Shown here one piece after another: positions 1 to 64,000 of a DNA stretch of 64,000 bases (position 1 is the first letter of the stretch; each line of letters begins with the position of its first letter). Made by a program: the position numbers and the translations under genes. The stretch comes from Mustelus asterias (lineage: Eukaryota). The notes beneath the pieces are model-generated. The model was not told the DNA's origin and made no database searches. It saw nothing but the letters and a program-made list of their open reading frames with translations. The DNA lies in NCBI RefSeq assembly GCF_964213995.1, contig NC_135815.1, positions 71,858,001 through 71,922,000 of the forward strand, written 5' to 3'.

Positions 1-136
1 GCACCCGGAGAAAACCCATGCAGACACGGGGAGAACATGCAAATTCCGCACAGACAGTGACCCAAGCTGGGAATCGAACCCAGGTCCCTGGCGCTGTGAG
101 GCAGCAATGCTAACCACTGTGCTACCGTGCCACCCA
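1..136 (-). mobile_element. tRNA-derived V-SINE (HE1-type), truncated by the window edge
   Basis: Reverse complement GGCACGGTAGCACAGTGGTTAGC..GGTTCGATTCC (Pol III A/B boxes) plus V-domain. Confidence 0.8.
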
Positions 137-534
137 GCTTCCTGTTTTTCTCAAGTGCTTCTCAGTGTAGTTAACTAGAGAGACAACCTTTAGTATTTAG
201 TCTTTTGATTTTCTGTTCAAAATGTTCAACGTCAAAGACATTTGGTTGTGAGTTGCCTTGATAGTGTGCCATATTGGCCAAATGTCTTGTTACTATATGT
301 TTAGTGCATTAGAAGACTGTTATTTCATATATTTATTTCTTGGGCATAAAACAAGTTGTTAGTGCATTATTTGCCGAGTCATAGTTATTTTGCTAATCCC
401 GAGCTGAAGTGCCTCCTATGTGTGTCCAACACAGCCTTAAATGTGTTCCCTAAATCACTAATATTTATCCCTCAACCGAAGTCACTGAGATGGATCATTG
501 GTTCATGGGCAATCAGATCCTAGGGAGCTCCTTC

Positions 535-1662
535 TAGAACAAAAGAACAAAGAAAATTACAGCGCAGGAACAGGCCCTTCGGCCCTCCAAGCCTGCACCG
601 ACCATGCTACCCGACTTAACTAAAACCCCTTACCCTTCCGGGGATCATATCCCTATATTCCCATCCTATTCATGTATTTGTCAAGACGCCCCTTAAAAGT
701 CACTGTCGTATCTGCTTCCACTACCTCCCCCAGCAGCGAGTTCCAAGCACCCACCATCCTCTGTGTAAAAAGTCTATCTCGTACATCGCCTTTAAACCTT
801 GCCCCTCACACCTTAAACCTCTGCCCCCTAGTAATTTCACCCTGGGAAAAAGCTTCTGACTATCCACTCTGTCCATGCCTCTCATAATCTTGTAGACTTC
901 TATCAGGTCACCCCTCAACCTCCGTCGTTCCAGTGAGAACAAACCAAGTTTCTCCAACCTCTCCTCATAGCTGATGCCCTCCATACCAGGCAACATCCTG
1001 GTAAATTTTTTCTGTACCGTCTCCAAAGTCTCCACATCCTTCTGGTAGTGTGGCGACCAGAATTGAACACTATATTCCAAGTGCGGCCGAACTAAGGTTC
1101 TATAAAGCTGCAACATGACTTGCCAATTTTTAAACTCAATGCCCCGGCCGATGAAGGCAAGCATGCCGTATGCCTTCTTGACTACCTTCTCCACCTGCAT
1201 TGCCACTTTCAATGACCTGTGTACCTGTACACCCAGGTCCCTTTGCCTATCAATACTCTTAAGGGTTCTGCCATTTACTGTATATTTCCTATTTGTATTA
1301 GACCTTCCAAAATGCATTACCTCACATTCATCCGGATTAAACTCCATCTGCCACCTCTCCGCCCAAGTCTCCAACTGATCTATATCCTGCTGTATCCTCT
1401 GATGGTCCTCATCGCTATCTGCAAATCCACCAAACTTTGTGTCATCCGCAAACTTACTAATCAATCCAGTTACATTTTCCTCCAAATCATTTATATTACA
1501 AACAGCAAAGGTCCCAGCACTGATCCCTGAGGGACACCACTTGTCACAGCCCTCCACTCAGAAACGCATTCTTCCATTGCTACCCTCTGTCTTCTTTGAC
1601 CGAACCAGTTTTGTATCCATGTAGCCAGCTCACCTCTGATCCCATGCGACTTCACCTTCTGC
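535..1662 (-). mobile_element. CR1 LINE, 5'-truncated RT C-terminus and 3' tail
   Basis: ORF 721..1557 with KFADDTK, WQMEFN, VRPHLEY, ERRRLRGDLIEVYK; short tandem tail. Confidence 0.9.
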
Positions 1663-3462
1663 ACTCTCACCTTCTGTTATGTCCATCTATACATGGCTAT
1701 CTGCTGCTATGATGTGGAGATGCCGGCGTTGGACTGGGGTAAGCACAGTAAGAAGTCTCACAATACCAGGTCCAACAGGTTTATTTGGTAGCACAAGCTT
1801 TCAGAGTGCTGCTTCTTCTTCAGGTGAGTGAGGAGTTGTGTTCACAAACAGGGCATATATAGGCACAAACTCAATTTACAAGATAATGGTTGGAATGCGA
1901 GTCTTTACAGCTAATCAAGTCTTAAAGGTACAGACAATGTGAGTGGAGAGAGGGTTAAGCACAGGTTAAAGAGGTGTGTATTGTCTCCAGCCAGGACAGT
2001 TATTGAGATTTTGCAAGCCCAGGCAAGTCGTGGGGGTCATAGATAGTGTGACATGAATCCAAGATCCCAGGTTCATGTCACACTACCTGTAACCCCCAGA
2101 CTTGCCATCCTCATGTGTGCGGAACTTGGCTATCAGTTTCTGCTCAGCGATTCTGCGTTGTCGTGTGTTGTGAAGGCCGCCTTGGAGAACGCTTACCCGA
2201 AGATCAGAGGCTGAATGCTGAAGTGTTCCCCGACAGGAAGAGAACACTCCTGCCTGGTGATTGTCGAGCGGTGTTCATTCATCCATTGTCGTAGCGTCTG
2301 CATGGTCTCCCCAATATACCATGTTTCGGGACATCCTTTCCTGCAGCGTACAGATAGACAATGTTGGCCGAGTCGCAAGAGTATGTACCGTGTACCTGGT
2401 GGATGGTGTTCTCACGTGAGATGATGGCACCTGTGTCGATGATCCGGCATGTCTTGCAGAGGTTTCTGTGGCAGGGTTGTGTGGTGTCGTGGTCACTGTT
2501 CTCCTAAAGGCTGGATAGTTTGCTGCGAACAATGGTCTGTTTGACATTGTGCGGTTGTTTGAAGGCAAGAAGTGGGGGTATTGGAATGGCCTTGGCGAGC
2601 AGTTCGTCTTCATCGATGACATGTTGAAGGCTCCAGAGACGATGTTATAGCTTCTCCGCTCCGGGGAAGTACTGGACGACGAAAGGTACTCTATCTGCCG
2701 TGTTCCCTGTTTGTCTTCTGAGGAAGTCGGTGCGGTTTTTTGCTATGGCATGTCGAAACTGTCGATTGATGAGTCGAGTGCCATATCCTGTTCTTATGAG
2801 GGCGTCTTTCAGTGTCTGTAGGTGTCTGTTGCGATCCTCCTCATCTCATGTGAGAACACCATCCACCAGGTACACGGTACATACATTGTCTACCTGATAC
2901 GCTGCAGGAAAGGATGTCCCGAGGCATGGTACATTGGGGAGACCGTGCAGACGCTACGACAACGGATGAATGAACACCACTCGACAATCACCAGGCAGGA
3001 GTGTTCTCTTCCTGTCGGGGAACACTTCAGCAGTCACGGCCATTCAGCCTCTGATCTTCGGGTAAGCGTTCTCCAAGGCAGCCTTCACAACACACGACAG
3101 CGCAGAATCGCTGAGCAGAAACTGATAGCCAAGTTCTGCACACATGAGGACGGCCTCAACCGGGATCTTGGGTTCATGTCACACTATCTGTAACCCCCAC
3201 AACTTGCCTGAGCTTGCAAAATCTCACTAGCTGTCCTGGCTGGAGACAATCCACACCTCTTTAACCTGTGCTTAACCCTCTCACCACTCACATTGTCTGT
3301 ACCTTTAAGACTTGGTTACCTGTAAAGACTTGCATTCCAACCATTATCTTGTAAATTGAGTTTGTGTCTGTATATGCCCTGTTTGTGATCACAACTCTCA
3401 CTCACCTGAAAAAGGAGCGACACTTCGAAAGCTTGGAGAAGGTGGTGAAGAAGGCATATGGT

Positions 3463-5570
3463 ATAGAACATAGAACAGTACAGCACAGGACAGGCCCTTC
3501 GGCCCACGATGTTGTGCTGAGCTTTATCTGAAACCAAGATCAAGCTATCCCACTCCCTATCATCCTGGTGTGCTCCATGTGCCTATCCAATAACCGCTTA
3601 AATGTTCCTAAAGTGTCTGACTCCACTATCACTGCAGGCAGTCCATTCCACACCCCAACCACTCTCTGCGTAAAGAACCTACCTCTGATATCCTTCCTAT
3701 ATCTCCTACCATGAACCCTATAGTTATGCCCCCTTGTAATAGCTCCATCCACCCGAGGAAATAGTCTTTGAACGTTCACTCTATCTATCCCCTTCATCAT
3801 TTTATAAACCTCTATTAAGTCTCCCCTCAGCCTCCTCCACTCCAGATAGAACAGCCCTAGCTCCCTCAACCTTTCCTCATAAGACCTACCCTCCAAACCA
3901 GGCAGCATCCTGGTAAATCTCCTCTGCACTCTTTCCAGCGCTTCCACATCCTTCTTATAGTGAGGTGACCAGAACTGCACACAATATTCCAAATGTGGTC
4001 TCACCAAGGTCCTGTACAGTTGCAGCATAACCCCACGGCTCTTAAACTCCAACCCCCTGTTAATAAAAGCTAACACACTATAGGCCTTCTTCACAGCTCT
4101 ATCCACTTGAGTGGCAACCTTTAGAGATCTGTGGATATGGACCCCTAGATCTCTCTGTTCCTCCACAGTCTTCAGAACCCTACCTTTGACCCTGTAATCC
4201 GCATTTAAATTAGTCCTACCAAAATGAATCACCTCACATTTATCAGGGTTAAACTCCATTTGCCATTTTTCAGCCCAGCTTTGCATCCTATCTATGTCTC
4301 TTTGCAGCCTACAACAGCCCTCCACCTCATCCACTCCTCCACCAATCTTGGTGTCATCTGCAAATTTACTGATCCACCCTTCAGCCCCCTCCTCGTAAGT
4401 CATTAATAAAAATCACAAAGAGCAGGGGACCAAGCACTGATCCCTGTGGCACTCCGCTAGCAAACCTGCCTCCAGTCCAAAAATTTTCCATCCACCACCA
4501 CCCTCTGTCTTCGATCAGACAGCCAGTTACCTATCCAATCGGCCAACTTTCCCTCTATCCCACACCTCCTTACTTTCATCATAAGCCAACCATGGGGGAC
4601 CTTATCAAATGCCTTACTAAAATCCATGTATATGACATCAACTGCCCTACCTTCATCAACACACTTAGTTACCTCCTCAAAAAATTCAATCAAATTTGTG
4701 AGGCACGACTTGCCCTTCACGAATCCGTGCTGACTATCCCGGATTAATCCGCATCTTTCTAAATGGTCGTAAATCCCATCCCTAAGGACCTTTTCCATCA
4801 ATTTACCAACCACCGAAGTTAGACTAACCGGTCTATAATTACCAGGGTCATTTCTATTCCCTTTCTTAAACAGAGGAACAACATTCGCCATTCTCCAGTC
4901 CTCTGGCACCATCCCCGTGGACAGTGAGGACCCAAAGATCAAAGCCAAAGGCTCTGCAATCTCATCCCTTGCCTCCCAAAGAATCCTAGGATATATTTCA
5001 TCAGGCCCAGGGGACTTATCAACCTTCAGTTTATTCAAAACTGCCAGTACATCCTCCCTCCGAACATCTATTTCCTCCAGCCTTCTCTTCCTGAAAAACA
5101 TGGCCCCTCTCCTTGGTGAACACTGAAGAAAAGTATTCATTCATCACCTCGCCTATCTCTACTGACTCCATACACAAGTTCCCACTACTGTCCTTGACCG
5201 GCCCTAACCTCACCCTGGTCATTCTTTTATTCCTCACATAAGAGTAAAAAGCCTTGGGGTTTTCCTTGATCCGACCCGCCAAGGACTTCTCATGTCCCCT
5301 CCTAGCTCTCCTAAGCCCCTTTTTCAGCTCGTTCCTTGCTAACTTGTAACCCTCAATTGAGCCATCTGAACCTTGTTTCCTCATCCCTACATAAGCTTCC
5401 CTCTTCCTTTTCACAAGACATTCCACCTCTTTCGTGTACCATGGTTCCCTCACTCGGCCATTTCCTCCCTACCTGACAGGGACATACCTATCAAGGACAC
5501 CCAGTATTTGTTCCTTGAAAAAGTTCCACTTTTCATTAGTGTCTTTCCCTGACAGTTTCTGTTCCCATCT
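3463..5570 (-). mobile_element. CR1 LINE (family a), nested in another CR1
   Basis: ORFs 3540..4403, 4457..5140, 5031..5453 (KSPGPD, NYRPVSLTS, DFSKAFD, FADDTK); near-identical to 55170-57628. Confidence 0.92.
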
Positions 5571-6188
5571 TATGCTTGTCTTTGTAGGACGGGGTATAGA
5601 GTATAAAAGCTGGAGTCTGATGATGCAGCTGTATAGAACGCTGGTTAGGCCACATTTGGAATACTGCATCCAGTTCTGGTCGCTGCACTACCAGAAGGAC
5701 ATGGAGGCATTAGAGAGAGTGCAGAGAAGGTTTACCAGGATGTTGCCTGGTATGGAGGGTCTTAGCTACGAGGAGAGATTGGGTAAATTGGGGTTGTTCT
5801 CCTTGGAAAGACGGAGAATGAGGGGAGATCTAATAGAGGTGTACAAGATTATGAAGGGGATAGATGGGGTGAACGGTGGGAAGCTTTTTCCCAGATCAGA
5901 AGTGACGATCACGAGAGGTCACGGGCTCAAGGTGAGAGGGGCGAAGTATAACTCAGATATTAGAGGGATGTTTTTTACACAGAGGGTGGTGGGGGCCTGG
6001 AATGCGCTGTCAAGTAGGGTGGTGGAGGCAGACACGCTGACATTGTTTAAGACTTACCTGGATAGTCACATAAGCAGCCTGGGAATGGAGGGATACAAAC
6101 GATTGGTCTAGTTGGACCAAGGAGCGGCACAGGCTTGGAGGGCTGAAGGGCCTGTTTCCTGTGCTGTACTGTTCTTTGTTCTTTGTTC
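5571..6188 (+). mobile_element. CR1 LINE (family b) 3' part; its first bases are at 3435-3462
   Basis: EKVVKKAYG|MLVFVGRG rejoins across the nested element; (ttctttg)n tail. Confidence 0.88.
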
Positions 6189-7212
6189 TTGTGCTCCCAA
6201 ATAAACTCGTTGGACTTTAACCTGGTGTTGTGAGACTTCTTATCTGCTGTTATCCATTGCTCTTACTGTCCTCTATATTCTAATTTCTGCTAATTAGGTT
6301 CCCTGATTCTAACAGTTGACAACATTGTGTGGCCCTCCCACCAGCGGGACCTTCTGTTCCTGCCAAAATCTTTTGAACAACTCGCTGCATTTTATGGCTT
6401 CCCCCCACCATGATGAGGTTATAAAATTCCACCCAGTGGATGCATTTGCGTCTAAATTTCAAGTTAACTATTGGCTTAAATGATGTTGGTGTGATGATTC
6501 AAACCTAGTATCTGGATATTACCTTGTAAGCTCTGGCAAAGACCTGGAAAAGACAGTATATGGATCTTGTCACAAATCTGTCTTCAATTCCTGACTTCAG
6601 TGAACATCTAGATCATGTTTCTACTCTGGGCTGCATTGGGAAAAACATAAGACTCTGCTTCTGTCCACAATCTGCACGCCATGTTTTTGATCTGACAAAG
6701 TAAAACCAGAAATAAATAGAAGCTTTGATCTTTCCTGTTCTGCTTTGTCTTCATATTTAGGTTCATCTTGGACATGTAATTGATTGTGGACAAGAATTCC
6801 CTATTTAAAAATTTGTTAATCTAAACATTTTCCCTCGGACTTTCAATGGCATTATTATCACTGAATCCCTCATTAACAATGAATGGGCAGTTACCATTGA
6901 CCAGAAACTCAACTGGACCAGCCGCATCAATACTGTGGTCACGAGCAGATCAGAGGCTGCAAATTCTGCAGAGAGTAACTTAGCTCCTGACTCTCCAAAG
7001 CTTGTCTACCATCTACAAGGTACAAGTCAGGGGTGTAATAGACTATTCCATTTGCCTGAGTGAGTGCAGCTCCAACACCACTCAAGAAGCTTGACACCAT
7101 CCCGGAAAAGCAGCCCGCTTGATTGGCACTCCATCCACCACCTTAAGCGTTTATTCCCTCCACCAACAACGCACAGTCCAAAAAGTCTGTACCATCTACA
7201 AGAGGCACTGCA

Positions 7213-8735
7213 AACATACAAATTAGGAGCAGGTGTAGGCCACTCAACCGGCACGGCGACACAGTGGCACAGTGGTTAGCACTGCTGCCTCATAGCGCCA
7301 GGGGTCCAGCTTCAATTCCGGCCTCGAGTCACTGTCTGTGTGGGGTTTGCACATTCTCCCGTATCTGCGTGGGTTTCATCCGGGCGCTCCAGTTTCCTCC
7401 CACATTCTAAAGATGTGCAGCTTAGGTTGATCGGCGATGCTAAATTGACCTTAGTGTCAGGGGGATTAGCAGGGTAAATGAGGGTTACGGAAATAGGGCC
7501 TGGGTAGGATGTGCTCGGTACAGACTCGATGGACCAAATGGCCTCCTGTAATGTAGGGATTCTATGAACCCCTTGGGCCTGCTCCGGTACTCCATACAAT
7601 CATGGCTAATTTAATTGTAACCTAAACTCCACATTCCCACCTGCCCCTGATAACCTTTCACCCCATGGTTTTCCAAGAATCTATCTAGCTCTGCCTTGAA
7701 ACTATTCAAAAACTCTGCTTCATCTGCCTTTTGAGGAAGATAGTTCCAAATCTCATGACCCTCAGGGAGGAAAAATTGTCTCCTCATCTCTGTCTTAAAT
7801 GGACATCCCCTTCTTTTTAAACAGTAACCCGTAGTTATAGATTCTTCCACAAGAGAAAACATCCTTTCCACATCCACACTGTCAATGTTTCAATCAAGTC
7901 GCTTCTTACTCTTCTAAACTGCAGCAGATACAGGCCTAGCATTTCCAACCTTTCTTGTAAGACAACCCACCCATTCCAAGTATTAGTCTAGTAAACCTTC
8001 TCTGAACTGCTTCTAAATACATTCTTCTTAAATAAGGAGACCAATACTGTACAGAATACTACAGCTGTGGTCTCACCGGTGCACTGTATAACTGAAGCAT
8101 AACCTCCCTACTTTTGTATTCAATTCCCCTCGCAATGAATGATAAAAATCTGTTGGCTTTCCTAATTACTTGTTGTACCTGCATATTAACCTTTTGCAAT
8201 TCATGTACTTGGACTCCTAGATCCCTCTGCATCTCACTGCTCTGCAGTCTCTCACCATTTACACAATATGCTTCATTTTTATTCTTCCTGCCAAAGTGAA
8301 CAACTTCACATTTTAACACATTATACTCCATTTGCCAGGTCTTCACCCACTCACTTAACCTGTCTGTGGCCTTTGGTAGTTTTCTGATATCCCCTTCACA
8401 ACTTAACTTTCCTACCTATTTATGTGTCATCAGCAAATTTAGCAACCAAACTTTGGTCTGTACATTAAGGTCATTTATATAAATTGTAAAAAATAGAGGC
8501 CCTAGCACTGATCCCTTTGCTACGCCACTCATATCTCATTTATGCCAAAATCACCCATTTATGCTTATTTGCTGTTTCTGAGCCAATGTTCCATCCATGC
8601 CAATATTTTACCCCTGCTAGACCATGAAATGTTATTTTCGTTTGATGTGGCACTTTATCTAATGCATTCTGGAAATCTAATACTGTACAGCCACCTTTAT
8701 CCATAACACATGGATTCCCCTTTATCCATAACACA
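7213..8735 (-). mobile_element. Older CR1 LINE with a V-SINE inserted in its tail
   Basis: ORFs 8059..8346 (WQMEYN, RDLGV) and 7611..7877; frameshifted. Confidence 0.8.
7250..7567 (+). mobile_element. HE1-type V-SINE
   Basis: A/B boxes, V-domain gtttgcacattctccc..cagtttcctcccac, CR1-like tail. Confidence 0.8.
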
Positions 8736-9555
8736 TATTGGCCAAAATTCTCTGGTCGGTCAGCTGACAGCGGGACTGGGAGATACTGTCAGTGGACCTT
8801 CACCAGTGTTTTCCAGCGGCATGGGGTGGAATCAATGGGAAATCCCATTGACAGCAGCGGGACCAGTCGGTCCTGCCACCACGAAACACATGATTGGGAG
8901 GCCGGAGAATCACGCCCCTTATTTCTTCAAAGAACTCTAATAAATTGGCTGAACATACCTTCCCTTTCAACAAACCATGTTGGCTCTGGCTGGTTATCTT
9001 TATTTTTTTATTAAGTGTCCTGTTATAAAGTATTTAACAATAGCATCTATCATTTTCCCTATGACTGTAGCAACTCACCAAGACTCCTTCAACAGCAGCC
9101 TCCAAACCCATGACCTCTACCACCTGAAAGGAAAGGGCAGCAGACGCTTGGGAACACCACCACTTGCAAGTTCCCCGCCATGCCATACACAATCCCGACT
9201 TGGAACGATATTGCCATTCATTCACTGTTGCTGAATCCTGGAACTCCTTCACTAACAGCACTGTGGATGTTCCTACAATACATGGATTGCAGCAGTTCAA
9301 GAAGGTGCGCACCACCGCCTTCTCAGGGGCAATTAGGGGTGAGCAATGTATGCTGGCCTAGCCAGTGATGCTCACATCCGATGAATGAATACAAAAACAG
9401 CATGTGGTTTGAAGATCTTGCAGTAACGCTGACTTCACACTAAATTCCAATAATTTTGTAGATTTTTTGCTGATGGAACTTAGATAAACTTCCCATATTA
9501 GAATTTTAAAACAAACAAAGGATATAAATCTAACCCCAGTTAATGTTTCTCATAG

Positions 9556-9655
9556 ACCCATCAGGCCTGGAATTGGTGAAAAGCAAAAAACGTTTGAAGA
9601 TTTTGTTGAAGAACTACTTAAGGCAGATTCAGAATTATTTCATCAAGATCCCCAG
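9556..9655 (+). CDS. CENPJ: CENPJ-like exon (PN2-3 tubulin-binding-like segment), 100 bp, phase 2 to 0
   Basis: tttctcatag|A...CCCCAG|gtgaga; encodes (R)PIRPGIGEKQKTFEDFVEELLKADSELFHQDPQ. Not in the ORF track. Confidence 0.85.
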
Positions 9656-10194
9656 GTGAGAAAATCATTTGCATTGGTGTCAAAGCCCAGTTTTGTTCAC
9701 ACTATTAATAGAAGTGATTCTGTAATTCCAACATTTAAGAAATATATGAAAATTAAGTGTTAAAGTAATTCTACTTAATTTTAATTCCCAGAAGGTGACA
9801 CTAGGATTAGTATTAATGGCGGAAATTGTAATGCCAACAATGTGCAGGATTTTCCAGCCCCGCCAATGGCTAGCATCATGGCGAACAGGATGGAAAAATT
9901 CAGAAATCATCCAAACATCAGTTTCCTCGTTGCCTTCCCATTGGTCTTGGCTGAGCCCTGGCATGGAGTTGGAGCAGACGCGAATGCAGCTCGACCAAGG
10001 GTGTTCTGAAGACATTACTCATACTTACAGATGAGCGATAGACACTGCCATCGATGCCTTTACTTATCATAGAATCCTTACAGTGCAGAAGAAGGCCATT
10101 CGGCCCATCGGCTCTGCACCGACTCTTCGAGAGAGCATCTTACACAGGCCCTATCCCTGTAACTCCACATCTTTCACCCACATGATCTATTATT

Positions 10195-10370
10195 GAGTAG
10201 AACATTGGTATGTTGAAGATACATTTCAGATGGCTGGACTGGTAGGCTGCGCTCTCTCCAGTACTCTCCCCAAAGGGTGTCCCGCATCATTGTGGATTGC
10301 CCTGCTACACAACCTGGTATTCCAAAGGGGAATGACTTGCCAGGTGGAGAGATGGAGGAACAGCCTCCCT
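10195..10370 (+). mobile_element. Harbinger transposase C-terminal remnant
   Basis: Frameshifted MLKIHFRWLD..LQYSPQRVSRIIVDC. Confidence 0.55.
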
Positions 10371-12483
10371 CCATTTGACCCTTCAAGCCTGCTCTGCCAT
10401 TCATTTTGATCATGACTGATCATCCAGCTCAATAGACTGATCCCCATATCCATTGATCCCTTTCACTCCAAGAGCAATATCTAATTCCTTCATGAAAGCA
10501 TACAATATTTTGGCCTCAACTACTTTCTGTGATAGTTAATTCCACAGGCTTACCACCCTCTGGATGAAGAAATTTCTCCTCATCTCAATCCTAAAAGATT
10601 TACCTCTTATCCTTAGACTATGTCTCCTGGTTGTGGACTCTCCCACTATCAGGAACATCCGTCCTGCATCTCCCCTGTCTAGTCCTGTTAGAATTTTACA
10701 GGTTTCTATGAGATTTCTCCTTATTCTTCAGAACTCCAATAAATATAAAGCTAACCAATCTCTCCTCGTACTTCAGTCCCACCATCCCAAGAATCAGCCT
10801 GGTAAAACTTTGTTACAATCCCGCTATATCAAGAACATCCTTCCTCAGATAAGGAGAGTAGAACTGCACATAATTTCCCAGGTGTGGCCTCACCAAGACC
10901 CTGTGTAACTGCAGCAAGACATCCCAGCTCCTGTACGCAAATCCTCTTGTTATGAAAGCCTTCAAAACGTTTGCCTTCTTTACCGTTTGCTACATCTGCA
11001 TGTTTACCTTCAGCGACTGGTGTACAAGGACAACTAGGCCTCATTGCACATTCCCCTCTCTCAATCTATAGTCATTTGGATCAATCTTCCTGTTTTGCTA
11101 CCAAAGTGAATAACCTCACATTTATCCACATTATACTGCATCTGCCATGAATTTGTCCACTCACTCAACTTGTCCAAATCACACTGAAGGATCTCTACAT
11201 CCTCCTCACAGCTTACCCTCCCACCCAGCTTTGTGTCATCTATAAATTTGGATATATTGCATTCAGTTCCTTCATCTAAATTATTTATATATATTTTGAA
11301 TATCCAGGGTCCTAGCACTGGTCCATGCAGTACCCCAATAGTCACTGCTTGCTGTTTGGAAAAAGACCTATTTATTCCTAAATCCTGTTTGCCAACCAGT
11401 TTCTATCCATCTCAATCCACTAACCCCAGTCCCATGCGCTTTAATTTTACATGCCAATCTCTTATGTGAGACTTTGTTGAAAGCCTTTTGAAAGTCCAAA
11501 TAAACCACATCCACCGGCTCCCTCTCAATAACTCTACTGGTTACATCCTCAAAGAATTCCAGTAGATTGTGAAGCCTGATTTCCTTTTGTAAATTCAAGC
11601 TGACACTGTCACTGTTTTCCAAGTGCTCTGCTATAAAATACTTGATAATGGACTCTAGAATTTTTCCCCACTATCGACATCAGGCTTACTGAGCTATAAT
11701 TCCTTATTTTCTCTCTATCTCCCTTTTTAAATAGTGAGGCTATATTAGCTACCCTCCAACCTGTAGGAACTATTCCAGAGCTTATGGATTCTTGGAGGAT
11801 GACCATCAATGCATCCACCATTTCTAAGGCCACTTTCTTAAGTATTCTGCAATTCAGATTATCAGGCCCTGGGGCTTTATCGGCCTTCAATCCCATCAAT
11901 TTCCCCAACACCATTTCTCTACTAATTCTGATTTCCTTCAGTCCCTCCCTCTTACTAAACCCTGTTTCCCCAACATTTCTGGTATATTATTTGTGTGCTC
12001 CTTTGTGAAGGCAGAACGAAAGTATGTATTTAGTTGGTTTGCCGTTTCTACAGTCCCCATTACAAATTCCTTTGTTTCTGATTGTAAGGGACCCACATTT
12101 GTCTTCACCAACCCTTTTCTCTTCACATACCGAAACTTTTACAGTTTTACAATTTTTATGTTCTCCACAACCTTACTCTTGAACTCTATTTTCCCCCTCT
12201 TAATCAATCCCGTAGTCCTCCTTTGCTGAATTCTAAACTGCTCCCTATGCTCAGGTCTGGTGTTTTTTCTGGCCAATTTGTTTGCCTCTTCTTTGGATCT
12301 AATACTATCTCTAATTTCCCTTGTAAGCCATGGTTTGGCCATCTTTCCAGTTTTACTTTTGCACCAGACAAAAATAAACAATTGGTGCAGTTCACCCATG
12401 CGCTCTTTGAATGTTTGCCATTGTCAATCCACCGTCATCCCTTTAAGTAACATTCCCTAATCTATCATAGCCAACTTGCACCT
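10370..12483 (-). mobile_element. Older CR1 LINE fragment
   Basis: Broken ORFs 11061..11345 (KFIDDTKLGG), 11368..11622 (YLDFQKAF), 11609..11914 (KAPGPD). Confidence 0.8.
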
Positions 12484-15400
12484 CATAAGAACATAAGAAC
12501 TAGGAGCAGGAGTAGGCCATTTGGCCCCTTGAGCATGCTCCGCCATTCAATAAGATCATGGTTGATCTTTTCGTGGACTCAGCTCTATTTACTCGCCCAG
12601 TTGCCATAACCCTTAATTCCTTTACTGTTCAAAAATCTATCTATCTTTGCCTTAAAACCATTCAATGAGGTAGCCTCAACTGCTTCACTGCAGGGAATTC
12701 CACAGATTCACAACCCTTTGGGTAAAGAAGTTCCTCCTCAACTCAGTCCTAAATCTGCTTCCCCTTATTTTGAGGCTATGCCCCCTAGTTCTAGTTTCAC
12801 CCGCCAGTGGAAACAACCTCCGTGCTTCTATCTTATCTATTCCCTTCATAATTTTATATGATTCTATAAGATCCCCCCTCATTCTCCTGAATTCCAATGA
12901 GTATAGTCCCAGTCTACTTAGTCTCTCCTCATAAGCCAACCCTCTTAACTCCAGAATCAACCTAGTGAATCTCCTCTGCACCCCCTCCAGTGTCAGTATA
13001 TCCATTCTCAAGTAAGGAGACCAAAACTGTACACAGTACTCCAGGTGTGGCCTCATCAGTACCTTATACAGCTGCAACATAACTTCGCTGTTTTTAAATT
13101 CCATCCCTCTAGCAATGAAGGACAAAATTCTATTTGCCTTCTTAATTACCTGCTGCACCTGCAAGCCAACTTTTTGCGATTCATGCACAAGGACACCCAG
13201 GTCCCTCTGCACAGCAGCATGCTGCAATTTTTTACCACTTAAATAATAGTCCATTTTACTGTTATTCCTACCAAAATGGATGACCTCACATTCACCAACA
13301 TTGTACTTCATCTGCCAGACCCTTGCCCACTGACTATATCCCCCTGCAGACTTTCAGTGTCCTCTGCACACTTTGCTCTACCGCTCATCTCAGTGTCATC
13401 TGCGAACTTTGAAAACACTACACTTGGTCCCCAACTCCAAATCATCTATATAAATTGTAAACAATTGTCCCACCACTGATTCCTGAGGCAAACCACTAGT
13501 CACTGATCGCCAACCAGAAAAACTCCCATTCATCCCCACTCTTTGATTTCTGTTAGTTAACCAATCCTCTATCCATGCTAATAGGTTACCCATAATGCCG
13601 TGCAACTTTATCTTATGCAGCAGTCTTTTGTGCGGCACCTTAGCGAATGCCTTCTGGAAATCCAGGTAAACCACATCCACAGATTCCCCATTGTCCACTG
13701 CATTCATAATGACCTCAAAGAATTTCAGTAAATTAGTTAAACATGACCTGTCTTTCATGACCCCATGCTGCGTCTGCCCAATGGGACAATTTATATCCAG
13801 ATGTCTCGCAATTTCTTCCTTGATGATAGATTCAAGTATTTTCACCACTACAGAAGTTAAACTAACCGGCCTATAGTTACCCGCCTTTTGTCTACCTCCT
13901 TTTTTAAACAGTGGCGTCACATTTGCTGTTTTTCAATCTGTTGGAACCGCCCCAGAGTCCAGCAAATTTTTGTAAATTATCACAAGCACATTTGCTATTT
14001 CCCCCGCCATCTCTTTTAGTGCCTTGGGATGCATTCAGTGAGGGCCAGGAGACTTGTCTACCTTCAGCCCCATTAGCTTACCTTACACTGCTTCTTTAGT
14101 GATAATGATCGTTTCTAGGTCCACGCCTGCCATAGCCTTCCTGTCATCAATGTTTGGCATGTTATTTGTGTCTTCCACTGCGTAGACCGACACAAAATGC
14201 CTATCCAATGCCTCAGCCATTTCCTTATTTCCTGTTATTGAATCCCCCTTCTTATCCTCTAAAGGACCAATGTTTACCTTAGCCACTCTTTTTTGTTTTA
14301 TATATTTGTAGAATCTTTTGCTGTTTTTATATTCTGAGCTAGTTTACTCTATTATCTATCTTACTTTTCTTTGTAGCTTTTTTCATGGCTTTCAGTTGAC
14401 CTTTAAAGATTTCCCAAACCTCTCATTTTCCATTAATCTTTGCCACTTTTTATGCATTTTCTTTCAATTTGATATCCTCCTTTATTTCCTGAAACGTCCA
14501 TGGCTGATTATCCCTTCTCCTATAGTCCTTCCTTACCACTAGTATATACTTTTGCTGAGCTCTGTGAAAAATCGCTTTGAAAGTCTTCCACTGTTCCTCA
14601 ATTGTTCCACCATAAAGTCTCTGCTCCCAGTCTACCTCAGCCAATTCCTCCCTCATCCCATTGTAGTCTCCTTTGCTTAAGCACAAGACACTGACTGGTA
14701 TTGGATTTTACCTTCTCACTTTCCATCTGTATTTTAAATTCAACCATACTGTGATCGCTCCTTCTGAGAAGATCCCTAACTTTGAGATCATTAATTATTC
14801 CTGTCTCATTACACTGGACCAGATCTAGAATAGCATGCTCCCAGTGCCGGATTTAGGCATAAGCTAAACAAGCTACAGCTTAGGGCCTCACAATCCGCCG
14901 GGGCCTCACAAAATTTCAGAAGGTTTACAATGAAGAGAACATTTAAGAGCGGATACCAGAAAAGAAAAAGAAAGCACCAGCTTGAAGAGCAACTCAAAAA
15001 ATTACCAAAATTACCAAAATCTGTGAGAGAGATCAAGCCAGCTAAATGACAATTATGTAATCCGTAAATGCTTTCATTTGAAAATAATTTGTATTTTTCA
15101 CTTTAAATACCTTGCTATTAAATAATTAAAAGGCATAATTATGTTTTCAATTTTTTTGTGGCGACCCAAGGTCCTGTTTTGGTACGCACCTTTGTGAGAC
15201 CTTTTGGTGTAACTTTTTAACAAGGGGCCTCCAAGCTTTATATAGCTTAGGGCCTCACCAAGTCTAAATCCGGCACTGTATGCTCCTTTGTAGGTTCTAT
15301 TACACATTGTTTGAGGAAACTATCGCAGATACAGTCTATGAACTCCTCCTCAAGGTTGCCTTGACCGACCTGGTTTGACCAATCGACATGTAGATTAAAA

Positions 15401-15800
15401 TCCCCCGTGATAATTGCCGTACCATTTTTACATGCATCAGTTATTTCTTTGTTTATTGCTCGCTCCACCATGATATTATTTGGTGGCCTATAGACTACGC
15501 CTGTCAGTGACTTTTTCTCCTTACTATTTCTAATTTCCACCCAAATGGATTCAACCCTATATCATCTCACACTACCGCCCTGATGTCATCCTTAAATATC
15601 AGAGCTACGTCACCTCCCTTATCTTCCTGTCTGTCCTTCTGAACAGTCTGATACCCCTGGATATTTAACTCCCAGTCATGACCACCCTGCAACCACGTCT
15701 CTAATGGCCACCAAATCATATTCATTCGCGATGATTTGCACCATCAACTCATTTACCTTGTTTCGAATGCTATGAGCATTTAGGTAAAGTGCCTTTATGC
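12484..15800 (-). mobile_element. CR1 LINE spanning endonuclease to RT and 3' tail, interrupted by a hAT element
   Basis: ORF 15247..15540 (GVVYRPPN, GDFN; APE-like endonuclease), 13396..13920, 12685..13311; tail cataagaacataagaa. Confidence 0.88.
14842..15278 (+). mobile_element. Non-autonomous hAT DNA transposon (437 bp) inserted in a CR1
   Basis: 15-bp TIR cagtgccggatttag / ctaaatccggcactg; 8-bp TSD (c/t)atgctcc. Internal MKRTFKSGYQKRKRK resembles a hAT transposase N-terminus. Confidence 0.85.
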
Positions 15801-16277
15801 TAGTTTTTATACCTTCTTTTTGAATCCTAACCCTGCATTAATAACATCTCCTGAGTTCTCCTTCCTTTTAACTTTTTTTCATAATTTTCCATGTAGTTGA
15901 AACCTCCTCCCCACATGCTAACCTGGTGCTTTGCTTCCCATCAACCATTATACTTCTCTCATAGTTTCCTGTATTTAGATTCAGGACACTTGTCTCAGAA
16001 TCAACTGCATCATTCTTCATCTTGATGAGGAATTCTATCATATTAAGTTATGGAAGCAAAGCAGCGAGTCAGGTCACCTTTGTGTGCACAGGGAGCGTCA
16101 GCAGCTGGAATGTCTGATCACTGACAAGCACTAATGACCCAGCTTTCATCTGGAGTATCCAGAATTCCCATTTAGCCTTGCCTTGCTATTTGTGGGCCAG
16201 AAAATGGCCACATTACCTTTAAGTCCTCCGTCAATGCATTTCCAAGATTGTTAATTTCTCCAAAGAGGCTTTGCCCG

Positions 16278-18275
16278 CATTACAATCACTTTAGAAGTGT
16301 TAGTGAGGGGTCTCTTTGGGACCAGTGACCATAATTCTATTGGTTTTAAGATAGCTATGGAGAATGATAGGTCTGGCCCAAAAGTTAAAATTCTAAATTG
16401 GGGCAAGGCCAATTTTGATGGTATCAGGCAGGAACTTTCAAAGGTTAATTGGAGGAGTCTGTGGGGTGGCAAAGGGACGTCTGGTATGTGGCACGCTTTC
16501 AAAAGTGTGTTTTCCAGGGTTCAGGGTAAACACATTCCTCTTAGAGTGAAGGGCAAGGCTGGCAGAAGTAAGGAACCCTGGATGACTCGGGATATTGAGG
16601 TCCTGGTCAAGAAGAAGAAGAAAGAGACACATGACATGCATAGGCAGCTGAGATCAAGTGTATCCCTTGAAGAATTTAGGGAGTGTAGGAGTAGAGTTAA
16701 GAGAGAAATCAGGAGGGAAAAAAGGGGTCCCGAGATTGTTCCTTGAAGACATTTTCTTTGTTCTTCTCAAATCGTGCAATACCTTCTCCTCGCTTCAGGA
16801 AAGACTTCTTTGGAACTGCCTTCACTTCATTTATTTAGGATCAACAAGGTCATATATGTGCAGATCCACAAGAGATGGGTGAGATCCTAAATGAATATTT
16901 CTCATCAGTATTTACTGTTGAGAAAAGCATGGATGTTAGGGAACTTGGAGAAATAAATAGTGATGTCTTGAGGAGTGTACGTATTACAAAGGAGGTGCTG
17001 GAAGTCTTAAAGTGCATCAAGATAGATAAATCCCTGGGACCTGATGAAGTGTATCCCAGGACATTGTGGGAGGCTAGGGCGGGTCCCCTAGCCAAGATAT
17101 TTGAATCATCGATTGTCACGGATGAGGTGCCTGAAGATTGGAGAGTGGCAAATGTTGTGCCTTTGTTTAAAAAAGGCTGCTGGGAAAAGCCTGGGAACTA
17201 CAGGCCAGTGAGCCTCACGTCTGTAGTGGGTAAATTATTGGAAGGTATTTTGAGAGAGGATCTACAGGCATTTAGAGATGCAAGTACTGATTAGGGACAG
17301 TCAACATGGCTTTGTGAATGGAAAATCATGTCTCACAAATCTGATTGATGACACTAAGATTGGTGGCATAGTGGACAGTGAAGAAAGTTATCTCCAATTG
17401 CAACGGGATCTTGATCAATTGGGCCAGTGGACTGACGAATGGCAGATGGAGTTTAATTTAGACAAATGTGAGGTGATGCATTTTGGTAGATTGAACCAAT
17501 AGATTTTTGGTAGATTTAACTTACTCGGTTAATGGTAGGGCATTGGGAAGAGTTTCAGAACAAAGAGATCTAGGGGTACATGTTCATAGCTCCTTGAAAG
17601 TGGAGTCACAGGTGGACAGAGTGGTGAAGAAGGCATTCAGCATGCTTGGTTTCATCGGTCAGAACATTGAATACAGGAGTTGGAATATCTTGTTGAAGTT
17701 GTACAAGACATTGGTAAGGCCACACTTGGAATACTGTGTGCAATTCTGGTCACTATTATAGAAAGGATATTATTAAGCTAGAAAGAATGCAGAAAAGATT
17801 TACTAGGATCCTACCGGGACTTGATGGATTGAGTTATAAGGAGAGGCTGGATAGACTGGGACTTTTTTCTTTGGAGCGTAGGAGGCTATGGGGTGATCTT
17901 ATAGAGGTCTATAAAATAATGAGGGGCACAGATCAGCTAGATAGTCAATATCTTTTCCCAAAGGTAGTGGAGTCTAAAACTAGAGGGCATAGGTTTAAGG
18001 TGAGAGGGGAGAGATACAAAAGTGTCCAGAGGGGCAATTTTTTCACACAGAGGGTGGTGACTGTCTGGAACGAGCTGCCAGAAGTAGTAGTAGAGGCGGG
18101 TACAATTTTGTCTTTTAAAAAGCATTTAGATAGTTACATGGGTAGGATGGGTATAGAGGGATATGGGCCAAATGCGGGCAATTGGGATTAGCTTAGGGGT
18201 TTTAAAAAAAAAAGGGCAGCACAGACAAGTTGGGCCGAAGGACCTGTTTCCATGCTGTAAACCTCTACGACTCTA
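16278..18275 (+). mobile_element. CR1 LINE with internal deletions and a host-exon-derived insert
   Basis: ORFs 16297..16746 (SDHN), 16875..17294, 17278..17502, 17507..17761, 17736..18191. Confidence 0.88.
16736..16834 (-). repeat. 99-bp perfect inverted copy of host exon sequence 19134-19232
   Basis: Base-by-base reverse complement is 99/99 identical; it sits inside a + strand CR1 in place of CR1 sequence. Confidence 0.95.
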
Positions 18276-19130
18276 GTGTTCCTGGCGAGTAGCTGACAAG
18301 TCCAAAACCAGGCGTCTGGTGGTCAAATCCAGTGTTAAAACAGTTCCTAATTGGCTTTTTAATTAATTATTTACCCAACAGATGAAAGGGGATTCCCCAG
18401 TCACCTTTATCTTGCCTGGTGAAACCTAGATCTCAACCCAGCATAGATTTCAAAATCCCTCCCACAATGAAACCATCTTCTCTTGGCTGCAAAAAGTCTG
18501 TCCAAAGAGGAGGACAGAAAGACTGGATCGTGAGAAAGAAAAAAATGTAAACATTTAAGATTAGTAATTTTTAAAATCTCTGAACAAAACCTTGCAATTG
18601 GCAAGAATGAGACTCAACAGTTTAATTGTTCTTCTGGGCCAGAGAGATTACATTAACAATTATAATGTTACTATTAATTATGACCACTGATTTTCTGTGA
18701 GTGTTTAATGGGCAATTTATATGTAAATCAAGTTATTTCTTAAAAAGAAAGGAGAGGCTGGAGGTGAAATATCATTTGTGGAACTGTTTAAAGTGGCTTG
18801 AAAGTTTTGGAAATTCTCAGATCAAGGTACATATCTTCAGCCCCTGACCTTTCTGGCTAATATGCACATCAATAGAAGTGTTCATCATGAACATGTTGGG
18901 TGGGTTTCTCCGGCCGTGCTTGCCCCACCCCCCCACCGGCTACAATGTCCGTGGCGGGTGGGACGAGAGCATTCCACCAGTTGTTATTTTCCAGAAAGAA
19001 AATACATTAATTTAAACAATTGCAAAGGATCATATTCTGGAAGAAGCATAACGCTCATCATATGTGTAATAGTTACTGCGAAGCATTTCGTAGAACTAAA
19101 TTCAAAAATAAATCTCTGATTGTTCTACAG

Positions 19131-20727
19131 GATATAAATGAAGTGAAGGCAGTTCCAAAGAAGTCTTTCCTGAAGCGAGGAGAAGGTATTGCACGATTTG
19201 AGAAGAACAAAGAAAATGTCTTCAAGGAACAAAACCGGAGTGCAGTCTGCGAATCGAGCAAACAGGTTCCCAGAAAAGTTAGTTTCAGCAGTCAACGTCG
19301 ACTTTCCCTACCCATGCTCAGCGAAAACGAAAAGTTTCAGATTAAGAAACAATCAACTTTGCAAAAGCAAGTTAATAGTTCAGTCCTTGTCGCATCCAAA
19401 GCAAAGAAGTCTGTCTCCAATGATAATGCCCTGACAAATAGCAAGATGAAAGATTACAGGCAAAAGGAAAAACTAGACGAAATCAAGAATAGTACCGACG
19501 AGGGTATCCAAAGTGACATAAACGTAGCAGAATTGGCAACCTTCTTTGAATCACCCCACAAATACTCTGATAACAGAAAAGGTGGAAGCCAACAAAAAGA
19601 GCAGGAATGTAAAGCAGGAGAAATAACTACTCTGGAGGAATCCCAAGTAAGAACTACTGGAAGTTTACATACTCTAGAAAGTCAGCACTTGATTGGAGTT
19701 GATTCACAATTAAAGAATTCAATTAGCAGTTTTTCTCATGGAAGTATGGAAGAGCAGCACCAAGGGCAACAAATAGGACAGAGTAAGACAAACCAACTGC
19801 AGGAATCTGCAAATGAGCAGCCACGTTTCAGTAACACTTCTCATCTGGAATACCTCAGCACTAACAGAACAATGACTCCAAACCAAACAGCTGGAATGCT
19901 CCAACAACAGGCAGAGAAAGAGCAAAATGACGATGCAGCCAATGCCAGAGGTTCCGGAAAATTGCTTGACAAAAAAAACCCAAGCATCGGCTTTAAAAAA
20001 ATAAATGACAGAATAGTTCAAGTTACTCCTGATGGTCTACCATGCCAGCGCGCAAATTTTAGAAATGAGCAAATCAGAGACAGTGCTGTAAGCATAGGGT
20101 TAGCAGCACATGGGAGCAATGAACATAGAACAGATTTTCTTTTACAAAATCACGGAACACATTGTGAATCAAATTCTAAAGTATATAGCACGGACAATGA
20201 GGGTGGTGGCCCAAAATCTCAGTGTCATCAACAACCCATAAAAGAAATTCTACAAAATTCTGGTCAGACTGATAAGAACTTGGACTTGTCTGATGATGCA
20301 GACTATGCGACTGATGCTCCAAGTGGAATGGAAGAAATGAGCACAGCAGCTCAAGCATCTCAGCATTCTGTACACTGTAGATCAATGGCGTCAACAGTGA
20401 AACATAATGAACTGAGCAGCACCAGCAGCAGTGAAAATGAACCCTTAGAGCTCAAGTCAAATACTTTATCAAGAAGATTTCCTTTCTCATGCAATAGGCC
20501 AATGAGAAATAAAAACAAAGTCATGAGAAGGAAGTCAAATTTTGCAAAGAAAAGCGCCAGTAGTTTTATGAGCACTCAAACCTGTGATACTACAGAATCA
20601 GATCTTGTCCAACCTTCTACCCCTAGTCTCACACCACAGTCTTCACAAGCACTTTACTCTCAACCAAAGGTGTCAATAAACTCTGATCTTCCAGAGCAGC
20701 TGAGCTCCAGCAGTGTAAATACTCAAG
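19131..20727 (+). CDS. CENPJ: CENPJ-like large central exon, 1597 bp, phase 0 to 1
   Basis: ttctacag|GATATA...ACTCAAG|gtatgt, inside ORF 19020..20744. Begins DINEVKAVPKKSFLKRGEGIARF, followed by S/Q/N-rich disordered sequence. Confidence 0.9.
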
Positions 20728-21291
20728 GTATGTATCTGAAATAAAATGAATCAAATCACAATTTCAAACATCACACTGAATTATTTGAACTGTGTTCCAA
20801 TGGCAAGGAACTGTAATTCATAACTTTGTTCATTTTAATGAGTCATAAATGTAAATAGGAAGTTTTAAAATAAAAGCAAAAAACAATGGATGTTGGAGAT
20901 CTGAAATATAAACAGTACTGGAAAAGCTCAGCAGGTCTGGCAGCATCTGTGGAGAGAGAAATGTTTGGGTCTAATATGACTCCTGTTTGGAATAGCATCC
21001 AAAGTTCCAAACAAGTTCAAAAGAAGACACATATTGGTCTCAAAACGACAATGCTGTTTCTCTCTCCACAGATCCTGCCAGAGCAGTTTTATGAACACTT
21101 TGTTTTTATTTTAGGAAGTTCCAATATTGGGGGAAAATTTCTGAGGAGGTGAGGATATGTCCTGATGTCCTGCTGTAACTTAGATGGAAGACTGGCAGAA
21201 ACCCTGAACAATTGATTCAAGTGACCCCATTTACACCATTTACCTGCATCATTGTACATTGGTGACTCATACAGCAGAGTCACACGTAAAC

Positions 21292-21375
21292 TGTGTCTGT
21301 GTGCGTGTGTTTGTGTGCGTGTGTCTGTGTGTGCATGTGTGCGTTTGTCTGTGTATGCCTGTGTGTGGATGTGTG
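21292..21375. repeat. Degenerate (GT)n microsatellite
   Basis: Directly visible. Confidence 0.8.
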
Positions 21376-22547
21376 AGCCCATACTTGAGTAAACAGCTTG
21401 GAAAGTTAAAAGGAGAAAAATAACATGGCTTTATTGGTGCTCTATTCTTATCTCATTATTCATCTCCTGTAATGTTGCACACAGACAAAAATGAAAAGGG
21501 TATACTTATTATTAAATGCTTGTACCCTATTATAATAACTCTAGGAGTCGGCTGTAAAGGAACAGTGCTTTATTGCACAAAATAAAGTAAAGCAAAGCAA
21601 AAACCACAAGCCTGTGGTGAACACAACCGATCCTGACCGGGACAATACAACAATGGACTCACTCAGGGGGTCCACCTGGTTAGTTAATTACAAATCACCA
21701 AGGAGCTCGTACTCAATGGGCCCAACAGGGAGGTCAATCATTGATTCCCCATCCAAGTCATGGGGGTTCTCACACACATGCATTACACTGTCCAATTGCC
21801 AATAACTTACATATTGTGGGAAGAAAAATACCAAGCAAGCCTCTCCTAATTAAGCTAGCTCAGTGATAGTATCCTTGTCTCGAAGTCAGGTGGTTGTTTG
21901 TTCAAGCACTGCTCCAGAGACTTCACCACACAAGGGTAGAGTACCTGCTTTGGATGCAGTCATAATTTCAGTGCAAATTGTGCCAGTTTTGCAACCCAAG
22001 TGCATATCATCAATCTGCAATAAACCAGCATACTTGGGCAGTGTTGTAAAATCAATTTAAAAAGATTATTTTATGAAATATTCCTTGTAATATTAAAGGG
22101 TGTGTGCTACCTTGGTGAAGTTTGATTAATACAGCTGAAAATGGGTTCATCACCACAAATAGACATTTTAAAACTACTTAGTTTCCAACTATATTGTGGT
22201 AAATAACCAGTTCTTTATAAATTTAAATAAATAAAGCTCGGCACAACATCGTGGGCCGAAGGGCCTGTTCTGTGCTGTACTGTTCTATAATTTAAATGGT
22301 ATCTATCCATGCCCTTGCATTCAAAAGTTCCAGTTTAATTATTGGATTATTCTTGAAGGTCTGCAAATGATTACAATTAGTCAAAATTCCCAATGATGAT
22401 TGATTTACCCTGGGGGGAATGGTCCCTTTAAAATGTAGCTGCTGTGCAAGGCCAGGTTTTTAAATGTGTGAGAGTTGAATCTTCACACAGATTAGTTTTC
22501 CCCAGGTAGAGCTAAATTTCTCACTCAGCCTTTGACATTCCTGCATC

Positions 22548-22872
22548 AGGGATGACATGGTGGCACAGTGGTTAGCACTGCTGCCTCACAGTGCCAGGGA
22601 CCTGGGTTCGATTCCCGGCTTGGGTCACTGTCTGTATGGAGTTTGCACGTTCTTCCCGTGTCTGCGTGGGTTTCCTCTGGGTGCTCTGGTTTCCTCCCAC
22701 ATTCCAAAGATGTGTGGGTTAGTGGATTGGCCATGCTAAATTGAACCTAGTTTTAGGGGGATTAGCAGGGTAAATATGTGGTGTTACGGGGATAGGGTGG
22801 GATTGTTGTTGGTGCAGGCTCGATGGGCTGAATGGCCTCCTTCTGTACTGTAGGGATTCTATGATTCTATGA
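22548..22872 (+). mobile_element. HE1-type V-SINE
   Basis: tggcacagtggttagc..gggttcgattcc, V-domain, (attctatg)n tail. Confidence 0.82.
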
Positions 22873-22978
22873 TCACTGCTAAACTTTTCTTGGTGTGGAG
22901 ATGCCGGTGTTGGACTGGGGTAAGCACAGCAAGTAGTCTCACAACACCAGGTTAAAGTCCAGCAGGTTTATTTGGGAG

Positions 22979-23013
22979 CACGAGCTTTCGGAGTGTCACT
23001 CCTTCTTCAGGTG
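22979..23013 (-). ncRNA. Minimal type I hammerhead ribozyme motif
   Basis: cac-CUGAAGA-a-ggagu gac acucc-GAAA-gc-UC-gug; stem I cac/gug, intact stem II. Confidence 0.7.
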
Positions 23014-23030
23014 AGTGTCACTCCTTCTCT

Positions 23031-23065
23031 CACCTGAAGAAGGAGTGACACCCCGAAAGCTTGTG
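23031..23065 (+). ncRNA. Minimal type I hammerhead ribozyme motif (one stem II mismatch)
   Basis: cac-CUGAAGA-aggagugacacccc-GAAA-gc-UU-gug. Confidence 0.6.
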
Positions 23066-24499
23066 CTACCAAATAAATCTGTTGGACTTTAACCTGGTGT
23101 TATGAGACTACTTACTAAACTTTACTTGGTCCAGGGCTCGTGATTTTTCCACTTTATTGTATCTACCCTTATGAGCTTGGGTTCTAGGGACTGGGCAATC
23201 GAGCAACAGACTAGGAAGTTCCTCCTGCAAAATATCTAGCGGGAGGGAGGGTGGATCTTGAGCCCTTACTCACCATCCGTGAGAGTGGCAGCGGGGGCTC
23301 AAGATCCGGCGAAACCAAGAAGTTGCGAATCTTGACGGCGAGATCGTAACTTCTGATTTTCACCGCCACTCAACGTAATCAGGTTCATGCCCACAATGGG
23401 CGTGGACCTGATTTAAATACATCTCCATTTTTAGCATATTATTAAAGGCTCCCCTCACGTACATTGATCCCAAGGTGTATTTCAAACATTGGCACGGTTT
23501 CCCAATTGGTTCACCCAAACGTGAACCTGTCGTGGGGATACCCCCAGGGGCATAAAGGTGAGTATAGTGCTCAAGAGAGAGGGGCTGGCAATGCCCCCTG
23601 GCACAGGTTAGCACTGCAAGGTTGGCACTGGGTGGTCGGGGACAGGGCTGGGCAGTGCCAAAGGGGCAAGGCTTGCCCCTCCCCAGCCCCTTTTTACTGG
23701 TGTGAACCGCTTCACTTCTACTCAATCAATTCTCTTTGAAGTAAACCTCTCAATCCTTTGGGAAACCGGGAAGGCTTATGCTTATTAGCATTAATTTGAA
23801 TGGATTTCAATACCATTCGCGAGTTTGACACACTATCGGCCCCCCTCCCGAATGTTTCCCACTTCTCCGGCAAGATGTCATGCTGGCGGGAAACACTATA
23901 AAAGTGTGGGTCAGGCACAGCAATAGTGAAGGGGAGCGAGATGGTGAGTACCACTGAGAACCAACCCCCGGAGTGCGTTGGGGGGGGGGGCAGTCTCAGC
24001 TGCTGCCATGTGCAGGGTGGGGTAGGGGGCTTGCATGGGTACAGGGCTTTGGGAAGGCTCATGCCAGTATGGGGCTCCTCAGGTCAGGGGTCACTGCTGG
24101 CATGTGGCTCGTGTTGTATGCATTCACCTGGCCTCTGAATGACCCCCGAGGGGTAGCTTATTGGGTCGACTCCTAACCCCACTGGTGTCACTGTGGTTAC
24201 CCTGTCATCTGTCTGCTGAACAGGCTCTCTGCCTGACCTCTGACATCCCATCCCAGGCCCTACTAACAGAAACAAGCAGCAGCTCTGTCAGCTGCTGTTC
24301 CAACCAAGGGAGCTCGGCAGGTGTTAACGCGGCTCCTCACACTGCATGGACTCTGCAGTGCTGCCCGTGGGAACCCATCTCGTGCTAGTCATGAGGGTTT
24401 TCTCCACTGTCTTTCTGAACTGCAAGCCATTCCTGAAAGCCACTGCACCAGACATCCTGGTGGGTGCACCCATGCCTATGCTTCAAGCATTACCAAGAG

Positions 24500-24960
24500 G
24501 GACCTCCTCACAGCCACCTGTATGGTACCCACCATGGCGATGATATGGCCACAGCAGGAGGACAGGGTGCTGCCAATTGGGGCAGGAAGCGGCTGCGCAT
24601 CAGCCGGAGGGGAGAGACAGAGTCCCCACCCCTACAAGACCCGCATGTTGTTCGATGGGCTGCCAGATGCTATGTGCCATGGCAGACTGCATCTCAGAAG
24701 GGAGACAGTGTGGCACCTGTGTCAGGTCCTCACAGACCTGGCACCTCTTGGGCCAGGAGGACACCTGCTCCTGGTGGCAGTGAAGATCACAGTGGCCCTT
24801 AGCCGCTATGCCACAGGGTCCTTCCAGGCCTCCAGCGGAGACCTTTGTGGGATCTCGTAGTCCTCTGAGCACACGAGGTGACGGATGCCCTGTACACCTA
24901 CCTGGCAGGCATCTGCATTCACTTTGACCTGTATGTGATGCTGCCCTTGTGCCACACAAG
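24500..24960 (+). mobile_element. PIF/Harbinger transposase (HARBI1-like) remnant within a GC-rich transposon relic
   Basis: RLHLRRETVWHLC..VAVKITVALSRYATGSFQASSGDLCGIS. Confidence 0.7.
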
Positions 24961-25299
24961 TCTGACCCCTACCTGTCTTCTGACTGCACGCTGGTGCCCA
25001 GGCTCACGTCTGAGTCAGGCACCACCGATGACCCAAGATTGAGGGAGGGTAGTGGTGCTGGAGGGGGGGAACGGAGGCAGGGTGTGGGGGGGGGGCGTGG
25101 GTGAAGGTGGTGGTCCTAGGGTCCAGTGGGTGATGAGGATGCAATGCTAGTCTGTCACTGTGAGCCTACAATGGCCTCCACTGCTGGGACTGCTCAGGGT
25201 AAGCACTCGGATGATTACTGCAGTCAGGGGTCTGGCACAGGTGCTGGGAACTGGGGCTCACATAAATACAGCTTTTCCTATGCTCACATCTCGTGACCC

Positions 25300-25730
25300 A
25301 CACTATCATTTTTACTGACTGGAATATCTTCTGCCTTCTCCCTCAATCCTCCAGCTTCCCTGTCGGTTTACTAATGGAGATCTACTGTCCCCTATCTGCC
25401 TATGTGATGTATTATAGCCAGAATCTGCTAGTATCACTGCTTCCCGCACCCAGAAAAGCCTCCGATCTTCCAGGTGTGACCTAATCGCAATTGGGATGCT
25501 GTTTTGTAATTTTTCCAGTGTTATCAGCTCCTTCACATTTTTAAAAGTTTGTTCTAACATCAATGATTGAAACCACCAATGAAACAACATTTCTTTCTCC
25601 CGATCAAATTCTACAAACATTTCTTGTGCTCTTTTCTTCAAAGTCCAAACTTCAGCTGATATTGCTTGTAAGCACTTTGCAAAATGAGAGTCTCTGGGGC
25701 GCAATCTCACGACCTCATCATTTTAAACTG
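25300..25730 (-). mobile_element. Gypsy (Gmr1-like) gag remnant with SCAN-like domain
   Basis: ORF 25312..25710 FVEFDREKEMLFHWW..TFKNVKELITLEKLQNSIP.AIRSHLED..REAVILAD. Confidence 0.6.
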
Positions 25731-25812
25731 GAACAAATAAATCATTTGACGTTGTTATTATGTGCACCGAACAAATTTTTAAGCCACCTATGCAACGTTT
25801 TATATCACGCAG

Positions 25813-25942
25813 AAGATGCTCAATCTCGACAATTCCAAGACAAACTTCTACAACTGGAAACAGAAATTGAACGTTTCAAAGCAGAAAATACATCATTAGC
25901 CAAACTGAAGGAGAAACAAGAGTTGGCGATGGAAAATCTCAG
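25813..25942 (+). CDS. CENPJ: CENPJ-like coiled-coil exon, 130 bp, phase 1 to 2
   Basis: cgcag|AAGAT...CTCAG|gtacat; (E)DAQSRQFQDKLLQLETEIERFKAENTSLAKLKEKQELAMENL(R). Confidence 0.9.
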
Positions 25943-27352
25943 GTACATCTCGAAGTTTATGATCATGTTCTGTTTAGCAGTACCTGTGTTAATATAGCTT
26001 GGTAAGCAGATTCCACTCCATGCTTCATGAGGTGAAATGACCATTAACAGCAAAGAAAAGCCTGGCTGGTTGAGCACTGATTGTCGCATCACCATTCCCC
26101 ACCCTCCACCCCTCTGGCTAATGCCCTGATTATGCCCATAATGACACAAGGCCCTGCCACTGCTACTTAAATGTGGTGACCCCACCCCAACCACAAATAT
26201 CCTTAGGGACCTGAATGGAGATCACCAGCACTTGTTGCACTCTCAGAGTTGGTCCATGTGAATAAACAAGCACAAAACGCTGGGAAAAAATATTGCTGAA
26301 TAATTTGTCATGCTGTGTGATTCCAACCTGCTGTATGTGCTTTTCATCATGAGGTTGCAGATCATGGATGCACCTTATTATATGTTCCCTCAGTTGAGGG
26401 AGTAACACTGGTTCAAACTCATACCTGCATGATGCCTAAATCACATAGACCTGTATCAATGGCAGGAATATTTAGTACTGAAGTCGCTGTAAGCTCTACA
26501 TTCTGAGGTGGCCCCCACAGTCACTGGTGCAGAATTACACAATGGAACGGGATTTCACCTGATGCATGTGCAAACTGACTGCAGCTGTACTGTTCTGTCG
26601 GTGCTACTGGTGGAAAGTTCTCCTTTTTGATGTCCATAGGTCTGAATGACTACAGAGTGGTGAATGTCTATACGGCACCTCTCAAGCTCATGTGTAAGGA
26701 GGCATGGGCTGCAGAGAGTGAATATGTGTGTTCAAGTGATGTACAAATATGGTACCAGGACATTCGACCCCATATGGTGACAGTGGGTCAGACAAATCAG
26801 TGCCCACCCTGCCATGTAATTCAGAGAGTGGCTTGCTGATGCTCAATTAATGAGATTCAAAGTGTGCAATTGGGCTTAAGACCCACCCCGCCGCCCAGTG
26901 AGAACTCCATCACCTCTCTGCCCACCACGCCACATAGTCTCCAGAAAGGAAAATTCCGCCCATTGTATCATCCTGCCCTGTTTGATTGACTGGGGAACCT
27001 GGAGGCAGCTTGCTAATGCCATGGCTCAGTTCAAAGACCTCAGCAAAGTCCAATGAGTTCAATGGGTTCCAGGCCCATTAATAGTCCTGCTGTTTTGGCG
27101 GGGTTGGTGGAGCAGGCATGCAGCAGTCCTGGTCCTTCGCAAAATGGGGCATGGTGACATCGGGAAGGCGTCCTGATGTCATTGCAACTCCTCACGAAAT
27201 CTTGGTCGGCAGGCACGGATGGAAGTCAGTAGCTTCTTGGGTGTTGTAATTGCTGTATTCTCCACCATGTCTGGTTGTGTTTAGGTTTATTCATTCACTC
27301 ATTTTTGTTTGGCAAATAGACTTTTACTCAAACCAAAATGTTTCCACCTGCA

Positions 27353-27720
27353 AACATAGAAACATAGAAACTAGAAGCAGGAGTAGGCCATTCAGCCCTT
27401 CGCTCCATCATTCATTTTGATTATGGCCGATCATCAAATTCAATATCCTGACCCCGCCTTCTCCCCCATATCCCTTGATCCCTTTCGCCCCAAGAGCAAT
27501 ATCTAATTTCTTCTTGAAATCGGACAATGTTTTGCCCTCAACTACATTCTGTGATAGTGAATTCCACACATTCACCACCCTCTGGGTGAAGAATTTTCTT
27601 CTCACCTCAGTCCTAAATGTTTACCCTTCATCCTCAAACTATGACCCTTAGTTCTGGACTCCCCCATCATCGGGAACATTCTTTCTGAATCTATCCTGTC
27701 CAATACTGTTAGAATTTCAA
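27353..27720 (-). mobile_element. CR1 3' fragment
   Basis: FFTQRVVNVWNSL; tail aaacatagaaacatagaaa. Confidence 0.75.
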
Positions 27721-28633
27721 GTCAATTGTCAGTAGTTTGCAGAGCAGACAGTTTTTAAAATAAATAGCGAATTAAAATTTAATGATACAGCTTTTCAAAA
27801 ACATTTGGGAGATCTAGGAGATTCCTGCTGAGTATTTCCCTCATAATATTTGTGGACTTCTTTATTTCAATGCTGTTGCACCAGCTATGATGCCATGATC
27901 CATTAATTACTTGTCAATTATTTCTTTATTACATGCTCAATTATTTCTATTGGCTTCATGGCTTCACCAATACAGCAAACAAGAATACTCACATTTATAA
28001 AGCTCGTTTCTTGACCTCAGGACATCCCCAAGTGCTTTAAATCCATTTCAGTAATGTTCTATAAACAGCAATGTGATAATAATCAAATAGCTTGTTTTTT
28101 AGTTATGGTAACTGAGGGATACATTTTAATCAGGACACTATCTCCTTCAAAATGGTGCCATTACTAATTTTTTGTCCTCTGAAGAGAGAAGACAAGCCTC
28201 AGTTTAATGAAAGACTGCATTTCCAATAGTGCATCATTTCTCAGTACGAAATATTGTGCTCAGTTTCCCAGAGTGCAGAGGATGAGAACCATATCATAGT
28301 AATGTGACTAGTGCCATAGGTGAGATGCATTGATGCCAAAAGATCTCTGATACTGCCCACAATAAGTTGCTGAAGTTTTGGACAGCAGGCAGAGAACTGT
28401 GTGGTCAAAGCTCCAGTTTCTTTCTCATTTTTGGGAGTTACGCTCTTCCAAGCCACTGTTTCTGCTATTATGGCATTGAGGTCATTAACTTGCAATTACG
28501 GGTGAGTTTAAATGTTGTTTTGCACCCAATTTGGGATCAGGAAGTTTGGAAGAAGATTGGCCCCAGGATTTAAAACCCCTTAAACTGTAAAGTATAACTG
28601 GCATATGTGAATCTGTCACTTTGTTGTTGCTAG

Positions 28634-28796
28634 AAAACGGATGGATCAGTTTGAACATGAGAAGACTGAAGAAATAGCTCGATTGGATGAGTACAAGAAG
28701 GAAGAAATTAAGAAAATGCAGAAAGCAAAGAGATTGTCTGAAAAAAACTCTGCAACCAAAGCTACAATTGATAAGAAAGAGCATGAAGAGATGGGG
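28634..28796 (+). CDS. CENPJ: CENPJ-like coiled-coil exon, 163 bp, phase 2 to 0
   Basis: ttgctag|AAAACGG...ATGGGG|gtaaga; KRMDQFEHEKTEEIARLDEYKKEEIKKMQK...DKKEHEEMG. Confidence 0.9.
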
Positions 28797-29043
28797 GTAA
28801 GACAGGATCTTGGCAAAATACAATTATTAGTCAGTTAGCTCAGTTGGCTAAGTGGCTAGTGTGAGGACCAAATTCATAAGATTTGATCCCCATTCCTGCT
28901 AGTTAGACTTGTGGCCTGCTTCCTCATCCTACCTGTCATAAGAAATTATAGCAATTGGCTGTTGTTCAACGGATAGTCTGCCTTTGGATAGGAGGCTTGA
29001 GAAGAACTAAAAGGATCTCAGGGATGAAATTCATCTTGGGGAG

Positions 29044-29920
29044 TGTTAGGGACCAGATCAGAAACTCCAAGGTATAATGAAGTTAGACTAGACCCCAACT
29101 ACTTTTGATTTTGGCATTAGTACGAGCATAAGGTGTTTCACTTCAGGTGTGATTTACTAAAACAAGTTTTTATTAAAACAAACTTTATTTAACCATACAG
29201 TTTAATGATAACAAAAAAGAATTAACATAACTTTTACCAATTAAAACATTTATACATAACAAGGTATAATTCCTAATAGCTAGCTAACCCTATTAGTTCC
29301 AATTTAAGCAATATTCCCCATGGATGTAAAACCCTCTTCAGAATCAGTTAGCTAAACACATAGGCTTACGTGAGTTACTAGCCCTCCATCCTTTTAACAC
29401 CTCTGGACAGAGATACAGAAAGACACCTTTCCCCTGACTCACAGACAGCAGCATCCAGAGAAAGACCTGTCTTCAAACAGCAGAACTCCAGAGAAAGAGA
29501 GAGGGAGAAAAAACCTTTTACCTTTTGCAGACCTCTAGATAGAGATGCCTATTTTCTGGCAGGTCCCAGACTTCAATTTCCAGAGACAGAGAAAGACCCG
29601 CTGCTCTGTTCAAATTCAAACAGCAACTGCCTGCTTGTCTCTCTGTAAGCCCAGCTCCATCCATCAACATGATTTTTTCCTGTCAATCAACCTAATTAAA
29701 CCCTACTCTGAAACCTCAGGGGATAACCCTAAAAGTAACAAAACTGCTTTAACTCAGATTAAAATAAACACCCCAATAATTAGGAGCAATTATTCTTCTG
29801 CATTCTCAGCATGTGGGCTGCTGGTTGTAGACAATCGGCACCGTAAACAAAGCTAAAAGTATAAAACACGCACAAGAAACATTACACAAATACACTTCTT
29901 AAAGGCATAGTATCGTCACA
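29044..29920 (-). mobile_element. Putative solo LTR (877 bp)
   Basis: TGTTA...TCACA termini; flanks gggag/gggaa; AATAAA on the - strand; non-coding. Confidence 0.5.
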
Positions 29921-30603
29921 GGGAAGTAGTATGAAAAGGACAACAGTGAATTGCCAACCTGTTTCACACTCAGCCCAATTTTCATTTGCATTATGGAAAA
30001 AATAGATGTCAATTTGTTATTGTTCAAGATGAATTTCCTTGTCCCCTTCCACTGACTTAGATACTCATTAATCATGCAGAACCCATACATGTCCACATTA
30101 ACCATCAGAGGCATAATGAGAACCACATTTTTCACATATAGCTGGACTATACATATTGGTGAAAAGTACTGATATTGTTGAACATTATCATGTATTGGTT
30201 GATACAAATGTTGAAATCTCATAGAAACATACAAATTGCTATTGAGATTTATGTCTGCTAACTCAGCCAATGAGCCTTCATCTGGTTGGATCAAAGGACA
30301 GTTGTTTTTAACCCTAGTTGGGGGCTTAAATTTGTACCAGCACCCTAATAGTGTTGCATACTGTTTAGGAAAGTTATTTTCAGGTGTTTAGTTTAATTTA
30401 CATATTCCAGAAGCAGCATTTTTTAAAAATCATATGACAGAATATTATATTTCCTGAGTGTTTTAGTTCAGATGTCTTTAAACAAAGGTGTTACATTCTT
30501 ATCAAGCTTGCATTCTCATTATATATTCCATCTGCATTGTCTGACATGCAGATGTAGATCTCTTTATAATTTTGTCAATATTTTCTCAATTGTATTTTAC
30601 TAT

Positions 30604-30958
30604 AGGGGGCTGGATAGGGTGGAGGCGGAGAGATTCTTTCCACTTAGTAAGGAAGTTAAAACTAGAGGACACAGCCTCAAAATAAAGGGGGGTCGGTTTA
30701 AGACAGAGTTGAGGAGGAACTTCTTCTCCCAGAGGGTGGTGAATCTCTGGAATTCTCTGCCCACTGAGGTGGTGGAGGCTACCTCGCTGAATATGTTTAA
30801 AGCGCGGATGGATGGATTCCTGATCGGTAAGGGAATTAAGGGTTATGGGGATCAGGCGGGTAAGTGGTACTGATCCACGTCAGATCAGCCATGATCTTAT
30901 TGAATGGCGGGGCAGGCTCGAGGGGCTAGATGGCCTACTCCTGCTCCTATTTCTTATA
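30604..30958 (+). mobile_element. CR1 3' fragment
   Basis: RGLDRVEAERFFP..TRGHSLK..FFSQRVVNLWNSLP; CR1 3' UTR. Confidence 0.8.
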
Positions 30959-31825
30959 GCATTGGTGATACACACTTCTGTGAAGAACTGAGAAACACTG
31001 ATATTAATTGAAGCCTTTGTTTAAAAGTTCTTCAATTATCCATAATTTCAAGCTCACTTTTTAAGAGCAAACATTGAACATATGTACTGCAATATTTCGT
31101 GGAGTCAGGCAAGCTTTTTAAGGACTCGATGTTCACAGCCTCTCAGAGATGTCATGCACCATAGTCTGGAAGAGGAAAGCTTTTGAAAGACAATTTCCCC
31201 CTTGTCTAGAAATCCATTGTTCTGTTGAAACAACTGAACCCCAGGGAAAACATTTGCTTAATTGACAGCTCTTTCTCTCTGACCCATTCTGTCATTTGTA
31301 CAATGTTTATTTACACATGATAAAGAGGCACCAAGTGCTTGAGGTTCTTTTTAAAGCTTCTTCACACATGCTACTGTTACTGTAAGATTCAGTGATTCTG
31401 TATAGAAGGTATATGAGGTAAATGGGCATGAAAGTGCCATAGGTTGACATAGAAGATACAGAGGGTCATGGGGGGAGAGGGTGGAGGGACATCAGGTGGC
31501 AAGAGTTGGACTGAAAGCCATGGGGAGTGTGTGGAGCTAGAGGGCTGTTTTCAGTTTTATGATATGATTGTAGTTCCAGAGCACCGAGGTTGGCCTTCTA
31601 AACAACCTGCGCTGACACCCAGTAGCTCATGTGGCTGCCTCTGACCTCTTCCATGGGCAGCAGGTCCAAATCCAGTTACCACTCTACCGCCCACTCCCCC
31701 CAACACACACACACACACACACAACTCTTCAGGCATTTTATCCCGAGTTGAACCCACCAAATCTGAAATTTCCCGACTCTCCTGCTCACCTTGACGATGA
31801 AACTCCAGCCCTGTTTGCTTTGTGT

Positions 31826-32076
31826 AGGAGGTCTTGTGTGGTACGGTGGGTAGCATTCCTGTCTCTGAGCCAGCTGCTCCGGGTTCGAGTCCCACCCCAG
31901 GACTTGATGGCCTGGGAGGATGCATTCATAGCGAGGCCAAACAGGTTAAATGTTAACCTGTAAATCCTTGCAAACATGCCAATGGCTGGTGGTGAGAACA
32001 GAGGAGACTCCTGGCCAACCATGCTTGATGTGGAGTGGCGCCCCTCAAGCTATAAGCCTCTTTCGACTGCCTAGCA
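31826..32076 (+). mobile_element. tRNA-derived SINE of another family
   Basis: gtggtacggtgggtagc..ccgggttcgagtcccacc resemble Pol III A/B boxes. Confidence 0.55.
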
Positions 32077-32215
32077 ATCTGTTCCAGGAATAACTAACTA
32101 TGGAAACAGATGAAGTCAGCCTGAGTGCACTACTAGATTGGGGAAGAGAACTGGGAATATTTACTTGGTGCTCATTATTCATGGTGGTTGTTCTCTTCCT
32201 CCCTAATGTTATTAG

Positions 32216-32431
32216 ATCTTGAAGCAACAGCTTGGCAAGCTCCAGGAAGACTTCAGAAAAAATGAGTCTCGGTGGTCTCACGCCCACAGCTGCCTTCGAA
32301 ACCAGATTGACACGTTGACGAAGGAAAACGTTGAGCTGCGTGATGAATTGAAAGCCGTAGAATGCCATCAACAAGAGCCTGTGAAAAAAACTGAGGCTGC
32401 CACCCTTATCAGCAAGAAATTTGAAACACCA
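32216..32431 (+). CDS. CENPJ: CENPJ-like coiled-coil exon, 216 bp, phase 0 to 0
   Basis: ttattag|ATCTTG...ACACCA|gtatga; ILKQQLGKLQEDFRKNESRWSHAHSCLRNQIDTLTKENVELRDELKAVE... Confidence 0.88.
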
Positions 32432-33136
32432 GTATGAATTTTACTATGACTAAATATTGCTCATCGATTGAGCAAGCATTGATTGCTCATGTTGATAGAA
32501 GTTACAGCTATGTCTCAAAGTTACAGACTGAACCATAATCAGAATTGTTCAGCATAATGGATTTATTTCATTTAAGAAAAAAAAACTTTCATAACCTCAG
32601 GACATTTCCAATTAAATATTTTTAAGATGTAGTCAGTGTTGTGAGAAACATGGCAAGCAATTAGCACACAGCAAGATCCCACAAACTGCGATAAGTCGAC
32701 AACCTGATAATTAGCCTTAGGTGCTGGTTGAAGCCTAAGTATTGGCCAGGGCATGGGAGACCACCCCTGCTCCTTTTTGAATAGTGCTATGAGATCCTTT
32801 GTATTTACCTAAGAGACAAGGGCAGGGGTTCTTCCAAAAGAAAAACTAAGTGCCCAGCAGGTGGGAAAACGGGAGATTTTCCCACCCGTTTTTTGGACGC
32901 ACCTACCTGAATGAATCTCCGACACTCTATGCATCACAGAGTGCCTTAGAGAGATTCACGCCAGAAAGTGGGGGGAGGGTGGGGGGGAGGGGGGGGCTAT
33001 CCCCGCCAGGGACGTTGGCAGCATAGTGCTGAGCGGACCACTACCTTCCCCGATCTCTGGCCTCCCGATTGCCTCCCCCCCCCGCCCCCTCCATCCCCCA
33101 TTATCGGCTTCCCAATCGCTGGCCTTCTGATATCTT

Positions 33137-33440
33137 AGTAAGAGTTTTAACAACACCAGGTTAAAGTCCAACAGGTTTATTTGGTAGCAAATGCCATTAG
33201 CTTTCGGAGCGCTGCTCCTTCGTCAGATGGAGTGGAAATCTGCTCTCAAACAGGGCACAGAGACACAAAATCAAGTTACAGAATACTGATTAGAATGCGA
33301 ATCCCTACAGCCAACCAGATCTTAAAACCAACCAGATCCGAAAGCTAATGGTATTTGCTACCAAATAAACCTGTTGGACTTTAACCTGGTGTTGTTAAAA
33401 CTCTTACTGTGTTCACCCCAGTCCAACGCTGGCATCTCCA
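33137..33440. mobile_element. Penelope-derived mini-element (family B) with inverted ends
   Basis: Inverted arms agtaagagttttaacaacaccagg...; 13-bp flanking duplication cttc(t/c)gatatctt at 33124-33136 and 33441-33453. Confidence 0.78.
33194..33230 (-). ncRNA. Minimal type I hammerhead ribozyme motif
   Basis: ccau-CUGACGA-a-ggagc agc gcucc-GAAA-gc-UA-augg; canonical core, stem I ccau/augg. Confidence 0.75.
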
Positions 33441-35803
33441 CTTCCGATATCTTCCCAGCATCCCCCCCCCCGCCTCCTTCGCAATCACTGGCCTCCCCTT
33501 CTCGATCACTGGCTTCCTGACCCCGCTCCCCTCCTGCCGATTGCTGGCCTTCCCGACACCCCCGATCACTGGCTGACCAGAATCCCCCTTGGCCAGCCCC
33601 GATCTTCCCCGTCATGGCCAGCCCTGGCACTGCCCAAGGGGCATCCCCCTTGCCCCCCGACCTCCTGGGGGGGGGCGCTCAATGGCCTCTGCCCCCACCA
33701 GTGAGGTGAGTATGTCTGTTTCCTGTTGGTCGGGAGTAGTTGTAAACCCCACTAATGGGAACCTCTCCTAGTGGGGCGGGGGGAGATGCTAGCGGGCCTG
33801 GAGAATACTGACCCGGGCCCACTAATCATACGGAAATAGCTAGTTCCATATGGTAATCAGCTCTGCGCCAGTTTCTTTCTCTGTTATGTAGTTATTTGGC
33901 TTCTCCTTAAAGGAATCTATGCTGTTCGCCTCCACAGCTCCCTGTCATAGCGAGTTCTAAATTCTAACTACTCCCTATTGAATTGACTACTGACGATCAT
34001 ACAATTATGGCTCCCAGTTATGGTCCCACCCTTCTCAATGTCTACCTGATCAAACTGTTTCTCAATCATGCCACCCATCAGCCTCTTCTTTTCACCAACT
34101 GTTCAAACATTTTTGACAGCTATTATTCAAGTAATTTTTTTGCACCATCTCCAGTGCCTCTGAATCCTTTTTATCATATGGAGGCCAGAAATGTTCACAG
34201 CACTCCCAAGTTTGGCCTTATCAAGATTTATACAATTTTAACATAATGGCTGGGATTTTCCACTCCTGATTTTCTCAGGCAGGTTTGGTGACAGGAGTGG
34301 AGAATCTCGCAAGAACCCTGGGGGCGATTTTCCCAAAAATATCAACGTGTTTATCGGGCGGGAAAACGTGAGGTTTGTCTGCCCGCTTTTTGAGCGAACT
34401 GGGTTTCATGAATTTATGGCACTCAGTGGAATACAGAGTGTCCAGGGGGCGACTGGGCATACGCCAGTCTCCCAGTATACAAGGAGATTAATTGACATGC
34501 CTCCCCCCACCCCCCCGATCGCTGGCATCCCGATCGTCAGCACCAACCCCACCCACATTGCCAGCCTCCCAATGGCTGGCACCAATTCCCAATAACTTAC
34601 CCTGATCTCCGATCGCTGGCCCCACCACAAGCCTCCACTCCCCCATGCAGAGTCCTCCTTTCCCTCCCCTCCTACCTCCCCCACCTGGCTCCGCCTTCAT
34701 CTGACCCCATCCCGCCATGAGACCACACACTCTTGGCACTGCCCGATGCCCCATGGACACTGCTAGGGATCCTGGTGGGCAGTGCCAGGGTGCCAGGCTG
34801 TCAGTTGAGTTACAGCTGAACGGTCTCTGCTGCAACAGGGTAATGATCACTGATATGTCTTTCCATTAGCCTTGCCCTTGTCAATTTCGCACTTCCACGA
34901 GTCACTCCCCCAGATTTGAGTAGAACTGTCAGTCCGTGATGAATGCCCACCACCCACTGCACTGCCCTGTTTTCCCTTTTCTCTGTAAGGCCTTTCTAAG
35001 AAGCCTGTGGCTCAGCAGCAGAAGGCAACCTCAAGAACGGTACTTTTCACACTTGACATTTAACCTCCTACTCTCCTGGCCAGTTTCTCATTCAGCTTTG
35101 GAAGAGCATTCTGATTCATTCTGATGTTGGGTCATTGACCTGAAATGTTAAATCTGTTTCTCCACAAATGTTCTCTGACATCCTGAACATTTGCTACTTT
35201 TTCTGTTTTTATTTCAGATTTCCAGCATCTGCAGTATATTACCTTTGTATTGATGGAATGGAATAGGGCAGTGGTAGGGCAGGGGTGGTGTAATGTGTTG
35301 ACATTATCTATTTCAGATAAATATGCCCTGTCTCTTGGATTACTCTTGGAAGTGCAGATACAATGCAAAGTGATTGGAGACTCAGAGACATGCAGTGGAG
35401 TGCATTGTTGAGAAAGACTATCCCTATTGTGTTACATTCAACTTTTACCCACAACATTTCAACTCTTGCAAAAGCATTTGAATTCTCTTCCTGAAGCTTG
35501 GGAACACTTCTTGCATTTTTCTCATGCTCTCCATGTGGAGAATCAGTTGACCCAGCAAGATTGGGAACATCAATGCAGGGAATCATTCACTCAAATTGTG
35601 TCTTAGTATTGCTTGCCCTAAGATTTGAGAGCACAAATGAAACGTGTTGTCACATTGCCCCTGCATGAATTGTGCTTAACCCTTGAATAACCAAATACTT
35701 GTTTACATAATCCACGCTGAGTAAAAATGTGTTTCTTGGTTTAAGTAATGTTTTGTGGTGCCATGTTGTTATAGTAACAGATATCACCTTCAATAATCTC
35801 CAG

Positions 35804-35932
35804 GTATCAGATGCCATTATTAAAGGTACATCACAAACAGCCTCGTGTAGACATAGGAGTCGTAGTTCAACTCCAACTGGAAGAAGAATGCCGACTGAAA
35901 GAGGACAGACCCCCGTGAATTCTGAGCTAAAG
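35804..35932 (+). CDS. Host exon, RSRSxTP repeat module 1, 129 bp, phase 0 to 0
   Basis: ctccag|GTATCA...CTAAAG|gtgcca (weak donor); VSDAIIKGTSQTASCRHRSRSSTPTGRRMPTERGQTPVNSELK. Confidence 0.72.
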
Positions 35933-37372
35933 GTGCCACATATTTATTTTGAATCTATTTCTGTCATCATTACTGTAATTATTCAGTAAATAAGTGGTCG
36001 AATTTTATGCTTCCTTGTTGGTGAGTTTGTAGGTAGGAGGTGAACCTAAAATTCCCCGGATAGGCTTCCAGCTGGGTTCCCACCTACCCTGACCTCGCTG
36101 CAATTTTACTCTGGACAGGCGAGGCCTCAGCAAACCGACCCACCCTTGTCCGATTTGAGGTCCTTAAGTGGCCAATTATTGACCACTTAGCCGTTTCCCG
36201 TTCAGCCTCAATTCTTGGACTGGTGGGAGGAGTTCCAAGGCATGGGGGAAGCCCAGAAATAAATCAGGTTTCAGGCGGGAAGGGGGTTACCACCATCAAC
36301 AGCCCCCTTTTAACATTGGCTACTGACACCCTCTCCCCAAGTTAAGGTCTGGACCTCCTTACCCCCCCCCCCCCCCCCCCCCCAACCACCCAGCCTCTCC
36401 GCTGACATCCCAATCCTCTTCTGCCCAGCCCACCAGGCTTCCCTCAGACCCCCAAAATTTACCTGTTCCTGGAATCCTAGGACGTTGGCTCGGAGGACTG
36501 ATTACAGTCTCAGTCCTGTCCACTGCAACTTCTAGCACTGCACAGAGAGCTGCTGGCTAATCAGATTGACCTACACCTCTCTAAGGGGGGACCTTCTCCC
36601 AATTGAGGGGCAAAAGTCTCACCTCTAGCCAATTAATGTTCATCAGAGCATGACATCGCAGTGGGCATGTGGGATGTGTTCCCTACCAGCTCTTCAGATG
36701 GCGGGAAGGGAAACCCCACCATCCTAAAACCCCTGGCCATGGTGAATTCAAGTCAATACATTACTTGAGCTGCTGCTGCTACTATGATAATTCTGCAGCT
36801 AAATGCTGCTAAAATCTTCCGATTATACCTGTGGTGAACAGTAACAATTGTTTGCCTGGCATCTGGCTGGAAGGGCTTCTTTCACATTCACTCTGATCTC
36901 TGGGAGAGATCCTGGGAAGTTGTGCATTGTGGAAGTTGTCCCAGATGACGAATAGTAGTAGCTGACGTTTTTGTTGAACTGACAAAACAATTGAAAATAA
37001 TTTTATTTTGTATTAAAGTTAAAATACACTTATTGGGTCAAATTTTTAAACAACCATGGAGGGGGCAGAAGCACGGACAGGCCCACAATTTCCAGCCGTG
37101 GGTCATTGTGCCGTCCCACCTCCAGACAAAATCCCATCCAGGAAAATCAGGGACATCTGATGGCCACCCACCCCCAATTCTATTCGTCAATTAAAGGGCC
37201 TAATGTGGCCAATCTCCACACGCTGTTGAAAATTCAGGGTATCAGAGTCAATTAACGGTTTAACCCCTTATTCTGAAGTTCCAAAATAAATTAAGCTGAT
37301 AACCGTTTTGCCCTCAGTTGAAATGCAATGTCCATGTAAAACTACTCCCTGGTCGAGCTCCAGGTACCATCA

Positions 37373-37704
37373 TCATAGAAATCATAGAAACCCTACAGTG
37401 CAGAAGGAGGCCATTCGGCCCATCGAGTCTGCACCGACCACAATCCCACCCAGGCCCTACCCCCACATATTTACCCGCTAATCTACGCATCTCAGGACTC
37501 TAAGGGGCAATTTTTCACCTGGCCAATAAACCTAACCCGCACATCTTTGGATTGTGGGAGGAAACCGGAGCACCCGGAGAAAACCCACGCAGACACGAGG
37601 AGAATATGCAAACTCCACACAGACAGTGACCCGAGCCGGGAATCGAACCCGGGACCCTGGAGCTGTGAAGCAGCAGTGCTAACCACTGTGCTACCGTGCC
37701 GCCC
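37373..37704 (-). mobile_element. HE1-type V-SINE
   Basis: Close reverse complement of 61872-62204. Confidence 0.85.
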
Positions 37705-38779
37705 CGGTCATGTCAGTCAAAGTGAGATATAATACCTCTACAAATATGTACTTGGAAAAGCTTTTCTTATACTTTCCTTACATAGAAAAGCTTATGGAAA
37801 TTAGTCAACTCAATTATAGAAAGTGTCATTGAAAAGTACTAAGAAGCAACACTTACACAGCTATAACCTGCATACCAATGCCCAGTTTGGGTTTCACCAG
37901 AGCCATTTGACTGCTGACCTCATTGCAGCCTTGATCCAAACATGGACAAAAGAGCTGAACTCAAGAGGGAAGGTGAAAATGCTGCCCTTGACATCAAAGC
38001 AGCATTTGACCAACTATGACATAAAATAGCTCCAACAAAATTGAAGTCAATGCAGCGGAACACTCTCATCCTGTGGAGTCATACCCACCACAAAGAGAGA
38101 TGGTTATGGCTGTTGGAGGCCAGTCATTTCATCCCTCCAGGAGTTCCTTGGTCCAACCATCTTTAACTGCTTCAGCAATGGCCTTCCCTTCATCAAAAGG
38201 TCAGAAATAGGGATATTTGCTGATGATTGCACATGATTAAGCACTATTCACACCTCATAATTTGAGGCAGTCTGTATCCCCTTACAGCAAGATCTGCACA
38301 ACATTCAGGCTTAGGCTGCTATAAGTGGCAAGTAACATTTGCACCACAGAAGGGCCAAACATTGACCATCTTCAATGAGAGAGAATCTAACCATTTTCCT
38401 ATGGCATTCAATTACCATCAGTGAATCCCCTAAAGATCGATAGATAGATGACTAGTAACAGTTTTTAATTCTAACCTGATTATTCTATAGTCTGTTTCTC
38501 TTTTGAATCAGTCTTTGTTAGGTTAAAATGTTGTCTCACTCTGCTGGCTACATTAACCATTTCATGTTGTGTTGTCTCAACCTTTCATGTTGTAAGGATG
38601 GGAAGCTTAGGCAATTTTTGGAGGACAGCCAATTTTCTGCTTGATCGTTCATTCAATGATTCAAGTTCAGTTCTTTACACATGAGAAGCGTGTCAATGTG
38701 CACTGATCTGGAGTTTCCTTAGCTAAATTTCCCATTTCTATCTATTAGAAAATTGGAAGATTAGTCTACCTTACCGTTA

Positions 38780-39000
38780 TGTGGTCCACCTCTGGCTCTT
38801 GCTTCACCTTCCTGGACGATTCCATCTATATCTCTGCCAATGAGCCGTCCATAGACATGTACAATAAATCCGTAGATTGCCATAATTCCCTTAGTTGTGT
38901 TGTTCTTCCTCGCATTTCATTCTTTCAGTTTCTCTGTCCCTGCAGTATCCATTCTGATGACTCCACATTCTCAACTCGAACTTTGGAATGATCTAAATTT
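38780..39000 (+). mobile_element. Old Penelope-type RT fragment
   Basis: FLDDSIYIS..IDMYNKSVDCHNSL..ISFFQFL resembles the Penelope RT C-terminal region. Confidence 0.5.
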
Positions 39001-39625
39001 CTCAGCAGCCTTGATCACATCTACCCTATTCATGTAGTATTAGCCTCACCCCCTTTCCTGACTTTCACTAAATCAACAACCCCCTAGTCACCACATTTCA
39101 TGCCAAGCCATCACACCTGCTATAACATTGTCATTTTTTATACTGTGATTTCTGTTGGAGGATGCACATTCTTAGTTGTAAGTTACTTCTCGAAACAATA
39201 GCATTCATTAGTAGATATTCCCACATTTATTAAGCATATGATAATTAATACTAACAATAATTAAACACATGCTTAACCTATGGAAAAGGAACGTGCATGT
39301 TTTTTAATGAGAGAAACAACACTTTAACAGCACAATTGCCAGTTATTGTTGTTCGCCATCCCATGATTTATCACGATAATTCCGGATTCCATTCCTACTC
39401 TGATTTTTCTCTGTGATCTCATAACATTGTCTAACATGGTCCAAATGATGGATTCTATGCGCTGAACATCAACATTAAACATAAAATATTCACCTGAATC
39501 ATCCGAAATAGACATTAGATAGGATTATACTTCAGCAAAACTAGTCATGTTCTTTTGTAAAGGATCAATTAAAAGAACTTGAACATTTGGTGCGGTTTTC
39601 TCAAAAGAAAATGTATGCCTTATAG

Positions 39626-39778
39626 GTTTCGGAAAAAGGAACAAGAAAACCTGAAAATCAGAAAACAGAAATACGAGAATTCCACGTCAAGTCTCCTGTT
39701 CATCTAAGAAGCAGAAGTGGAACTCCAACCGGACGGAAAACACCCTTCCAGGATAGATCAACGCCTGATCCAGAGTTG
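39626..39778 (+). CDS. Host exon, RSRSxTP repeat module 2, 153 bp, phase 0 to 0
   Basis: ccttatag|GTTTCG...GAGTTG|gtaagc; VSEKGTRKPENQKTEIREFHVKSPVHLRSRSGTPTGRKTPFQDRSTPDPEL. Confidence 0.78.
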
Positions 39779-40276
39779 GTAAGCACTATCAGAAAGATGG
39801 TTATCAATGGAAATAAAATCAGGCATTTTCTAAAACAGATGGGTAATTACTCTTAAATTATTGCTTGTTTGCTTTATGAAGAAGCAAATCTGTTGTGTTG
39901 TTGGCGATTGCAGGTGAGGCAAATGGCGTTTGGGAATTGGTAATAGTATGGGAATTGCTTCTGGGATTCTGGAAGTGAGCTCTAAGGAAGATACACAGTG
40001 CATAGAAAATATATTGAGGATTTGTGTGGATGGAATAGGTGGAGTAGGTGGAGTACTCAATGGGTGGGATTTTACGGCCTCGCTCGAGTGAGACTGGAAA
40101 TTCCAGCCCGAGGTCAGCGGACATTTTCGTTGTTCGCCCCTCACGCACTCTGATTCCGTGGTGCGTGGGGCGGTAGAATTCCAGTGAATATCTGAGAGAA
40201 TAGGGAGTAGTGTGAATAGTATTTGGGACAATGAATAATCATGAAGGTATCAACTTTGTAAAGTTTCGAAGTCTGA

Positions 40277-41992
40277 ATGATGAGGGAAGACCCAAACAGC
40301 TTTCATTGTTCTCAACCTTTAAATTAGGCATCCAATAGGTTCAAATACAACATTTGCATTAAACCAACCATGGTTTATTTCCATTGTCTGGGAAGAAATG
40401 TCGAAATAAGCTGTATATTGATCGGGGTCAATTTGGGAAACTCTGATATAAACTGGTACCAGCAAAAATCTGAGAGTGCTCCTTGATATATTCTGCACCA
40501 TAATACTGTAACTAAGCAGGAGTTCCAGTACGCCAGTTTGATTCTTTAGAAGGAGTAACGAATCGACCAATACTAGATATTTGTCAAACAATGACGAGAC
40601 AGGTACAGGAAAGAGATAGAGAATCTGGTGAACTGGTGCGACGACAATCATCTCTCCCTCAATGTCAACAAAATGAAGGAGATAGTCATCGACTTCAGGA
40701 ATCGTACCGCAGGGCATGCCTCCATCTACATCAATGGGGACAAGGTAGAAATGGTCGAGAGCTTCAGGTTTTTACGTGTCCAGATCTCCAACAATCTGTC
40801 CTGGTCCCTCCATGCAGACGCTATAGTTAAGAAAGCCCACCAAATCCTCTACTTTCTCAGGAGGCTAAGGAAATTTGGCATGTCCACTACAACTCTCACC
40901 AACCTCTACAGATGCACCATAGAAAGCAGCCTTTCCAGTTGTATCACAGCTCAGTATGACTCCTGCTCTGTCCAAGAAACTGCAAAGAGCCGTGAATGAA
41001 GCCTAGCCCATCATTCAAACCAGCCTCCCGTCCATTGACACTTCACTTCTCTCTGCCTCGGAAAAGCAGTCAGCATAATCAAGGACCCCACGCACCCCAG
41101 ACATACTCTCTTCCACCTTCTTCCGTCGGGAAAAAGATACAGAAGTCTCAGATCACGTACCAACCGACTCAAAAACAGCTTCTTTCCTGCTGCCATCAGA
41201 CTTTTGAATGGACCTACCTTGCACTAAGTTGATCTTTCTCTACATCCTAACTATGACTGTAACACTACTTTCTGCACTCTCTCCTTTCCTTCTCTATGTA
41301 TGGTATGCTTTGTATAGCACGCAAGAAACAATATTTTTCACTGTATACTACCAATACATGTGACAATAATAAATCACATAAATCACATCAAATTAACCAT
41401 TAGCCAGGTACAATCGGAGGATGAGGCCAAATGCTACTGTGCAGTATGAATTTCTTCCACCAGATTGTATATTTTCGGGACTGGGAATGGCTCAGACCCG
41501 GGAGTTGTCCCATCCTTCGGTATGCCTTCTCCCACAGGCGCCCAATCAGATCTCCGCAGTAAAAACAGTGAGACTGGTGTGTTTGGTGAATAGTTTCTTT
41601 CCCGATTCTGTGCAAGTTTCGTGGAGCGCAGATGGCAGGACCACGGAAACTGGCTTCCAGACAACAGGGGCAGTGCGGGATATCGAGAAGACGTACCTGA
41701 CTCTAATCGCCACCAAGTGGAACTGACACAAAGTGCATACCTGCAGGGTTACACGCGTGTTTCTGGGGTCTCAACTTCAGAAAAGCATCAAGAGACCAAG
41801 ATGTGTGTGAAAGAGAAAACTCACCTTATTCAGTGCAAATTCTGGGTATCCGAACAACTGGCAATGAATAGGATTTTGATATATCTTTCTTTGTAATCTT
41901 ATAACTGATTTATTAAATGCGTCACAAACTGATGCTGTATAATCGATTTAAAATATTGTTGAATAAAGTCACATTTCATCAGCAAAAAAAAA
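40277..41992 (+). pseudogene. Processed pseudogene of a joined V-J-C immunoglobulin light-chain mRNA (lambda-like), interrupted by a Rex1/Babar LINE
   Basis: V 5' part: FALNQP..GRNVEISC..LGNSDINWYQQKSESAP*YIL..STNTRY (about 40353-40581). V 3' part, CDR3 and J: LTISQVQSEDEAKCYCAV*ISSTRLYIFGTG (41393-41485). C1 domain with no J-C intron: PSVCLLP..TVRLVCLVNSFFPDSVQVSW..WN*HKVHTCRVT..KSIKRPRCV* (stop 41808-41810). AATAAA 41962-41967 and A9 41984-41992. Confidence 0.9.
40582..41392 (+). mobile_element. 5'-truncated Rex1/Babar-type non-LTR retrotransposon
   Basis: ORF 40628..40999 LSLNVNKMKEIVIDFR..VESFRFL..LSWSLHADAIVKKAHQILYFLRRLRKFGMS..YRCTIES; 3' end aataaatcacataaatcacatcaaa. Confidence 0.8.
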
Positions 41993-42496
41993 TCAGTTGG
42001 AACAAGGTGATTAATGGTGGAGAGAACTGTTTGTTTTCGGGGAAAGTATAGTTAGTATGGTTGTCATGACTTGTTGAAGGGATGGAATACTGAGGAAGAG
42101 GACAGCTGAGAGGAGGTTTGTGTAGCAGATTAAAGACATAGTGAGCATTTGGGGGTCAATGGGTAATTGGGGAACCAAATAGTTTGGAGATGGGCAGTGG
42201 GTATTTAGAATGCTGTAAGGTAGTAACGGACATTGGGGAGAAAGAGAGTTGGAAGTAAAGTTTACAATAGGAAAGATTACAATTTGAAATAAATATAAAT
42301 TTGGAAAAGATGATTCACATGGACGATTGGACATGAAAAAGTGTGAGTGTTGTTTGAGCCTAAGCCATGAATACCGAATGGATGATCCATCTTAGCTCCC
42401 TCTTGAGGTCCCAAGCATAACATATGCTAGTATTCAGCCAATTAAATTTGCTCCACTAATATTGAGAAACGACTGAAGGCACTGCCTACAGCAAAG

Positions 42497-42720
42497 GTGG
42501 TGGACCCTGAGATCCAAATCTTTATCAAAATCCTGCAACTATTGCATGATGATATGACTGCAACTGTCTTCCATGGGAGATTTGAAATAGATGCCTTCAA
42601 AATCATGGTGTCAAGTAAGGGAATCAAAATATTGATAGCTCCAATACTATTTATAATCTACCTGACAGAGGCTATTCACCTCATCAAAGATTAATTGCCC
42701 TTCGCTGTGTCATGATCTCA
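42497..42720 (+). mobile_element. RTE-clade RT fragment
   Basis: FIKILQLLHDDMTATV..DAFKI..IAPILFIIYL. Confidence 0.55.
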
Positions 42721-43589
42721 CAGACCAAGGTGGCTAGCCCCAATTTAGTTATTATACATTCCACATTCAAATTCATTGGAATGGAGTCAATCTATCTGCA
42801 AAATCCATCAAAGACAATGGCTTCAGGAGGGAGGAGGGGGTGCACAAACCCCAAAACAACCCACCTTCCCAACCCTTCAAGCACCACATGCCACACGTGC
42901 TAGTCTGTAGATCGTACATTGAACTTATCAACCATCTCAGAACCCAACTGAAGTGGAAGAAAGTAATCTTCAATCCTGAGGGAATATCTAAGAAGAGGAC
43001 TGAAACAGTCTGTGCCCATGTGTAGCAAAGCCTGGCGTGTGGGCTTGGAATGATAAATAATAAGTACCATTTATAAAACACAAATGTCAGGAAATGGCCA
43101 TCTCCAAAAGTAGGGAATCTTACCATTTTCCCTTGATATCCACTGGCATTCCCATTTCTGAATCCCCCATAATCAACATCCTGGAGGTTATCATTGACCA
43201 GAAACATAATAGGACCAGCTTAGAAATACAGTGACAATAAGAGCAGGTCAGATGCTGAGAATTCTGTGGTGAGCAATTCACTGCCTGGCTCCCAAATATT
43301 GTGCACCGTCTACAAGGCAGACGTCAGGAGCATGATGAAAGAGTTTTCACTTTCCTGGCTAAGTTCAATGCCAACAACACTCAAGAAACTTGACACTATC
43401 CAAGACAAAGCAATCCATTTGGTCAACATGTCATCCACCACTTTAAATAATTATTCCCTCCACCATTGACACACAGAAGCAGCAGTGTGTACCATCTACA
43501 ACTCATTATGGCTCCTTCAACAGTACTTTCCAAACTGGTGACCTCTACCACCTATAAGGATAAGGGCAACACAGACATGGGAACATCAC

Positions 43590-44200
43590 CACAGAACAAA
43601 GAACAATACAGCACAGGAACAGGCCCTTCGGCCCTCCAAGCCCATGCCGCTCCCTGGTCCAAACTAGACCATTCTTTTGTATCCCTCCATTCCCACTCCG
43701 TTCATGTGGCTATCTAGATAAGTCTTAAACGTTCCCAGTGTGTCCGCCTCCACCACCTTGCCTGGCAGCGCATTCCAGGCCCCCACCAACCTCTGTGTAA
43801 AATATGTCCTTCTGATATCTGTGTTAAACCTCCCCCCCCTTCACCTTGAACCTATGACCCCTCGTGAACGTTACCACCAACCTGGGGAAAAGCTTCCCAC
43901 CGTTCACCCTATCTATGCCTTTCATAATTTTATACACCTCTATTAAGTCTCCCCTCATCCTCCGTCTTTCCAGGGGGACCAACCCCAGTTTACTTAATCT
44001 CTCCTCATAACTAAGCCCCTCCATACCAGGCAACATCCTGGTAAACCTCCTCTGTACTCTCTCCAAAGCCTCCACGTCCTTCTGGTAGTGTGGCGACCAG
44101 AACTGGACGCAGTATTCCAAATGCGGCCGAACCAACGTTCTATACATCTGCAACGCCAGACCCCAACTTTTATACTCTATGCCCCGTCCTATAAAGGCAA
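43590..44200 (-). mobile_element. CR1 3' fragment
   Basis: ORF 43824..44153 VRPHLEYCVQFWSPH. Confidence 0.8.
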
Positions 44201-47200
44201 AGTTCTCTACAAATCACACTCTATCCGGACTTGGAACTATATTGCAAGTCCTTCACAGTCGTTGGGTCAAAAACCTGGAAATCCCTTCCTAGCAGCATTT
44301 TGTAAGTGAAGTAATTTTTGCACTACCAGCAAAAGACCTACCCTCATACCAAATCTATAAACCATCCAAATAAACGGGAATGTCCCTATACCAACTTCCT
44401 CCGCCAACTAGTGCCCCCACACCTGCCCCCACACCAATCCAATAAATACTACCCGAATCCACACCACGACATCCAGCTCACCACAACATAAAACACCCAC
44501 AAAGAATAAAAAGTCACTCCATCCCACCAACTCCGGGAGCCCTCTCACCCCATCCACCCTAACAGGCACACATGGGAGACGAAAGCACCAAGACAGGGGA
44601 GGACAACAAATCACCCTTCAACTAACAACCTACCCACCAACATCCCTATCAGGAAACCCCCAGGACCTTTTCTTTCCCACTGGCTGACCTCTTGCCCCCC
44701 ATCCCCCCAGTAGCCCACCTACTACCCCCTCAGTAGTCCACCCACTAACAAAACCTTCACACCCCCCCAACCCCAAAAAAACAGAATCTGATTCAGCAAC
44801 AGACACAAAACCTCCCCAACCAGTAAACCTCCAAAAACAACTCTCCAACACACACACCACTTGGACATCCATCACAGCCCCCAGGAACACGTAAGGCCCC
44901 AACCTAGCAGCTCCCTCCTCCCAACACACACCACCTCAACAACCAGCTCCCCCTTGTGGACAGAGAAAGAATGGCTACAACAATGATTTAACAACAATAA
45001 TGGCAATAGTGGCTTTAAAATGGCTATTCTGGCTGAGAACGAAGCATGCTTGGAATTTTGGTCAACTTATAGATTAAAACCAGATGCAGGTTATAAAGAG
45101 GCTCTGATCTGGAAGCTGTGATCTGAAGCTTCCTGGGTTGGTCAGATCAGGGAAGTTGTTTACATTAACTGAGACATCGTGGCTCTGATTTTTATGGCTG
45201 CTATGTATGGGACATTTAAAATAAACTAAGCGTCATGGCTTCGTTCAAAAGTAATTTCACTGAATGTTCGAGTCATGTGATCGATTTCTGGTTACACAGT
45301 TGGCTGGATGACAGAGAATCTTCTGGAAGCAAGTGGAGAATTATGGATAAAAGACACATGAGTTCTTTGTTAGGTAGCGATAACTTGGAAGAAACCAACC
45401 ATCGCAACAAAGCTTGTATCCTGAAGAATGCTTCAGAGAGAAGAAGATTGATTCTACATTGAGGATATTTCTCGGCCAAGGTTTTCCTAACTCAGTAGTA
45501 CCTATTTGCAGTTAAATAGTTAAAATTTATGTTCAGCTAGAGTTAAAGTGCAGTTTAAGAGTTAAAGTTCAGTTGAAAGTTGATGTTCAATTAGAGTTAA
45601 AGTTCAGTAAAGAGTTAATGAGTTGCAACTGTTTATGTTCGAGTTGGTACTAGAAGTGTTAAATACAGAAATAATTGAATTACTGTCCTTGTTTGTCTCT
45701 TTAAACTGGAATGCTTGGAAAGGGTTTAAATTAAAGATGTATAATACCCCCCAATCACCTTAAATACGACAGAAGCAGACCATCACCATGTTTTCCTTTG
45801 TTCTTTCTTCTCCCCCCCCCCCCCCCCACATACTCTTCCTCTCTTCCTCTTCTGGGGTACCCCCCACGCACCACCCCACACAAGAAAAACTAACACGAAT
45901 TATAATATATAATTTTCAAGAAGAAAAAGGCCCAGGAGGCAAGAAGGCAACAAGCCACAAGATAAGGGCAAGGCATCATAGAAGCAACAAGGGTTGGACG
46001 TGAGCCGATGGAAAAGTGGCAGAGCATGAAGAAAAGGGGACATGTCCTCTCTCTGTCCAACCCCAAAAATCTATCCTGACTTGGAACTATATTGTAAGTT
46101 CTTTACAGTCGTTGGGTCAAAAACCTGGAACTCTCTTCCTAGGAGCATTTCGGGTGTACATAGGTCAAATATGGATTACAGGGGTTCAAGAAGGTGGATC
46201 ACCATTACTCTCAAACTCAATTTGGGATGGGCAATAAATGCTGGCCTTGTCAGCGATACATCCCAGGAAAGAAAGAAGAGTATGGAAGATGCCAAGGAAT
46301 TTCAAGGAGAGAGAGTCTGAATCAGACAGATTTAAGCAAAGAGAAATGAAGAGAAGGATCTATAGAGAGAAAACAGCACGACCAAAGTGATAATGAAGCC
46401 CTGAAAGATGGAGAGGGTGAAGGCCAAATTGGATGAAAATCTATACATAAATAGAAGCAATGGGACTCATTTTTCTGGGCACTATGAGTGCCATTTTGGA
46501 TGCAACTTGGTGCTTGGAGTGCACATTTAGAAAATGATAATAAAATCAAGCAGAGTTACGACGTGTTTATGAAAGAGAAATCAGGCTAGAATTTTATTCC
46601 CGAGGCCAGTAGTTTGTGTTGGGAAATTTTCCGGCTTAGCGTACCCGCCTCAGGAAAAAGTGCTCCAATGGTGCAATTTTCCCCTGGATGGTGGATGCAG
46701 GATGGAGCTGCCCCCCCCCCCCCCCCTCCCCCCCATCCTCCATCAATCCCCAGGCGCAGAATGGAGGCGGCCACAAGAACTGGTTAAAAGATTCCCTGGG
46801 ACTTCGACTCATTTGTTTTATTAGTGGTGTTGTACAGATGACCCACAAGACTATCTTGGATACTTGCACTAAAGGTTGAAAATTGGAGTATTCAAGTCCC
46901 AACTGAGCTTGCAGCTGCTCCAATGGAGTCTGACTCATATTTACAACAGGAGTTCAGCAGAACGGCTGACTAATTTTGGGGCCATTATTAAATAAATAGA
47001 AAATTTGGTTATGTAAAGCTATGGCCAGGTTTTCCGGCTCCCCCACACGTTCTTTCCAGCAGCAGAGGCAGCTCGTCATTGGCCATCAGTGAGATCTTCC
47101 AATCTCGCCAAGGTCTATGGTGTTTTGCATGGCTCGCTCATCCTGCCGCTAGGGACTCCAGCACAGGGGGTCACCTTTGGCAGGACCGGAAGACCCTACC

Positions 47201-47624
47201 AGCAGGAAGGACCAGAAACGCCTGCCCAGTTTGGCAGAGGTGGTATCACCATCAGCTATTTTGATGTGGAGTGATAGGACACAAGTTCAATTCCATGCTT
47301 TTCTGCACACCAATCCTTGATTTTGATTCCGGTAAGAAGGAAGTGCTAAGTGGAGAGGAGGCATATCCTTATAGAAAATGAGAGAAACTCTGGAGTGAGT
47401 CAGGCCAAGTTGACCTGGCATCAGGATTAAGAGCAGTCATATTAGGTTCTTGGGTAGAGGTAACTCCTTGTTTTCTTAGCTAATAACGTTGCATGGTGTG
47501 GCGAAAGGAAGGAAGAATTGTAGTAAAATAATGTAAAGGGCAGAGAGAGAAAAATCCAGTTAACTAGAATGTCTATCACATAAAACACTTCCTCTTTAAA
47601 TTAGGTTATGCTCATCTGTTCTAG

Positions 47625-47736
47625 AGTATTCTGCGATGCACTTCAAATCATCAAAGGGGACAAGAAAGGAAGTCGCCTGCACCAAACTTAAATCTAAGTG
47701 TGTTTCACAGAACAAATTCTACTAGCCATATAAGGG
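47625..47736 (+). CDS. Probable host exon, 112 bp, phase 0 to 1
   Basis: ctgttctag|AGTATT...AGGG|gtaaga; open frame SILRCTSNHQRGQERKSPAPNLNLSVFHRTNSTSHIR; phase fits both neighbours. Confidence 0.62.
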
Positions 47737-47918
47737 GTAAGACCTCATAACTTTCAGAAAGGTTTGTTGTTGACTTTTGGGTGATGAGTTTCTGGTAATC
47801 ACAGACTTATCTCTAGTTACGACAGAGTACTGTGAATCAGATAATTGTGATTTAAAAAGATTTACTCCCTTTGTTATATTTTTTGTCAAACTTGGTCCAG
47901 TTTAAAATCTCTTTTCAG

Positions 47919-47968
47919 ACTGTGAACCAATGAGTTCTGCAAATTCCTGCTTCTCGGAAAAGATAAAG
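47919..47968 (+). CDS. Probable host exon, 50 bp, phase 1 to 0
   Basis: ctcttttcag|ACTGT...ATAAAG|gtaacg; (D)CEPMSSANSCFSEKIK; restores phase 0. Confidence 0.62.
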
Positions 47969-50900
47969 GTAACGAAATGATGAAGCATGTATTTAATATG
48001 ATACATCTGGATGACTACTTGGGACGGCACTTTTGTGCCTTCAGGAACTATCATGTCTACATCCTATTTCCCTCTGCTAAAATTGCTGACTTTTCAAAAA
48101 CAAAATATTCCTAAGATGCAGGCAATGCTGACAAAGCCACACTTATTGCCCATCTCTAGTTATTCAGAGAAGAGGATGAGCATTAAGAGCCAATGAGACT
48201 AGGGTCATGTGTAGGCCAGACTCAGGCAACAGTTTCCCTTTTCTGAAGGACATTAGTGATGAGTAGATTTTAATGATAATCTTCATGGGCATTTTATATG
48301 GTACTCTTCCAAAAATTTGCAGTAATTGAACTTAACCTCATGACTTAACATCATTGGAATTTGAATGTATGACTTAGAGTCATTATGGCTTAGAAGGAGG
48401 TTATTCAACCCATAGAATTCATGCTGGCTTTCTGCAGGGGAATGCAGTCAATCTTATTCTCCCAGTGTAGCTACATAACATTTGTGTTGCTAGTCTTGAA
48501 ATTAAAATGGGGACTGAAAATGAAGACACAGATCATGTTCACTGCCCTACTGGGAGTGTGTGGACAGAAAAATTGGAGCTCTTATCTTGCCTATATTCTG
48601 CACTTTTGACATCTCTCATATTGCATCCATTCCACTGTTGATTGTGTTTTTTTTTGGTTTGAGCACCAGTGAACTACTTTGTGACTGGATTTCTGAGTGG
48701 TCTACACTTCCTTCATGCTCTTCACATTCCTTTACTGGTGATCATGGTGGGTCTTTTAAACTGTCCAAAGTTTGTCTTGGACAAAGGAGTCTTGGCCGCT
48801 TATCTGATCATTTGAATAATGGAGAAGCATCACTGTTTGTATGGTGATATTAGCAAGGAGCTGCATCTTCTATGGAGGGGCAATCAGAATCAGTTGCCAC
48901 TCTGCTCCTAATTCTTTAACATGAAATCCAGCCACTCTTTTCTTACCCAATATTCCAACTCAAGCCAAGCAAGAACAGTGCAGGGCAGTAGATTTCCTGG
49001 AACTTGTGTTGAGTGCAGCTGAGTCAGCGATAAGGGAGACACACCCCTTTTTATGGCAATCACTGCCATAAAGCAGTTTAACGGTCCAGCCACATTGCAA
49101 AACCCAGGAGAAGGAAAGTCTCCAAGGCAAGTAGGTAGAATTGGGGGAGGAGTTGGAGAGGGTGGTCACTGCTGAGGGGTTTAGTTACTGGGGGGTGGGG
49201 GGGTGTCAGTGGGAGAGTTGTCAGTGAAAGAGATCGGGTGGTTTGAGAAGTGGTCAGTGGGGGAGGATAGTTAGTGGGAGAGTGGTCAGTGGTGAGGTCA
49301 GATTGTCACGGGAGTTGTCAGCGAGAGGGGTGTGACAAGAATAGTTGGGGGGATGCATGGACATTCAAGGGGGTTGGTCAGGCAGGGGTAGTCGGGGGAG
49401 TGTAGATTAGGCAATCAGTAGATAGGAGATAGTCAGGGTCCTGTGAGGGTTGAGATAACCAGAGGGATTGCTTGGGATGTCAAGGGGTAATTGTGGGGTC
49501 CCATGCAGTTGTTACATGGGTACTTCAAGGTTTTGGGGGGTGGACGGGAATCTTTGGGATATCGCCCAGTTGCGACTTCCTGGAGCCCAGATGTGATGGG
49601 CAAAGTCTTTGGTTGGCCTGGGTTGGGATTTCCCATAGGTCTTCAAAATAGATGCCCAGGCACACTTTATCCTTGTCTGATTGGATGGCATTGCCATGTT
49701 GTTGGAGCTGGATCCCCATGGGAGATTTGGAATGGGGCACCCTTGTTATTGATGGAGCTGCTGGCTGAGTCTGGTGAAGGGATTGGATTACAGTCATCAA
49801 TGTTTTGAGTTATTCTGCATGAAAGTAGCTCTATTCTACAGGTGATTAACTTCATTGAAAATCCTGTTTCAAAGAAGGCAGAAAGGTTGAAAACTACCAA
49901 ATTCTGAAAACTGAAGCTTAGCTCTGCCTTTGACTATTATCATCTCTTTAATCTTAATTTTTTTTTCACCCAGATCACAAAATTTATTGGATGATCCATG
50001 TCCAGATACATGCGACAACATTTTTATGATCCTGCCCAGCGTTGGGTTCACCTTAATGGCTCATTTTTAGATCAAGTTAATGGAAATTTTAAAGTTGCAG
50101 ATGTTGATCTGTAAAGTTTCTCTAATTTTAATGGGCATTTTCTATCATGGATTACACACATTATCTGAGCAGACAGGTTCTTGCAGACACATGTCTCAAG
50201 CTTGTTAATGTGATGTTCTGTCGAGTGTTTGAAATTCATGCTTCTCTGATGTTTCAAATCGCTGTTGAGACATTTTCATGTCTTTTTTATAATTCTGAAT
50301 GTAGCATGTTATAATCATTGTCATTTGCCACTTGAGGGTCTGGTTCTGAAAATGTTACCTGCTATGGGTTGAAACACTTTTGGACTTTAGCTACCCATGG
50401 ACAGTTTGCATTTGGCAGGATTGAAGGTTCTGGATGTTGGTACCTCAGTAAACTCTGTTGATTATGCAGTTGGTTTTTCATCTGTGGTCGTGGAGGTCAC
50501 GCATCCCACTTTGGAACAATATCAGGAATTGATAGCTGCTTGATGCATCCATGCCCTTGGCCACTCCATAGTGTAGGAAGCTCAGATAGCCCCAGGTGCT
50601 GGTCTTTGGAAGAAAGCTTCAGTCACAGATTTGAGAGATTGATCGAGGTACAGCTGAGGACGAGTTTTGCTTCTCCTCTAATTTGCCCATTTGGTTTCCA
50701 ATTTGAGGAGATGGTCAGGCTTCAGGTCCATCACCTATAACCCTGCAGTACTTTGTGCCTTCTCTTAATACCAGATTGGTTCTTTCCTTCAATGCTGAAT
50801 CTGCCATTTGAGTGCTACTTGTTCATAGTACTTCCTGCCATGTCTGTATAGGAGACAGCTCTTGCTGAAGGTTAGTGCCTTATTTTATTCCTAGCTATTT

Positions 50901-51910
50901 GCTTCAAAGCGAAATCTACTGACTGGACTTAGCAATTCAGCGCTTCTTGCTTGAAGTGTGATGTGGGGCCTCTCTTTAAAGCAGGAAGCAATCCTTTCAT
51001 GTAAATGCTCCCTTTCCCCAGCCTGGCAGATCAGCTGCTTGTTCCAATGCTGAATCAGTTGGCAAGATTTCAAAGGTCGAGCACTTCTTCTTTAAAGCTT
51101 CAGTGGGGGTCTTGGACTAGAAACAAGAGCTAACAGAGCTGTGGGAAGCAGCTGGGTGCCTGCACGTCTGCCACTGACACAAGCCCTGTACTTATCAACA
51201 ATTATGATCACTTACAAGAAAAGTAGGTCCTTTTACCCAAAAGTAAGATACTGCAGATACTGGAAATCTAAAATTAAAAATATGCTTGAAGTACCCATCA
51301 AGTAAGGAAAAAGAAATAGAGGTAACGATTTAGGTTAGTGAGCTTACATCAAAACTGAGAAGGCGAGAAAACAAGAACTCTTCCCTCTTTCAAGATGGAG
51401 CAGGATAGCAGGGTAAGTTAAGTACTCCATGAGGTACTAAGATTATTGGATGCGGAACTAAGGCCTTTCTCTTGTACTGTAGGAGACAATGGACAGTAAG
51501 AAGTCTCACAACACCAGGTTAAAGTCCAACAGGTTTATTTGATAGCAAATTTGGTAGCAAAAAGGAGACAAAGGAGACAGTGCTCTGACTTTATTGTCTT
51601 TTAAGTTTAGAAGTGAGGGGATCTGATTTTATTATGCACTCTTTCCTTTTCACTCACCCCATCCCAGATGATCCAGCAGCATTCAGGAAATGTAAAGGAG
51701 AAGTTAGCTCTTTCCATTCAATGGTGCAACATACTATTGAGCATAGGGTTTGAATTGTATATCTATATCTGTCAAACTCACTTAGATACGCAGCTGTCCA
51801 AACATCAAATATTTGATATATACATGGAAACTATGCTGAAAGGTGTAAATGTCTTCTCTAATTACAATATAAGATGTTAATCACCTCCTCTAATTGTTTT
51901 AGGTGTTCAG

Positions 51911-52006
51911 TCTTCTAATTCATGTAGCTCAGAGGATAATTCCTGCATGCATTTGCAAACAACAGAGCACGTGTCCAGGTCCCAGAGAAATGCTACTAAA
52001 CTACAG
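51911..52006 (+). CDS. Possible host exon (start could be 51903 or 51911)
   Basis: Strong donor CTACAG|gtaact; SSNSCSSEDNSCMHLQTTEHVSRSQRNATKLQ. Starting at 51911 keeps phase 0-0; starting at 51903 needs an unidentified phase-1 exon upstream. Confidence 0.45.
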
Positions 52007-52237
52007 GTAACTGAAAACATCAAATGACTAAAGCTGTATTTTCCATGAATAGGGTTATACACATTGAAACATAAGAATGGAATTATATTGTCCATTGAAA
52101 ATAAGTGTTCAATATTGCCTAATTTGCTGCTGTGAACAAAGTGTTATTCATTTTGGGCTGGAGGAAAACTGCCAGTTTTGCTTTATTTTGCTTTTTTCAG
52201 TAGGTTTTTCTGGATCTGAACAACTGCCAGTCACCAG

Positions 52238-52408
52238 GTATACCCCTGTGTATATACACAGGTAAAGAGGTATACATACCCCTGTGTATATATACAGGTA
52301 TATCCCTGTGTATATACACAAGTATACAGGTATACCCCTGTGTATATACACAGGTATAAAGTATACCTCTGTGGATATAGACAGGTATACAGGTATACCC
52401 TTGTGTAT
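52238..52408. repeat. Minisatellite built on the palindrome CTGTGTATATACACAG
   Basis: About 6 degenerate units of gtatacccctgtgtatatacacag. Confidence 0.8.
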
Positions 52409-52589
52409 TCTGGCTTTCTGCAATTTTGATAAGATAAGTGGAAAAATGGTCAGTCACAAGAATGCACTTGTGTTGATTTCTCATGCCAAACGCATCTAGT
52501 CACCAATTATAAATTCCCCTGGTAATCACTGTTAATGCCGACAGTTGTCATTGCCTAAAAGGGGAGTGCAGAGGAAAGAGTAAAATGGT

Positions 52590-53245
52590 TTTGACCCAGC
52601 AGTAGTGAAGGAAAGGCAATATAGTTACCAATTGGGGTGGTGTGTGACTGGAGGGGAACTTGCAGGTGGTGGCGTTCCCATGCATGGACTGCAATTGTCC
52701 TTTTAGGTGGTAGAGATCACTGATTTGGAAGGTGGTCTTGAAGGAGGCTTGGTGAGTTACTCTTGTTCATCTTGTAAATGGTATACACTTCTGCCACTGT
52801 GTGCCAGTGGAGGGAGTGAATGTTTCCAGTGATAGATGGAATGCTGATTAGGCAGGGTACTTTATCCTGGATGGAGTTGAGCTTTTTGAGTGTTGGAAGC
52901 TATACTCATCCAAGCTGGTGGAGAGTGTTGTGTCACATTCCTGATTGATACTTTATAAATGGTGGAGTCACAAAGTGAATAACTCACCACAGGTATGTTT
53001 ATGGTTATTGGTAAGCTCCCACGATATTGGTGGGAGAATTGAGTGAAGACAATGGCATTAAGTTTCAAGGAGAAGTGGCTAGACTCCCTTTTGTTGGAGA
53101 TGATTATTACCTGGTACTTGTGCAGTGCAAATGTTACTTGCCATTTATCAGCCAAGCCTGAACGTTGTCTAGATTTTGCTGCATGCAGTCACGGACTACT
53201 TTATTATCTAAGGAGTTGCAAAGCGAATTAGAAACTGTGCACTCA
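52590..53245 (-). mobile_element. Ancient CR1/L2-group LINE 3' region; related pieces at about 6835-7210, 9080-9400, 37850-38430, 43020-43590, 46070-46270
   Basis: Recurrent degenerate motifs WQVTFA, ccaacaacactcaagaagcttgacaccatcc and gggaacaccaccac..gcaagttcccc. Confidence 0.55.
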
Positions 53246-53261
53246 TAGAATCATAGAATGG

Positions 53262-53520
53262 TCATTCTTGTCCATTAGTGCATGGCAGGGGTCTGAGAAA
53301 CAGGAAACATGGCTCACAGCGTTGTTGTCTAACAGAAGTTGCAGTGCTGGATCTTGGTTTACTGCTGCTGACTTCATCATCAGCACAGGAGCGGTCGGCA
53401 CCCTCCCTGGCTAGCTGGATGGCTGTGTCCTCAGAGTCCATGAGGACTTTGAGTTCTGGCATCCCACCGCCCATCTGGGATCTCTCCTTCTTGTTGTGAG
53501 CCAACTTGTCCTGCAGGAAA
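53262..53520 (-). mobile_element. Probable remnant of the Harbinger Myb/SANT partner gene
   Basis: KLAHNKKERSQMGGG.PELKVL..SEDTAIQL resembles the segment after the Myb/SANT domain in Harbinger-associated proteins. Confidence 0.5.
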
Positions 53521-54483
53521 ACCGATTAAGAAACTGTAAGCAAGACGGGTGTCAGGGCAGATAATAAGGATGCCTGGCATGTCTGGATGGTGAGTGGGAC
53601 CAGTGAGGCGATGAGGGCACAACCCGCAGGGGAGATGAAGATGTGTTTGGGAAACCGAGTTACGGTTTCCCTTGCACTGGCATTACGTGAGGTCCCTGTG
53701 GATGTGTGATGTGTGTGAGTTGTGAGTGATGAGAAAAGTGGCTTACCTTGGCTGTCCTTTTCTGCAGTATGTTGGCATTGACCACTGCTGCCACTGCCTG
53801 CCATGCTGGGTTTGTCAACTAGCTGCTCAGTTTCCATCCTGAGCATGGGTAGATGATATCACAGTGGGTCTCTACAGCATCGAGGAGTCTCTCCAGAGAG
53901 GCACCTGAGAATTTCCGGGCAGATTGCCTGGCAGGCATCACTTTGCAGCAACCAGCAAAGTGTGGCTGCTGTGCGCTGGGGCAGCTTTAAACGTGGCACC
54001 CTGATGATTACAGTACAGAAGTGATAACATGCGAGGCGAGTCGGAGGCTGCCCCACCAGCGCTCTGGCACTATATGGCGGTAAAAGCTGCCATTGCCTTC
54101 AGCGGACTCAACATCACTTTTCCACTTGCTATCTGCCTATGTTAATTTCTGAGAAATTGTCACCGACAGTCACAAGGTAAGAGATCTCTCTTCCAAAGCT
54201 GAATAGTTTTAATGATTTGCTTATTTTGCCCATGAATAAAAAGGTGTGCTTTCAAAGAGTATTATCAAAGTTAGGTTATCTTTTAGTTTTATACATAAAT
54301 AAGTTAGAACAAACAATTTAAGCCATTATTGCGGTAGAAGTAAATTTCCTTTTAGATGGTTGTGAGCTCCTTTATATGGTTTAACACATGGAATATAATA
54401 GTGACCTGAAAGTGGAATTTGTGGCAGATATGACAGAGCCAAGCACAGGCGATGCACATTGTTCCCACTACCAGTGTACTACA

Positions 54484-55086
54484 TTGAAAAGTAATTCTTC
54501 TCGGCCTTTTGGCTAAGATCAAGTGTAGTGTGGTCGGCAGCCCATGGTTGGCCGCGCTTGGTTGAGGTCATTAGGTTACACTGAAGCTTCATATGTTTCA
54601 TATGAAGCAATTTTTTAAAGCGGCATCTCGGCCTTTTGGCTAAGATGCAAATGAGCTCAAGTCTTGGAGGAGGAACCTCCCCCTTCTCCAATCAGCTTGG
54701 CTCATGTAGATCAGGCCAAGGACAGGGTGGTTTGGTCGCTCGCCCTGTCTTGTCAGCCTGGATCTGAAATGTCTCAACTTGTTGAGACTCTGAATTGGAT
54801 TTGATTTGATTGAATTGGAAAAGTATTTTTTTTTTAATTCTTCTCGGCCTTTTGGCTAAGATCAAGTGTAGTTATGCGGATGCTGCACTTGGTTGAGGTC
54901 ATTGGGTTACATTGAAGCTTCATATGAAGCAGTTTTTAAAAGCGGTATTTAAAATCAGGCCCAGGACAGGGTAAATGGTCGCTTGCTCTGTCTTGCCAGC
55001 CTGGATCGGAAATGTCTCAACTTGTTGAGACTCTGAATTGGACATGATTTGATAGAATTGGAAAAGTATTTTTTTTTAAAATTCTT
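54484..55086 (+). repeat. Tandem dimer of a structured element headed by the U2 snRNA 5' end
   Basis: CTTCTCGGCCTTTTGGCTAAGATCAAGTGTAGT (U2 nt 5-37) at 54497-54529 and 54840-54872; U2 nt 7-27 again at 54626-54646. Shared body ends gaattggaaaagta plus T9-10. Not a full U2 gene. Confidence 0.85.
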
Positions 55087-56224
55087 ATATTGTTCTAAAC
55101 ACTGTAGTATAAACTGAATGGAAGGCACAACTTGCTAATTCAGCATTTAAATCATTCTGTGTTAGATTGACATAGAACATAGAACAGTACAGCACAGAAC
55201 AGGCCCTTCGGCCCACGATGTTGTGCCGAGCTTTATCTGAAACCAAGATCAAGCTATCCCACTCCCTATCATCCTGGTGTGCTCCATGTGCCTATCCAAT
55301 AACCGCTTAAATGTTCCTAAAGTGTCTGACTCCATTATCACTGCAGGCAGTCCATTCCACACCCCAACCACACTCTGCGTAAAGAACCTACCTCTGATAT
55401 CCTTCCTATATCTCCCACCATGAACCCTATAGTTATGCCCCCTTGTAATAGCTCCATCCACCCGAGGAAATAGTCTTTGAACGTTCACTCTATCCCCTTC
55501 ATCATTTTATAAACCTCTATTAAGTCTCCCCTCAGCCTCCTCCACTCCAGAGAGAACAGCCCTAGCTCCCTCAACCTTTCCTCATAAGACCTACCCTCCA
55601 AACTAGGCAGCATCCTGGTAAATCTCCTCTGCACTCTTTCCAGCGCTTCCACATCCTTCTTATAGTGAGGTGACCAGAACTGCACACAATATTCCAAATG
55701 TGGTCTCACCAAGGTCCTGTACAGTTGCAGCATAACCCCACGGCTCTTAAACTCCAACCCCCTGTTAATAAAAGCTAACACACTGTAGGCCTTCTTCACA
55801 GCTCTATCCACTTGAGTGGCAACCTTTAGAGATCTGTGGATATGGACCCCTAGATCTCTCTGTTCCTCCACAGTCTTCAGAACCCTACCTTTGACCCTGT
55901 AATCCACATTTAAATTAGTCCTACCAAAATGAATCACCTCACATTTATCAGGGTTAAACTCCATCTGCCATTTTTCAGCCCAGCTTTGCATCCTATCTAT
56001 GTCTCTTTGCAGCCTACAACAGCCCTCCACCTCATCCACTACTCCACCAATCTTGGTGTCATCAGCAAATTTACTGATCCACCCTTCAGCCCCCTCCTCT
56101 AAGTCATTAATAAAAATCACAAAGAGCAGGGGACCAAGCACTGATCCCTGTGGCACTCCGCTAGCAACCTGCCTCCAGTCTGAAAATTTTCCATCCACCA
56201 CCACACTCTGTCTTCGATCAGACA

Positions 56225-56888
56225 CAGTAAGAAGTCTCACAACACCAGGTTAAAGTCCAACAGGTTTATTTGGTAGCAAATACCATAAGCTTTCGGAGCA
56301 CTGCTCCTTCGTCAGATGGAGTGGAAATGTGCTCTCAAACAGTGCAAACAGACACAAAATCAAGTTGCAGAATACTGATTAGAATGCGAATCCCTACAGC
56401 CAGCCAGGTCTTAAAGGTACAAAGAACAAAGAACAGTACAGCACAGGAAACAGGCCCTTCGGCCCTCCAAGCCTGTGCCGCTCCTTGGTCCAACTAGACC
56501 AATCGTTTGTATCCCTCCATTCCCAGGCTGCTCATGTGACTATCCAGGTAAGTCTTAAACGATGTCAGCGTGCCTGCCTCCACCACCCTACTTGGCAGCG
56601 CATTCCAGGCCCCCACCACCCTCTGTGTAAAAAACGTCCCTCTGATGTCTGAGTTATACTTCGCCCCTCTCAGCTTGAGCCCGTGACCCCTCGTGATCGT
56701 CACCTCCGACCTGGGAAAAAGCTTCCCACTGTTCACCCTATCTATACCCTTCATAATCTTGTATACCTCTATTAGATCTCCCCTCATTCTCCGTCTTTCC
56801 AAGGAGAACAACCCCAGTCTACCCAATCTCTCCTCATAGCTAAGGTACAGACAATGTGGGTGGAGGGAGCATTAAACACAGGTTCCAA
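56225..56888 (-). mobile_element. Penelope family B terminal fragment inside a CR1, itself interrupted by a CR1 (56421-56843)
   Basis: Same terminal sequence as 33137 onward; 12-bp duplication ttcgatcaga(c/t)a at 56213-56224 and 56889-56900. Confidence 0.8.
56283..56319 (-). ncRNA. Minimal type I hammerhead ribozyme motif
   Basis: ccau-CUGACGA-aggagcagugcucc-GAAA-gc-UU-augg. Confidence 0.7.
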
Positions 56889-57629
56889 TTCGATCAGATA
56901 GCCTGTTACCTATCCAATCGGCCAACTTTCCCTCTATCCCACACCTCCTTACTTTCATCATAAGCCGACCATGGGGGACCTTATCAAACGCCTTACTAAA
57001 ATCTACGTATATGACATCAACTGCCCTACCTTCATCAACACACTTAGTTACCTCCTCAAAAAATTCTATCAAATTTGTGAGGCACGACTTGCCCTTCATG
57101 AATCCGTGCTGACTATCCCGGATTAATCCGCATCTTTCTAAATGGTCGTAAATCCCATCCCTAAGGACCTTTTCCAACAATTTACCAACCACCGAAGTAA
57201 GACTAACCGGTCTATAATTACCAGAGTCATTTCTATTCCCTTTCTTAAACAGGGGAACAACATTCGCCACTCTCCAGTCCTCTGGCACCATCCTCGTGGA
57301 CAGTGAGGACCCAAAGATCAAAGCCAAAGGCTCTGCAATCTCATCCCTTGCCTCCCAAAGAATCCTAGGATACATTTCATCAGGCCCAGGGGACTTATCG
57401 ACCTTCAGTTTATTCAAAATTGCCAAGACATCCTCCCTCCGAACATCTATTTCCTCCAGCCTATTAGCCTGTAACACCTTCTCTTCCTCAAAAACATGGC
57501 CCCTCTCCTTGGTGAACACTGGAGAAAAGTATTCATTCATCACCTCGCCTATCTCTACTGACTCCATACACAAGTTCCCACTACTGTCCTTGACCGGCCC
57601 TAACCTCACCCTGGTCATTCTTTTATTCC

Positions 57630-58420
57630 ATGTAGGAACATAAGACTCAGGATCAAGAGTAGGCCAACCAACCCCTCAAGATCATGGCTGATCTGATTGT
57701 GGATTCAATTCCTGTCTGTCCCCATAACCCTTGATTCCCATGGCTATCAAAAATCTAACTCGGCCTTGAATAATTTCAATGATCCAGCCTCCACTATATT
57801 CTGGTGAGAATTCCTCCGAGAGGATAGAAATCTCCTTCTCTCTGTCTTGAAAGGGCAACCTCGTATTCTTAAACTGTGTCCTTTAGTTCTAGCCTCCAAC
57901 AGGAGGTATCCATCTTATCAAATACCCTCAGGATCTGATATGTTTCAATAAAATCATATATTCGGTCTCATCATCCAAGTCATTAATACATATTATGAAT
58001 AGTTCAGGCCCCAGCAATGATCCCGGTGGACACTATTCTTACAAGTTACAGCTTCACAACCTGAAAAAGATTCATGTGTCCCTATTCTCTGCTTCCTGTT
58101 AATTAATCAATCCTCTATCCATGCTAAAATGTTACCCCCCTACACCATGAGTTCTCACTTTGTGAAGCAGTCTTTGATGTGACACCTTATTAAATGCCTT
58201 TTGGAAATTTAAGTATACCACATCTACTGATTCCCCTTTATCCACATAGCTTGTTACTTCCTCAAGTAATTCCAATAAATTAGTTAAACACAGTTTTCCT
58301 TTTACAAAAACATGTTGACAGTGCCTGATAATATAGTGATTTTCTAAGTGTCTTGCTGTAACCTTCTTAATAATGGACTCTAGCAATTTTTCTATGACAG
58401 ATGTTAGGCTAACTGCCTTT
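57630..58420 (-). mobile_element. Degenerate CR1 fragment
   Basis: ORF 58132..58386 CLTNLLE..VDVVYLNFQKAF. Confidence 0.65.
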
Positions 58421-59705
58421 GGTACCCTACTTAGTGCCTACCTACTATCTTGAGTAAAGATGATGGCCGTGATTCTCCCATCCACCAGGAGAATCTCATG
58501 GCAGGCAATGCGCGGGATTCGCACATGTGTTCCTGCCACAAAAGTGTCTCCCAGCACCGGATTTCCGGCGGTGTCTGCTCCATGCCGGAAATCGACGCGG
58601 AAGTAATTTCAATCTTATTTTGCATGTAATTTAAAGGCAATTAGCGGGCCCAGAGACTTCAGTCTCACCCCCGCCAGAGTGGTTCACTCCAGTGGGGATT
58701 ATAGTAGCTCCCCACTTTTGGGGAACGAACTGACCGACCCTGCTGGAGTGAAGGGAGGGCAATCGGGGCCCCCCTCAAGGATTGGGTGCCGAGGGGGATT
58801 TCCCCTGGGCATTGGCACCCTAGCAGTGCTAGCTGGTGCCTCCTGGCATTGCCCAAGGGGCAAAGTGTCAATGCCCAGGGGTACCTTGGCACTGCCCACT
58901 GGGCATGGGCAGTGCCAAGGGGTGGGGCATATGAGGGGTGGGGCCGTGAGGGCGATCTGTGAGGTGGGGGGTCCTGCTGCCACACTGCAGACGGGATTGG
59001 TGGGGGAGGGAGGGAGGTCAGCAATCAGGGTGGGCTGGGGGGGGGCGGGTTAAGCCGAAGTGGGGGGGTGGTCAGCCTGCTGGGGGGATCAGAATTGCAG
59101 GGGGGTGTCGGAACTGCAGGGGGGTAACTGTCGGGGTGGCTTTGGCTGGAGATCGGGGTGGGCTGGAAGGCGGGGGAGGTCGGAACTGGGCCTGGGAATG
59201 GTCAGGGGGCCAGCGATAGGGCCATGGGGAAATGGAGGGCTGGCAATGCGGGGGTTGTGGGGCTGGCCAGCTTGATCGCTGACCAGCAATCGGGAGGCTG
59301 TCAGTGTGGGGCCACTGCCCATGTGCTGATCTCGGCACTGACAGATCGGTGTATGCCCAGTGGCCCACTCAGCCCGCTGATTTCAGCCTCTTCAGCGGGG
59401 ACAGGCCCCGCCCTAGTTTTTAATGATATTCAACCTGGTGGTCTCTGCAGTGCTCAGAGTGTGGAAGATCCTAATTCCAGCCAATATATTTGTTATTTTC
59501 CAATTCACTCAGAGCCTTCCAGAATCTAAGGTATTTTGGAAAATTCTAACCAATGCCTCTATTACCTCTGCACTTATTTTAAGACCCAAGGATACAGGCC
59601 CTCAGATCCTAGAGATTTGGAAGTCTTTAGGTCTAATTGTTTCCCCAGTACCCTTTCCCTAGGGATGCCAATCCTCTTTTCCCTCTTGAATTTTAAGTAC
59701 CTCTG

Positions 59706-60840
59706 AGAACAAAGAACAGAACAGCACAGAAACAGGCCCTTCGGCCCACCAGGTTTGTACCAACACAGATGCCTCTCAAATCTAATATTTTCTTGCCTCT
59801 ACATGGTCCATATCCCTCTATTTCCTGCCTATTCATGTATCTATCCAGATGCCTCTTGAACGTTGTTATAGAATCTGCTTCCACCACCTCCTCCGGCAGC
59901 GTATTCCAGGTATTCACCACCCTCTGTGTGGAAAAACTTACCCCTTACATCTCTTTTAAACTTGCCCCTTCTCATTTTCAACCTATGCCCCCGAGTAATT
60001 GACCCTTTGACCCTGGGAAAAAGACTCTGACTGTCCACTCTATCCAAGCCAGTCATAATCTTGTAAACCTCTATCAGGTCCCCCATCATGCTCCGACGCT
60101 CCAATGAAAACAAACCAAGTTTGTTCAACCTTTCTTCATCGTCCATACCCGCCAAACCAGGCAACATTCTGGTAAATCTCTTCTGCGCCCTTTCCAATGC
60201 ATCAACATCCTTCCAGTAGCACATAATACTCCAAATGCAGCCTAACCAAAGTCTTATACAGCTGCAACATGATTTTCCAATTCCTTTACTCAAATGCCCA
60301 ACCGATGAAGGCCAGCATGGCATATGCCTTCTTGAACACCTTGTCCACCTGCGTTGCCACCTTCAGGGAACTGTGGATCTGCACACCTAGATCCTTCTAC
60401 ATGCTAATATTTCTAAGGGCTCTACCATTCACTGTATACTTTCCTTCCAAATCACATCACCTCACATTTGTCTGGGTTAAATTCCATCTGCCACCTTTTG
60501 GCCCAGGTCTCCAGCCAATTTATATCCTGCTGTATCCTCTGACAATTCTCCTCACTATCCACTACACCCCAATTTTTGTATTATCTGCAAATTTACTAAT
60601 CAGATCACCTACATTTTCCTCCAAATCATTTATATATATATTACAAACAACAGAGGCCCCAGCACTGATCCTTGTGGAACACTGTTTGTCACAGACCGCC
60701 AGTTAGAAAAGTACCCTTCCACTGCTACTCTCTGCTTTCTATGCCCAAGCCAGTTTTGTATCCATCTAACCAGCTCATCTCGGATCTCATATGACTCTGT
60801 ATCAGCCTGCCATGAGGAACCTTATCGAAAGCTTTACTAG
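59706..60840 (-). mobile_element. CR1 LINE 3' part
   Basis: ORF 59841..60323 KRFTRMLPG..GDLIEVYK; gaacaaagaaca tail. Confidence 0.8.
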
Positions 60841-61871
60841 AAGTTTTCTAAGTCTTCCACAGTGATGACAGACACAAAATAGCTGTTCGATGCTTCCCCC
60901 TTCCTTGTTTTCCAATAATAATTCCCTAGATTCATTCTCTAGAGGATAGACACAGGAAGGAGATACTGGCGATGACTGTTGGTGAGGGAAGAGAGAGAGC
61001 ATAATGCCGGCAATTATTTTTTGGGGGGTGTGGGATGCCATTGATGACTGTTGAGGGGGGTGGGAGACAACCGGGGGAGGTGATGCTGCCAGTGACCATT
61101 GGTTGAGGGGGAGGGTGGGGATGCTGGCATTGATCATGGTGGGGGGATGCCATCATTGATCGCGGGGGGGGGGGGGGGGGGGGTGCATGCTGCCGTTGAT
61201 CGCGGTGTGGGGGATGCCAGAGTTGACCTTGCGATGGGAGGGCAGCATTGATTGTGCCAGGGGGGATGCCAGCGTTGATTGTGGAGGTGGGGAAGCACCT
61301 GAGACCTCTGTGGTCAGGTGGGGGGAAGGTTATTTCTTAGTCTGATTGGGGTGCCCTTTAAAAAGGGTGCCCCGATTGCAGTGCAGCCGGCTGTGCCAGT
61401 GTGTTTAGTCCCCGCCCCCTCAAAATAACTGACAAAGTGCCATAAGATTTGGAGAGAAAATCTGCCCGTTCCTCTGGAGAGAAACACGCCGGTTTTCAGT
61501 AAGATCCTGCCTTGTGGGTGAGATTTTCCAGTCCCACCATTTTCCCACCCAAAGCCAACAGACTTCCACCAGACTTTCCCACCATTTTCCCACCCAAAGC
61601 TGCTTCCCAGATTTTCCAGTTTCACCCATGCCAATTCCTGCCACCAGCAAGACCAGAAAATCCTGGCCTATATTTCTAGATAATGTTTTCTCACACTCTA
61701 ATTTCTTATTTTTCTTTGCTGGTTCTTAAATTTGATCCAATCTTCTGATTTACAGCTAACCTTTGAAATGTCTCTTTCAGTTTGATGCTACCCTTAACTT
61801 CTTTATTTAGCCACACTAGATGCATCTTTCAAAGGGCCCTTCTTTCCCACTGGATAAATCTTTACTGAGAA

Positions 61872-62204
61872 GGGGCGGCACGGTAGCACAGTGGTTAGCA
61901 CTGCTGCTTCACAGCTCCAGGGTCCCGGGTTCGATTCCCGGCTCGGGTCACTGTCTGTGTGGAGTTTGCACATTCTCCTCGTGTTTGCGTGGGTTTACTC
62001 CGGGTGCTCCGGTTTCCTCCCACAGTCCAAAGATGTGCGGGTTAGGTTGATTGGCCAGGTTAAAATTGCCCCTGAGATGCGTAAATTAGAGGGATTAGCG
62101 GGTAAATATGTGGGGGGTAGGGCCTGGGTGGGATTGTGGTCGGTGCAGACTCGATGGGCCGAATGGCCTCCTTCTGCACTGTAGGGTTTCTATGATTTCT
62201 ATGA
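61872..62204 (+). mobile_element. HE1-type V-SINE
   Basis: gggcggcacggtagcacagtggttagc..gggttcgattcc, V-domain, (tttctatga)n tail. Confidence 0.85.
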
Positions 62205-62394
62205 GAGTTATTAAATATTTCCTTAAACATCTGTCATTCCCTCTCTACTGTCCTCCCTTTTAACCTAGCTTTCTAGTCATTTCAGCCAACTCTGCTTTCA
62301 TATCCTGATAATATCTTTATTTAGGGTTAAAACACTAGTCTTATATCCACACTTCTCACCTTCAAACTGAATTTGAAATTCTACATTAAAGTTT

Positions 62395-62667
62395 AATTTT
62401 TATTTATTAGTGTCACTGCAATTTATTAACACTGCAATGAAGGTACTGTGAAAATTCCCAAGTCCCACACTCCGGTGCCTGTTCGGGTACACTGAGGGAG
62501 AATTTAGCATGGCCAATGCACCTAACCAGCACGTCTTTCAGACTGTGGGAGGAAACCGGAGCACCCGGAGGAAACCCACGCAGACACAGGGAGAATGTAC
62601 AGACTCCACACACAGTGACCCAACTGAGTCCCTGGCGCTATGAGGCAGCAATGCCACCGTGCAGCCC
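62395..62667 (-). mobile_element. V-SINE variant with a different 3' tail
   Basis: V-domain present; 3' end ...ttcattgcagtgttaat...aataaataaaa. Confidence 0.65.
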
Positions 62668-62801
62668 TGATAATCACCTCTATACTTGTGCTTATAAATT
62701 ATGCTGATAACCAGGTATATTTTATTATCATTTGTGGTATTGTTTGTCTGCTTTAAGAGGAAGTTGCCTATGATTGATTACTTCATACATTGTTAATACA
62801 G

Positions 62802-62948
62802 ATACAAGAAGCAAAAACTTTAAACAGGGACATAGCCTCCAGATCACTAGAGAGACCTCCTTCGGGTCGCAGGAGTCGCAGTGCAACCCCAAGTGGGAGG
62901 AAGACTCCACTGGATGGCAAACAAATAGGATTTGACCTTGAACAAAAG
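62802..62948 (+). CDS. Host exon, RSRSxTP repeat module 3, 147 bp, phase 0 to 0
   Basis: taatacag|ATACAA...CAAAAG|gtttgt; IQEAKTLNRDIASRSLERPPSGRRSRSATPSGRKTPLDGKQIGFDLEQK. Confidence 0.75.
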
Positions 62949-63249
62949 GTTTGTATTTTTTATTGTCATTAATGTTGGTTTTTTCAACAAACTAAACCTT
63001 TAATTATGAATCAGCCTAACATACACCATGTGGAGGAGGTGTTGTTTCTTTGTAAAAATATGTGTGAATGAAGTTGGGCCAGAATCAAACTTCCCCCAGG
63101 AGATTTCATTTTGCCGTTTCTTTTAATTCAGCCATTTTTGAAGCTGGAAAATATAACTCCACTCTGACGCCTGAAGCACATTTCACTTCATAAAGTTAAA
63201 ACAGTGCATTGAAGGGAGGCTGTAGTCAGCCCTTTTTGCTTGTACAGAT

Positions 63250-64000
63250 AGAGTCATAGAGGTTTACAGCATGGAAACAGGCCCTTCGGCCCAACTTGTC
63301 CATGCCGCCCTTTTTTTTTAAAACCCCTAAGCTAATTCCAATTGCCCGCATTTGGCCCATGTCCCTCTGTACCCATCATACCCATGTAACTATCTAAATG
63401 CTTTTTAAAAGACAAAATTGTACCGCCTCTACTACTACCTCTGGCAGCTTGTTCCAGACACTCACCACCCTCTGTGTGAAAAACTTGCCCCTCTGGACAC
63501 TTTTGTATCTCTCCCCTCTCACCTTAAACCTATGGCGTATGGTGTGCTGGCCTTTATCAATCGAGGGATTGAGTTTAGGAGTCCGGGGATAATGATGCAG
63601 CTATATAAGACCCTCGTCAGACCCCACTTGGAGTACTGTGCTCAGTTCTGGTCGCCTCATTACAGGAAGGATTGAAATGGTGCAGAGGAGATTTACAAGG
63701 ATGTTGCCTGGATTGAGTGGCATGCCTTATGAGGATAGGCCGAGGGAGCTCGGTCTTTTCTCCTTGGAGAGACGTAGGATGAGAGGAGACCGAATAGAGG
63801 TATATAAGATGTTGAGAGGCATAGATCGGGTGGACTCTCAGAGGCTTTTTCCCAGGGTGGAAATGGCTGCTATGAGAGGACACAGGTTTAAGGTGCTGGG
63901 GGGTAGGTACAGGGGAAATGTTAGGGGGAAGTTTTTCACACAGAGGGTGGTGGGCGAGTGGAATCGGCTGCCGTCAGTGGTGGTGGAGGCAAACTCAATA
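63250..64000. mobile_element. Two abutting CR1 pieces: - strand 63250-63532, + strand 63533-64000
   Basis: 63250-63532 is the reverse complement of the family at 17990-18275; the + piece encodes AYGVLAFINRG..VRPHLEYC. Confidence 0.78.

Follow-up and report, generated by a model that had tools for sequence, protein, structure and literature searches.

The CENPJ locus and the inverted copy of its large exon

The window analysed here, a stretch of 64,000 nucleotides from Mustelus asterias, contains exons of CENPJ, the gene for CPAP, and a LINE copy in the intron ahead of the large exon (Table 1). This exon had been described as a 1597-bp exon of phase 0 to 1, and the reading frame bears this out, as it continues from the exon into both neighbouring exons (608 codons, no stops). 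PF25779 (E 6.9e-6) is the only Pfam match of the large exon in 532 aa, and PDB 5itz_D was matched with E 1.5e-4. F375 of human CPAP has been reported as important (PMC4912634). Our alignment suggests that the donor codons include a Phe that lines up with the core by which human CPAP binds tubulin, the exact residue being a reading of the alignment.

Table 1. Coordinates of the features at the CENPJ locus (positions in the window)
Feature	Positions	Strand	Remarks
Preceding CENPJ exon, encoding the N-terminal half of the tubulin-binding motif	9556..9655	+	PF25779 E 1.4e-10
LINE copy, dead, internally deleted, hosting the patch, sense to the gene	16293..18275	+	CR1 in the preliminary description; sister copies ~85-94% identical; LINE-1 ORF2 resemblance
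Left junction, 5-nt microhomology TTGTT common to LINE and inverted donor end	16736..16740	+	sister copies align up to 16740, then continue as LINE
Inverted copy of the exon start, 99 nt including microhomology, ~93 nt new	16736..16834	-	99/99; second and last genome match
Two acceptor-like sites (AG ending at 16798 and at 16838) with a weak donor-like site of the LINE at 16879	16775..16884	+	crude pyrimidine count
Right junction	16834..16838	+	1 nt microhomology if the ancestor read TTTA (3/20 copies), else ~2 untemplated nt
Donor within the large CENPJ exon (codons 2-34), encoding the C-terminal half of the tubulin-binding (PN2-3) motif of CPAP	19134..19232	+	Pfam PF25779, PDB 5itz_D
CENPJ/CPAP large exon, 1597 nt, phase 0 to 1	19131..20727	+	
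Downstream CENPJ exon, coiled-coil-like sequence	25813..25942	+	frame continues from the large exon and is lost if that exon is skipped

The preliminary description reported a perfect 99-bp antisense copy of the exon start, lying 2.3 kb upstream of it, and in the assembly sequence the copy is the exact reverse complement of its donor at every base. The match extends at neither end. The start of the donor 3 nt past the exon acceptor and the peptide that it encodes were likewise as described. The two arms, with 2299 nt between them, form one of 115 inverted pairs in the window. When 19100-19400 was compared with the 3.68-Gb genome, two matches were obtained, the CENPJ exon and the inverted copy. 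A dispersed repeat or paralogue as the source of the copy is ruled out by these two matches, and chance similarity is ruled out by the identity of 99/99 bases within unique sequence. The inverted patch is probably real. Other near-perfect short matches occur in the window at 22231-22288, 33137-33208, 37373-37464 and 51493-51550; these four look like repeat pieces, and in two of them the match continues into shared flanks.

Junctions of the patch and its possible origin

The flank of the patch belongs to a high-copy element with 2236 first-look candidates. The LINE frame resembles LINE-1 ORF2 (E 1.8e-4), which is a general LINE ORF2 likeness and not a clade-level assignment; against Pfam it gave no match. 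Both flanks are present in 20 sister copies; two anchors are separated by 91 nt in 19 of these and by 92 nt in the remaining one, against 99 nt in the window. Split alignments to the sister copies showed that 85 nt of LINE are missing at the patch; in comparison with these copies, ~93 new nt came in and 85 nt of LINE went out. The view that all 99 nt are foreign has thus to be narrowed, as the first 5 nt are native to the LINE and the last base may be so too. The probability of at least 5 nt of microhomology arising by chance at one junction is 0.005, and with 0-1 nt at the right junction the microhomology is convincing at the left junction only. The copy has no poly(A) and its flanks have no target-site duplication, both as described before. 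A processed retrocopy or LINE transduction is ruled out by these two absences and by the 85-nt loss.

Template switching or break repair had been proposed earlier as the source of a recent templated insertion, and this origin is supported by the microhomology, the 85-nt loss and a lineage-specific base discussed below. In our view the patch is fairly likely to be a young scar of a microhomology-primed template switch, and the inverted repeat left behind is probably near neutral. The event would have begun at a DNA end within the dead LINE that annealed, through 5 nt, to the CENPJ exon lying 2.3 kb downstream, on its sense strand. The annealed end would then have copied ~93 nt of the exon backwards before it rejoined the LINE 85 nt beyond the point it had left; an inverted repeat would result, with the switch points in the order 1-4-3-2 of the four-point notation. 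What we infer here is that priming took place at the left end, that the route was replicative (FoSTeS/MMBIR-like) or one of synthesis-dependent repair, that the template was DNA and that the scar is neutral. In 1.0 Mb no low-copy inverted pair at 98% or more was seen, which speaks against dense perfect events; this survey used a repeat library of ~1.2 Mb and 10-kb pieces, so that 'low-copy' is loose and pairs crossing piece edges are missed. Templates a few kb from deletion breakpoints were reportedly described by Abyzov and colleagues in 2015. Such a distance is absent from the accessible text of PMC9069542 and PMC4937565.

Several known classes of rearrangement resemble the CENPJ patch. The 'Inverted Dup' class makes up 54% of sequenced human inversion calls in the 1000 Genomes structural variant map, nearly all of them below 1 kb and at most 5 kb from the other copy (Sudmant et al. 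2015, PMC4617611). The CENPJ patch is likewise below 1 kb (99 nt), inverted, within 5 kb (2299 nt) and devoid of retrotransposition marks, but its donor is coding sequence of the host gene and it is known from one assembly. The four-point template switch 1-4-3-2 (Loytynoja and Goldman 2017, PMC5453318) shares with it the leaving, the reverse-complement copying, the downstream return with loss and the resulting inverted repeat. This order fits with leaving at 16740, return near 16834 and 19134-19232 as template, the ancestral state being taken from sister copies and not from an orthologue; the model was, however, made for short-range clusters and the jump here is 2.3 kb. Around 100 MMB-TI calls of at least 25 bp, in several classes, were reported per human germline (Osia et al. 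2021, PMC8421209). These share the inverted templated insertion, the replacement and the junction microhomology, but in their search definition the template lies within 100 bp, whereas the CENPJ template is single and 2.3 kb away. Templated insertions by pol-theta are 3-30 bp long and copied from within ~50 bp of the break (PMC7165422), unlike the ~93 nt brought here from 2.3 kb. A second local patch within the same LINE copy, at 17499-17518, does fit that class.

Age of the copy and alternatives for its origin

Donor position 19153 reads T in the window and in run X1, from the same species, and C in three related-species runs; the inverted copy holds the complement of this T. As it carries a base that is found only in this lineage, the copy is young, and the comparison with the donors of the three relatives indicates that it postdates the split from them or was rewritten afterwards. 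X1 shows one difference from the window in 2652 nt, and one contig, 18249-20900, passes unbroken through the donor. According to the Logan paper, a second exact copy should break the 31-mer graph at the donor unless simplification has pruned the copy. The unbroken contig is therefore a weak hint that X1 is without the copy. At position 20556 the window differs from X1 and from the three relatives, which may mean that X1 represents another haplotype or that the assembly contains errors. Among the X1 contigs listed there is no long perfect piece inside the LINE copy, so that private paths were probably pruned and the X1 test is weak. When four runs were examined over 15600-20900, LINE-derived contigs swamped 16300-18300 and none of the pieces listed covered either junction, which is no proof of absence. 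In the run search two runs of one sample contained 0.80-0.83 of the query words (24 runs listed), and none of the 24 runs listed is recorded as RNA.

It could be argued that the patch is an artefact of the assembly or the library, or else a variant which only the assembled haplotype carries and which has no standing in the species. The continuous X1 contig, the complete identity of the arms and the difference at 20556 would all be in line with this. Assemblers use overlaps longer than 5 and 0-1 nt, so a leave-and-return join on such short stretches is hard to explain in this way. The window contains no N (400 N in the 1.0 Mb sampled), and the X1 comparison weighs little for the reason given. 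We regard an artefact or private variant as unlikely, though of some weight. A patch templated by RNA, in which a broken end was extended in cis by reverse transcription, primed on a nascent or spliced transcript of the same gene, appears very improbable. The donor is exonic, and the 5-nt microhomology indicates the sense strand, that is the RNA sequence, as template. Class 2 TSIPs (Onozawa and Aplan 2016, PMC5110952) also show microdeletion, microhomology and a similar size with no poly(A) and no target-site duplication. However, the donors of TSIPs are distant and the CENPJ donor is local, in the same intron-exon unit; the copy ends 3 nt before the exon start is reached, and the bases that follow agree with neither the intron nor the upstream exon. 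A spliced-mRNA template was set aside because the copy crosses no splice junction. An exonic donor needs no special cause, because 16% of the DNA within 5 kb is this CENPJ exon.

RNA pairing, splice sites and what the patch could mean

It was proposed earlier that the copy could form a 99-bp duplex in the pre-mRNA beside the 3' splice site. The predicted duplex of the two arms has -180.9 kcal/mol, the single arms fold weakly (-13.4 and -17.6) and the minimum-energy fold of 16601-19400 keeps 99/99 pairs, so that pairing between copy and exon is possible on this prediction. In the same predicted fold the acceptor AG and the bases just before it lie outside the long helix. It should be noted here that minimum-energy folding over 2.8 kb ignores co-transcriptional protein binding. 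A perfect helix would be edited by ADAR without selectivity. The proposed ADAR recoding is weakened by the perfect helix and by the 2.3-kb spacing: editing of Alu pairs at 2400 bp averages ~20-fold below that at 100 bp, with a fitted editability above baseline of 0.16% against 2.6%, these pairs being imperfect and having competitors (PMC4066801). Conservation as in ADAR-type elements was not found either, as the base in the copy is absent from the donors of the three relatives. Editing-complementary sequences of recoded exons, such as that of the GRIA2 Q/R site, are imperfect, conserved and site-selective. The CENPJ patch is like them in being an intron segment complementary to an exon, and unlike them in its perfect match, its youth and its place in a dead LINE. 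Of the proposed functions, endo-siRNA is the least probable, since splicing removes the intron arm within the nucleus.

A real effect on RNA would mean pairing of the intron arm with the initial 100 nt of the exon, leading to unselective editing of the tubulin-binding motif or to partly masked exon signals with skipping and decay, and so to a mild hypomorphic CENPJ allele. We consider this quite improbable. In its favour are the stable predicted helix, the covered codons with the aligned Phe and the fact that 29 of the 41 donor adenosines would change a residue if read as G. A mouse Tbxt CRISPR target site gained a 220-bp reverse copy from ~1 kb away, and the splicing of Tbxt was altered in mice by this perfect intronic pair (Xia et al. 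2024, PMC10901737). Mouse Tbxt insRCS2 and the TBXT AluY-AluSx1 pair resemble the CENPJ patch, with a nearby segment reversed into an intron and a perfect pre-mRNA pair. Their geometry is different, however, as the Tbxt arms both lie in introns on either side of the exon, with measured skipping, whereas one arm of the CENPJ pair is the exon itself and any skipping is hypothetical. The spacing of 2299 nt with the low Alu values, the position of the acceptor AG, the youth of the element with no sign of conservation and the neglect of protein binding in the fold also stand against it.

The patch has in addition created two acceptor-like sites from the antisense copy that were absent from the preliminary description. 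In a crude count each has 14/17 pyrimidines with YAG/G, against 11/17 at the true acceptor. Of the 575 AGs in the intron, 10 score at least 14 and have a clean YAG, and among these a G follows in the two new sites only. Together with 16879 they are predicted to give frameshifting poison exons of 80 or 40 nt, both products stopping early. That these sites act, and not the pairing, is hardly to be expected: the donor-like site matches 6/9 consensus positions against 8/9 at the true donors, a more stringent donor threshold is passed by 10 further acceptor-donor pairs of this intron, and the score is crude. Skipping of the large exon would shift the frame with a stop after 28 codons, and therefore strong skipping is probably selected against. 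The patch of the favoured template-switch reading is probably near-neutral. On the near-neutrality bear, for it, this frameshift and the low Alu editing at similar spacing and, against it, the very stable predicted helix, the altered splicing with the 220-bp Tbxt pair and the origin of the Alu value from imperfect pairs with competitors.

As a mutation the patch is ordinary, since its size, spacing and junctions match classes known in human genomes. What is special is the place of the donor, the one recognised domain of an exon without in-frame skipping, in a gene needed for centriole building. Among the literature matches listed, in which subscription papers are mostly outside coverage, there was no case of a one-step origin of exon-intron duplexes and none of CENPJ with splicing or editing of such kind. 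On the present sequence evidence the patch marks a past repair event and could at most be put forward as a mild allele. It is improbable that a single mutation has given a coding exon a perfect antisense partner in its intron and so produced a newborn editing-complementary or splice-damping element over the CPAP tubulin-binding motif, possibly still segregating. If that were true, the comparison of carrier and non-carrier alleles would reveal how such RNA switches begin, and if carriers had editing or skipping the locus would offer a natural and datable test of the one-step origin of exon-intron duplexes.

Inverted copy of the CENPJ exon start

The reverse complement of the donor, at the start of the large CENPJ exon, is identical to the patch at 99 of 99 positions in the window sequence, and the match extends beyond these 99 nt on neither side. 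The arms are 2299 nt apart and the window contains no N bases. The perfect 99-bp antisense copy of the exon start claimed in the preliminary description therefore stands in the assembly, as do its donor start 3 nt past the acceptor and the lack of poly(A) or a target-site duplication at the patch. Searched with 19100-19400, the genome (3.68 Gb, 5313 contigs) contains two matches, one the exon and the other the patch, which makes the donor single-copy.

Judging from its coding sequence, the host gene is CENPJ/CPAP. The only Pfam match of the large exon is the CPAP tubulin-binding region (residues 4-25, E 6.9e-6), and human Centromere protein J chains align to the exon start (5itz_D, E 1.5e-4). 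Exon limits were read from the sequence and not from RNA. The three exons joined give 608 codons with 0 stops. The large exon had been described as frame-shifting, and in the computed joining its omission does shift the frame, with a stop 28 codons into the next exon. At 20556 in this exon the window has G, whereas X1 (a run nearly identical to the window, same species) and three relatives have A; this is a private allele or an assembly error.

Features of the window (window coordinates)
Feature	Position	Description
Upstream CENPJ exon	9556-9655	first half of CPAP tubulin-binding domain, E 1.4e-10
Large CENPJ exon	19131-20727	1597 nt; open over 532 codons
Next CENPJ exon	25813-25942	
Donor	19134-19232	
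Patch	16736-16834	inverted copy of donor
Dead LINE copy receiving the patch	about 16293-18275	sense to gene; frame resembles LINE-1 ORF2, E 1.8e-4
Internal deletion in LINE copy	17347-17348	several hundred nt
Second patch in LINE copy	17499-17518	20 nt in place of 7 nt
Acceptor-like sites	AG at 16798 and 16838	14/17 pyrimidines each, against 11 at true acceptor
Weak donor-like site	16879	80- or 40-nt candidate poison exons with the acceptor-like sites
Direct repeat	3463-4521 and 55172-56224	1059 nt, 98% identity; probably a mobile element in two young copies
Nested inverted arms (pairs I6, I15, I21)	1833-2350 and 2898-3397	94-96%; fold-back, about 500 nt per arm
Inverted arms	33137-33208 and 33337-33408	71/72 match
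Inverted arms	22911-23133	86% identity, 13-nt gap

Junctions and age of the patch

Both flanks of the patch site are present in 20 of 29 sister LINE loci. The anchor-to-anchor length is 91 nt in 19 of these 20 and 92 in the other, against 99 in the window. Split alignments with sister copies stop at 16740 and restart at 16834. It was thus confirmed that the copy replaces element sequence, with 85 nt of LINE lost and about 93 new nt gained. At the left junction LINE and donor share the initial 5 nt of the patch, a microhomology with a chance of 0.005 per junction. At the right junction an ancestral TTTA, as in 3/20 sister copies, would give 1 nt of microhomology, and the commoner TTAA about 2 untemplated nt.

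The same LINE copy carries other changes. The second patch, found in 0/23 of the sister copies listed, contains a 12-nt direct copy of 17481-17492, 24 nt upstream, and fits a Pol-theta-type local templated insertion. Small indels lie near 17079, 17251 and 17752. Left of the patch, 16600-16740 has 10 private changes in 141 nt, where the rate elsewhere is about 2.7 per 100 nt (Poisson 0.006, for a region chosen post hoc); error-prone synthesis near the junction could account for this excess. Another LINE copy (L007, G000:C1:127230674-127234104) has an in-place 27-nt inversion; it is identical at 25/27 positions to a segment of another copy read in reverse complement, and it starts 2 nt from the equivalent of the left junction. 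It is no evidence for a hotspot, because the locus was picked by a patch-containing query.

Contigs of four runs, X1 and the related species X3, X7 and X9, were aligned on 15600-20900. Between X1 and the window there is 1 difference in 2652 nt, and the longest pieces of the relatives differ at 48/1966 (X3), 140/about 2620 (X7) and 121/about 2120 (X9). Donor position 19153 is T in the window and X1 but C in all three relatives, a lineage-specific change giving Val instead of Ala just before the tubulin-binding motif. Since 16815 in the copy carries the complement of this derived T, the copy is younger than the change or has been rewritten since; the recency claimed earlier is thus upheld, with later rewriting as the alternative. 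Contigs of X1 and X9 start within the last 30 nt of the LINE, a weak hint that the LINE was in place before the patch.

Local duplications across the genome

The survey of local pairs (40-500 nt, at least 85% identity) covered 100 stretches, each 10 kb long, of which 20 lie next to the window and 80 come from 21 contigs; one window piece served as control. Among 191 local pairs 15 were low-copy, namely the control and 14 others, of which 6 are inverted (86-96%) and 8 direct. Besides the control, none of the low-copy inverted pairs in these stretches reached 98%, and 0/14 interrupt a repeat as the control does. When the first 40 stretches were scanned for exact matches, one low-copy inverted 61-mer appeared, its arms 181 nt apart. 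Within 1 Mb no second perfect event of the patch's shape was thus seen, a frequency still compatible with many in the whole 3680 Mb. The large exon occupies 16% of the sequence lying up to 5 kb from the patch site, so a donor in an exon is nothing unusual. That the donor ends 3 nt from the acceptor is less expected, but this was spotted post hoc. Three low-copy direct duplications of 174, 190 and 60 nt (L093:5408-7251, L122:871-3309 and L127:2193-6619; 97-98% identity, 1.5-4.3 kb apart, one arm each adjoining a repeat) are possible direct-orientation counterparts.

Origin and possible effects

X1 yields one 2695-nt contig (depth 21.9) running unbroken over 18249-20900 through the donor, as would be expected if the copy were an artefact or a variant private to the assembled haplotype. 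Logan contigs are described as containing each 31-mer a single time; they derive from a simplified graph, and those of 150 bp or less are left out (bioRxiv 10.1101/2024.07.30.605881). A second exact copy would be expected to interrupt this contig within the donor, except where pruning removed the branches at the junctions. These branches lead into a repeat of enormous depth, and pruning is plausible because no long perfect X1 piece from inside this LINE copy is among the contigs listed. The contig tilts slightly toward X1 lacking the copy and is compatible with artefact, polymorphism or pruning alike. Assemblers join on overlaps longer than 5 nt, and the junction overlaps of 5 and 0-1 nt are too short for this; we regard an artefact or private variant as rather unlikely.

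It had also been proposed that the pre-mRNA could form a 99-bp duplex beside the 3' splice site. This holds in the predicted minimum-energy fold of 16601-19400, which keeps 99/99 pairs (-180.9 kcal/mol for the two arms), with the acceptor AG outside the long helix. That the duplex would measurably affect the RNA is unlikely. Perfect intronic pairs altered Tbxt splicing and tail length, but there the arms flank an exon, whereas the CENPJ arm is the exon start itself (PMC10901737). In the fit of PMC4066801, Alu editability falls off with distance on a scale of about 800 bp, pairs 2400 bp apart being about 20 times less editable than those at 100 bp (0.16% against 2.6%, computed from the fit), which argues against an effect at comparable spacing, but Alu pairs are imperfect. 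If read as G, 29/41 donor adenosines would change a residue. Also against an effect, a perfect RNA helix would be edited unselectively, and skipping of the large exon would shift the reading frame of a gene whose loss has severe consequences in mammals. The antisense copy of this purine-rich exon creates the two acceptor-like sites, a new observation here. A poison pseudo-exon using them is extremely unlikely; with a stricter donor cut-off, 10 other acceptor-donor pairs in this intron still qualify.

The preliminary description had suggested a recent templated insertion by break repair or template switching. Microhomology, the 85-nt loss and the switch-point order agree with this, and the route itself is a proposed one. 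From its sequence the patch anatomy is a leave-and-return template switch of order 1-4-3-2, matching the four-point description in PMC5453318. A + strand 3' end within the LINE may have paired over 5 nt with the exon sense strand, been extended about 93 nt along it and rejoined the LINE 85 nt downstream. Possible templates are the RNA and the single-stranded DNA of a fork, a resected end or an R-loop. The sequence is compatible with DNA or RNA, because the copy ends 3 nt short of the exon start and the bases beyond match neither intron nor upstream exon; an RNA template is very unlikely. Pol-theta insertions, 3-30 bp long with a template no more than 50 bp away (PMC7165422), and MMBIR-type templated insertions as searched (template within 100 bp; PMC8421209) are more local than the 99-nt patch with its 2299-nt spacing. 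In size and spacing it resembles inverted duplications below 1 kb within 5 kb, which make up 54% of sequenced human inversion calls and are their most frequent class (PMC4617611). In mouse Tbxt, a CRISPR target acquired a reversed 220-bp copy of sequence about 1 kb away (PMC10901737). The patch is probably a real, near-neutral, DNA-templated scar, and its origin is an already known kind of templated inverted duplication.
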